From Eukaryota sp. TZLM1-RC (lineage: Eukaryota > Protista > Metamonada: BaSk clade), in the NCBI GenBank assembly GCA_040285825.1, contig JAUPSS010000005.1:1550001-1614000 (forward strand): 64,000 bases of DNA. The letters run 5' to 3'. A model generated the notes under the pieces. The model had not been told where the DNA came from. It saw only the letters and a program-made list of their open reading frames with translations, and did no database searches. Shown here one piece after another: positions 1 through 64,000 of the stretch. The position numbers and the translations under genes are program-made. How positions within the stretch are numbered: the first letter of the stretch is position 1; each line of letters starts with the position of its first letter.

Positions 1-584
1 TCAGACTCCCCTCTTGCGATCAACTCTCGTGTAGCGGTCGAACTAATGGGACGCTCCTCAAGCTTGTTGCAAGGGATAAAAGAGTCCCTGAATCTACAAA
101 GTCGGGTGGTTTCTATTACGCTATCAAGATCTGTTACACCTCTTTGTATAACGATCACTTTGAACTCTGATAATAAGGGTTCCAAAGTTTCTATAGGCCA
201 TAACACAGGTGATGAACAACTCATCTGCTCAACAAGGTCAGCACCTGACAACATTAGTACTTTGTGGTTGGAGTACTGATCTTGAATACGTTTGAGGACA
301 GTGTAAGATCTGACATAGTTTTTTTGATTGGATTCCCACTCATCAATACAAATAAGAGATCTTATGGGAGAAAGACCAATAGCTTTGTTGAGCATATTCA
401 AGCGATGTATGATAGGCAGAAGACCGGGTTTGCCATAATGGTTGGAAACAGGTGAAACAATCACTTGCTGAACAGAATATCCATGTTTTTCTGCACAGGA
501 CACCCCCTCCTCCATCATGGCAATATGAAGCTTTGTTGGAGGGTTGAAGGAGCCAAGAAAGACGAGTATAGTTGGATAACCCAT
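1..584 (-). CDS. NMNAT: Nicotinamide/nicotinate mononucleotide adenylyltransferase, 3' end beyond the window edge
   Basis: Not in the ORF track. Manual translation from ATG 584 gives MGYPTILVFLGSFNPPTKLH...SPVSNHYGKPGL...HRLNML...DEWESNQKNYVRSYTVL...MLSGADLVE...LWP...ISSTATRELIARGES: the GxFNPxTxxH, GADL and ISST motifs of NMNAT. Open to position 1. Confidence 0.93.
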   Translation of the reverse strand, partial: MGYPTILVFLGSFNPPTKLHIAMMEEGVSCAEKHGYSVQQVIVSPVSNHYGKPGLLPIIHRLNMLNKAIGLSPIRSLICIDEWESNQKNYVRSYTVLKRIQDQYSNHKVLMLSGADLVEQMSCSSPVLWPIETLEPLLSEFKVIVIQRGVTDLDSVIETTRLCRFRDSFIPCNKLEERPISSTATRELIARGES

Positions 585-799
585 TCTTACAGACAATGCT
601 CGAACAATAAAGCATGTTCAAGCATTCTGAATTCTGATTGAAAAGTGTTGTCTTATTTATTCTTGATATTTAAGAAAAAAGCATCAGACACAAGGATGGA
701 TCGGCTGAATCATCTGAACGTTTGGTCCCTCCAGAATGGTAATTTCATCACTGGTGGAAAACTTTAAAATAAATTTTTATTATTATTATTAAATTATTC

Positions 800-1170
800 T
801 AAAAAATACAGTCTAAAAGTCAATATCTTCAAAACAAACTTCCACACTAACAAACCGTACAGCAGCAATATTTTTAGAATGGGCACTGAGAGACATCAGA
901 GCTTTCGAAATCATTTTAGGAATTACTTTGAAAATAGTAAAAACAATACCATTAACCAGAAACAACGATCATTCATTCTTCTTTTTACAAGATATTCAAA
1001 TAGATCAATAAAAATCATTGCAGTGTTTCTAAGACGTCTATACAAAGAACTAGCAAATGGGCAACTTTGGCAACCCACATGTTTCAATTCTTTTATTGAA
1101 TTTGTATACAATTCTGAATCACAAAGAAGCGATACTTCTCAAAATACATGTGATGAACCGATTATTTAAG
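800..1170 (-). mobile_element. Decayed 3' tip of an RT+RLE non-LTR retrotransposon
   Basis: Translates to CPFASSLY...FWL...IFKVIPKMISKALMSL, matching the C-termini of the copies at 24002-25331 and 52642-53526. Confidence 0.7.
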
Positions 1171-1280
1171 TCCCTTTTTTATTGTCAACTTAATCATCTT
1201 AAATCTATGGAAAAACGTTGATTGTTGACAATTAATTCTAAATGTTAACTCTTGTATTACCACTTTTTATTCATATAAAT

Positions 1281-4200
1281 CTAATTGGAAAAGTTCCACA
1301 AACTAGCTCTGGCTATTGGCCCTGCTCTACTACGAGTGGAAGCACTTTGAATTTCTGTCCCTGGTGAAAAAGGTGATGGCGGTGATAGGGGTGTTAGGGG
1401 TGTGGGACGATAATTTAACCCAGATGATGTTAATGGAGGCAAATCATCAGGTAGATGAATGTCCACTCCCTTCTTCACCTCATCTATTGACCAGACCTTT
1501 GTCCACATCTCGGGTTGCATGTTCAAAGAAAGGTAATTGTGAAAATACGGAACTTTCAGATTAGGATCTTCATCAGAAGGCATCCTCTTTTTGGGAAGGT
1601 ATTCAAAAAGATTGTAAAACAATGCAAATACTCTGAACAACGATAAAACTAATCGGTAGAGAGGTGCCAGTAACACTACAACGAGAGGACTTTGGAGGTC
1701 CTTTCGACGGCGTAATTTGACATAGTTAAAAGCAAAAAACACAATATACTGGAGCAAAAGCACTCTGAAATATATCAAGAATAATGAATTAACATCATCA
1801 TGCATGACAAAGTACAAAATAATTAAGAAATGGAAATAATCCCTGATGATAGTGATAATTTCATAAATATAAAATGGCTTGAGAATGATGGTGTTAACGT
1901 TCCAATAGCGTACTAAATGCTCCAGGTACTTGAAGAAGAATCTGTGGGCACACGCATCCTACAGTTAAATGGGAAAAAGAGTCACAAACCCATGATTTGA
2001 CTCGTTGATTGAATAAAGATTTCTCATCAACACAGTGATCCCCAAACAAATCCTCTCCCAGGTGGAAAAGGTCTTCCGGAGCTTGTGTGAGTGCTGGGGT
2101 CGCCGCCAAACAAATCAATCTCTTCATCCTGCCGTTTATTGATTTTTCTCTCAGAATAAACCCCATTTGAGCATCCTCACCATGAAAAGCACTAGAATTA
2201 CTACTAAATTGACCTAAAAACATACCTATTATGATGATCCAAAACAAAATTCAACTCTTTCTTTTTCCAAATCGAAATGGCACCGCTGAAATTAAAAAAC
2301 TAAAAAGATGAAACACACTGGGGGTAAGCACAGGTTCCAAACTTTTCTTGAACAAGTTTTAGTAATCCGCTTAGTAAATACTCCATATCCTGGAAAGCAA
2401 CCAGAAAAGATCTCCTTCTCCACGAATTTCGGTACTGAGGTCTATTCATGTCGGTTCTAATGGTGATGACTCCCCCTGCCACGTCATCTTCTGCTAATCG
2501 ATGGGTCTGCCAGCTCATATCTGCTGGAATCATGACATCATCATCCATAATTACGACATATTCTATTTCTGGACGATAAGCTAAAATGTTTTTGTTGACA
2601 TAATGTAAGCAGAACGTCTTATTACCAGTTGGTATGTAGACATAATTGACTGTTCTTCCCCAAGCTTTAACTTTTTTAATGACTTCAATGGTACCATCAT
2701 TGGGGAAAGGAGTAGGTCTATTAGCATTGTGACAGACATAAACATTACCATTTCCAACACTTCGACTAGCTAATCTTAGGGTTCTTTCAAAGTCAATAGC
2801 TTTTTGTTTCTTTAACTCCACCAGTTCTTCTCTTGATGGAGGTTTAATAAAGTTGTTTTTACAATTATTTAAAATCAAATCGGGATCTCTACCTGCCGAA
2901 ATATGACTTGCTATAAGGATGGCAACATTAGAATTATCATCATTAAACCCCTTGACTACTCGGTGTTCTGGCCAAGAAACAGTAAAGAAGGCGAGAATGA
3001 TGAGGAAATGTTCCAAGCCAAGGATGAACAAGGTGATGTAGAATCTATTAACGGAATGGAGAAACCTAGTCGCAACCATAAAATCTCGGTAAAAGAAAAA
3101 CAATAACAAAAACAAAATTAACGCGAAAAACATCCAAAAAACAATTTCCACCGTGTCTCTTGCACCAGGAGAATACTGTCTCTTCAATCTTTCAAAGGAT
3201 TCAAGCAACTCGATCCATGTATCATTACGAAATACTCTTGCAGGGGGTTCAGGCTGGTAATGTTGCCTGGCAGCAAGAGTTTCTTCGTCTTGGATTAATT
3301 CAAACCAGTTGTCTGGAAGAGAATGGTATTTCTCTTTTGAAGTGTTAATTGAACCTTTGAAAAAACCTTTGAATTTTTCAAACAACAATGCAAGAATTAA
3401 AAATAAAATGGAAATGGAAATTAAAAGAAAATCTAAAATGTCGAACCTATCCCAATCTACATCAAAAGCAAAGTATTCAATGCTAAGAAACCTGCAGATG
3501 GAACCATCATGAGAAGCTATATCTAAATTGAACCCTAGAAAATCAACATGACTTGCTTCCACTGTGACTGCAAAAGGAAAAGCATTTGTATCGATTCCAG
3601 TGATGTAAACAAAAACTTCAGGAATTCTCTGAAATTCATTATTGAAGAATATTCTACCAGAAAAAACATGGTGGCCCTTCAAATGTAACTCCCAATCATT
3701 GGTTAGATTCAACCCAAAAGATAATGATCCTCTATCAAAAGCATTAAACTTAAGAAAGGAAGAATTGAATGCCAATAATGCATATCTAACTTGCGTAAAC
3801 TCTCTCATTGTTGTAAGCCAGGTTTCAACTGACACTAAACCATTATACTGAGGGTGATGAGCAACTTCATAGTTTGTCTCTATTGAATTGGATTCAGTAA
3901 TGGTATCATCGTAATGAAACCTTACACCTCTAAAAGAGAAAAAAACCTCAACATCATCAACAAATTCATAACTCATGGGTAATGTGAATTGGCGGGGTAA
4001 TTGAGTACCAAAACCCAAATCGCTTGAACCTAATTGGTCATCTCCGTTGATACTAGAACTAAATGCAAATAAAGAAGGATCTTCAAAGCAAAGTGTACTA
4101 ATCGCAATCCATGAAAGAGTTATTGATTCAAGCAACGAGTTGTCAAATACTATCAAACGAACGGTGAAGTGATCAGCTGCTACAGTGGTTACAGAAACAT

Positions 4201-6349
4201 CAAAACCAATTTCTGGTGAGGTATGAATACTTGAAAAAGAAACAAAAACTTGTGGAGAATAACTAAAGGTTTTTGTAAAATAAACTTCATACTCAAAGGT
4301 TTTTTCTTCGCCTTTTTGATGCAGTCTCCATTCAGGAATTTGAGAAGAAAGTTGCACAACGCCAGACTCTACTAGGTAGGAGGGAGGACAAAGCAAGGGT
4401 CCAACAACAGATGATATTGAAGGGGGTTGCAGAATAATGAAAATGAACCCCAATAAAGCAAACAAAGCGGTGTAAAAGCAAATTCCCCTCAGTTTCTTTA
4501 ATCTACCGTCTCTATTCTCAAACTGGTTCTTTGGTAAAAATGGTAAAACCTCTTCATCTTCGTCTTTTAAATTGTGGTTGTCAGAGACGGAATTTTCATC
4601 AGGGATAGTGATTTGCAAAATGTTTTGTTCCAAATGTTGGTTATCAAAGGGAAGTTCCCCATCATCAATGCCAAAATCATCACCTTCGACGACATTTGGT
4701 TGGCCATAATCACCAGATTCAGTTGAAGAGTCGGAATCATGCTTTGATTCAATCTGACCTACCTCAATATGCCGATTACGATTGCTGGACGAATCATTAT
4801 TTGAATCATACTCCAACTCCAACCCTGTTGCCAATGACAACTCCTTCCTAAAGACGGGATCTGATAGCATAACGTAGGGAATTTGATGTTCTGTGACGAG
4901 AATAGGTTGAGAATTGGTTGAGTCTGACCTCAATTCTTCGATTGGATGTGGATTTGATTGATTAACTGATTGATTAACTGCTTGATTAACTACTGTTTTT
5001 TCTAGTATGGGATCAGCCTCGCCTTGGAATCTCTGACCTTTAACCAACCTTACTCTTTTGAAAAACAAGCATGTGTTGAGGGAATCGTGAACATCTGCAG
5101 GATTTAAAGAAAGATTAGCAATCATTTGAATTCTAGGACAATACTGGAGACAAAATCTCAAAACAGAGGTGAATAAGCAGTTCCTGTAAGGAATGTGGGT
5201 CTTTCTTGAGGTAATTGAATTCAAAACTCTTTCTAAAAAGAAAAGGCTCTTGTTGATTGTGACAGATTCCTTGAAATAGAGAGAACTCCGGTGTAAATCT
5301 CTATCAAACGCTGCTAAATCTACAAAAACTAACTTTGAATGAGTTTGTAATTCTCTAGAAATCAAATGAATAGAAAAAATACCATGTCCTCTCGTGGAGA
5401 CCTTATTAGATTTAGTTTTCCTTATTGTCCTAAAACTGGACCCCCGTGCCAGCTTTACCATTGCATCTCTTAGATTATCAACCTTTAATTGACTTAGTCC
5501 CGGAATGATGCTGATTTGTTGGTTGGCGGAAGCAGACATCACTAGTGAAGAGTTTAGAAGAACAGGTTTCTCTTCACCTTTGGTAGTTACCTCAATGGAG
5601 AGTAAATCCGAAACACCTTCACCATGAACTTCGAGATAAGAGAAGTGGACTTCTTGATCTTCAGATAGATTGGAGAATATAGATTTTAAACACCGTGGAA
5701 TTAAACCAAGAGACTCAGCGGAGTTTTCCAAAAGTGATCCGAATAAAGTGTAGCTTTTCCCTGCACCTGATCCTCCGTGATTCATAATGGTGGTTGATTT
5801 ATTTGCAAACAAGGCTGAAACACTGGGGAGACCAACGTCCTTAAAGACAGCAAAATTATCATTATCAAAGACTCTAGTAAAGGGGAAGGTCCAAGTTTCC
5901 TTAACATGATCAGGGCCTTGTTGGGAAAACGAGTGAGGTACCTTGATGGTAATTGATTCGGTAAGTTCATCATGCTTGATAAGAGAAGTATGATGGACAT
6001 CCTGATCATTCTGAGGTGTTGTCAATTTACAATAAGCAGCAAGAGGTTTAACATTAAAATGCTTGTTTGCGGTGATTTCCAGGTCTTGAACATTGTCATA
6101 ATCACTGTTTGAAATGTTCAACTGATGAGAAGAGCCTTCTCTTACAGAAGACCACAGAGCAGAAGTACTTGGTTGAGTGGGAAGAGAATATTGTACTTGT
6201 CTTTTTGTGACAGAGGATATCTCTTGAGAAGAACTCTGTGACTGGTTGTCAAGTGACGATTGTAAAGATGAAGCTGTGACGTGCCTGTTTTCCTCAACAT
6301 TTCGAGCGAATGATGACAGTTCCTTCAGAGAGACAAGATTGTGTGACAT
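1281..6349 (-). CDS. Kinesin motor (kinesin-9-like) + H-type lectin + processive GT2 glycosyltransferase fusion, multi-pass membrane protein, ~1656 aa, 4 exons
   Basis: Exons 6349-2319, 2285-2226, 2191-1990 and 1958-1281, joined by GT-AG introns of 33, 34 and 31 nt, total 4971 nt in frame. Kinesin (~5955-5045): GGSGAGKSYT, NKVSTRGHGIF, FVDLAAFDR, HIPYRN. TM ~4490-4430. H-lectin-like repeats (VYFTKTFSYSPQVFVSF; IFFNNEFQRIPEVFVYITGID). Three more TMs. GT2: GNKT, IMDDDV, FQDMEY, YPHGAISIW, FHGED, QRVKSWD. C-terminal TMs. Confidence 0.88.
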
Positions 6350-6387
6350 CAAATCGATCGGTGCTGATATTACAATATTTAAATCAT

Positions 6388-7590
6388 GGGTCAGGGACAC
6401 ACCTGCCCACTTTTTTGAAAAGTGAAACACACCTACCCACTGCTGAATTTTTTGGTACTTCTGTACCCAATTGTTTTAAGGATACTTATCCATCCCGATT
6501 TGTTTGATGATGTAATCATGTTTGTGTTTCTTAATTACTTGGTACGTTAACCAAACTCATCTCAAACATTGGCAGTAACAAAAACAGTAGCAACCGCATC
6601 GCAAAGTCCTTTTTCTCTGTCGGAAACAATGGTGTTGATATCTGAACCATATGCATCACGAAAACGTTGACAAAACCAGGTCCAGTTGTCTTTGTTTTCG
6701 GTCGACACTACTGCAAAGGCCAGTGGAAACAAATGGCCCTCTGCATCAATGGACGTGGATGTCAACAACACTTGTTTATGTTTGGTTTTCAAGTGCGTCC
6801 CATCCAGAAGAACCATTGAACGACAAAATGCAAATCCCTTGATTGTACCTTGCAGCGCTATGAAGAGTCGTCTAAAGGTGTCAGTTGTATTTTTTTCAAG
6901 ATCAATAACACTTCCGGGGTTTCTTTGACTTAAAAGTTCCAAATAGTGGTCAAGTTTTTTGTAGCTTGATTCTTCAGTTCCATAAAGACTGGTTTTAATC
7001 ATGTGCCGTACCCGCTTAACAGTGTGATTGGGAAGTATAAATCCAGCCGCTGTGTTTAAATCCACTTTCAAATGCTTGGAGCTGATGGCAGGATCCTTTT
7101 GGATTTTTGTACGAATGGATGTCAAAGAGGCAAGGTAATCTGTGGAAGGAGGAAGATTCTTGTAGGAAGAAGTTAGATTACCATCACAGGAATGAGCTTT
7201 ATACCGCTTAACCTCATAAGGAGTTGTTGTAGAAGCGGATTTAGGTCGTGTAGCATAGCATTCAAACGTACATCTTTTATTTTTGCAACGAGCATAAATT
7301 CTTGTATGTTCAGACTTTTTGTAGACACAATAGGCACTGCTATGGACACAATCTAGCCGAATCAGTTCCTTTATGATTTCCATCGAAGCCAGGGAACCGA
7401 TTTTCAAGAGATAATCGGTGTCGTTATGTTTGAGAGTTATAGTTGATTCAGCAACAACGGAAGAGGTTGTTGTCATGTCCAATCTGCAAAGAAGTCCTAT
7501 CAGTAAAAAAGTGGGTAGATGTGTTCACTTTATTGTGGTGGGTAGACGTGTTCCACTTTTTGCAAAAATGGGTAGATGTGTACTTTTCCC
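6388..7590 (-). mobile_element. Internally deleted Mutator-like (MULE) DNA transposon
   Basis: Imperfect ~53-bp TIRs starting GGG and containing ACACAyCTrCCCA repeats. Exact 9-bp TSD TTAAATCAT at 6379-6387 and 7591-7599. Confidence 0.93.
6562..7476 (-). pseudogene. C-terminally truncated MULE transposase
   Basis: LLDGTHLKTK...SIDAEGHLFPLAFAVVSTENKDNWTWF...IVSDREKGL. The ORF stops before the CxxH motif, catalytic E and SWIM region. Confidence 0.9.
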
Positions 7591-7682
7591 TTAAATCATA
7601 TAACTGTAATTTTTTTAAACTGGAATATTTATTGAGAAAAAAAATCTGTGATTTGTTCATACATTCTTCAGTGAGATTCATA

Positions 7683-7913
7683 CCTGTTTCCAACTTTCTC
7701 AATGTCTACTCACAGGCTGTAAGATAAATGTAGCGTCATTTGACAAAGACAATCATGATCTTCATCAATGGGCTACCTCACTTAAATACACCTACTGCTT
7801 TCACAGAACAAAGCCTCGCGACTTGATGTATCTAAGTGGATCTACCAAATGCTACTAAGGCATTTGTAGATCGGTCTCAAAAGTTTTAGTTTCTGTATGC
7901 TCGCGTTCCCTAT
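7683..7913 (-). ncRNA. Putative Fanzor omegaRNA scaffold (family A, copy 1)
   Basis: Non-coding region directly downstream of the nuclease, conserved in copy 2 (26282-26510). Stems: 7839-7852 with 7860-7872; 7779-7790 with 7827-7838, which needs a G-U pair on the minus strand. Confidence 0.55.
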
Positions 7914-9000
7914 TCATCTCCTCAACAGAGCATCTGGGCAAATGTATCTTTCCGGCCACAATTGCGCTTTCTTCTTAGTTTGAATATTTTTTGCAGCGGA
8001 AATATCTCTGTCATATACTATTTGACACTCATTACAAATACGCATCTGCCATGAGCTTGCTTGAATATTCTCGGCCATGCAACAACTTGACAGTTTGCTT
8101 GTATTAAATTCACTGGTTGGCAAGTGCTTCACGTCCTTTTGATGACACAGCCATTTTCTGAAATCCCTAGCTGATCCATATCGATTGACCTTTCGGCAAT
8201 CAGAAGGGAAATTAGCAGTACCCACAACAAGACAGAGTTTTTCAGGATGTCCAGCCAGCCTTTGAAATTTGTTGAGGCTCTCTCGGAACCGTCTCTCTTT
8301 TCGTCTGCGGTTATCAAATTTAATTATTTTCCATTTCTGGCGATTACTTTCCAAATACACTTTCCTCCTGACCAGTTTCCAATGGATCAAATATTGGTTG
8401 AAATTTTGAACGGAATATTGGTTGGGAGAGTGTTTACTGGGTGAAGGATTTGTCCTAACCTCCTGCCAGTTGGACAAGGGATAACTCCACATTGATAATC
8501 ATTTAAGAAGTAACCACATAATCTTGATTGGCCCAGATCAACGCCAATAAGGGGCCTTTCAGGTAAAATTTCGACTGGATGTCTACGTCTTCGACGGGGC
8601 ATTTTTTAGTGCCCTTCAACTGTGTTTCTCTGGTTTTGTTGGCATTAGGGTCACTTTTCATTTCATTTTTTGATCTTCTTTTCTATTTCGGTGGTTCATC
8701 CAGCTCATCTGTGTTTTCTGAGTCATTATTTTTACCCTCAAAGGTCAAAAGCAGTTCATTGCCATTAGTTTTCAATAAAAAATTTTTAATCTATTTTTCA
8801 AACTTTTTCTGTTGATATTGAATTTTTGGTAAGGACATTTTTTCAATATTCGTTTCAGACATGTATTTCTGATAAACTTTGTTTTGGACGATAATCCTTC
8901 GATAAGTGGAAATTTTTTCACAGAGTGGAAAACATGTAAAGGTACCTCATGAAATTTAGAACCTTTATGAGAAGCTAAAAGTATTATTCTAAATTTCTTC
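7914..9000 (-). pseudogene. Fanzor (TnpB-like RNA-guided nuclease) pseudogene, family A copy 1
   Basis: FTCFPL and LKTNGNELLLTF (Fanzor1-like upstream motifs), RuvC-I LIGVDLGQSRL, RuvC-II TSEFNTSKLSSCC, Zn finger ICNEC, RuvC-III YDRDISAAKNI. Frameshifts (one near 8458) and in-frame stops upstream. 5' limit approximate. Confidence 0.85.
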
Positions 9001-9168
9001 CAGCAATGCATGTGAGAAAGAAAAGTGAGTAAGTATTGTGAAATTTTAAGATTAAAGAGAAAAAGCTCACCAATTTCCAATGAAGAAAAGGTGATATTAT
9101 CATGTGAGGACAGTAGGGAGGCAGTGGTAGGAAATCTTTGAAGGAGATTCAAGATACAGTTACATGCA

Positions 9169-9372
9169 TTGAATAAAAAGAATCTCATTTGGATGGCAAC
9201 CTGTGATTATTCTGAGCTAAATGAACCAATAGGTCCTTTTAGCGGTGTTGTCATTCCTTCCTTGACTTTAGTTGACTCGAAGGAAAATATCAACATTGAG
9301 CTAAACGAACGAGAGCTGGAAGCCCTTTTCAATACTGTTGAAGATATCTCTGTTCATTTAGACAATCTGTAA
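9169..9372 (+). other. Possible COMM-domain C-terminal exon or fragment
   Basis: NLIW...ELNEP...SLTL...NIELNERELEALFNTVEDISVHLDNL* resembles the COMM domain pattern. Upstream exons not resolved. Confidence 0.35.
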
Positions 9373-9672
9373 TATAGTAACTTATTTTGTAAATAAATAG
9401 TTGATGTTTTTTGTTGTTTATTTGAACATTATTGGCACGTTATTATGCAAAGAAGCTCCTGAACTGTGTGTTCTAGGTTTTCTGTGTTTTATGTCTACAC
9501 CATTAAGTAAAAGTTGAAAACTAAGGCCCATAGATGTCCTAGGGAGAAACTAGACGTTGGTGCAAGATCTGGTTGGTGAAAAAAACACCAAAATGCAACC
9601 AAAGTGAAAACCACAGAAAAAGATTTGAAAATTAATCATTTAGTTTATTCACCTTCCTATTATCACACATTT

Positions 9673-10503
9673 ATGTCTTCCAACCAAACTCTACACGTTG
9701 CGAGAGCAAAGGCCAGGGAACACAATAGGCTTCTTTCTCTAGTTTTTTACTCCACTATCCACAGCCAGTACGATCACTTCGTGAAGAATGTTCTTCCTCT
9801 GATGAATCAGTTATCCGACCGATATGAGTTTTGGCTTGCAAAGGTTAATTGTCGAAATAATCCTGAAATCGGTGAGAACATTACAAAATACAACGTTGCT
9901 TCATTTCCTTTCTGTGTGGTTGCTGATCCCTCAACCATGAAATCTTTAGATCGAATTCCACTTTCTACAATCAAGCCAAACCAAATAGTTGCAAAGTTGA
10001 GGACGGTGTCAAACGCCATGCAGCAGGATATGAGGGAAAGGAACATGGCCACGAGGGGAGAACAACCAGAAAGGTCACTGAGAAGGGAACAAGAGCAAGC
10101 ATTTGCAGAAGCTGAGCTAGCAGCGAAGAAACGTCAAGAGGAACAAAGAAAAGAGGCAGAGGATAAATTGAAGGAGGAACAAGCTATGAAAGAGAGCGAG
10201 GAGAGGAGAAAGGAAAGGGGAGAGCGTGCAAGAGCAATGAAGACAGAAATTCCAAAGGAGGAAGGAGAAACGTGTTTGATTGGGGTCAGGTTGCCAGACG
10301 GCAGTAGGATAGAGGTCAATGTACCAGTTAGTTACCCAGTCAGTTTTATTTTTGATTGGATTACCCTTGAAACTTCTATTGACCCTGATAGGATTATTTT
10401 GGTTTCCAACTTTCCTAAAGAGGAAATCTGTGATTCACAAGAAACTTTAGAAAATGTCAAAATTACGGGAAAGAGGTTGTTTTTTGTTGAATATAAATCG
10501 TAA
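9673..10503 (+). CDS. UAS + coiled-coil + UBX domain protein (FAF2/UBXD8-like p97 adaptor)
   Basis: Thioredoxin-like UAS region, LRREQEQAF coiled coil, C-terminal IGVRLPDGSR...NFPK UBX signature. Start codon uncertain. Confidence 0.82.
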   Translation: MSSNQTLHVARAKAREHNRLLSLVFYSTIHSQYDHFVKNVLPLMNQLSDRYEFWLAKVNCRNNPEIGENITKYNVASFPFCVVADPSTMKSLDRIPLSTIKPNQIVAKLRTVSNAMQQDMRERNMATRGEQPERSLRREQEQAFAEAELAAKKRQEEQRKEAEDKLKEEQAMKESEERRKERGERARAMKTEIPKEEGETCLIGVRLPDGSRIEVNVPVSYPVSFIFDWITLETSIDPDRIILVSNFPKEEICDSQETLENVKITGKRLFFVEYKS

Positions 10504-10985
10504 TGAAACAATACTTTTTTGTAAGTGTTGATGTTTCTACATTTAATAATGCTATTGCTCTGATCATAACAACATTCCAGGATTGGAACAGATTGCAGAC
10601 GGAAATAAAACTACCTTGATAAAACAATCCAGAAAATGTACCCACTTTGATAGGACTCATTTCAGTGTTACTGCTGTTGTTTCGTCCCCAATTTTCCAAT
10701 AATGATTAGTTGATGATGAATACATTATCATTTTTTATTTTTTTATTTTTTTTATATGTAAACCATTCATTTGTTCAAAGGATGGTCAGGGGAGGAAACA
10801 GAAATAGTTCAAAATTTTGTCATAACGCTCAAGTCGTTTTCAGTTGACTTATAAATAAATCACATTGAATTTGAATTCAATAAAATTCAAATTTTAAATC
10901 AAAAAAAGTTGATGAAACAAATAAATGATTCTTTTAATTAATTTTATTTCCGCAAAAATTCAAAAAAAACAATCATTTTGATTGA

Positions 10986-12338
10986 CTACATAACACAACA
11001 TTTTGAGCTAGGCACGTGATCATGACAACTCACCTGACCTTCCCAAAACCTTATATCTTCTTCATTTCCAAAGCTCTTAACATACCATAAAGCTTTTTCT
11101 TTTGCTCGATAAAGACCCCCTTCTGCTGCCCTTTTCCAACAATCAAAAGCGTCTTTTGATTGTTCGTTCGCCCAGTAATAATTACCCAGCTCCATCCAAC
11201 CTTCACTCCTTCCACCCTCTCCAGCAGATTTGAACAACTCACACGCTTTGCCTTCATCGTCATTCTTTATTAGTAAACCCAATTGCACCATGGCTTCTGG
11301 GTTATTGTATCGCTCCACAGCCTTTTCAAAGCATTCCTTAGCTTGGCTTGTATTCCGAGAACAGCCTATCCCATTTAACAAACACTTACCCAAAGGTACC
11401 AGAGCTGGATAAAAGTCCACATCACAAGCTTGCTGAAACCAATAGAAAGCTTCATAATGATCAACTTCAGTTCCATAAGCATGGAGATAACACAGTGCAA
11501 CTTTGTACATTGCCTGAGGAAGACCTTTTTCTGCAAATGTCAAATAAAGTCTGAAAGATTCTTCTAGACGGTCAAAATCTTGTTCCAACAACTCTGCCCT
11601 CTTAAACCCAGCTAACGGATGACCCTTTTCTGCTGCTCTCTTGTAATAAGACATTGCGGTTTCCTCGTCTTCATTTACCGCTATTCCATGTAGATACCAC
11701 TGACCACAATCAAACAATGCTTCACTAAATCCATTCTCTGCTGCCTTGGTTAGGTAAGAAAGAGCTGTGGAAGGGTCTTTATCACAACCCAACCCGTGGA
11801 GAAGCATTAGTGAAAGGAGGTATTGCTCAATGAAATTATTAGGATTTTGTGCTGCATCAAATGTTGATTCAAATATATTAGAATAGTTAGAGCAATTAGA
11901 GCCAGCACGTTCAAAACACTTCTTGGCTTTTGAATGGCTGATTGGGCATCCTATTCCATAACGATAACACTCACCCAGGGCAATGAAGCATAAGGGGTCA
12001 TTGATGAGAGAGGTGGCATCATGGAGCTTTTCAAAGGCACGGAGGGTGTTGAGCTTTACTCCAAGACCATTCTTGAGGGAAAGAGCACACATGAAGATGG
12101 ACTTTGGGTGGAGAGAGCGGGAGGCATTGTTGAACTTGGTGAAGGCTTCCTCTAGTTGACCATTCATGAATTGGCATGAACCTGAAATGTAGAGGGAACA
12201 TGGGTCATTGAATTCAGCACCTTTAAGTGCCCAGAAGAGGGCCTTGGACAGGTCGTAATCACGGTTGAAATAGGATGACTTGAACAATGATGACACTGTT
12301 TCAATATCTATACTTTCGAGGTCGTCGCACAACGTCAT
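10986..12338 (-). CDS. Sel1-like repeat protein ending in a CaaX motif
   Basis: Multiple LGECYRYGIG / YLHGIAVNEDEETAMSYYKRAAEKG repeats. Ends CCVM*. First ATG at 12338. Confidence 0.88.
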   Translation of the reverse strand: MTLCDDLESIDIETVSSLFKSSYFNRDYDLSKALFWALKGAEFNDPCSLYISGSCQFMNGQLEEAFTKFNNASRSLHPKSIFMCALSLKNGLGVKLNTLRAFEKLHDATSLINDPLCFIALGECYRYGIGCPISHSKAKKCFERAGSNCSNYSNIFESTFDAAQNPNNFIEQYLLSLMLLHGLGCDKDPSTALSYLTKAAENGFSEALFDCGQWYLHGIAVNEDEETAMSYYKRAAEKGHPLAGFKRAELLEQDFDRLEESFRLYLTFAEKGLPQAMYKVALCYLHAYGTEVDHYEAFYWFQQACDVDFYPALVPLGKCLLNGIGCSRNTSQAKECFEKAVERYNNPEAMVQLGLLIKNDDEGKACELFKSAGEGGRSEGWMELGNYYWANEQSKDAFDCWKRAAEGGLYRAKEKALWYVKSFGNEEDIRFWEGQVSCHDHVPSSKCCVM

Positions 12339-12600
12339 TGATACTAAATAAAGGACACCTTTAGAGTTAGCCAAAGAAGTTCCAGAAATCGTGAGGTGGT
12401 GATCTTGGATAGTTGTGAAAAGGATATCTTGTATTTTTTGAACAAATGAAATCTGATTTACTGAGAATTTCACACAGAGTGAATATTGAATAAATATCCC
12501 TAATAATTGTGTAAACTTCTCAGCACCAAGGGTTAGTATACACTAAACACCTTGGAAATACGTTGATTGATCATTATTAATGAAATACAATCTGATTGAC

Positions 12601-12756
12601 ATTGTGTTTTCTATTTTTAAGAGGATGTTGAAGATAGTTTCTGATGCTTTGCTTTCTCTTGGATCTCACTATGAGAAAGTTGCATCTAGTGTTTTTGTTT
12701 TGGGAGAGATGGATTTTTTAGATGTTGATTTATAGGTTTTTAATAAAATTAGAATT
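12601..12756 (+). mobile_element. 3' tip of RLE retrotransposon (52.6-kb subfamily)
   Basis: Near-identical to 53392-53546, including the stop codon and AATAAA. Confidence 0.85.
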
Positions 12757-13248
12757 AATAAAAAAATCTGATTGACAAGATTCAAATTGAAACAAAAACC
12801 AGCTAGCATAACAACTGCCAAACCCTTAAAGATTTGTCTTGGGAATGAGTCTAAATTCATCATCATGTGATAGACGACGTACTGTGTGTTATTGAAAACT
12901 CCCAGTTGTTGTGTGTATAATCTTTAAATTCAAAAAGCTAGATTTTCAATCTAACGTACTGCGTCAACTAAATTTAATTAATAACCATGTTTTTACAATT
13001 ACGTAGTGTTTAGAACAATTTAGTATAGTTGGTTTAGTTGTACCCCAAAGATGTACTACTTGTTAAGACGAATGCTTTTATTGTTGTTGAAAGAGTGTAA
13101 GGATATACTTTAAACCATAAATTCATAAATCTCTACTCAACACGTATATGTACTTCCGTTGGCTGTTGAAAAAACAGATATTGACCTGCAAATTTCAAAC
13201 AATGCATTTTATTTACAAATAATACTATGCAATAAATGGAATAAAACT

Positions 13249-14956
13249 CTACAACAAACACTCTTCTAAATCCTCATCCAATAAAGTCATTTCCTTTGGC
13301 CTTCTAATGAAGAGAGAAATACCAATAGAAAGAATAGCGGAAACCATGACTGCAGCTCCTAAAATGTAAGGTAATTGATTAGCAGGGATGTAAAACTTGC
13401 CATCTTCGAGTTTCATTGGACATCTGAAATCAGGAGAATTCTTGATAAAGTGTTCAAAAGCACTTCTTGAAGAAGCAAACTTGGAGGTGTATTTTTCGTA
13501 ATCCCAATCCTTTGAAGGATCAATAACCTTTAAAACTTGTTGTAGCTTAACCGCAGTGTATTCATCAGTAACAACATCATAAGCGGGATAGCCATCTTCA
13601 TACCAGACATGGTAGTAATTTGGGAGTCTATTGGAACCATCTTCAGAAACACCATAATCACCAAAGAAGTGGAGAGAATGGAGCAAATCTTGAAGTTGTT
13701 TGAGAGAGAGCTCATAGAAAACGACATAGGGATTATCAAATGGATCAATCGCCATAACATCATCACGAGTAACTTCTCCTTCATACATATGAGTTCTAAT
13801 GGACCCAGTGTTCATAACAAAGATTTGTTGGTTGCTTGATTCAACCTCAACAGTGGGGAAAACATCATTAATGAACAACCTAAAGATAGAATTGGGATTG
13901 GAAATAGGCTCGTAACGACTGTAAGTACGTTTAGCACAACCAAAAACTTCACCAAGTTTTAAGTCGTTAAATTTCTTGTTGATAAACTTACGGATAGCAA
14001 CACCCTTTTTCGTGTCAAAGTGCTTCTCTTGAACATCAGCTTCTTTGATCAATTCTTCACGATTCGCCTTGATCCACTTATGATCTACATCTTGGAGCTC
14101 ACCAGTTTCTTCGTCAAGAGAGAAGGTAAGCTTTCCAATAGAATGGTAATAACAGCCACTTTCCATGGCGTAAGCGTTCCTGTCAAGCTGGTTCCATTGC
14201 TGCAAATGACGATGGCCCATCAAAAAGACAACACCAAGTTTGGGGTGAACGTTCCTAATGGCATTGAGGATAGTCTTGGTTTCCTTGTTAGTATGGGGGA
14301 AGTGGCACAAGACGACAATAAAGGCAACGTTCTTGTTGTTGTGAAGAATGGCCTTGAATTCAGGAGATTGGACAGTTTTCTGAACGGTTTCTACACGGGT
14401 GTTCTTGTGGGGATAGCGGTCATCATACATGAAACCAAAGGTGAGAATATGATGGCCAGAGGAAGGACCCTTGGCGATACGGTGGTTAGCGGCAAATAGC
14501 TTCTCATCTTGGTAGTAGATGTTGGCAGAGATCATGCGGCCGGAATGGAGATGGTTGTAGTTCTTCTTGATCCAGTCCATGGTGTCAGGAACACCGAGTT
14601 CGTGGTTTCCAATAGTGAGACCGTCATAAGGCAATTTTGCCGTTGTTTCAAGAATAACAGAACCAACGACATCAGTGGCATCAGAAAGGCCAGTACCCTG
14701 AGATAAAAAGAATGAGGAAAAAACATACTTGGACTTGATCACCGCTATCAAAGAGTAAGACATTTTCTTTCTTGGAAAGAGCAGTGCTATTAGTGTGCTC
14801 AATCATGGATTGTAAATCTCCAAAATCGGCGTCTTCAGTGGGATTGTGACGCTTGGGAAGGAGCCATCCATGGACATCAGTGGTATGGTAGATAGTGTAA
14901 GGAACACTACGGGCAAAAACTGCCGTGAGAAGTAGTACTAAGACAAGAAGTTTCAT
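13249..14956 (-). CDS. Secreted or membrane-anchored 5'-nucleotidase (calcineurin-like metallophosphoesterase), 2 exons
   Basis: Signal peptide MKLLVLVLLLTAVFA. Motifs TTDVHGW, DSGDQVQ|GTGLSD, GNHE, GHRH. 31-nt GT-AG intron at 14698-14728. C-terminal TM. Confidence 0.88.
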
Positions 14957-15184
14957 GGTGAAAGGAAAAACAGCAAACACCACAATTTTAATTATTTGAA
15001 TTCCAATTGGTTTTGTTATTCATTAAGGAAGTAATAAAATAACATCTTTTTCTAAACATACCCAGGTGAATCTCACTCCTAACTCTCTTCATGATATGAT
15101 CAGTTGCTGCCCTAACTTCTTATTTATTTTTTAATTCTGATACGGTGAAAAAGGAGTTATCGTAGAAGTTCAGGTATTGTATTT

Positions 15185-16235
15185 GTGAAAATACAATTTA
15201 TAAAAAATGGAGTCGATGCTTTCCCCCAATCATTCAATGGCAATTTTCCAGAAAAGAATTTTTTAAATTTAAAATACATTCTCCGAACATTACAGAAACG
15301 ATTAACTGGAATGTATGAAAAGGATCTTTATAATAATTTATGCAGCTCGGCTGTTTTAAATCAAGATCTTCACTCATTGTTATTGGAAAAGGGTGCTTGT
15401 GAAAATAAGTCATCAGATTCTTCACTTTTTGTAACCATTGCACCACGAAGTTTTGGATTGTGTACCACTAATGAAGCATTTGTAACAAAAATGAGATTAT
15501 ATTAGAATATCCCCATTAATCCATTGTTATAAAAAGAATAATGAATTTGTTCGAATTCACCTCAACTCACTTTGCGCCATGCTCTGAATTGTTCTAAATT
15601 GATAACTTATTGTTCTTCATTACATGATGCTGTTAGAGACACTGTTGTCAATATGGCACAAACTGCAAGAATATCGTGTGTCAAAGAGCCTCTGCTGAAG
15701 GAAACATCTTCTCTAAATTATTTTGGTTATGATAATAGAGGTGATGTATACTGTGATAGGTTTGATAATTCTGAAGCTATTGTTGACTTTGTCTCATGTA
15801 ATGTCGCAAATGATACTTTGGTTCACAGGAGAAAAATAATTCCTGTGAGTGCTCTTGATTTTAAAGCAAAACAAAAACATAGAAAATATGATAAAGATAT
15901 TGAAGAAGCTCATGTTGGTGGAAATACACAGCTAGTATTTATTGCTTTCCCTTTTTCGATAAACGGAAGATTATCAGTTGAAGCAGAAACTTTTTTGAAT
16001 GACTTCCAAAAAATGGTTCAAGAAGAAACAATGAATAGATTTGATATTTTTTGTGGCGTTCTCGGATTCAATTTGCCATTATTAATAGATTTTTCCGGTT
16101 TTTCCATTGAATAAGGGAAGCTTTAGCTAGATAGCAAGCAGATCAAGATTTTGTAGAGGAAATCTTGGTTCAATAATATTTGTCCCATTAGTTATGATTT
16201 AATTTAATATAGTGTGAAAGTTCAATAAATATCTT
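15185..16235 (+). mobile_element. Decayed 5'-truncated RLE non-LTR retrotransposon
   Basis: HALNC...LHDAVRD...KEP...RGDV...VDFVSC...KHRKY...FPFSINGRL. Stops and frameshifts present. Confidence 0.8.
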
Positions 16236-16254
16236 AAAATAATGAGAATAATTT

Positions 16255-16488
16255 TTTTAATTTATAGTTTGAAAATGCTTTCAATTCAGTACATCCATGT
16301 GCAGTTTATGATGTTATTCACAAAAACAAAAATTATCCAACTATTTCTATTTTTCTTATGCCAAAGCCAGTGAACTAATTTATGAATTTTACACACTATT
16401 TTCATCTACTGGAGTTAAGCAAGGTGATTTTCTTGGGACATTACTGTTCTGTTTAGCAATTCACAAGTCTTTTATTCATTTCAGTAAA
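16255..16488 (+). mobile_element. Reverse transcriptase fragment of an RLE element
   Basis: FENAFNSV and STGVKQGDFLGTLLFCLAI motifs. Confidence 0.75.
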
Positions 16489-16489
16489 C

Positions 16490-17420
16490 GTTAGCGCTGC
16501 AACACCCTGTTTCAGCGTTTTTGGCCCCGACCGCTGAATGAAACCACCTGAGCCAACAATGGTAGATTTTGGTGTCTCTCCACTCTTCTTGGCAATCAAG
16601 CCATCCAACTGCGAGAAGTCTTTTGTTAGTTTCTCGCTGACCGCTCTGTTATCTGGAAACGCAAGTTTTCAAGAGCTGTGCTCAGTTTCTAAGTTGCCCC
16701 TGGCCCAAGAAGTATACCGACTGTGTAGTTCAAGGGATTCAGCCAGATGAATTAATTTTGCAATGGTATGAAGAAATACACCAGCATATCTTGGTCCATT
16801 GGCTCAATATGACAGCCAACACCTATATTGGCGGTGGTGAAAATTTGTTCCAAAATTCAATAAGAAAACAACGATTTGCCAGCAATTTGGAGTCTGTTGC
16901 AACAATTTTTCAATCTGGCTTGAATATTTTACCTTTTTTGGAAGATAGCTGCCCTGATGTGATGAAAAGGCACTCTCTCTCCACTGTCCAGTTGGTTTCC
17001 ATGGTTGTGCAGCTTGACTGAAGAATAAGAAGCCTATTTCAAAAAGCTAAATATAACAATAAGCTTCTGAACAACCCTTATTGGTTTTTTAATAAATTCA
17101 AATTTTTGAACTACACCATTTTTCAATTGGTGATTCCTTGCGGTTTATGTTCACCCAGAAGGAAAAAAAACTTATGATAGGCCAAGTAAAGCGGAATTTG
17201 AGCCCAAGCGAATCTCTGGAAACTATGACTTTCATAACTCTGAAAGGATACGAAAATCCAATGTCCATAGAGCAGCAAATCCACAGAAAAGACCGCGGTT
17301 ATCATTGGATCAACAGACCAATTACAAAAATCCTTATGAAAATTTGTTTTTTGTAGCCATTGATCCCAACTACAGTTATCTTTATGGTTGGACTGCTGGT
17401 TCTTTCCGAAAACAATTCTC
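16490..17420 (+). pseudogene. Fanzor family B, N-terminal part (decayed)
   Basis: GC-rich hairpin at 16493-16519. Broken frames give LNILPF, YWFFNKFKFLNYTI..GDSLRFMF and RuvC-I-like FFVAIDPNYSYLYG. Confidence 0.5.
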
Positions 17421-18589
17421 TGGAGAGAAAAAGATAGCAACTGTGATTTCAATTCGACTGGAATTAATCCATTACTTATCTTTTCACACACCTAAAAAAT
17501 TTATGTTTTCTTTCACCAATATAGCCAACACATCCTCCATCATGGTAGTTTAACAGTGACTGGCAGCTTCAAGTCAAAGACAAGTCAACTGGCAGTTAGT
17601 TTCGTCCAGGAGTAACCTCCACGACAACTGGATGGACCTCAGATCTATGGACCCTTAGTGACTTTCTGTTTGTTGGTTTTGTTACATGTTATGGTGACAA
17701 ACAAAGCTCAACACTACAAAAGTTTATTGATATAGGCATTCTCTCCCTAAAGAAGTAAGGTTGATGTAAGACGTAAAAGGTCTCTGTTCATAAAGCTGTT
17801 GTAATGGCATCATATCATTTCTGTTACAAAAGAAGGAAAGTTAATTTTATTGTGTACAAGATGAACTGACATAAAATTATAGAAGGGTTTAGTCCACCTT
17901 CTTTGTCAATAGAAGCTATGTATCACTTATGAAAGAGCGTTTTGTGCGGTGAGTGAAAACTGAGTGAGTAAAAAAAGATTGTCCTTACAACCCACTCAAA
18001 AAGCGATCCTCAGAATGTAAAATAATATAGTGTAAACATTGTTCTCTAAATTTATTGCTTGCAAACCAATTTATAATGTATAATAAGCAATCCTGACACA
18101 AATGCGGCACAAACGACTATGAGCTAATCATTAACACAATTTTAAAAGTTGTTTACGAAGAGAATACAGAATTAGAACAAAATTAAATTAAATTAAATTA
18201 GAATTAGAATTAGAAAGAGCACCCCATAGAATTACTTGTTGAGCTTCATAGTTGCCCAATTCATCCTTTTCCAAGATCTTTGAAATTCGTTTTCTTATAC
18301 TCTTGTTTGTTGTACTTCCCAATGCTTCTACTACTTCTGCAATTGCTGGACGTCTTTGTTCATTCTTACTCAATTCTGTGACTAAGTCTGCTCTGATTTC
18401 AATGCTTCTTCTAATTTCTCATTAACGTTTACCTTTCTTTTTTGCACTTTTTCCATGAATCTTCCTTGGATCTAAATCTAACTTCCAATTGTTTTAATTG
18501 TTGTAGGACGATTTTGAAAAACTAATGGTAAAATTAACTATATCCTTATCTAAAATCGACCACCTTCAGTGAGCTCAAGATACCATTTT

Positions 18590-18835
18590 ACTCTGAGGCA
18601 GTCATCCAAAACGTTCTGGAATCGAGATAATAATTGTGCTCTAAATATTCTGATGTTGGCCGAAGACATTCTGTCTGGAAGAGAGAGATCAGAAGTGTTC
18701 AACAGGCAACAGTCTCAAACCATTGATATTGAACCCACTGATGCAAGCCTGAAAGATGTTGGAAAGGGTTCTGAAGGTGATGACATACCAATGAATCCGA
18801 TTCACAACCCGACCTGAATACGTTGAACGTATGTT
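18590..18835 (+). pseudogene. Fanzor family B, C-terminus plus structured 3' end
   Basis: FWNRDNNCALNILMLAEDILSGRERSEVFNR is the Fanzor RuvC-III C-terminal pattern. Followed by inverted repeats GAACCC/GGGTTC, TGAATCCGATTCA (18792-18804) and ATACGTTGAACGTAT (18818-18832). Confidence 0.72.
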
Positions 18836-18931
18836 GAGAAACAATGTATAGTTTTGAAGTATCTTAAACGATCAAAATATATGATATTGCAAAATACAAA
18901 ATTGCAATCATTGTGTTTTGTTTTCGACATA

Positions 18932-19381
18932 ATGGCTCAAGCAGCTTATCAACCTGTTCCTGCTGGTTTGGATGGTCAATTCCAGTCTGTTGACTTGGAT
19001 TCAGTTCCCCAAGAGGAGGAGACACTGTGGCAGGGAAGTCCTAGTGCAAGCCCTCTCAAGGTTCGATCTTCTTCTGTTGACCTCAGGTAGGGAAATCTTT
19101 TTTGACGTTTCTTATCTTAGAAATTCTGGCGTGATCGCTACACCTTAACAAGAAGGAAGCTCATTGTCATTAATAAAATCGGAGTCATTAGAGAACAGAC
19201 GCATGTGATCAGATTGTCACAGATCACCAATGTCCATATCGATACTGGATGTTGTAGACCTGTAGGTGATGTAATGGTATACCTTTCGTCTGGCAGACAT
19301 ATAGTTCTACACTGTTTACCTGACGCTAGTCATGTTTTTGAGTTGTTAGAAGCAGCCATTGACAATTCTTGTGAGAATTAA
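18932..19381 (+). CDS. Small bacterial-type PH (bPH_2-like) domain protein, 2 exons
   Basis: Removing 19061-19120 (GT..AG) gives ETLWQGSP...KFWRDRYTLTRRKL...IRLSQITNV...GDVMV...LPDASHVFELL*. Confidence 0.68.
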
Positions 19382-19640
19382 GCCTATGATGTATAGTAAA
19401 CCTCATGTAGTAAACTTTCCATATTACAAGTATTTGTTCCTTCTGTTTAATTGTAGTTTCTGAGTTGCATCGTAAGGAACGATGACTTGGAATAGAGATT
19501 GATTGTAGTTTTCGTTACAGCCCATCTGTGTGTAAAACACTTCATATTTTAGTGAAAAAGCTGACTACAACAGTGACCCAGACATTTCAAGAAACAAAGT
19601 ATCATTAAATGATTTTACCTCGACTCAATCAAATAACTTG

Positions 19641-20579
19641 ATGCAGATGGACGATTCGTCCCTGTTGTTACACTCCGATTCATCTCATTGCCTGGATAAA
19701 GCGCCTGATAGTGATACGTCCAAAGAGTCGTTACAGCATGTACTGCCTCAGTGGTTGTGGTTCCCACTCTCTCCTCTGATTTACATGTGCTTATCCAGAT
19801 TTCGTCGCAGAAAAAACCTCTTTCTGAAGTCATTGGTTCAGTCGTTAAATCCCTATCGTTCATGGCAAAGTTACCGGAAACGTGTTTTGTTGATGACTGC
19901 ACTTCCGTGGTTATTGTTTGCGCTTTTTTTGGTTGCTTTGCTCGTTGTTGCGGGTGTTCTAGGCTCTGATATTACTGATCCTTTCGGAGTTGTGGTTATC
20001 ACAACATTCGGCTGCTGGGTTCTACATTCCGTCTGCTTTTTGGTTTTGCTTATCATGTTATTACCATGTAAACTAAACTTTTTTCTGGGCAAGGCAATTG
20101 GACATGAATATAAGGAAATGCGTGATGCATTGAAAACTAAGGGAGCTTTAATCACTGTACCATCAAACAACTATTATTGGATTCCGTTTGGTCAACTTTT
20201 CTTTGCAGTTACAAATCGAACTGAGGCCCAGAAGTTCCGTAACCATCTCGCTACGTTCAGTGATCGTCAACTACGTTGCTTTAATTGGAACACAGCCCTC
20301 TCAATTTTGACATTTGACGCTATTATCACTTACTACCTGGTCATGGAGGTCTTTTACACAACTACTTTGGACTTTTGTTCTCCGTCTGCTCCAGTGTGTG
20401 GCTTTTATGTCTTTTATGTCTTTATTCTAAGCAACCTGCTGCTCCTCCCGATTGCAATAGTTGAAACCAAGCTAATGGGGTCTCTTCAATTAGGTAAGGA
20501 CGAGGTTCATGACAATAGAGTTGTGCGAAAGGCTCTGTCAAAGTATTTTGGAGAAGATGAACCTGAATCTCTGGTGTAA
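19641..20579 (+). CDS. Multi-pass membrane protein of unknown function
   Basis: 312-codon ORF with about 4-5 hydrophobic segments. Confidence 0.7.
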   Translation: MQMDDSSLLLHSDSSHCLDKAPDSDTSKESLQHVLPQWLWFPLSPLIYMCLSRFRRRKNLFLKSLVQSLNPYRSWQSYRKRVLLMTALPWLLFALFLVALLVVAGVLGSDITDPFGVVVITTFGCWVLHSVCFLVLLIMLLPCKLNFFLGKAIGHEYKEMRDALKTKGALITVPSNNYYWIPFGQLFFAVTNRTEAQKFRNHLATFSDRQLRCFNWNTALSILTFDAIITYYLVMEVFYTTTLDFCSPSAPVCGFYVFYVFILSNLLLLPIAIVETKLMGSLQLGKDEVHDNRVVRKALSKYFGEDEPESLV

Positions 20580-20745
20580 ATTATGTAAATTTAAATATTT
20601 GGTTTTTTAATCGTACACAATAATACCAATAGTACATGAACAAGTTCACATGCGTACTGTCCAAAAGTTGATTGTTTACATCACATTATGGGAGTTCAAC
20701 CGTGACTTAATTCACTCATGCTTGAACTAATGTCATCTTTCCTAT

Positions 20746-20932
20746 TGTTGCCAGAAAGTACATCTGCTAGCTGAAATTTATTAGTGTAAAAGGGTTAGGA
20801 TAAAGATAATTTTATTTAAACCTATAGTTATTATTAATATTTAATTAATTTATTTTATTTTATTTATTTATATTTATTTTTATATTTATTTTTATATTTA
20901 TATTTGAGGCATTCACTAGTGAGGTACCTACA
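20746..20932 (-). mobile_element. Probable solo LTR
   Basis: TG...CA ends with flanks CCTAT/CCAAT. Shares TGTTGCC, GCTAGCTG, GTTAGGATAAAGxTAATTTTATTTA and TCACTAGTGA with 26612-26729. Confidence 0.55.
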
Positions 20933-21034
20933 CCAATGTAAAGTGTGTTTTTGTACCTTATCTACACCAAATTTGTTTTTCTCCCAACACCAAATGAATA
21001 TTCTACTATATGATGTTATAGCATTTTGATCTAT

Positions 21035-21092
21035 AATTTTTTTAATTTTTTTAATTTTTAATTTTTTAATTTTTTTAATTTTTTTTAATTTT
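21035..21092. repeat. (T5-8 AA)n simple repeat
   Basis: Seen directly in the sequence. Confidence 0.85.
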
Positions 21093-21129
21093 GACAATAG
21101 TGAAACCAAGGTTGAATCATCAACATTGA

Positions 21130-24100
21130 AAAATGATCCTGTTAAGAAAGTTTGTTGGACATTGTCCTGAAATTGCTGATGATCTTGTTCTTTTTTTCAA
21201 CAATCTTCTTACGTTAAAAATTAAAGTCCCTTTTGAGATGACCAGTGCTCGCTTAATTGCCCTCAAAAAAAAGTCAATCCAAAATCCGTCCAATTGCAAT
21301 TGGAGAATCGTTTTCAAGAATTCTTGCGTCTCTTGTTTTCAATAGAATTGGGAAAAAAGCCAAGGAATTTTTCAGTCCATTTCAATTTGGAATCAAGACA
21401 ATTGATGGTGCTTCTTCTGCTGCTCTTTCGTCGGATGTGTTTTTTAATTCTGGTGATTCTAATTACATCTTCAATTTAGATTTTAAGAATGCTTTCAATT
21501 CTGTATCTCGTTCTTCCATTTTACCTTCGCTGCAAAAGCATTTTCCTGAAGTTGAGCCTTTTTCAAAGAATATCATTATATTTTCTACGAAGAATCAAAT
21601 AAAAACAAAACAAACTAAAACACATAAGAAACTAAATTCTCCACGCCAACTCTTGATGAATCCTTATAAAGTTTGGACATCATTAAACTCAAGTACTTGG
21701 GAACACTTCTGTACAAAGCGAAAATGATACGATTTTTCCATAAATTTTCTGCAAAATTCTTACCACTTGAACGACATAAATCACCAAAATCATTGAAAAA
21801 ATTCAAGGCGGATTGTCTAATGTTGCCAGAAATCGAAAAAAGCAAAAGGAACAAACGAAAACTTCGAGTAAAGATTCTTATTTAAATCATTTATTATCTC
21901 AGTATATTTGTCTCTCTTACGATCTTCAGCCTTGTTCAAATGCCCATTAGTACTAAGTAAAACATCATCGCGATAAACAAAAGCAAAGGGATCAACTGTA
22001 GTGAAATCAACAACAACTTGAGAGGAATCCACAAAAGGAGCAATTAAATCACCTCGACGTGAATTAAACAGATTATCATCACTATAATGCTTCAACAAAG
22101 GTTCTACTTTCAACTAAAATTGTAACACTTGAACATCTCATATGTCACATCACGAACGGCATTATGAAGAACTGACCTATATTGGAGAAATTTCTTACAG
22201 CTCACAATATGACGGAAATTAGCAGTAGGTTTTTTGTTACAAATACAATAAGAATTGTCCAAAAGACCACTTGGATACATCCCTAATCTCAACCGCATGT
22301 TTTGTTTCCAAGCTTCATTTGTTAAGTGAAGACCAAATGGCCTTAATTGCTGAGATATTAAACTAGTACAGTTCTGAATGTCTGATAAAAAGGTAGCAAA
22401 GACGGGATTATTAATCTTAGTCACACTAAGTCGTTTAGAAAAATCCAAGTCTTCAAAACCAATAAGAACAGACTTCTGTAATTTCACAACAGCAAGATGA
22501 AGATTGGTGAAAGATCTCGAAGGCACAGCAGGCAAACTTGAAGGAAAACTCCTATTCTAAACATCAACAGGTAGTTCTTGCACCATTTTTTCAAGAGAAA
22601 TTAATAAAGGATGTGATTCATTCAAAGGAATATGATCAAAACGAAGTTTCCATTCAAAAAGAAAATTTTTCATACCACCAATGAAAGCGCTTTTGCATAA
22701 ATACTCTGCTTTTGAAAAACCAACTCCACCAAATTTAGGACTAAAAAATGCATGATAAGGAATTTTAGATGGACAAACTTCTACTAAATTTCTTAAGAAA
22801 TTTGTTCTCAAAGTATTAAATTGATGTGCAAAATCATGAGAAATTGTGGGAGATAAAGAACGAAGAAGATGATTAATTTTTGATCCAAAACACACATTTA
22901 GGACCGAAAACGCTAAATGTTTGTCAATTTCTAGATCTTGAATAGCCAAAAGTTGCTCTTCGATTTTTTCCAAAATACCTGACAAAATCGATTTAACTTT
23001 TTCACAATTTCCAAAATAAGATCCAAGAAACCGAATAGCATCTTCCTCGTAATCAACGTATTTGATAGAAGTTTCATTAAATGCCACCTCCGCATTCTGA
23101 TTACCAATAATGAAACACTTGGGCAATTTAATATCTAACCCTATTTGTTTGGCCAGAAAAACAAAATGTTGTAAACCGTGTTGTAAAAGAGACAAAGGGC
23201 CGATAAGTGATAAATCATCTGCATAAGCACATATATGAATGTCAGGAAAATCCGACTTGAATTTTACCAAAACTGATTGCAGTGCTAAGCAAAAGAAAAA
23301 TTGGACCCAATGGATCCCCTTGTTTGACGCCTCTTGACGAAGCAATATTCTCAGAATGAAAAATCAAGTTAGAGGGTGATCCATACATCAATTTAAAATA
23401 CGGCAAAAGTGGAGGATAATGTAGTTCAAGTTCTTGCAAAATACTGGAGCGAAAAACCGAGTTGAAAGCATTTTTAAAATCAATGTTCAATAAATAATTT
23501 TCGCCTTTTTGATGAGCCTTTTTCTATTTATTTTATGGAAAATCATCCACATTGGTCTATGAAAACTTTGACCTGCTTTCTTCTTCAGGTGTTAAACAAG
23601 GCGATCCACTTAGTCCTTTTTTCCTTTGCCTGGCAATTCATCCATTAATGTGCGAATTAAAAGAAAAATTCCCAGAAATAGATATTGTAGCATATATGGA
23701 TGACATTTCTGTAATTGCTCCTATTACAATTCTGAAACAAATAGCAACTGTTATTCAACAGCGTTATGAAGATATTGGTCTCTCATTGAATATCTCCAAA
23801 TGTTTGATTATTGGCCATGAACCAATTGATTTTTTCATTAATGATGTCAATGTCCCCTTTATCAATTATGATCAGTCTGGTTTTCGTTTTTTGGGTTGTT
23901 ATCTCGGAAATATTGAAGAAGTCAAAAGCCAACTTTCGACTCTGTTGACTCAATTTGGAAATGAATTATAATCAATAGAAAATTTAAATATTGAGAAACA
24001 TTTGAAATTCTTTTTCCTAAAAATCTGTTATTCTGGAAAATTTACTCATATTTTGAGATCAACATCACCATCAATTTCGTTGGAGTTTTGTCGCATTTTT

Positions 24101-25391
24101 AATGAACAAAGAACCAATTTTTTAGTAAAATTATTGGAAATTGATGCATCTCAGTTACGAAGCCACATTTTTTGTGGTACAAATTTTGGTGGTGTTGATT
24201 TTCATAAATCAAGCTACCTTTGTAAAGCTGCCTTTATTGGAGGTGGGAAGAATTTTATTTATGAATTTGTGAATCGTTTTCCTGAAAAAATTCATCTCAT
24301 TGAAAATTGTGGCAGTTCTTATCTGATTTCTTTGCAACAGGAAATTGAAACTCTTTCACCCAATATTTGGGCTAAATGTTTCCCCTCTGATATTGTGGAA
24401 CTTCCTTCAAGAAGCTTGCTCTCCTTACCACTGACTTTTGCAAAATTGCAGAAAAAAATCTTGAAAGTTTTAGAAAACTTGGATTATATTGTACGTCATA
24501 GCATGGCTAAGGAAAAAAATCCCGCTTTTGCAAACTTTTTGATTGATCTTGAAGACAGTAGCTCAAGTTGCCTAATCTCCCAAATTCCCAACAATTATGG
24601 CCTTCTACTTAATGATCACCAATGGACCACTGCAATGAGAATGAGATGTTTTCTATGGCCTTGTTCATTACCAAATGATTTAATTTGTCGCTGCAAGAGT
24701 GTTGTTACGCTTTCCCATATTTTAAACTGTAAGTATTTTATAACTTATCGCTCAATTGTTCATGACTCAGTTCGTGATCAATTATATGCCATGTGCAAAA
24801 GTTTCAATATAGAGGCATTTATTGAGCCACTAGTACGTAAGCTGTCTTCAGATCAAACTGATGATTCCTTTGGTAAAAGAAGGGCAGATTTAGTAGCTCC
24901 AGGGATCGATGGTGTTCTCAATGTTGTAGATGTTGTCTCAGTTGATGTTTGCAAAAATTCTGCTGCTCGTTTATTGTATTCCGCTGATTCGCCGTTATCT
25001 AACGCCGAAAAAAGAAGATAAAAGAATATGAAGAACCTTTGGCACAGTTAGGTAGAGTGGAACATGTGAAATATCAGTTTGTGCCGTTTGCAATTTCTCT
25101 TTTTGGCAATATTGGACCTTCAGGGTTGCACTTTTTTGAAAAGTGTTACTGAATAGGTCTGGTAAAACAATGAACTTCACTTTCTGGATAAATAGAATTG
25201 TTTTTTGCATGTTCAAGTCTATTCCAACAATGATTTTAAAGGCGCTTTTAGCTATTGGTGTAGAATATGAACGTAATGCTGTGAGTAGATTCAGTAATAG
25301 TGACGCTTGTTTGGAGGATATTGAATTCTAGATGGGTGTTTTATCTCAATAATTATTTCAGTTTTAAAAATAAATAAATAAATAAATAAAA
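21130..25391 (+). mobile_element. 5'-truncated RT+CCHC+RLE non-LTR retrotransposon, interrupted by a nested element
   Basis: IRPIAIGE, QFGI, LDFKNAFNSVSR...FPEVEPF resumes as EPFFYLFYG at 23514, then GVKQGDPL, AYMDD, CRC..HILNC, VHDSVRD, RRADL. In-frame TAA at 23969. (TAAA)n tail at ~25366-25391. Confidence 0.9.
21565..23512 (-). mobile_element. Nested 5'-truncated RT+RLE retrotransposon of a different subfamily
   Basis: IDFKNAFNSV, GVKQGDPLGP, AYADD, CIC..HIVSC, RRGDL. 12-bp TSD TGAGCCTTTTTC at 21553-21564 and 23513-23524. Confidence 0.9.
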
Positions 25392-25768
25392 GTTAAGAAA
25401 GGAAATTCGATAATGTCTAAATTATTTGAAAAAGTTTAAAATCAATTAATCAATTTATCTGAAAACAATTGAATCAAGTATTGAAGAATTACTTAAGGTA
25501 AAATGAATTGACTGAGGTCTTCAAAGAACCCCGAACTGAGCAGCAATATTGCAAAATGACCTTCAAGACTATTTCAACATCACATGTCTTGAGGTTACAG
25601 TTGGTTAATTCAAAATGATCTCTTTTCACCTCGTGCAGTTTGAATATGTTTGATAGCTGCGTTGCTAACCAATTGTTGAAATCTGAAAACAATTTACAAA
25701 ACAAAAAGATATCAAGAAAACACTTACAGACTTAACGTTTATACATTATCAATACACAAGATCAAGAA

Positions 25769-26177
25769 TTACAAAGGACGGCGAATAGAAGTCTTTGTTG
25801 CTGGTTTGGACTTCATTACCATGGTGAACTCAACTTCATCATCAGTTTTTCGGTCAATGAAAATCTTGAATCGGGGGGAAAACCAAAAAAATGGAAGGAG
25901 ATGGTGAATCTTCTTCTCTATGTCAACTGCATCCAGGTATCTCTCGCCTTCCACGTCAATATGTTTAGCAGCTTCCTCTGCAAGTTGATATTTGTATTCT
26001 TTTGAGCCAAAAGACACTTTGTAATGAACGAATACAAGAACAAGTAGGAAAACACCAATATAAACGGCTGCTGTAACCTTACAGAAAAGAGATGGTGAAG
26101 GAGCAGATGGTTGTTTGTTTGGTTCGCTCTGCAATGAGAAACAACGATTGCCAAACGTCTGTGAGGAGAGATTGCAT
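25769..26177 (-). CDS. Small single-pass membrane protein, 2 exons
   Basis: MQSLLTD|SEPNKQ... joined by a 28-nt GT-AG intron at 26129-26156. One TM (VTAAVYIGVFLLVLVFV). Confidence 0.65.
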
Positions 26178-26281
26178 TGAGAAAACCGTAGTCGAAAATC
26201 AATTGTTGAACTTAAGAATTCAATTTTTTAATAACAAGAATCTACTTTGAATTTCACTTGTCATGCATCCCTGTGATCACT

Positions 26282-27440
26282 CCTGTTTTCAACTTTCTCA
26301 ATATCTACTCACAGGCTGTAAGAGACATGTAGCGTCTTTCATGATCTTCATTAGTGGGCTACCCCAATTAAATACATCTACTACTTTCACAAACCAAAGC
26401 CTCGTGACTTGTTGTATCTAAGTGGGTCTAACGAATGCTACTAAGGCCTTTATAGATCTGTCTCAAAAGTTTTTCAAAAGTTTTAATTTTTCTTCGTTCA
26501 GGTTCCTCATTCATCTCCTCCACAGTGATTCTGGGCAAATGTCACTTTCCCGCCACAATTCCGCTTTCTTCTTAAGTTGCATATTTTTTGCAGTGGAAAT
26601 ATCTGTCATATTGTTGCCGTTAGGCATTAGGCTAGCTGGGTGTTAGTATAGATATATGTGTCAGGTGAGTTAGGATAAAGGTAATTTTATTTAATGTTAT
26701 TCTATATATACTTAGGTACTCACTAGTGAATATTCTCAGCCATGAAACAACTGGAAAGTTTGATTGTATTAAATTTATTGGTTAACAAGTGCTTCACGTC
26801 CTTTTGATAACACAACCATCTTTTTAAAAGCCCTTTCTGATCCATATCGATTGATTTTTCGGCAATGAGAAGGAAAATTTGCAGTGTCCAGAGCAAGGCA
26901 GAGTTTTTCAGTATGTCCAGTCAGCCTTTGAAATTTGTTGAGGCTTTCTCGAAACCGTCTCTCTTTTCATCTGCGGTTATCAAATTTAAGTATTGTTTTT
27001 TGGGGATTACTTTCCAAATACACTTTCCTCCTGACCGAATTGCAATGGTTCAAATATTGGTTGAAATTTTGAAGAAAACATTGGTTGAAGAAGTGTTTAC
27101 TGGGTGAACGTTGTTTCATGCATCTTCTGCTAGTTGGACAAAGACATTGATTATCATTTAAAAAGTAACCACATAATCTAGATTATCCCAGATCAACGCC
27201 GATAAGGGTCTCTTCAGGTATAATTTCTACTGGATGTCTACGTCTTCGACGGGGAATTTTTTTAGTACCCTTCAACTGTACTTCTCTGGTTTTGTTGGCA
27301 TCATGGTCACTTTTATTTCTTTTTTCAATCTTCGTTTCTTTTTAGTTGGTTCACCCAGCTCATCTGTGTTTGCTGAGTCATTATTTTTACTTTAAAAGGT
27401 CAAAAAATCTTAATTTTCAATGAAACAATTTTTAAATCCA
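26282..27440 (-). pseudogene. Fanzor family A copy 2 (decayed) with omegaRNA-like region
   Basis: Colinear with 7683-8793. Contains stops, small deletions and an LTR-like insert. Confidence 0.85.
26612..26729 (-). mobile_element. Partial LTR replacing the Fanzor Zn-finger segment
   Basis: Absent from copy 1; homologous to 20746-20932. Confidence 0.55.
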
Positions 27441-27469
27441 CATTACTGATTATTTTGATTATTTATTTC

Positions 27470-27750
27470 TTGTTTTCATTCCGTTTGCAATTTCGATCTT
27501 TGGAAGTATTGGTAAGATAGGTCATAAGTTTCTTGATTCTTTTGCCAAGTTATGTCTTGAACATAACAGATTATTTAACATCTCCATTTGGCGTAATAGA
27601 ATCATCTTTGCTTTATTTCGAAGCTTTCCCAAATACTTGTCTCAGATATTCAAAAAGATATATTAAAGTGTAAGTGTGGATGTGGAGAATTTTTCTTCTT
27701 TTAAGTTCTAGCTCTTAGCTACATGTTGTCACTCTTCAATAAAAATTAAA
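27470..27750 (+). mobile_element. 3' tip of RLE retrotransposon
   Basis: FIPFAISIFGSIG...WRNRIIFALFRSFPKYLS, related to the nested element at 21565-23512. Confidence 0.75.
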
Positions 27751-29256
27751 ATTACTAATTATTTAATTTTTTCACATAATGAGAACATTTTCTGCTGAAA
27801 TTAAATTCTTGAGAATGGTATTGTTGAAATTTTCGTTTTCAACATTCATTTTTGATGACGTTGTTTTGGAAAAAGACCCCCTGTACTCTTTCTTCATGTT
27901 TTGCTACTCATTTTTGACTCTTTTTTACCTTATACATGCAGTGGGATCCCTTAAAAAAATTGGTGTACTTGCCCTAAAACCCACCACTCTCTTCCTATAT
28001 GTCCATTCCTCTCCATCGTCAACTCCTTCACAATCCAACTTTTCTCTTCTCTTAGACTCTGCCAAAATGGTTGATAATATGTATTTCTTCCACTTGTTTT
28101 ATTAAATTGTTTCACTGAAATAGAATTTGATTTCCATTTTTAAATTTTCTTCTTCTTCAAGTCATCATAATTTAAAACAATAACAACACTTAAACAAGTT
28201 CGATGAGACCATTTTATCAAAGTAGGCCGAATCGTTGTCTAATTTTCTTAGAAGAAGTGTTTCAACTAGCAAGGTATAGTTAGTTGTGGCACAAAGTGGT
28301 ACAAATTGAAAAATGTCAGCAAAAGTAGATACTATCAATAGTTAATGGAAGGAGAGCGGCATAGGATGATGAGGAGGATAAGATTACGATGAGACTAACA
28401 AAAGCTGAAAGAATTAGGGTAGGGGGTTTCCAGGGGGAGTGAGGCCAAGGGGATTATTATTCAAATTAACAGTTCACCTCAGTAAAAATTGACAATTAAC
28501 ATAAACTACTTGCAAAACTTGTGAGTCGCTGACCTTGGTGTTTTTGTCATTTTACTTTCATCAGATAAGCAAATTCGAGCTCCACTGATAGAGAAGATAT
28601 GAAAAAAACATTTTCATAATGATTTGTGTGATGGGTTAAGCGCAGTAAACATCATAATGGTCTAGGAAAGGAAGTAAGGGGTTAACAAAATTATTTATAA
28701 TTGAATCATGTCTCCATTTAGGTCTCCTATAAACTTTAGGAAATTGAAAACTTAAACTTAAATTTTACTATGAATCAACAGCACATTTCTTGATTGACAC
28801 CAAATCACATTTTGGGCTGCTGGGCTCCTTCCGAAACTTCAAATTTCAACATAAAACTAAGAAAACTAAAATTTTCATTCTTGGTTATATGTAGATCACC
28901 AATTCGCTCAACAAATAATAAAGTTGCATCTCAAACTGCTGTTTAATGGATTAAAAAACTATAAAAATCTCATGGTCAAAGAATTTATTGCCAACAACAC
29001 ACTACATGATTACTATCACTGGGGGCCTACCAATTAAGTAGATAGGCTTCCATTTTGTTGTTTAATTGAATAGAAACCTGAATTAACAATACCAATCACT
29101 GTGTGCTGCTTCTGATTATAATGTGTTAATCATTATATTTATATTTATATCTCAATACAAGACATTCCAATCATTTTAACAATTTTGATTGATTAGATTA
29201 CTTTGACCTATAAGAATGATTGACAAAAGTTGTTTACTTGAGATGAATAATACAAC

Positions 29257-29376
29257 AAATAAAAATAAATAAATTTAAATAAAAATAAATAAATTTAAAT
29301 AAAAATAAATAAATTTAAATAAAAATAAATAAATTTAAATAAAAATAAATAAATTTAAATAAAAATAAATAAATTT
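29257..29376. repeat. 20-bp tandem repeat (AAATAAAAATAAATAAATTT) x6
   Basis: Seen directly; lies just downstream of the ARP stop codon. Confidence 0.9.
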
Positions 29377-29401
29377 TAAAAATTCAATACAAACCAAATT
29401 T

Positions 29402-30364
29402 TTACCATCCTTTAACATGTACCACTGATGATCCCATTTCCTCATAATCTTTTCTACTGATATAAAGTTCTTCATCTTGTAGCAAATTATAAACAAAAGA
29501 AACTCCCAAAACACAACTTACAGAAAGATTTTTGGTATCACCAATCAGTACTGAATACTTATCCTTCACCGGCAAAGGAGTAACACTTCCAGTTAATTCA
29601 AGACTAATTTTCCTAGCCAAGCCCGCCAGCTTACTACCCCCTCCAATGAGGAGCACGGAGAGGGGAAGGGGTACATCTGGCGGGAGACAGGAGAGGAATG
29701 AGTGAACAAAAGGAAGAAGTTGGTCAATGAAAGGTAGTGGTGAAAGATGAGCTGCACTGGTGATTATGATTGGATCTTGACGGTCGGGAAGGTCAAAAAT
29801 AGTCCTCGAGAATCCCGTGGACTTTATCCCAACACCTTCAACAAAGCAAAGGCTTTCCTTGAGTGAGTTCCAAAAAGAGAAATCCTGTTCACTACCATCA
29901 CACAGACTTATTAGTTCAAAGGTGATGTCCCTGCTCCCGGCTTCGAGCATGGAGGTGGAAGTGACTAGACCATTGTGGACGTGTGAGATAGTGGTCGTGG
30001 TATGTCCAATGTCTAGCACAACCCCTGTATCATGAGCAATGGAGTAGAGGGCAGCTACAGGAGAGGGGAGGAAGAGTGCTGAAGTGATAGATGGGTTGGA
30101 AAAGAGATTTACCAAGGATTGTTCACGACCTTCAGGATCTGATGTAGGTGACTCAATGAATATTATTGGCTGCGTTGTCGTAATGGTAGCGGTGTCCAAG
30201 GTGCCTGTGAATGTGTTGATACATTCATGAAACGATTTGGAGGGAGAAGGTGTATAGGTAAATGAATGGTATGTACCCAGTTGAACAGCAAGAGGTTGTA
30301 GATCTTGAGACATTGTCATTAGTACGACGTCAAAGATTGGAGCATATATTCCTAGTACAGACAC
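29402..30364 (-). CDS. Divergent actin-related protein
   Basis: PSPVAALYS..TGVVLDIGHTTT, LKESLCFV, FDLPD, LLIGGGSKLAGL, ISRKDYEEMG. Start uncertain. Confidence 0.82.
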   Translation of the reverse strand: MSVLGIYAPIFDVVLMTMSQDLQPLAVQLGTYHSFTYTPSPSKSFHECINTFTGTLDTATITTTQPIIFIESPTSDPEGREQSLVNLFSNPSITSALFLPSPVAALYSIAHDTGVVLDIGHTTTTISHVHNGLVTSTSMLEAGSRDITFELISLCDGSEQDFSFWNSLKESLCFVEGVGIKSTGFSRTIFDLPDRQDPIIITSAAHLSPLPFIDQLLPFVHSFLSCLPPDVPLPLSVLLIGGGSKLAGLARKISLELTGSVTPLPVKDKYSVLIGDTKNLSVSCVLGVSFVYNLLQDEELYISRKDYEEMGSSVVHVKGW

Positions 30365-31149
30365 ACATTAAAACTCAACCAAAAACCTTGACTAATGCTT
30401 TTACCTACTCAAACCCCTTCTACCTAGAGTTGCACAAATTACGCCACCGCACTTAGGCAACGTCATGGTGACGTCTCAAATTTATCATTTCTTCTCCCAT
30501 CTTTTTGTCTTCTTTTTCCAATTGATTCAATTCTTTCATATCAAACGTTTTACTTTCTTCATGTCATCTATTTCAATTTTATCAACAAATCAACTCAACG
30601 TCAATGGAACAAATAACGAATCATCCCAGCACCCTAATCCTGTAATTTCTTCCCATGTCCGTCTTTAAATCAGCTGCCCCACTTCCTCCCGGTTGTAAAA
30701 GCCCAAAAGACCCCAAAATTCTATGCTGCCACAGTGACCACTTTTTTATTTATTCCCACACTAGAATTGTGAAACATATTACTGACGGTGGTGGCATTAA
30801 AGGCTGACCTAACCCGCCAATTACTCTGTATAATTCATTAGTTCCTCCTGTCAAACGCCGAAGAGATAATCTATCAAGACGTAATGGAAGTTTACAATAC
30901 ATATTTTCACGAATTTTTTTTTCTGTTTACTTTTTTTTTACTCAAGCGAAATTGTTAAAAACTAAAGATCAATTTCCTCAAACTCTACATCTACCATTGA
31001 AAATTTACCCACTGCATTTTCTTCATAAAATCTTCCTAGTGATAACGACGGGGTAGAAACAAGGCTATGCATTCATTTAAACATAGAAAATACAATTCTA
31101 TTTTGCCAAAAGGTTTGGTCAAATATTCTTTTCAGTTTTATTTTTGACA

Positions 31150-32425
31150 ATAGGTGAAAAATCGTCTATAAAAGATAACGCAGTTTTACCCAAGGTTCCA
31201 AATAAAGAAAAACTTTCACGAAAGTTGTGAAGCTGCTCAAGAAAAGTTGTTTGTTGTCTGTGGTATACCCTTCAACGTTGCAAAAAGTCCTTTTTTCCAT
31301 GATTTCTGGAGAACTTTCATGTGGAAAAATCCAGTCTATTCCCAATAATAGTTTAAAAAATGAGTCCTTGCAACGTTCTAAAAACGAGATTTCAAAACAT
31401 ATTGAAGAAATATCAGTTAACTGAACTTCACTGACTTTGGTTTCAGATGGCTGCACCAATTCCAACTGTCAAACAATTAACTTAAAACAAAGATGGAGCC
31501 TATCATCAGACTATCCTCTACAAAATAGTCTACAATTGATCTAATGAAAATTTCTCTCTATAAGAACGTTGTTACTGAGGTAAAATACACAATTCAATTT
31601 ATTAAAAATCGTGGTAGATCATTGGCATTGTTTGGAGAGTATAGCAAGTTGGAGCTCATTGCTCCCGCTGTTACAAGATACCAATATACTGATAATAGAA
31701 AGACTTTTGGAATGTTCACAAGCAGTTGAAATTGAAACAGTTGATAGTTTCTGATGTTTATTTTATGTGGCGAGATCAGTAAACGGCAAAACTCAAAAAA
31801 GCATGTTTGAACATCGAAAAAAGAGTTGCAAATCTTGATTTATGGCAAACAATTGAAAACGTTCTAAGGATTTGTTCCCCAATACATGATCTCATGATTT
31901 TGTGAATGATAATCGAGAATGTATTAGTTAAGTTTAATCTAGATCACAGAGTATGGTTCAAATATTTGACAACGAAGATTTAGGATTTCTCAACGATTGT
32001 AGAGCTACTATTCAAAGTCTTTAAGAAAAAATGGAAGAGGTATGAAAATGATCTTTACTTAACCTTCTTTGCACTGATCCACGAAATTTGCAAGAAAAAT
32101 TTTCTAATGATAATATGGAAGGTTTTCATAGAGGGTTGCAGAAGTTGTTGCCAGAGACTGAACACTTGGATGTTTGGCTGGAATTTCAACATTTTATCAG
32201 TAGAAAAACCTTACCTATTCAGTCTCTGCAATTCAAATGTACCAAGAAATCAAGGGTAAAAATCAGTTTATGACTATGGTGGAGATCAATGACTAATTTA
32301 CCACTTTCGAGTTCGTTTCGAGCGAAATTTGGAGTATTTGTGGATTTATCCACAGTATTGAAAGAAAGTCACGAGCGAGCTAATGACTTAGTTTTTGTTC
32401 ACAACAATATTCGTTTGCTTCGTAA
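31150..32425 (+). mobile_element. Decayed hAT transposase (DUF659/Dimer-type); continues at 39885-39950
   Basis: SDGCTN, LELIAPAVTRY, LWQTIENVLRICSPI, WWR, RANDLVFVHNNIRLLR. Many stops and frameshifts. Confidence 0.7.
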
Positions 32426-32580
32426 TGATGATCTGTGGGGGTTAGACATTGAGTATACCTTAAATGTAATTTATTACAAGGGAATGAGGATTTCCCTTAA
32501 CTTAAGCGCATGGGCGCAATAATACAATAACTATTAATAAACTATAAATAAACTATTATAAATATTATCCAAGGCTAACA
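32426..32580 (-). repeat. 3' LTR
   Basis: Identical to 39726-39880; contains the gag-pol stop codon. Confidence 0.95.
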
Positions 32581-35500
32581 CTGCCCTTTCTTCTTTTCGA
32601 GCGTCGAGGCCTGATAGGAGTTGGATTAACATTATTGTTAATATTATCAGAACGACGTTTACGGCGTGAAGGACGAGAGCGAGTATTAGAAACAGACTTG
32701 GAGAATTCTTTATAGGCAGAGGTGTTTTGAACAGTCGAAACCAGCTCAGTGGTGATATGATTGCCAGGCCATTGGACTTGACAGTAATCACCATCCTGAC
32801 TGAGGACTTTCTGGATCACGTGCTCTTCTGCATCGCCAGCAGCAACCCAGGAGTGAAATTCATCATCTACTGGTAAACTGGAATGCCATGGTTGGAGGTG
32901 CTTCACACTGGCTTTAACAACCATACCAGTACACAGATTCTTGATGTCAGCTGTGGAGGTAGAGGGTGTGTCAATAACTAAGAATGGTCCTTTGTAGTTA
33001 CCATGTAACTTAGCAGTGGAAGACGAAGCTCGTTTGACCAATTGGCCAGGAAAAAAGGGGTTGGCTTCGATTTGGGAATCACGAGGAGGAGCCTTGGAAG
33101 CTTGACGGAGCTCTGCTTCCTCCTGTTTCTTCTTCAATCTAGCAAATTTAGATTGAATGTCGTTGATATATGTTGACTCAGACGTTGAGCTTTCGAGGGT
33201 CTCTATGATTTTGCCGGGGTCAGCTCTGGGGCTAAAATCTGAACCAAACATGAGCTCGTATGGAGAGTAACCTGTAATCGAACTCTTGGATGAGTTGATT
33301 AACAATTGTACATAGGGTATGTACTCTGACCATGCATCGTAGGCGTTAAAATCTACGAGCAGCTTCCTCAAATTCTGCAAAATGTCATGGTGACGGCGTT
33401 CGACTAAACCGTTGGACTGAGAGAAGTGAGGGACGGACTTTGAGACCTCTATACCCAAAAACTCACATAGAGCGTCGAAGACAGCTTTTGAGAACTCAGG
33501 ACCGTTGTCACTATGGACTATGAACGGGATCCCAAATATCGCACATACCTTCCATATGAGAGCGTCGGCAGTAAGGTTGGCGTTGAGTTCTTTGAGAGGG
33601 ACTATGATAGTGAACCTCGTGAAGCTATCCACAAATACAAGAATGTATCTGTGGCCGTCTTGATCTTCTGGAAGAGGACCAATGACGTCGACGTTAACTC
33701 TTGCGAATGGTCTGTCAGCCCACAAGGAACCAGTTGTAGGGACATGCAGTTTGGGGACTGCTGCTGTCTTCTGACAGGAGGGGCATTCTTGGACGTGCTT
33801 GGTCATGTCTGAAAGCATGTTAGGCCACCAGTAGTCGCTGTTCTTAAGTCTGAGGAGACTTTCTGCCTTACTGGGGTGGCCACCTTGCGGGAGTCCATGT
33901 AGAAGGTTAAGCGTATCCTTAACCAGTGATTGAGGAATCACGATCTTGTGCTCTGGAGTCAGATAAAGATCTAGACGACTATCCAAAGTACAGTTGTTAA
34001 ACGAGGTGTCCTGGTTAGCGAGGGCTCGCTTTTGTTCGGACCTGATTTTGCAGAGCCATGGCTCGAAGAGTGGAAGGTCATTGGAGCATTTATCTTGGAG
34101 GATAAGCACCTTCTCGAATGTATGGAGATCTTCAACGAAGCATCTCTCTGACTCCGTTTCATCAATCCTATTTGTGTAGTAGATAGGGTGAAACTCTTGG
34201 TCGTTGGAATGAACCAGATGGTTGATGGTATGATTGTCTTGGGGCGGTACTATCCTAGATAGCATGTCTGCCCAATGGTTTTCTTCCCCTTTTGTATGAA
34301 CGATGTCGAATAGGAACTCAGAAAAGATGGGAAGCCACCTTCTGACTATTCTGTTTTTGTTCGGAGCGGTAAGCATGTAAGTAAGGTTTTGGTGATCTGT
34401 AAAAATGATCAGGCGCCTTCCTTTGAGGTAGTTCTCGAAGCCACTTTCGGTAAGCATGAGAAGGATAGCGTAAAGCTCTTTCTGTACTGTGGGACAGTTC
34501 TGCTGGGAGTTAGTCAACAATCTGCTGAAGAAGCTGATTGGTCTGCATTTCCTATTGAGTAAGGAAGTACCAGGGTCTTTAGTGGGTTCTATTTGTTCCC
34601 AAATCACGCCGCCAACTGCTATATCAGAGGCATCGCATCTAATTAGTACTTGGTTATCCACCGGAGGTAAGTTTAGAGGCATATGCTCCGCGATCAGGCG
34701 TTTGATTTCGGCTAAATGGTAGTCGTGAGTGTCTTTCCACTGCAGGCGACGTGGTTTGCCGTGTGTTAATTTGATGATCGGGGCAACATGCTTGGTTACC
34801 TGGGGAAGCCATTCCCTAATGAAGTTGACTGAGCCGATAAGGCTACGGGCGTCTTTCACAGTCTTAGGTCTGGGAAGATTCAGTAAAGACTCTGTGCGTG
34901 TAGGATCAATGGTCCTGGTTTTGTGTTGGAATCTGCTACCAAGGATCTTTATTGGGTGTCTAGAGGACACAAAATGGCACTTGGGCAGTCCAAGGCTAAC
35001 TCTACGGGTTCGAGCTTTCTCGAGGACACGTCTTAGGCGTCCGAGGAACTCGTTGAAGGTTCTACCTACTATAATGATGTCATCTATATAGATGAATACA
35101 CCGTCTCCGGAGAAGATGTCTGCCATAACGTTCTGGAAAACTGCAGGAACGTTCTTGAGGCCGAAAGCAGCACGTTTAAACATGATACTTTTGCCAGGGA
35201 TGCTTAAGGCAGTTTTCTCCCAGTCGTTTTCTGCAATGTTTAGTTGCCAAAAGGCTTTGGGGAGGTCAAGAATACCGATGAAATTGGCTTCCGAAAGGAA
35301 GACTAGCACATCGGATATTCTGGGGAGATTAGATTCAACGGGAATAGTGTTGGCGTTTACTCCGTCCTTGCCGCTGTAATCACCAGTAAGGCGAGGCTTA
35401 CGATGATCAGGGTATACCACAAGACATACTGGAGAGCTGAACTCATGGTTCGATGGTACAGCAAATCCAGACTCGACGAGTTCATCGAAGATCTGTTCGG

Positions 35501-38500
35501 CGACTTTCTGCTTCTCGGGGTTTAACCTACGAGGGGGTCGTCTGACTCCAATACTTTCATCATGAAAGTTGATCTCCATTGGAGGACAGTCAATCCCATC
35601 AGCATGCGGCTTAAGGGTGAATGTCTCTTCGAACTCTTTCAAGGTTAGAAGTAAGGTCTTCTTGTCGTTACCACAGTCGAGGTTAATAGTACAACCAGAA
35701 GACTGTATGTGCTCCAACCAACGTCTGGGGACGTTGACGACATCTGAGACTTGGGAGATTCGATGGTCGAATTCAGCCTCAGGCAGAAGTAATGTACGAT
35801 GTTCCTCATCCATCTTGATGAAGAGGCCTTCATCGTTCAATAAGCCTAGGTGATGCAACAGGTCTCTACCAATTAGTAACATATTGTTGCCGGGAATGAT
35901 GGCCAAGCTATGTTTCACATGAACTAATTGGGTTACACTACCGAGTCTGAAGCTCAGTGTGCCTTCTGCTGATCCCAAAGACATCGACATGATGTTGTTT
36001 GCAGACTTAAAGTTTATGCAATGGTTAGTCTTTACCATGTTGCATCTCTCTGCTAAATCAACAGTGATGACTGATATCGAAGCTCCAGAGTCGATGATCC
36101 CTTCTATTTCGCAGTTATTTATTGAAAATTTCAATTTTAAATTTTTGCGTGCGACATCTGAGGTTTGAACCATGAAGATATCGCTGTGGGACTCTGAGTC
36201 TGGGTTCGAGTCGAACTCATGATTGAAACAGGGTTTATTTGGTGTTTCTATCGATGTAGCTGTTTTAAAATTCCGGGTAGTCAAAGGATTAGTTAAACAC
36301 TTAATCCACTGGTTGGAGACTGAGGTTTGTTTTATGTTTGGTGTTTTACGTGCTGGAGAGCTGTCTTGCTCTATAGTAAACAAGGAACATTTGTTTGAAC
36401 GTTGCTTTGATGTATTACCTGTTGGAGAGCTATCTTGCTCTATAGTAAACATTGAATATTTATGGGAACGTTTATTACTACTAGAAGGGCCCTTGCCTCT
36501 TCCTCTACGTCTACCTCTGCCTCTACTACTACTACTACTACCCCTAGCCAAATATGCTCGAACGGCATCTGGGTTGGCATCTCGCCATTGCTTGGATCGC
36601 TGGCAATCAGGGTCGGGACATTCGTTAATAGAGTGGCCTGGAATACCACAGAATCTACAGAGACCAGCTTTATCTCTTTCTTTCTTAATTTGCGACTTGC
36701 TCCTTTTGGTAAGTTGAGCAGGGGCGACGCTGGAACCCGCAGGCTTAAATTTGCCTATTCTTTTCTTGTCCTTTGGGTTTGCTCTAACATAGTGACCCAT
36801 ATGTTGTTGATAGCTGTCACTGATGTTGGCCCTTTGCTCGTCATAGGATCTTGCTGAACACCAACTCATGTATTCAGCAGCAAGGATGTCGACAAATTGT
36901 TGTAAAGTATGGTGTTGCCAAACATTGGGTGTGGACCATACTGTTCTCAGGTTGTCACTGATGGCCTGAATACCAACAGAATCGATCATATGGGTTGCAA
37001 TTTCCCAGTTTTGAATGCGCTGTAGGAAATGTTGACCATACAAGGCACGGTCGCTTGCCCTGACGTGAGAAATGGCGGTACTTCGTGAAACTGTTCTCAT
37101 TAGCCTCACAGTGAAGTCGCCCCAGCGATTCCTAAAGTCCTGAATATTCCAATTCATCTGAACTCTATATAACTGATTCCTCGCCGTTTCTAAAGTACTA
37201 TACTGGCTGAGTTGTAAAATTGATTCCCATATTTGCTCCTCATTAATGTTGTCGATAGCTGAGATACAATAAGACATAGACGAAAACCTGCCTTGAGCTC
37301 TCAGAGCGGCCAAGCACTCTGGAGCAACACAGGAGGCAATCCTACGAGGGTCGACTTGAGCAGCAGCTCTGAATCGGTCCCACTCGTGGAGGGGGTTACC
37401 ATATCTCTGATCGAGAGGGAGGTTCCGGTTTTCTCTGCTTATGGATTGAGGAGTGGCAGAAGGACGAGAACGTTCCTCAAGTTGCCTTCTTAATTCAGAC
37501 ACTTCTCTTGCTAGTCTGACTTGAGTAGGATCAGATTCATTGATGTCTCTCTCTTCAATGGTCCTCTCAGTCCTAGCATACAGAATAAATCTGTCGATGA
37601 ATTTCAAGATCCTTACTGGGTCAGAGATATCGTTGGCTTCCAGGGTGGGTATTCTAGGACGACCACCTCTTTGTCTATCTCTATCTCTATCTTGTGAACT
37701 CGGTATAGCTTCCATCAGTAGAGTGTTGGAATACTGGGGAGCTATGGGAGTGTTAGAAGGAGTTACTCCTAGGAGCCTAGGGTCCTGAGGAACCTGGAAA
37801 GGAGTTGATGGATCCTGAGGTTGGACAACTACAGGTTGTTGCACTGTCTCCACAGTGTCAGTAGTCGCCATCGGCTCATCTTGTTGTTGGTCATCTTGAG
37901 GCTCAATGCTCAAAGATGAGAAAACAGTGTCTGTCTCCACTGGGTCAGGCTCAGAAGTTCTCAACTCTACTGGGTCATGATCACTCGGATAGTAACTTTG
38001 CACATTACCATCGATATTAACCCACAGAAGAGAACTAGAATTGGTGACACCAATGTTCTCCTGTACATTCATCAGGGCATCCCTTAGTGGCCTATTCCTT
38101 CTATGCTCCGGACCAAAATATGACGCGCAATGGTCTGGTCTGCGGTCTTGAAGGTACAATCTTTGGTAGTTCGTAGTGTAAGTGTACCACCATCCAGTCC
38201 TGAAGTCTCTATTGATATAAATATCAAGAGAGGCATTGTATCCAGGGCTAAACCTGGGGAAAGGACATGGGTTACATCGGTTGAGGAAGAGATTCAGCTC
38301 ATTACCAGCGAAGATCCTCTGTACACCTTTACGAGGAGTTCTGAACCCTCCAACAGTATCCCGTTGAGGATAATTTGGAGGAGGGTCACAACGAACCGTA
38401 AGATTGTCTACTTCCTCCGTTGGGAAGTAGGGGCCTATTCTTCTGCGTATCCTAAAGCCGTGATCATTAACCACTTCTGGACCCCAAAATGGGGGTAAAG

Positions 38501-38756
38501 CAGCAATGAGTTCGTTGGGAGGAATCGATGCAGGATCTCCTTGCATTAACTCAATACCAGCATTGAGAACTAAAGTTTGAGCTTCAGTCCTCTGCTGAGT
38601 AGAGATGAAAGGAGAATCTGATTTCTGGGGCTGGCTTGGGGCTTGATAGGTGTTAGGCTGTGCAGCGCTAAGCACCTGCCAAGCAGCAGGAACAGAAGAA
38701 ACAACGTGACCTTGCTGAGGAGTCTGGCCAGAGGTTGGGGGAATATGAATTGCTCT
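32565..38756 (-). CDS. Gag-Pol polyprotein
   Basis: CRFCGIPGHSINEC knuckle, IIDSGAS protease, YIDD RT, CDASD RNase H, HHCC, D-D-E core (VDVIGP, SDNGPEF, VERRH), chromo-like EEHVIQKVL..CQVQWPG. Frame open from 38756; first ATG 38546. Confidence 0.93.
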   Translation of the reverse strand, partial: RAIHIPPTSGQTPQQGHVVSSVPAAWQVLSAAQPNTYQAPSQPQKSDSPFISTQQRTEAQTLVLNAGIELMQGDPASIPPNELIAALPPFWGPEVVNDHGFRIRRRIGPYFPTEEVDNLTVRCDPPPNYPQRDTVGGFRTPRKGVQRIFAGNELNLFLNRCNPCPFPRFSPGYNASLDIYINRDFRTGWWYTYTTNYQRLYLQDRRPDHCASYFGPEHRRNRPLRDALMNVQENIGVTNSSSLLWVNIDGNVQSYYPSDHDPVELRTSEPDPVETDTVFSSLSIEPQDDQQQDEPMATTDTVETVQQPVVVQPQDPSTPFQVPQDPRLLGVTPSNTPIAPQYSNTLLMEAIPSSQDRDRDRQRGGRPRIPTLEANDISDPVRILKFIDRFILYARTERTIEERDINESDPTQVRLAREVSELRRQLEERSRPSATPQSISRENRNLPLDQRYGNPLHEWDRFRAAAQVDPRRIASCVAPECLAALRAQGRFSSMSYCISAIDNINEEQIWESILQLSQYSTLETARNQLYRVQMNWNIQDFRNRWGDFTVRLMRTVSRSTAISHVRASDRALYGQHFLQRIQNWEIATHMIDSVGIQAISDNLRTVWSTPNVWQHHTLQQFVDILAAEYMSWCSARSYDEQRANISDSYQQHMGHYVRANPKDKKRIGKFKPAGSSVAPAQLTKRSKSQIKKERDKAGLCRFCGIPGHSINECPDPDCQRSKQWRDANPDAVRAYLARGSSSSSRGRGRRRGRGKGPSSSNKRSHKYSMFTIEQDSSPTGNTSKQRSNKCSLFTIEQDSSPARKTPNIKQTSVSNQWIKCLTNPLTTRNFKTATSIETPNKPCFNHEFDSNPDSESHSDIFMVQTSDVARKNLKLKFSINNCEIEGIIDSGASISVITVDLAERCNMVKTNHCINFKSANNIMSMSLGSAEGTLSFRLGSVTQLVHVKHSLAIIPGNNMLLIGRDLLHHLGLLNDEGLFIKMDEEHRTLLLPEAEFDHRISQVSDVVNVPRRWLEHIQSSGCTINLDCGNDKKTLLLTLKEFEETFTLKPHADGIDCPPMEINFHDESIGVRRPPRRLNPEKQKVAEQIFDELVESGFAVPSNHEFSSPVCLVVYPDHRKPRLTGDYSGKDGVNANTIPVESNLPRISDVLVFLSEANFIGILDLPKAFWQLNIAENDWEKTALSIPGKSIMFKRAAFGLKNVPAVFQNVMADIFSGDGVFIYIDDIIIVGRTFNEFLGRLRRVLEKARTRRVSLGLPKCHFVSSRHPIKILGSRFQHKTRTIDPTRTESLLNLPRPKTVKDARSLIGSVNFIREWLPQVTKHVAPIIKLTHGKPRRLQWKDTHDYHLAEIKRLIAEHMPLNLPPVDNQVLIRCDASDIAVGGVIWEQIEPTKDPGTSLLNRKCRPISFFSRLLTNSQQNCPTVQKELYAILLMLTESGFENYLKGRRLIIFTDHQNLTYMLTAPNKNRIVRRWLPIFSEFLFDIVHTKGEENHWADMLSRIVPPQDNHTINHLVHSNDQEFHPIYYTNRIDETESERCFVEDLHTFEKVLILQDKCSNDLPLFEPWLCKIRSEQKRALANQDTSFNNCTLDSRLDLYLTPEHKIVIPQSLVKDTLNLLHGLPQGGHPSKAESLLRLKNSDYWWPNMLSDMTKHVQECPSCQKTAAVPKLHVPTTGSLWADRPFARVNVDVIGPLPEDQDGHRYILVFVDSFTRFTIIVPLKELNANLTADALIWKVCAIFGIPFIVHSDNGPEFSKAVFDALCEFLGIEVSKSVPHFSQSNGLVERRHHDILQNLRKLLVDFNAYDAWSEYIPYVQLLINSSKSSITGYSPYELMFGSDFSPRADPGKIIETLESSTSESTYINDIQSKFARLKKKQEEAELRQASKAPPRDSQIEANPFFPGQLVKRASSSTAKLHGNYKGPFLVIDTPSTSTADIKNLCTGMVVKASVKHLQPWHSSLPVDDEFHSWVAAGDAEEHVIQKVLSQDGDYCQVQWPGNHITTELVSTVQNTSAYKEFSKSVSNTRSRPSRRKRRSDNINNNVNPTPIRPRRSKRRKGSVSLG

Positions 38757-39749
38757 TCAAGTAGGAACTCCCGAAGGAGGAACAGATGGAGTTGAATGGA
38801 CTTCTGTAGGAGCTACCGTAGTAGGAGCAGAAGTATTAGGGGGACCTGCTACAGGAACTTCTCGAGAAGGAGTAGTAGGATTAGAGTTACCAGCAGGGAC
38901 TGCAGGAGGAGCTGGTTGTTGCGGAGGGCTGCTTTCCATAGGAACTTCCCTAGAAGGAATGGAAGGAGCTTGTTGTCCTTCCCCAGGAGCTTCCGTAGAA
39001 GAAGTAGAAGGAACTTGCTGTCCTTCCCCAAGAGCTTCCGTAGAAGAAGTGGAAGGAACTTGTTGTCCTTCCCCAGGAGCTTCCGTAGAAGAAGTGGAAG
39101 GAACTTGTTGTCCTTCCCCAAGAGCTTCCGTAGAAGAAGTGGAAGGAGCAACAGGAGCGCAAACAATAGGTGAAGAGGGAGGCACTACCCTCTTGAGCTT
39201 CAACAGCTCAGATATCTTGTTGCTGGCTGAGTCAGTGTCAGTCTGGTTGATGATATACTTCAGATATTCATCTAAAGTACTGAACTGTTCAGGACCTAAA
39301 AGGGAATCTTCAACCTCTCCTTCAGAACCAGGGGGAGGAGAAAGAGGTACAAAGTTTTCCACATTAGAGGGAGGAACAGGAAGACTGATAGGAACCACAG
39401 GAGCATCCGTAGATGGAGTGGGACCTTGACCCGGAGGTAGAGAGGAAGTATCACTTCTCTCGCCACCAGAGGGTTGTTCTGTTCCCAACTGAGGAGTTTG
39501 GGAGGAAGAACTTGAAACATTGGGTTGTGTAACAGGATCTCCGGAGGGAGGAGTTAACACAGGAGGAGGAGAAGCATTGCTTCCCTCGGACCCAGTTGAC
39601 AAGGGTTGTTCTGGTCCCGACTGAGGAGTTCGGGAAGAAGAACTCGAAGGGTGAGACGTAGGAGGATCAGTCCTAACAGTCTCGGAGTTGTCATTGGAAC
39701 CACCCAAAGGTGATCCAATACGTATTGATGATCTGTGGGGGTTAGACAT
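38757..39749 (-). CDS. Pro/Ser-rich upstream ORF, in frame with gag-pol
   Basis: ATG lies within the 5' LTR. Separated from gag-pol by a single TGA. Confidence 0.75.
   Translation of the reverse strand: MSNPHRSSIRIGSPLGGSNDNSETVRTDPPTSHPSSSSSRTPQSGPEQPLSTGSEGSNASPPPVLTPPSGDPVTQPNVSSSSSQTPQLGTEQPSGGERSDTSSLPPGQGPTPSTDAPVVPISLPVPPSNVENFVPLSPPPGSEGEVEDSLLGPEQFSTLDEYLKYIINQTDTDSASNKISELLKLKRVVPPSSPIVCAPVAPSTSSTEALGEGQQVPSTSSTEAPGEGQQVPSTSSTEALGEGQQVPSTSSTEAPGEGQQAPSIPSREVPMESSPPQQPAPPAVPAGNSNPTTPSREVPVAGPPNTSAPTTVAPTEVHSTPSVPPSGVPT
38962..39149. repeat. 45-bp coding tandem repeat x4 (PSTSSTEA[L/P]GEGQQV)
   Basis: Alternating CCAGGA/CCAAGA variants give a 90-bp higher-order unit. Confidence 0.92.
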
Positions 39750-39880
39750 TGAGTATACCTTAAATGTAATTTATTACAAGGGAATGAGGATTTCCCTTAA
39801 CTTAAGCGCATGGGCGCAATAATACAATAACTATTAATAAACTATAAATAAACTATTATAAATATTATCCAAGGCTAACA
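39726..39880 (-). repeat. 5' LTR
   Basis: Identical to 32426-32580; contains AATAAA and the ORF start codon. Confidence 0.95.
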
Positions 39881-40993
39881 GTAAAATGAAAGTTAAATCC
39901 TTCTTCCCTAAATTCATGGTAGTTGGGGAACAAGAGTTACAGTATTGATTTTTTGAAGTCTTTCTGTTTCTCTTTATGGGTATTTCAGTTTGAATAAAAC
40001 TTGTTAAGGCATAGTTTATTTTGGCATTGTTGTGAAACTTTTCAAATAAGGCGTCAAAGGTGAGGTAACGTGATTTTTCAGGCGACGTTGTGGTAACGGT
40101 GACGTCACGTGAAACTCTACTTCTACCCTTTGGGTACGTCGCTGCATTGACAAAATCTTGGTCCTGAATAGAACGGTCCTGTCTCCAAAAACAAGTCAAA
40201 CACTGTGCCTCAATGGTCAGGTCACGCATTTTATTATTTTCTTTTATTTTGGGCAAGTTACAATATTGAATTTTACTCACTTCATCATCTGTTTGTCACC
40301 TTTGAATAACACTTACATCTCGATATCTCTGCCAATGGACAAGAACAATTCACAACAAACATTTAATAGTATAATGTGGATTATTGTAATTTCTACAAGT
40401 TAGATCTATATTTAGTTAAATTTAACTAATCTTGACGACGTTCAGTAGTTGTTATCTGTGGTTGTTGCATCCGCTCTTATGGTTCAAGACCCAGAATACA
40501 GGTAGTTGTAGAGCAAACGAGTGTTGAGGGTTGAATTTCACGCCAATTCAGAGTTCTCATTCATCAATACCAAAATTGAATTGAAATAATTTGGCCTCAG
40601 GGAACCCTTGTTACAATCTGAGAACCATGGTTGGATTCCAAAGTATTTAATTTGTAAAGTCAATTAGAGTATATTTAACATTGTTGAACAAATAATAAAT
40701 ATACTTTGAAAATTCTTTAAAGCAAACTTTCATCACCAAAAATGGGTCATAAACGTATCAAAAATGGGTGAAATGTCAAAAATGAATTATAAATTCAGCA
40801 AAAAATGAAGTTAAATTATATATATTTACACGAAATTAAATACAGAGTAATGAAAAAGTAAGAAAAAAAGAAAAATTAAAACAAATTAAATAGAAAAAAT
40901 TGCAAAAAATGTACAACATCATGAAAAAAACAGAGAGATTACAAAAACTTATCGACTAAAAGTAATCTTAAGTAAATTCATATTAACAATCAA

Positions 40994-41497
40994 TTAATCA
41001 ATAAGCTCTTCAAGTATTGCATTTTTTATACGTTCTCTTCTATGACTTTCAAGAACATCATTGGTAACATTCAACAGACCACTTTTCTCTCCATTGAACA
41101 CCCTCCTTGTCTTTGGTTGGGAGAGGTCATAATCATGATTGGAAGAATGTATATGTTGTTTCGTTCGAGCATTCAAGACGGTTCCCAGATGGTGAAGAGC
41201 ATTGACAATAGATTTGGCACAATCTTTGGAGTGTTGGTACTTTTCAATGCTGAGTTCAATAGATGAAACAGCGGCAATGACAGGAGAATCAATGGGTAGA
41301 GAGGAAGAGGAAGAAGATGCAAGTGGGCCATTACGAAGACTGTCCATCCATCGATTGTTAGTCTTTATGAGTTCACCGGATGAGATGTCTTTCTGATTTT
41401 TGCTACTGGCCGTATGTTGAAGATAACGTGTGTTGCTGTTACTGCGGGGACGATGTGTAGTAGAAGCGTCGTTGAAGGGACTTGTGACAGAAAGCAT
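40994..41497 (-). CDS. Hypothetical protein
   Basis: ORF with higher GC than its AT-rich flanks; no recognised domain. Confidence 0.55.
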   Translation of the reverse strand: MLSVTSPFNDASTTHRPRSNSNTRYLQHTASSKNQKDISSGELIKTNNRWMDSLRNGPLASSSSSSLPIDSPVIAAVSSIELSIEKYQHSKDCAKSIVNALHHLGTVLNARTKQHIHSSNHDYDLSQPKTRRVFNGEKSGLLNVTNDVLESHRRERIKNAILEELID

Positions 41498-42299
41498 TTG
41501 GGCAACCTGAAAACAATATTCTAGTTTAAAAGTGTTCCCTTCAATGGTTTGAATATCATGTGATTTCCAAATATTACTCAGGGGGATTGTTTTGATTTTT
41601 AATACCTCAATCAAATGAAATGACCGATTTAAACCACCGATTTAAAATATTACATCAATGTAATATATAAGTTTTCAAAGTAACTGTGGAGGATATTATT
41701 GTGATGTCTTTCAGACTGATGATAAAACATTTTCAGATGTTCATCTTCGTGCTGAAGTGTATGGTGAAAACAGAAGTTTCTAGGATGTTGAAAAGAAATT
41801 ATGGGGAACAATTGTTCAAAAAAAGGTGAAAATGGTATTAAATTCTGATAAAAGGCTAACCTTAACTGTCTTTCCAGCACTTACATACGTTTGTAACACA
41901 ATTAGTTTGAAATTGCTGTATGAATGTAAGTTCAAAATCATGCACAAGTTCAAAGCACACTTTACACCCGTCCCGCAATGAACATCACAATGACTGCCTT
42001 GACAGTGCAGCAATACATGGCCAGGGACCAATTTAAGATTAATATTTTTAGATTTCAAAATTGTTGTAGTTCATGAATTCTGGATTCAATCTTTTGAATA
42101 GAAAATGCTTTAAATTGAAGTTTTCTTTGAATTTGCCTTTTCAATGGTTGAACCAGTTCGCCTCACTTTTTTTTAATTTATTTATTTGCAAAGAGTGTGG
42201 TGCATGAGGAGAGGCTAATGGTAAAAGGGACACATCAAGTCATCATGGAGTAATTTCATTTAAATTTACTCTTTAAAGTACCCAAGATCCAAATTTCCG

Positions 42300-43283
42300 A
42301 CAGAAATTTGAAAACTTCTGATGTTGCAACAGTGCTCAGTAATTTGTAATGATTGATAGAATGAGTTAGAATAATGGCGTAATCTTCATTAGGTTGTGGA
42401 TGGGTTATTAATAAGAGATTGAGATTACGTGTGTGTCCATCTACACTTCACCATGATATTCAATGTATTTGCAAATTTTACAACACTACTTTTTCCAATT
42501 TGTTCTTTCAACAGTTTCATGAACCAATGATCTCAATCAACAGTGGAAATTTGTGAGATAGTGTGGTTACATTGCCACGTCATGGAGATGATTTGTGCTT
42601 AACTTTAAAGGGGCAAGCAGGAGCTACACGACCTTTCTGGTGACATTTGAAACATGTCCCGTTGGTCAGGTTGCGAGATCTATTGAATGAACGAGACTTC
42701 ATCCCAGGTTGACGCACAGAGTCTATTTCAAAAAAACAGTCTTTGAAGATTTGTTCCAAAAAGCTACTCACGTGCAATCAAGTAGTTCATTTTTTGCGAT
42801 ATTTACCAAAGTAAGAAAGTCGAGGAATACTTCGTCCCGAATTCGAGAACTCAGAGATTTCTGCAATCGTACTGGAAGAATACTCTTGGCGAAACTGAGC
42901 AGGAAGGCCACGTCAGGCAATTTCACTCCGGAAGCCCTGCTTTTCGTTTGAAGAAAACGTTCGCAGCTAGCAGGACATACGTTCACGAAGATCGCCCTCA
43001 CGGACGTCAACTTTCAACTCAGCCAGCGCCAAGTTGAATTCCTCGTACAAGGAAAAGGAGGTGGAGAATTTCAAATAATCCAGAAACACCTCATTGGATG
43101 AATCAACACCAGGTTTTGTGAGAACCAATGATTCCAATGAGAAGGGATCAACAAGGTCCTTATCGGTGTAACAGATGAATAAACCTTCCACTGATTCAGG
43201 AACAACAGAACATCATCCAATTCCATCGAAGCAAGAAATGATAGTCCTATGTGTATAAAAACATCTGCAATGAGGGGCATCAA
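42300..43283 (-). mobile_element. Decayed LTR-retrotransposon gag (and possible protease) remnant
   Basis: Frameshifted pieces ending in GTCFKCHQKGRVAPAC, a degenerate CCHC knuckle. Confidence 0.55.
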
Positions 43284-43704
43284 TTATTGATGCCGTTAGG
43301 CAGAAATACCAAAAGAAGTAAAGACAGAAATAGAGCATTTATTAGTAAAGATATCTGTTCTTGAACAAGTGCTACGTCCATCACATAAAATCCTCAATTG
43401 TATTTTCAGTATAAAAACGATTTGTGTTAAGTCTCTCTGGTTTTGAACAAAACATCTTTGTTCTACAATTGACATTTTAGTTCGTTCAATTCCTCCAAAT
43501 TTGACCACTCACTATGTCAAACAGCATTTGACTAATAGAAATCAATTTTGGGTTCAATACTGAACATCAATAATGTTGATGATATTCTCATTCAAGCTTT
43601 TAGATCGCATAAACAAGGTTTTAGTGGTCTAACACGTTCAAACATATTGATGTGGTTTATGATTTATGAATTGAATTAATAAAATCCGAAATTGTTGCAT
43701 TATA

Positions 43705-56020: not shown

Positions 56021-57211
56021 CTATCTCAAATCAATAACGTCAACTTTCCCATCAATCATTTCGGAGTGATTAGCCTTTAAGAAACTTCCTTTAGAATGCT
56101 GATGATGACCACTTTTAGAACAGCTTGACACCTCACTCAACCCTTCATTTGACAAATGGAACACCTCCACATTAGGTCTACCATCCTTCATAGAAACTAC
56201 AATTGCTATGCTCTCCGCAAGGCTCATCTGTAAACCTAAATGTGTGTGTAAATCAACAGCAGAAAGAAAAGCAGTTTGTGTGGGGTGAGTGTGAATCCAG
56301 CCTAGAATTATCAAGTCGTGATTCTCAATGACTGGGATAATACTAGTCTCATCAGTGATGTGGCAGGAATCAGCATCACCTTCCTGTTTGGGAAGGATCA
56401 TATGTGATATTTGATAGGTTGATTGATTGAGACTTCCACACAATAAAGCACAAGACTCTCTATTGTGGCTTAAATCTTCTGATACTAATGATATAAATTG
56501 ATCTGAGAGCAAACTGGGCCATTGAACTACTGAAAGAGATTCCTTCCGTTGGAATGCGGTGGGACTGTTGAGGGAGAGTAGGGAACCATAGAGTGAGGCA
56601 AAACCACCTTTATTAGAAGGTGGAATGTTGAATTGATCACCAAAAAGACTGGTTTGAAGATCAGGTGGAGATGCAGGCTGGTCTGGATTCTGGTACATAG
56701 CAGAAGAGGAGAGGTCTGATGGAGGGGCAGAAGGGGGAGCAGAAGGTTCATCTTCACCATGCAAAGGAGTGTCATAAGCAGGGTAATCAGTCACATCGTT
56801 CGTCACGTCATCATGTGGTGACGTGTCAGGTGCTGATGTGTCATTTGTTGATGGTTCTGGAGCATCTAGTGTTGTACTTGGATCTGGTTGAGGTATGGTC
56901 TGTTCATTTTGAAGTATAATTTCCCTACATTCTGTTAGAAATTGAGCAGCTTTTTGTGCAAATTGACGTAAATTAGAGAGTGCTGTAGGATTAGACCTCG
57001 CTGATGGATGCTTCACAACTGTCTTGGTCACAAACAGAATATAGCGTTTGAACAATATGTAAGCAGATTCGTGGTCAGAAGCACTATAGTGATCAAGAGC
57101 AGTGTTAAGTAATTCTCTAGACTTGTCTATGTACTTCTGTAATGATATAGAAGGATAACATGTGAGAGGGTCACCAACTGCATCATCGAGTTTGGCTAAG
57201 CTAGAGGTCAT
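56021..57211 (-). CDS. AMSH/STAMBP-like JAMM deubiquitinase
   Basis: N-terminal MIT/USP8-dimer-like helices, ESCALLCG, GWIHTHPTQTAFLSAVDLHTH. Confidence 0.92.
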   Translation of the reverse strand: MTSSLAKLDDAVGDPLTCYPSISLQKYIDKSRELLNTALDHYSASDHESAYILFKRYILFVTKTVVKHPSARSNPTALSNLRQFAQKAAQFLTECREIILQNEQTIPQPDPSTTLDAPEPSTNDTSAPDTSPHDDVTNDVTDYPAYDTPLHGEDEPSAPPSAPPSDLSSSAMYQNPDQPASPPDLQTSLFGDQFNIPPSNKGGFASLYGSLLSLNSPTAFQRKESLSVVQWPSLLSDQFISLVSEDLSHNRESCALLCGSLNQSTYQISHMILPKQEGDADSCHITDETSIIPVIENHDLIILGWIHTHPTQTAFLSAVDLHTHLGLQMSLAESIAIVVSMKDGRPNVEVFHLSNEGLSEVSSCSKSGHHQHSKGSFLKANHSEMIDGKVDVIDLR

Positions 57212-59381
57212 TGTGATAGATGATGTCTACAACAATGAGTTAGTGTCGAAGGACTGAGTTTTTGAAGGTTTTCCCTTTGATACACTTGACCTCCATTTTA
57301 CTCAACATTATAGGTTGGTGCATCCACTTCGGGGGAGTAATTAAACAGAATTAGTTAATATTCCGTGGGTATTGTGCTGTTGTTTTTATGAATTTACTCA
57401 ATGTCTTAAATCAAACTGCTAAATACAGTGTAGAGGACATTTAATTGCTACTTCCTTTCCTAGATCACTATGATGTTTACTGTCACTTACCCCATCACAC
57501 AAATCATTATGTACGTTTTCCTTTGGTTGCGACTGAGTTAAGACCTCTCATTCTTATCATAAAAAAACTGTTTTGTGATAACAAAGAAAAGAAAAGAGAA
57601 AGAAGGCAGTCCTGATTTGTGAGTCAACGTCACGCATGGAACAATATTTAGAGAGTAGACAAATATGAAGAACACGAAATATCAGAGTTTTGAGTTGTTA
57701 TTCTCCAAGTCAAAATTTCTTCAACAGGAACTGTTATTAATAGCTGCATTTCATTGATGAAAACGTTACTCATTTCAAAGTCTACAATGAAATTCATCTG
57801 TAAAGAAATGGTCTTTGAAGCTCGTAAATGCTCGTACCGCATCTTTTCTGCAAAACAATCTCGTATGCGGTTACTTGATAGAGTAGAATGATAGAAAAAC
57901 ACCATGGACGGTGTCTAAAAAAAGTTTCAAGCTCAGTATTTCATGTTGATTGTTAAAAGTAAAAATTTTATTTTATTAATAAAACTTATTTTATATTGAA
58001 CCAATGTAATTTTCTGACGAATGTTTTTAGAGAAGATGAATAATTCCACTGATAAGTTTCAGTGTTGATGAAAGAAAAAAGAAACAAAGTTTTGCCATTC
58101 GTTTTCGTCTAAGGAACGCATTTTTTCTCTGTGAACCACAATGTCATTGGATGTTCATTCTGACACATGCTTTTGAAGATCAAAGAATCGCAATGTGCTG
58201 GCAATATTGCAGTATCTCTGATGGTTTCGTGTCAAAAAATTCATCACAAATGAAACAATTTCATATTGGCACTTCAACTATACTATGCAATACTCAAGCT
58301 GCTTATCCTACTATTGGATAATAATAAATATTCCAGTTAAAAAAATAATAAATAGTTGCGTGATTTTTTTACATAATTTACACCTTTAATATTTACATGG
58401 TTGGTTTCATAAGTAAACCCCAGCTAATTGTTCTGCGTTCTAAATTACAACTTGTAATGTAAACTGAATACATCCACATCAATTCAATGATATGAAATTT
58501 TCGTCTTTGAATCTATTTACAACTCACTTGTTAATAAACTCAATAATATTGTTTAAAGTAAATGTATGAGCTGGAAATGATAAAAAACAATTGTGTTCTT
58601 CCAAATAAGAAAATCAAAAACCCCTCCTGAAGAAGTTTCCAATATGCAGTGGTTGGAGTTTGCTGGATGAAGTGATGTAGTTTTGAGGTTTGTCATAAAG
58701 TTGGCCACTTTATTAGGACTTGTACTATAATGGTGCCCAGATTGAATTTAATTTTTGAGTAGTAGTAATATTGACTTTCGTAATTCCAGTAATTACCAAA
58801 CAATTGTGGAAAATCAGCAACTACTGACGGTAATCGTAATGTTAGGAAGTACTGGAGCTCAAGTCCTGTAGTCTTAAGCTATGATTTTAATACTAATGTA
58901 GTATATTAGTAAGTCTTATGATTCAATACTCACTCCTCAAACCATCATAATCAAGTATACTCAACAATAAATGATCTACTTGTCGAAACTAGAGAGGAAG
59001 TTGACTGAGGTAAGATTGTTATGAATAATCATCAACAATCACAATTATTTTCAGCACTTACTTACATCACTTCCCTGTTGGAAAACATTTTAAGGAAAGT
59101 GAATGATAAAAATTATATTAAGTATATTAGTTAGTATTTTTGTTCGCTATTGTCAAAGGTATCAGATTGGACAATTCATTGAACAGCGCAAAAAATAGCT
59201 GAGAATCGAAAAACCGTTGCACTATTGATGAAATGTTGAATATTCCAAGTTAATTTGAAATTTCAATGTTCAGATTACATGTTGTGGTTGGAGAGTCTTG
59301 CTTAATACAACTTGTGTTATCTCTTCCTCTGGACATTGTATATTTAAGATGATATAATGTATTTATTGAAGAGGCGAATCC

Positions 59382-60741
59382 TTACTTCTTCTTCTTGACT
59401 GCACCCTTGGGTTCTGCCTTGACAGTCTTCTTGATAACACCAACGGCAACAGTTGATCTCATATCACGAACGGCGAAACGACCAAGTGGTGGGTATTCAG
59501 TGAAAGCTTCAACACACATTGGCTTTTGGGGAACAAGTCTAACAATACCGGCGTCGTTCTTCTTCAGGAATTCAGGGTTTTCTTCTTGGAGAGCACCAGA
59601 ACGTCTGTCAACCTTTTGGAGGATTTCAGAGAACTTACAAGAGATATGGGCAGTGTGACAATCAATGACGGGAGCATATCCAGCACGGATTTGACCGGGA
59701 TGATTCATAATAATAACTTGGGCATCGAAAGATTCGGTTTCCATAGCGGGCTTGTTGGCGTTGTCAGAAGTAACGTAACCTCTCTTAATATCCTTAACAG
59801 AGACGTTCTTGATATTGAAACCAACATTGTCTCCAGGGTATGCTTCAGCAACAGATTCATGATGCATTTCAACAGACTTGATTTCGGCACAAACACCAGC
59901 GGGGGCGAAGTTGGCGGTAATACCAGGACGGAGGATACCGGTTTCAACGCGACCGACAGGGACGGTACCGATACCACCAATTTTGTAAACGTCTTGAAGG
60001 GGGAGTCTGAGGGGCTTGTCAATGGGACGCTTGGGAGGAGTAATGTTATCAAGAGCTTCAAGCATGATTGGTCCCTTATACCAGGGCATGTTGGAGGAGC
60101 GTTCAAGCATGTTATCACCATTGAAACCAGAGATGGGAATGAATGGGATCTTTTCAACCTTGAAACCAATACGCTTCAAGTAGCTAGATACTTCGTTCTT
60201 GATTTCAGAGTAACGTGATTCGGCGTAAGCAACAGACTTATCGTCCATTTTGTTGATACCAACGATCATTTGCTTGACACCAAGAGTGAAAGCGAGGAGA
60301 GCATGTTCACGAGTTTGACCTTGTTCAGAGATACCAGCTTCGAATTCACCGACACCAGCGGCAACAATGAGAATGGCAACGTCGGCTTGGGAGGTACCGG
60401 TAATCATATTCTTGATGAAATCTCTATGGCCTGGGGCATCAATAATGGTGAATTGGAACTTGGCAGTTTCAAACTTCCAGAGAGCAATATCAATGGTGAT
60501 ACCACGTTCACGTTCAGCCTTCAGTTTATCGAGAACCCATGCGTACTTGAAGGATCCCTTACCGAGTTCGGAGGCTTCCTTTTCGAACTTGGCAATGGTA
60601 CGTTCGTCAACACCACCACACTTGTAAATCAAATGTCCGGTAGTAGTAGACTTACCGACATCGACGTGACCAATAACAACGAGGTTACAATGAATCTTAT
60701 CCTTACCTTAGATGAAAAACTGTTATGAGTGACAAACCCAT
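59382..60741 (-). CDS. EEF1A: Translation elongation factor 1-alpha, 2 exons
   Basis: ATG G|31-nt intron 60707-60737|GT AAG gives [25 protein letters not shown]. Also RGITI, DAPGH, NKMD. Confidence 0.98.
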
Positions 60742-61019
60742 GATAGAAGAAAAAAGAAGAGTAAATTCTTCTTTTGATAATATCTGCAGTTTTTCTCGTG
60801 TTGATGTATTCACATCAGGATGTTGAATCGAACTCATTGGTATAAACTGGATTTGATCGAGTCCAAATCAATGTGAAGACATGACACAACATTCAACAAA
60901 TAGCTGAATTTGTGACTTTTTAAATCATTCGAATTACAACATAGAATTCTTTCCTTTTTGATTATGCACAATTAATTCCTTCTTTTCTTGGAAAAGAAAC
61001 AATTTTATTTATTTAGCAG

Positions 61020-62380
61020 TATTTTTTTAATCTAAAATACTATCTAATATTCAATATCCTCCAAACAAGCATCACTATTACTAAACCTACTCAACGCATT
61101 TCGCTCATATTCTACACCAATAGCTAAAAGAGCTTTGGAAATCATTGTTGGAGTAGACTTAAAAATGCAAAAAACAATACTATTTAAGTCTAAAGAGGAT
61201 TCAATTTTTTACGAGATTTGTTGTGCAGAACTGTCTTAAAATTTTGAAAAAAATACAATCCTGAGGGACCAATATTGCAAAAAGAGAAATAGCACACGGC
61301 ACGAACTGATATTTTACATGTTCGACTGTACCTAAATGTGCCAATGGTTTTTCATATATTTTTCGGCGTTGGATAGTGGCAAATCAGCGGAATAAACCAA
61401 ACGAACAGCAAAATTGTTGCACACATCGACAGAGACAACATCCACAAAGTTGAGAACTCCATCGAGTTTCGGAGCTACTAAATCCACCCTTCTTTTACCA
61501 AAAGGCTCGTCAGTTTAACCTAGAGATAGCTTTCGTACTAACGTTTTAATAAAAGCCTCAATATTAAAACTTTTACACATAGCATATAATTGATCACGAA
61601 CTGAATCATGAAAAATTGAGCGATAGGTAATAAAATATTGGCAGATTAAAATATGGGGAAGCGTAACCACATTCTTACAGCGACAAATTTACTCATTTGG
61701 TAACGAACAAGGACATGAGAAACATCTCTTTCTCAAACCAGTAATCATTTGATAATCATTGAGTAGAAGACCATAAGTGTTGGGAAATTGGGAGTTCACG
61801 CAACTTGAGCTACTGTCTTTAAGGTCAATCAAAAAAAATTGCAAAAACGGGATTTTTGTCTTTAGCCAAGCTAAGACGTACAATATAATCCAAGTTTTCT
61901 AAAACTTTTAAGTTTATTTTCTGCAATTTTGCAAAAGTCAGTGGTGAGGAGAGCAAGCTTCTTGGAGGGAGTTCCACCATATCAGAGGGAAAACATTGAG
62001 ACCAGATATTTGGTGAAAGAGAATCAATTGATTGTTGTGAATATATAAGATAAGAAATGTCACAGTTTTCAAAGAGATCAATTTTGTTTGGAAAACGATT
62101 CACAAATTCAAAGATAAAACAATAAAAGCAACTTTACAAAGGTAGCTTGATTTATGAAAATCAACACCACTAAGATTTGAACCACAAGAAATGTGGCTTC
62201 GTAATTGGGATGCATCAATTTCTAATAATTTTGCTAAAAAATTGGTTATTTGTTCATTCAAAATACGAAAAAATTCCAACGAAATTGACGGTGACGTTGA
62301 TCTCAAAATGTGACTGAACTTTGCAGAATAACAAACCCTAAGATAAGAGAATTTTAAAGGTTTTTCAATATTTAAATCAA
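61020..62380 (-). mobile_element. Decayed RLE retrotransposon (24-kb subfamily)
   Basis: Colinear with ~23985-25340, with many stops and frameshifts. Confidence 0.88.
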
Positions 62381-62820
62381 TTGTGTTCGTAAAAATACAT
62401 TTTTGTTTGGAAATTTTTCCTCATTCAAAAAAATTTGCACAGAATTTATTATTCATTGTTGGTAAAAAAATATCTGTTTAGAAGCAGTGCTGTGAAAATA
62501 AAGTTCTTTATATCAATTGCAAGTTTATTTAATTCTGAGAAAATGAGTTAAATGAGTCTTTTGAGTTATTATCAGAAGAACAAAAACAATTGATGAACCC
62601 AGTGAAATGACTTTACCTAACGTTAAACGTACAAATTTGGAGAACAACAGCAGATTGATCATCTTGACTGAGAAGATAACTCCTTCTCCGAATAAAGTCA
62701 TCCACAGTTGAATTTTTTACTTCATGAGAATCACTATTGACTCAATTTCGGTAGATGATACTTCTATTTCAGTAAGGACACTGTAATCAAACATCAATGA
62801 AGATGGAGTCAGAAATTTGT

Positions 62821-64000
62821 TGTACTGTGGACAATTAGTCTAGTACATTTATATTTATATAACATAGTTCACTAGTGATGGCCTTTATAAGGGCCGGTGA
62901 AATTCTAATAAATTATTCCTTATTCTTTGTTATCATATATGGATAGAGCATCATTAATTAATGGCTTGAATAGCCACAATGATAACCCTCCTTCCTCTAT
63001 GAGGAAGAGTAATGTCCCTTCTTTGAAGGAGAACAATCCACCGCCCTCGGTGAGTAATCCTCCACTTACGGAGAGTAATCCTTCCTTCGGGAAGAGTAAT
63101 CCTCCAAAGGAGAGTGAGCTTTCCGCTGAGAAGAGCATTGCCTCTCAGAAAGAAAGCCACCTCCCCAATAAGGAGAGTGAACTTCGCACTGAGGAGAGCC
63201 CTACCTCCCAGAAAGGAAGTCACCTCCCTAATACGGAGAGAGGTAACCACGTCGTTGATGTGTCAGAACTGTACACATACCCCGACAACTCCTCGGAGCT
63301 CCTTCCTTGTAGGAAGAGTTTTCTCACTCCGAGCGAGCAACGGAGATTCAAAGCGTTTGTTATAAGTACCAAATCTGACGCTTGTACAGAAGGTGAAGGA
63401 GGTGAAGGCGAGCAACAGTCTACGACTGGCTCCTCACGTAAAACTCCCTCCTCACCTACTTCTGACATCAGCTCAAGTGAGGAACCTCAAAGTGATTCCA
63501 GAGGATCTCTTAATCAGAACTACAGCAGGAGAGGGGATGAGAGCGATGATGAACCACCTCATACACCCAATCCTCCTAATCCAACTCCTAGTTTCTCATC
63601 TACGGAAAGGACTTCTCAGGGTCTTTACCGCAGGAAATTAGCAAAGGCAGTTGAGGCTGTAACTAGAGATTGCTTATTGGACCTCATCGCCAATCCTCCC
63701 GAAGATATACTGGATTGGAGTGATGACGAATTATTAAAAATGGCTGAGAATGAGTCAGAGCGTCTTGCGGGAGACGTAGACCCAGCCGAATGTGAGAAGG
63801 TGCGACGTGACTATTTAGCGAAACGTTGGCCCTTCCTCTTTGAGGAAGCCCACGGCAAAACACTTGACGACGTCGTCTACGAGAGTTATGATCAAAGTCC
63901 AAATCTTTTAAAGAGATTGGATGATCTTACCGATTCGGCAGTCTCGTGTGGAATGAGTGCAGTCGAGGATTGCTATTTTAGCGCACCTCGTTCAAAGTAT
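62821..64000 (+). mobile_element. Probable 5' end (LTR + first ORF) of a second LTR retrotransposon, cut by the window edge
   Basis: ~130-bp TG..CATCA segment containing TAATAAATTA as in the other LTR. Same junction architecture and a jump in GC. No 3' LTR or pol visible; left boundary uncertain by a few bp. Confidence 0.6.
62939..64000 (+). CDS. Pro/Ser/Glu-rich ORF open to the window end (putative gag-like)
   Basis: Not in the ORF track. MDRASLINGLNSHNDNPPSS... runs 354 codons without a stop, with SNP(P) repeats. Confidence 0.72.
   Translation, partial: MDRASLINGLNSHNDNPPSSMRKSNVPSLKENNPPPSVSNPPLTESNPSFGKSNPPKESELSAEKSIASQKESHLPNKESELRTEESPTSQKGSHLPNTERGNHVVDVSELYTYPDNSSELLPCRKSFLTPSEQRRFKAFVISTKSDACTEGEGGEGEQQSTTGSSRKTPSSPTSDISSSEEPQSDSRGSLNQNYSRRGDESDDEPPHTPNPPNPTPSFSSTERTSQGLYRRKLAKAVEAVTRDCLLDLIANPPEDILDWSDDELLKMAENESERLAGDVDPAECEKVRRDYLAKRWPFLFEEAHGKTLDDVVYESYDQSPNLLKRLDDLTDSAVSCGMSAVEDCYFSAPRSKY

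Follow-up and report, generated by a model that had tools for sequence, protein, structure and literature searches.

The locus raises the question of whether a single polypeptide of Skoliomonas litria, a free-living anaerobic flagellate, ties a polysaccharide synthase to microtubules through its own kinesin head. Cells must choose the sites where wall polymers are deposited. A myosin head is fused to chitin synthase in fungi and, as another motor-synthase fusion, in molluscs, and in plants a linker protein connects the synthase to microtubules. Direct fusion of a kinesin head to a synthase would add a third and independent answer to this problem, in which a synthase would for the first time be tied to microtubules within one chain.

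Gene structure

The gene lies on the minus strand of the window (the whole stretch of 64,000 nucleotides analyzed) and consists of four exons (4031, 60, 202, and 678 nt). Its features are listed in Table 1. The product is identical to the public protein P9112_009699 (P0001), annotated as a "hypothetical protein" of Eukaryota sp. TZLM1-RC, which is S. litria. For this comparison, the exon pieces were translated separately without joining, and each is a substring of P0001 (residues 1-1343, 1345-1363, 1365-1431, and 1432-1656). The codons split at two junctions are CA/C (His) and AG/T (Ser). The minus-strand ORF at 2300..6430 comprises 1376 codons, with the earliest Met at 6349, and a stop-free frame of this length in 37% GC DNA is not due to chance. 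The initial annotation had described one stop-free exon of 4031 nt and three tiny introns that complete the GT2 domain, and the coordinates and P0001 substrings agree with this. The DDD motif (residues 1269-1271) is encoded in exon 1, GED (1368-1370) in exon 3, and QRVKSW (1426-1431) at the end of exon 3, followed by the terminal transmembrane helices (TMs).

Table 1. Positions of the gene features in the window
Feature	Residues	Position	Strand	Remarks
Whole gene	1-1656	1281..6349	-	exons 6349-2319, 2285-2226, 2191-1990, and 1958-1281 including stop; 1656 aa
Kinesin motor-like domain	140-435 (Pfam)	5045..5932	-	conserved block ~111-460
P-loop GGSGAGKS	192-199	5753..5776	-	Walker A kept
Switch II DLAAFD		5303..5320	-	Ala replaces conserved Gly
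Linker	461-621	4487..4969	-	Ser/Asp/Asn-rich, poorly conserved
TM1	622-640	4430..4486	-	hydropathy
Extracellular/luminal domain	641-970	3440..4429	-	three six-stranded H-type-lectin modules (predicted)
TM2, cytosolic loop, TM3, TM4	971-993, 994-1065, 1066-1094, 1102-1123	2981..3439	-	hydropathy and model
GT2 catalytic domain	1124-1431	1990..2980	-	interrupted by introns 1 and 2
Intron 1		2286..2318	-	33 nt, GT..AG
Intron 2		2192..2225	-	34 nt, GT..AG
Intron 3		1959..1989	-	31 nt, GT..AG
C-terminal membrane helices	1457-1483, 1487-1512, long helix 1523-1554	1590..1883	-	align with channel-forming helices of HAS, Chs1, and BcsA
C-terminal tail	1555-1656	1284..1589	-	first half conserved
Stop codon TAG		1283..1281	-	end of exon 4

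Kinesin-like head

The head is recognized as a kinesin domain (PF00225, Pfam E 1e-53), and 154 kinesin chains in the PDB match it with E<1e-3, KLP1 (7n61) being the top. The best matches belong to kinesin-9 (KLP1, 1.6e-29; KIF9, 6e-28), by a narrow margin over kinesin-5 and kinesin-1 (~2e-27). The P-loop satisfies the Walker A pattern GxxxxGK[ST] but is noncanonical compared with GQTGxGK[ST]. Arg of switch I and Asp of switch II are also retained.

The switch II glycine should be noted. Ala replaces it in all four kinesin-GT2 proteins (DLAAFD, DLAAFD, DLAAFE, and DLAAPI), whereas DLAG is found in 27/27 other kinesins whose switch II motif was located by the search pattern. The trailing Glu is absent in P0004. 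Mutation at the same glycine (G234A) makes KIF17 motor-defective (PMC4547097), suggesting that the head is likelier to be a microtubule tether than a walking motor. Thus, of the "motor" proposed in the initial annotation, the kinesin domain stands, whereas the switch II sequences argue against motility.

An active plus-end-directed motor, which would haul synthase vesicles, or the synthase in the plasma membrane, to the deposition site, is unlikely in our view. Although the motor is N-terminal, keeps the residues described above, is 45-75% identical between homologues, and leads into a conserved neck-like stretch (the first ~15 residues of the linker), the switch II glycine is lost in all four heads, and no coiled coil for dimerization was found downstream of this stretch, in the disordered and variable linker. 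The closest analogue, the fused myosin head of Ustilago Mcs1, tethers vesicles instead of moving and is not motile in vitro (PMC3252574), which parallels the degenerate switch II of the Skoliomonas head. Natural kinesins with unusual switch motifs might still hydrolyze ATP.

GT2 synthase core and membrane topology

The GT2 domain contains the motifs VCHNAN, GNKT, DDD, QDMEY, PHGAIS, GED, and QRVKSW. Asp1269 and Asp1271 in DDD and Asp1370 in GED do not vary among 50 family members, and all the residues invariant across these members are kept in P0001. QRVKSW, family-wide QRV(R/K)SW, exceeds the classical QxxRW by one residue; in the alignment it lies opposite QRRRW of Chs1. The Pfam model Glyco_tranf_2_3 gives 20.8-21.9 bits for P0001, under the curated cut-off of 27 bits, while the orthologue P0003 passes with 33.4 bits. 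The GT2 family profile matches yeast Chs1 (E 1e-5). The first nucleotide-binding Asp (family consensus CDNGN) is replaced with His (VCHNAN) in nine of nine lectin-clade proteins. With this replacement, present throughout the lectin-bearing clade, donor binding may differ.

The AF2 model of the GT2 and membrane parts (pLDDT 84, pTM 0.87) is most similar to class I hyaluronan synthase (HAS), with Z 23.3 and rmsd 3.2 over 374 residues for the Chlorella-virus enzyme (Foldseek E 9e-10). Chs1 (Z 21.1), Xenopus HAS1 (Z 20.6), BcsA (~Z 20), and plant CesA (Z 19) follow. The Skoliomonas core shares 12-14% identity with Chlorella-virus and vertebrate class I HAS, from which no match was obtained in sequence searches. 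HAS also differs in the motifs corresponding to GED, QRVKSW, and VCHNAN and has neither a motor nor a lectin. The model points to a membrane-integrated synthase of the HAS/CHS/CesA type, as the fold similarity extends across the catalytic and membrane parts, and the processive-type synthase named in the initial annotation agrees with this.

The archaeal mannosyltransferase PcManGT reaches Z 22.5, level with HAS, which would suit an enzyme that transfers single sugars onto lipids or proteins. The lectins would then bind foreign glycans, on prey bacteria or a substrate, as a sensor or adhesin. H-type domains can indeed recognize microbial glycans (discoidin preprint 10.64898/2026.06.18.733164), and the organism feeds on bacteria (PMC11603281). 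The weak Pfam match and the His at the first Asp position also fit. We nevertheless consider such a nonprocessive enzyme very unlikely, because the matches to HAS, Chs1, and BcsA cover residues 137-595 of the model, membrane and interface helices included, soluble nonprocessive GT-A enzymes reach only ~Z 15, and the GED base and a motif resembling QxxRW are present and invariant.

Within the processive type, a chitin synthase proper was rejected. Neither of the Chitin_synth models (PF01644 and PF03142) matches P0001, and the Trp of QRVKSW is followed by DACAHR, instead of the WGTR/K found in chitin synthases. QDMEY resembles QxFEY, and a distant relative, P0052, has a sub-threshold Chitin_synth match of 16 bits.

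Hydropathy predicts four helices between kinesin and GT2 (residues 622-640, 971-989, 1069-1087, and 1105-1123), and two or three more after GT2. Because four membrane helices separate them, the kinesin head and GT2 are both placed on the cytosolic side, and the lectins outside or in the lumen, judging from the sequence. This is the topology first proposed, and it is consistent with two N-x-S/T sequons and a conserved Cys pair (Cys654 and Cys754, kept in 5/5 kinesin-clade homologues) in the ectodomain. The conserved part of the C-terminal tail reads EYLPKKRMP..EDP.LKVPY.HNYLSL..PEMW.

Lectin ectodomain

H_lectin (PF09458) is detected in two stretches of the ectodomain (Pfam E 1e-20), and a profile built from the first and third modules matches discoidin-1 (E 5e-8), HAA (3e-7), and Helix pomatia agglutinin (HPA; 8e-7). 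In the AF2 model (pLDDT 82, pTM 0.84), three six-strand modules are predicted at about residues 655-757, 758-866, and 867-968, with TM scores by target of 0.71-0.75 to HPA and the coral lectin SLL-2. The whole ectodomain matches fungal proteins whose Pfam annotation is H_lectin alone, with TM 0.71 by query and 0.85 by target over 264 residues, both sides being predicted structures. The initial annotation had recognized two H-type-lectin-like repeats and perhaps a third; the models support all three, the middle one included.

The modules thus resemble the H-type lectins (Helix pomatia and H. aspersa agglutinins, discoidin I/II, and SLL-2) in both sequence profile and fold. H-type lectin subunits pack as trimers, and the three Skoliomonas modules are predicted to pack together like the three subunits of such a trimer. 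They differ in being in one chain that is anchored to the membrane at both ends. The sugar specificity should also be considered. The residues of HPA that we take to contact GalNAc are Asp26, Arg63, His84, and Tyr89, and modules 1 and 3 do not retain them. Arg63 is replaced with Gly (module 1) or Ala (module 3) in the HMMER alignment and a second alignment, Tyr89 with Glu or Arg, and His84 with Asp in both modules, and Asp26 falls within an insertion. The earlier idea of GalNAc binding, as in Giardia, is therefore unsupported, and sugar binding by the ectodomain is putative.

Module 3 ends two residues ahead of TM2, a helix packed against the synthase core in the model, making it plausible that the ectodomain holds the glycan extruded by the protein itself. 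Bacterial BcsA-BcsB offers a comparison, since its synthase core is predicted to share the same fold. BcsB is a membrane-anchored carbohydrate-binding partner above the channel exit. However, it has other folds and forms a subunit of its own, while the Skoliomonas protein carries H-type lectins as binding modules within the synthase chain. A lectin block of this kind beside the channel exit would be a compact natural model for receiving a nascent chain outside the membrane.

Conservation and spread of the fusion

An uninterrupted ORF from kinesin to GT2 is found at four loci of three Skoliomonas species, namely in the window, at a paralogue locus (L004, 2501-6667), and at two orthologous loci (L001, 3001-6963; L002, 3125-6796). 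Since one ORF is found at each of these loci and the exon pieces are identical to P0001, the kinesin-GT2 fusion is genuine. Pfam matches, structure models, and the shared frame make the kinesin-lectin-GT2 architecture given in the initial annotation almost certain. The chance of an annotation or assembly artefact merging two adjacent genes is negligible even though several genes in these genomes have evidently truncated or split models (e.g., P0003, P0005, and P0102/P0041), because kinesin, TM1, the lectins, TM2-4, and the start of GT2 share one stop-free frame requiring no splicing, this frame recurs in the four independent loci, the N-terminus is conserved, and the even TM count suits the topology.

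The identities between homologues are 70-96% in GT2, 45-75% in kinesin, 25-58% in the lectins, and 13-27% in the linker, suggesting that each part of the protein is under selection. The arrangement was found in the genus Skoliomonas only. As anticipated in the initial annotation, no description of it was found in the literature searched, and the Skoliomonas papers make no mention of kinesin, chitin, or glycosyltransferase.

Proposed mechanism and comparison with known synthases

On balance, and with modest confidence, we favor a microtubule-tethered polysaccharide synthase with an outer lectin block. The protein is a single multi-pass membrane chain composed of a cytosolic kinesin-like head, a flexible linker of ~160 residues, TM1, the lectins, TM2-4, GT2, and the C-terminal helices. 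The last of these and TM2-4 are predicted to form the synthase core, as in hyaluronan, chitin, and cellulose synthases. GT2 would polymerize a UDP-sugar in the cytosol and extrude the chain via its own channel. The outward-facing lectin block, a single-chain pseudo-trimer, would lie next to the channel exit on the outer side and either handle the nascent chain or grip polymer already deposited. Lacking the switch II glycine that stepping requires, the kinesin head would serve mainly as a built-in tether. It would keep the synthase on cortical or root microtubules or catch it there, and the cytoskeleton would thereby decide where the polymer is deposited. The likeliest target would be a cyst wall or another surface layer. 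The analysis establishes the architecture, topology, and fold. The mechanism combining tether and synthase falls just short of what we would call probable; in it, microtubule binding, the lectin ligand, the identity of the polymer, and the cellular site are what we infer.

Fungal class V/VII chitin synthases (Ustilago Mcs1 and Aspergillus CsmA) similarly carry an N-terminal cytoskeletal motor head on a membrane-integrated processive GT2. However, the Skoliomonas head is a kinesin, for microtubules, instead of a myosin, for actin; the GT2 belongs to another, uncharacterized subfamily without a Pfam Chitin_synth match; and TM1 and TM2 are separated by an inserted ectodomain of three lectin modules. 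In plants, CSI1/POM2 guides cellulose synthase complexes along cortical microtubules. There too a synthase, in the plasma membrane, is coupled to microtubules and the cytoskeleton patterns the wall, but the coupling is through a separate linker protein, whereas the putative microtubule-binding module of Skoliomonas is within the synthase chain.

The sister of the barthelonid-skoliomonad lineage is the group to which Giardia belongs. The Giardia cyst wall synthase is still known as an enzyme activity only (PMC13315228). Double-walled, plugged cysts are reported only for the Skoliomonas isolate TZLM3-RCL, and none are reported for S. litria (PMC11603281). A bolder and rather doubtful extension is that the kinesin-derived head wires the synthase to microtubules, the cortical or root array templates the place and perhaps the orientation of wall fibrils, the lectin cap receives the chain, and the protein builds the skoliomonad cyst wall; kinesin-less relatives (see below) may then mark the family behind the diplomonad cyst wall synthase activity that lacks a gene. 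If true, the plant principle of CesA, CSI1, and microtubules would have been reinvented in a single polypeptide. Localization and wall chemistry are testable because the organisms are cultured and encystment occurs in one isolate.

Kinesin-less relatives and origin of the fusion

Lectin-GT2 proteins without kinesin are found in the S. litria genome (P0038 and P0190) and elsewhere (P0037, P0039, P0042, and P0040 of Barthelona PCE). They share the TM-lectin-TM-TM-TM-GT2 core with P0001, with 39-43% identity in the synthase-core region. In place of the kinesin head, they begin either with a signal anchor or with an additional extracellular domain and, after it, three TMs. No relatives from Giardia or its kin appeared in searches that were not sensitive enough to exclude one, and at this sensitivity the uncharacterized core lectin-GT2 family is confined to the barthelonid-skoliomonad lineage. 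The kinesin-less and kinesin-bearing forms make up one clade with 100% support. Lectin plus GT2 is the older core, present also in Barthelona, and kinesin was gained once.

Gene structure and continuity of the fusion

We examined the gene for P0001, a protein with kinesin, H-type lectin, and GT2 domains. One unspliced ORF in this gene spans the kinesin domain, the first transmembrane helix (TM1), the lectins, TM2–4, and the first 220 residues of GT2, so that joining kinesin to GT2 needs no splicing. The exons were translated piecewise and searched separately, and P0001 was used in place of the full-length product. Every exon translation is an exact substring of P0001 (residues 1–1343, 1345–1363, 1365–1431, and 1432–1656), and the two residues absent from the pieces are encoded by the codons CA|C and AG|T, each divided by an intron. 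P0001 is deposited as the 1656-aa "hypothetical protein" P9112_009699 (NCBI) of Eukaryota sp. TZLM1-RC, i.e. Skoliomonas litria, a free-living anaerobic metamonad of soda lakes that feeds on bacteria (PMC11603281, PMC11316075). The coordinates, the 4031-nt exon, and the intron count in the initial annotation are all correct.

Coordinates of features in the window and at related loci
Locus	Feature	Coordinates	Strand	Description
Window	Stop-free frame	6430 -> 2300	-	1376 codons
Window	First Met of kinesin-GT2 ORF	6349	-	
Window	Intron 1	2318..2286	-	33 nt, GT..AG, restores frame
Window	Intron 2	2225..2192	-	34 nt, GT..AG, restores frame
Window	Intron 3	1989..1959	-	31 nt, GT..AG, restores frame
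Window	C-terminal tail	1284-1589	-	P0001 residues 1555-1656
Window	306-aa ORF	6565-7482	-	MULE / Mutator transposase domain (Pfam E 3e-17)
Window	192-aa ORF	7917-8492	-	Cas12f1-like TNB domain (Pfam E 6e-7)
L004 (S. litria paralogue)	ORF of P0002	2501-6667		1388 aa, kinesin to GT2 continuous
L001 (TZLM3-RCL)	ORF of P0003	3001-6963		1320 aa, kinesin to GT2 continuous
L001 (TZLM3-RCL)	Downstream coding region	7333-8112	+	C-terminal membrane helices and tail missing from P0003
L002 (GEM-RC1)	ORF of P0004	3125-6796		1223 aa, kinesin to GT2 continuous
L003 (Skoliomonas sp. GEM-RC1)	GEMRC1_001142 and next gene	4032-7361 and 7670-8748		Second kind of N-terminal capture

The single kinesin–lectin–GT2 polypeptide proposed earlier is thus borne out by one ORF and is repeated at three further loci. 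Identity among the homologues is 70–96% in GT2, 45–75% in kinesin, 25–58% in the lectins, and 13–27% in the linker. Conservation thus tracks the domain boundaries, and the kinesin is maintained by selection rather than decaying.

Two public gene models should be noted. That of P0003 (1403 aa) is truncated just past QRVKSY. The product of the region just downstream is 57% identical to P0001 1443–1656 (E 1e-84), and the region is partly annotated as a separate 169-aa gene. The model of P0005, a GEM-RC1 paralogue (GEMRC1_007380, 1064 aa), starts near the end of, but still within, the kinesin domain (MIASLDLDPG...) and stops before QRVKSW, which points either to a gene-calling error or to a paralogue losing its kinesin.

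Upstream of the P0001 gene, the MULE / Mutator domain is interrupted at the end of its ORF, whose stop lies 213 nt from the kinesin-GT2 start codon, placing a transposon remnant in the likely promoter region. The TNB ORF is a fragment of a TnpB/Fanzor-type nuclease.

Domain arrangement and topology

Pfam detects Kinesin at residues 140–435 of P0001 (E 1e-53) and two stretches of H_lectin (E 1e-20). Glyco_tranf_2_3 is weak in P0001 (20.8 bits against a 27-bit cut-off) and lies above the cut-off in the orthologue P0003 (33.4 bits). Membrane helices are predicted from hydropathy at 622–640, 971–989, 1069–1087, and 1105–1123, followed by two or three beyond GT2. Since kinesin requires microtubules and ATP, and GT2 requires UDP-sugars, neither domain can lie outside the cytosol; this is possible with four intervening helices, which leave residues 641–970 outside. 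Cys654 and Cys754 in this segment are kept in all five kinesin-clade homologues, and the segment contains two N-x-S/T sequons, both features being compatible with an extracellular or luminal position. We show a single polypeptide with kinesin and GT2 in the cytosol and a triple H-lectin block facing outward beside a synthase-type core, in agreement with the topology originally assigned.

The first half of the C-terminal tail is strongly conserved (EYLPKKRMP..EDP.LKVPY.HNYLSL..PEMW.K.W...V.KG...LPDDLPP), and the tail has no Pfam match. The helix preceding it (1523–1554) is flanked by basic clusters on both sides, and the tail is compatible with either side of the membrane.

GT2 synthase core

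An exhaustive GT2 profile search yielded 498 representatives at E<=1e-3. The named sources in this partly labelled family are the barthelonid–skoliomonad lineage, Phalansterium, Stygiella, Andalucia, and Telonema. A 50-sequence alignment gives the signatures CDNGN, GNKT, DDD, QD.EYK, PHGAIS.W, GED..MG, and QRV(R/K)SWD..HR, and P0001 retains all residues invariant in it. Two departures call for caution: the first family Asp (CDNGN) is replaced by His (VCHNAN) throughout the lectin-bearing clade, this being His1207 in P0001, and the QxxRW-type motif is longer than usual by one residue.

Searches of the PDB with the single GT2 sequence or a five-sequence profile gave no meaningful match. With the 50-sequence profile, yeast Chs1 is the sole match among solved structures (E 1e-5), and the alignment covers the QD.EY, GAIS, and QR..W motifs. 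The AlphaFold2 model of residues 960–1580 (pLDDT 84, pTM 0.87) best resembles Chlorella-virus hyaluronan synthase (HAS; Foldseek E 9e-10; Z 23.3, rmsd 3.2, 374 residues), with Chs1 (Z 21.1), Xenopus HAS1 (Z 20.6), BcsA (about Z 20), and plant CesA (Z 19) also matched. These matches extend over the catalytic domain, the interface helices, and the membrane helices, whereas soluble GT-A enzymes reach only about Z 15. The modeled fold thus identifies the GT2 core as a membrane-integrated synthase of the HAS/CHS/CesA type, in an uncharacterised subfamily. Membership of P0001 in the chitin synthase family itself is ruled out, as no family model matches.

Lectin ectodomain

A search of the PDB with the ectodomain as a single sequence gave spurious repeat matches only. 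Modules 1 and 3 of nine proteins were combined into a profile, which matches discoidin-1 (E 5e-8), Helix aspersa agglutinin (3e-7), Helix pomatia agglutinin (HPA, 8e-7), discoidin-2, and SLL-2. The ectodomain model (pLDDT 82, pTM 0.84) consists of three six-stranded modules, and Pfam detects three H_lectin stretches in each of the kinesin-less relatives P0039 and P0042, settling at three the "two (perhaps three)" repeats counted initially. Single modules superimpose on HPA and SLL-2 with TM scores by target of 0.71–0.75. The whole ectodomain superimposes on a 272-aa fungal protein, whose sole Pfam annotation is H_lectin, over 264 residues (TM 0.71 by query, 0.85 by target). Judging from the model, the three modules most likely pack like an H-lectin trimer within one chain. 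Module 3 ends at residue 968 and TM2 starts at 971, with TM2 predicted against the synthase core at a pLDDT of about 90. This spacing and packing require the lectin block to lie on the outer side, directly next to the synthase.

Residues D26, R63, H84, and Y89 of HPA, which we take to be its GalNAc contacts, are substituted in modules 1 and 3. The GalNAc binding suggested earlier is hence unsupported. The H-type lectin fold does not in itself imply GalNAc, since discoidins are reported to bind methylated rhamnose (2026 preprint, 10.64898/2026.06.18.733164).

Kinesin head

Among solved structures, the kinesin domain is closest to KLP1 (E 1.6e-29) and KIF9 (6e-28), both axonemal kinesin-9 proteins, though kinesin-5 and kinesin-1 are weaker by only about 100-fold, too narrow a margin for assigning a subfamily. 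Walker A is retained in an unusual form (GGSGAGKS), and switch I is STRGH. The sequence of switch II should be noted. It is DLAAFD, DLAAFD, DLAAFE, and DLAAPI in the four kinesin-GT2 proteins, against DLAG in all 27 other kinesins from the full-length homologue search where the pattern located the motif. In KIF17, replacement of the glycine that corresponds to Ala347 of P0001 (G234A) serves to create a motor-dead mutant (PMC4547097, which cites Rice et al. 1999). A conserved neck-like stretch directly follows the head, and the homologue alignment shows no coiled coil after it. The head is thus conserved with a disabled switch II, and together with the lack of a coiled coil this suggests a module that binds microtubules but steps little, if at all. 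Of the "motor" in the initial annotation, the domain stands, and stepping is less likely than tethering.

Comparison with known synthases and possible product

Motor-fused synthases are already known. P0001 differs from them in motor type, cytoskeletal partner, GT2 subfamily, and the lectin block within the chain. The myosin-17 head of the Ustilago chitin synthase Mcs1, the best-studied analogue, binds actin transiently without motility in vitro and tethers vesicles ahead of exocytosis (PMC3252574), behaving, as proposed for the P0001 head, as a tether and not a mover. Full-text literature searches found no description of a kinesin-GT2 or H-lectin-GT2 membrane protein, and the Skoliomonas papers (PMC11603281, PMC11316075) mention neither kinesin, chitin, nor glycosyltransferase; the proteins themselves are already public as "hypothetical".

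In a possible mechanism, GT2 would polymerise a UDP-sugar and export the chain, and the lectin block would take up the emerging chain or bind polymer already present. The kinesin head would tether the enzyme, or vesicles bearing it, to microtubules, so that the cytoskeleton would set the site of deposition. TZLM3-RCL forms double-walled plugged cysts, making the cyst wall the obvious candidate product; none are reported for S. litria (PMC11603281), so another surface layer is equally possible. The Giardia cyst wall synthase is still only an enzyme activity according to a 2026 review (PMC13315228), and to link the lectin-GT2 family to it would be speculation. Word-based searches with profile A3 and with the GT2 region of Barthelona yielded same-clade proteins only and are uninformative on Giardia or other relatives.

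Relatives and origin of the kinesin fusion

A quick, midpoint-rooted maximum-likelihood tree built on the synthase core unites the five kinesin-clade proteins (100% support) inside the lectin-GT2 clade (100% support), in which Barthelona PCE branches first. The kinesin-less members carry at their N-termini either a signal anchor or an additional extracellular domain plus three TMs. This nesting makes lectin plus GT2 the older core of the lineage. On this quick tree, the kinesin was acquired a single time, ahead of the divergence of the three Skoliomonas species, with later duplications in S. litria and GEM-RC1. A search with the full-length query found no protein combining kinesin with this GT2 outside Skoliomonas, and 29 long proteins from the wider GT2 family, scanned with Pfam, showed no kinesin, myosin, or lectin.

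At L003, the nucleotide-binding domain of an Hsp70 (Pfam E 5e-40) shares one 1109-aa ORF with two H-lectin stretches and the beginning of the synthase core. The C-terminal half of GT2 (P0041) is annotated as a separate gene 300 nt downstream, with about 90 GT2 residues missing in between; the gap could be an intron, a frameshift, or the mark of a pseudogene. P0048, P0053, P0054, P0055, and P0051 (2100–3200 aa), with N-terminal extensions of 1300–2200 residues devoid of recognisable Pfam domains, form a sister clade in the same GT2 family, drawn from skoliomonads and barthelonids.
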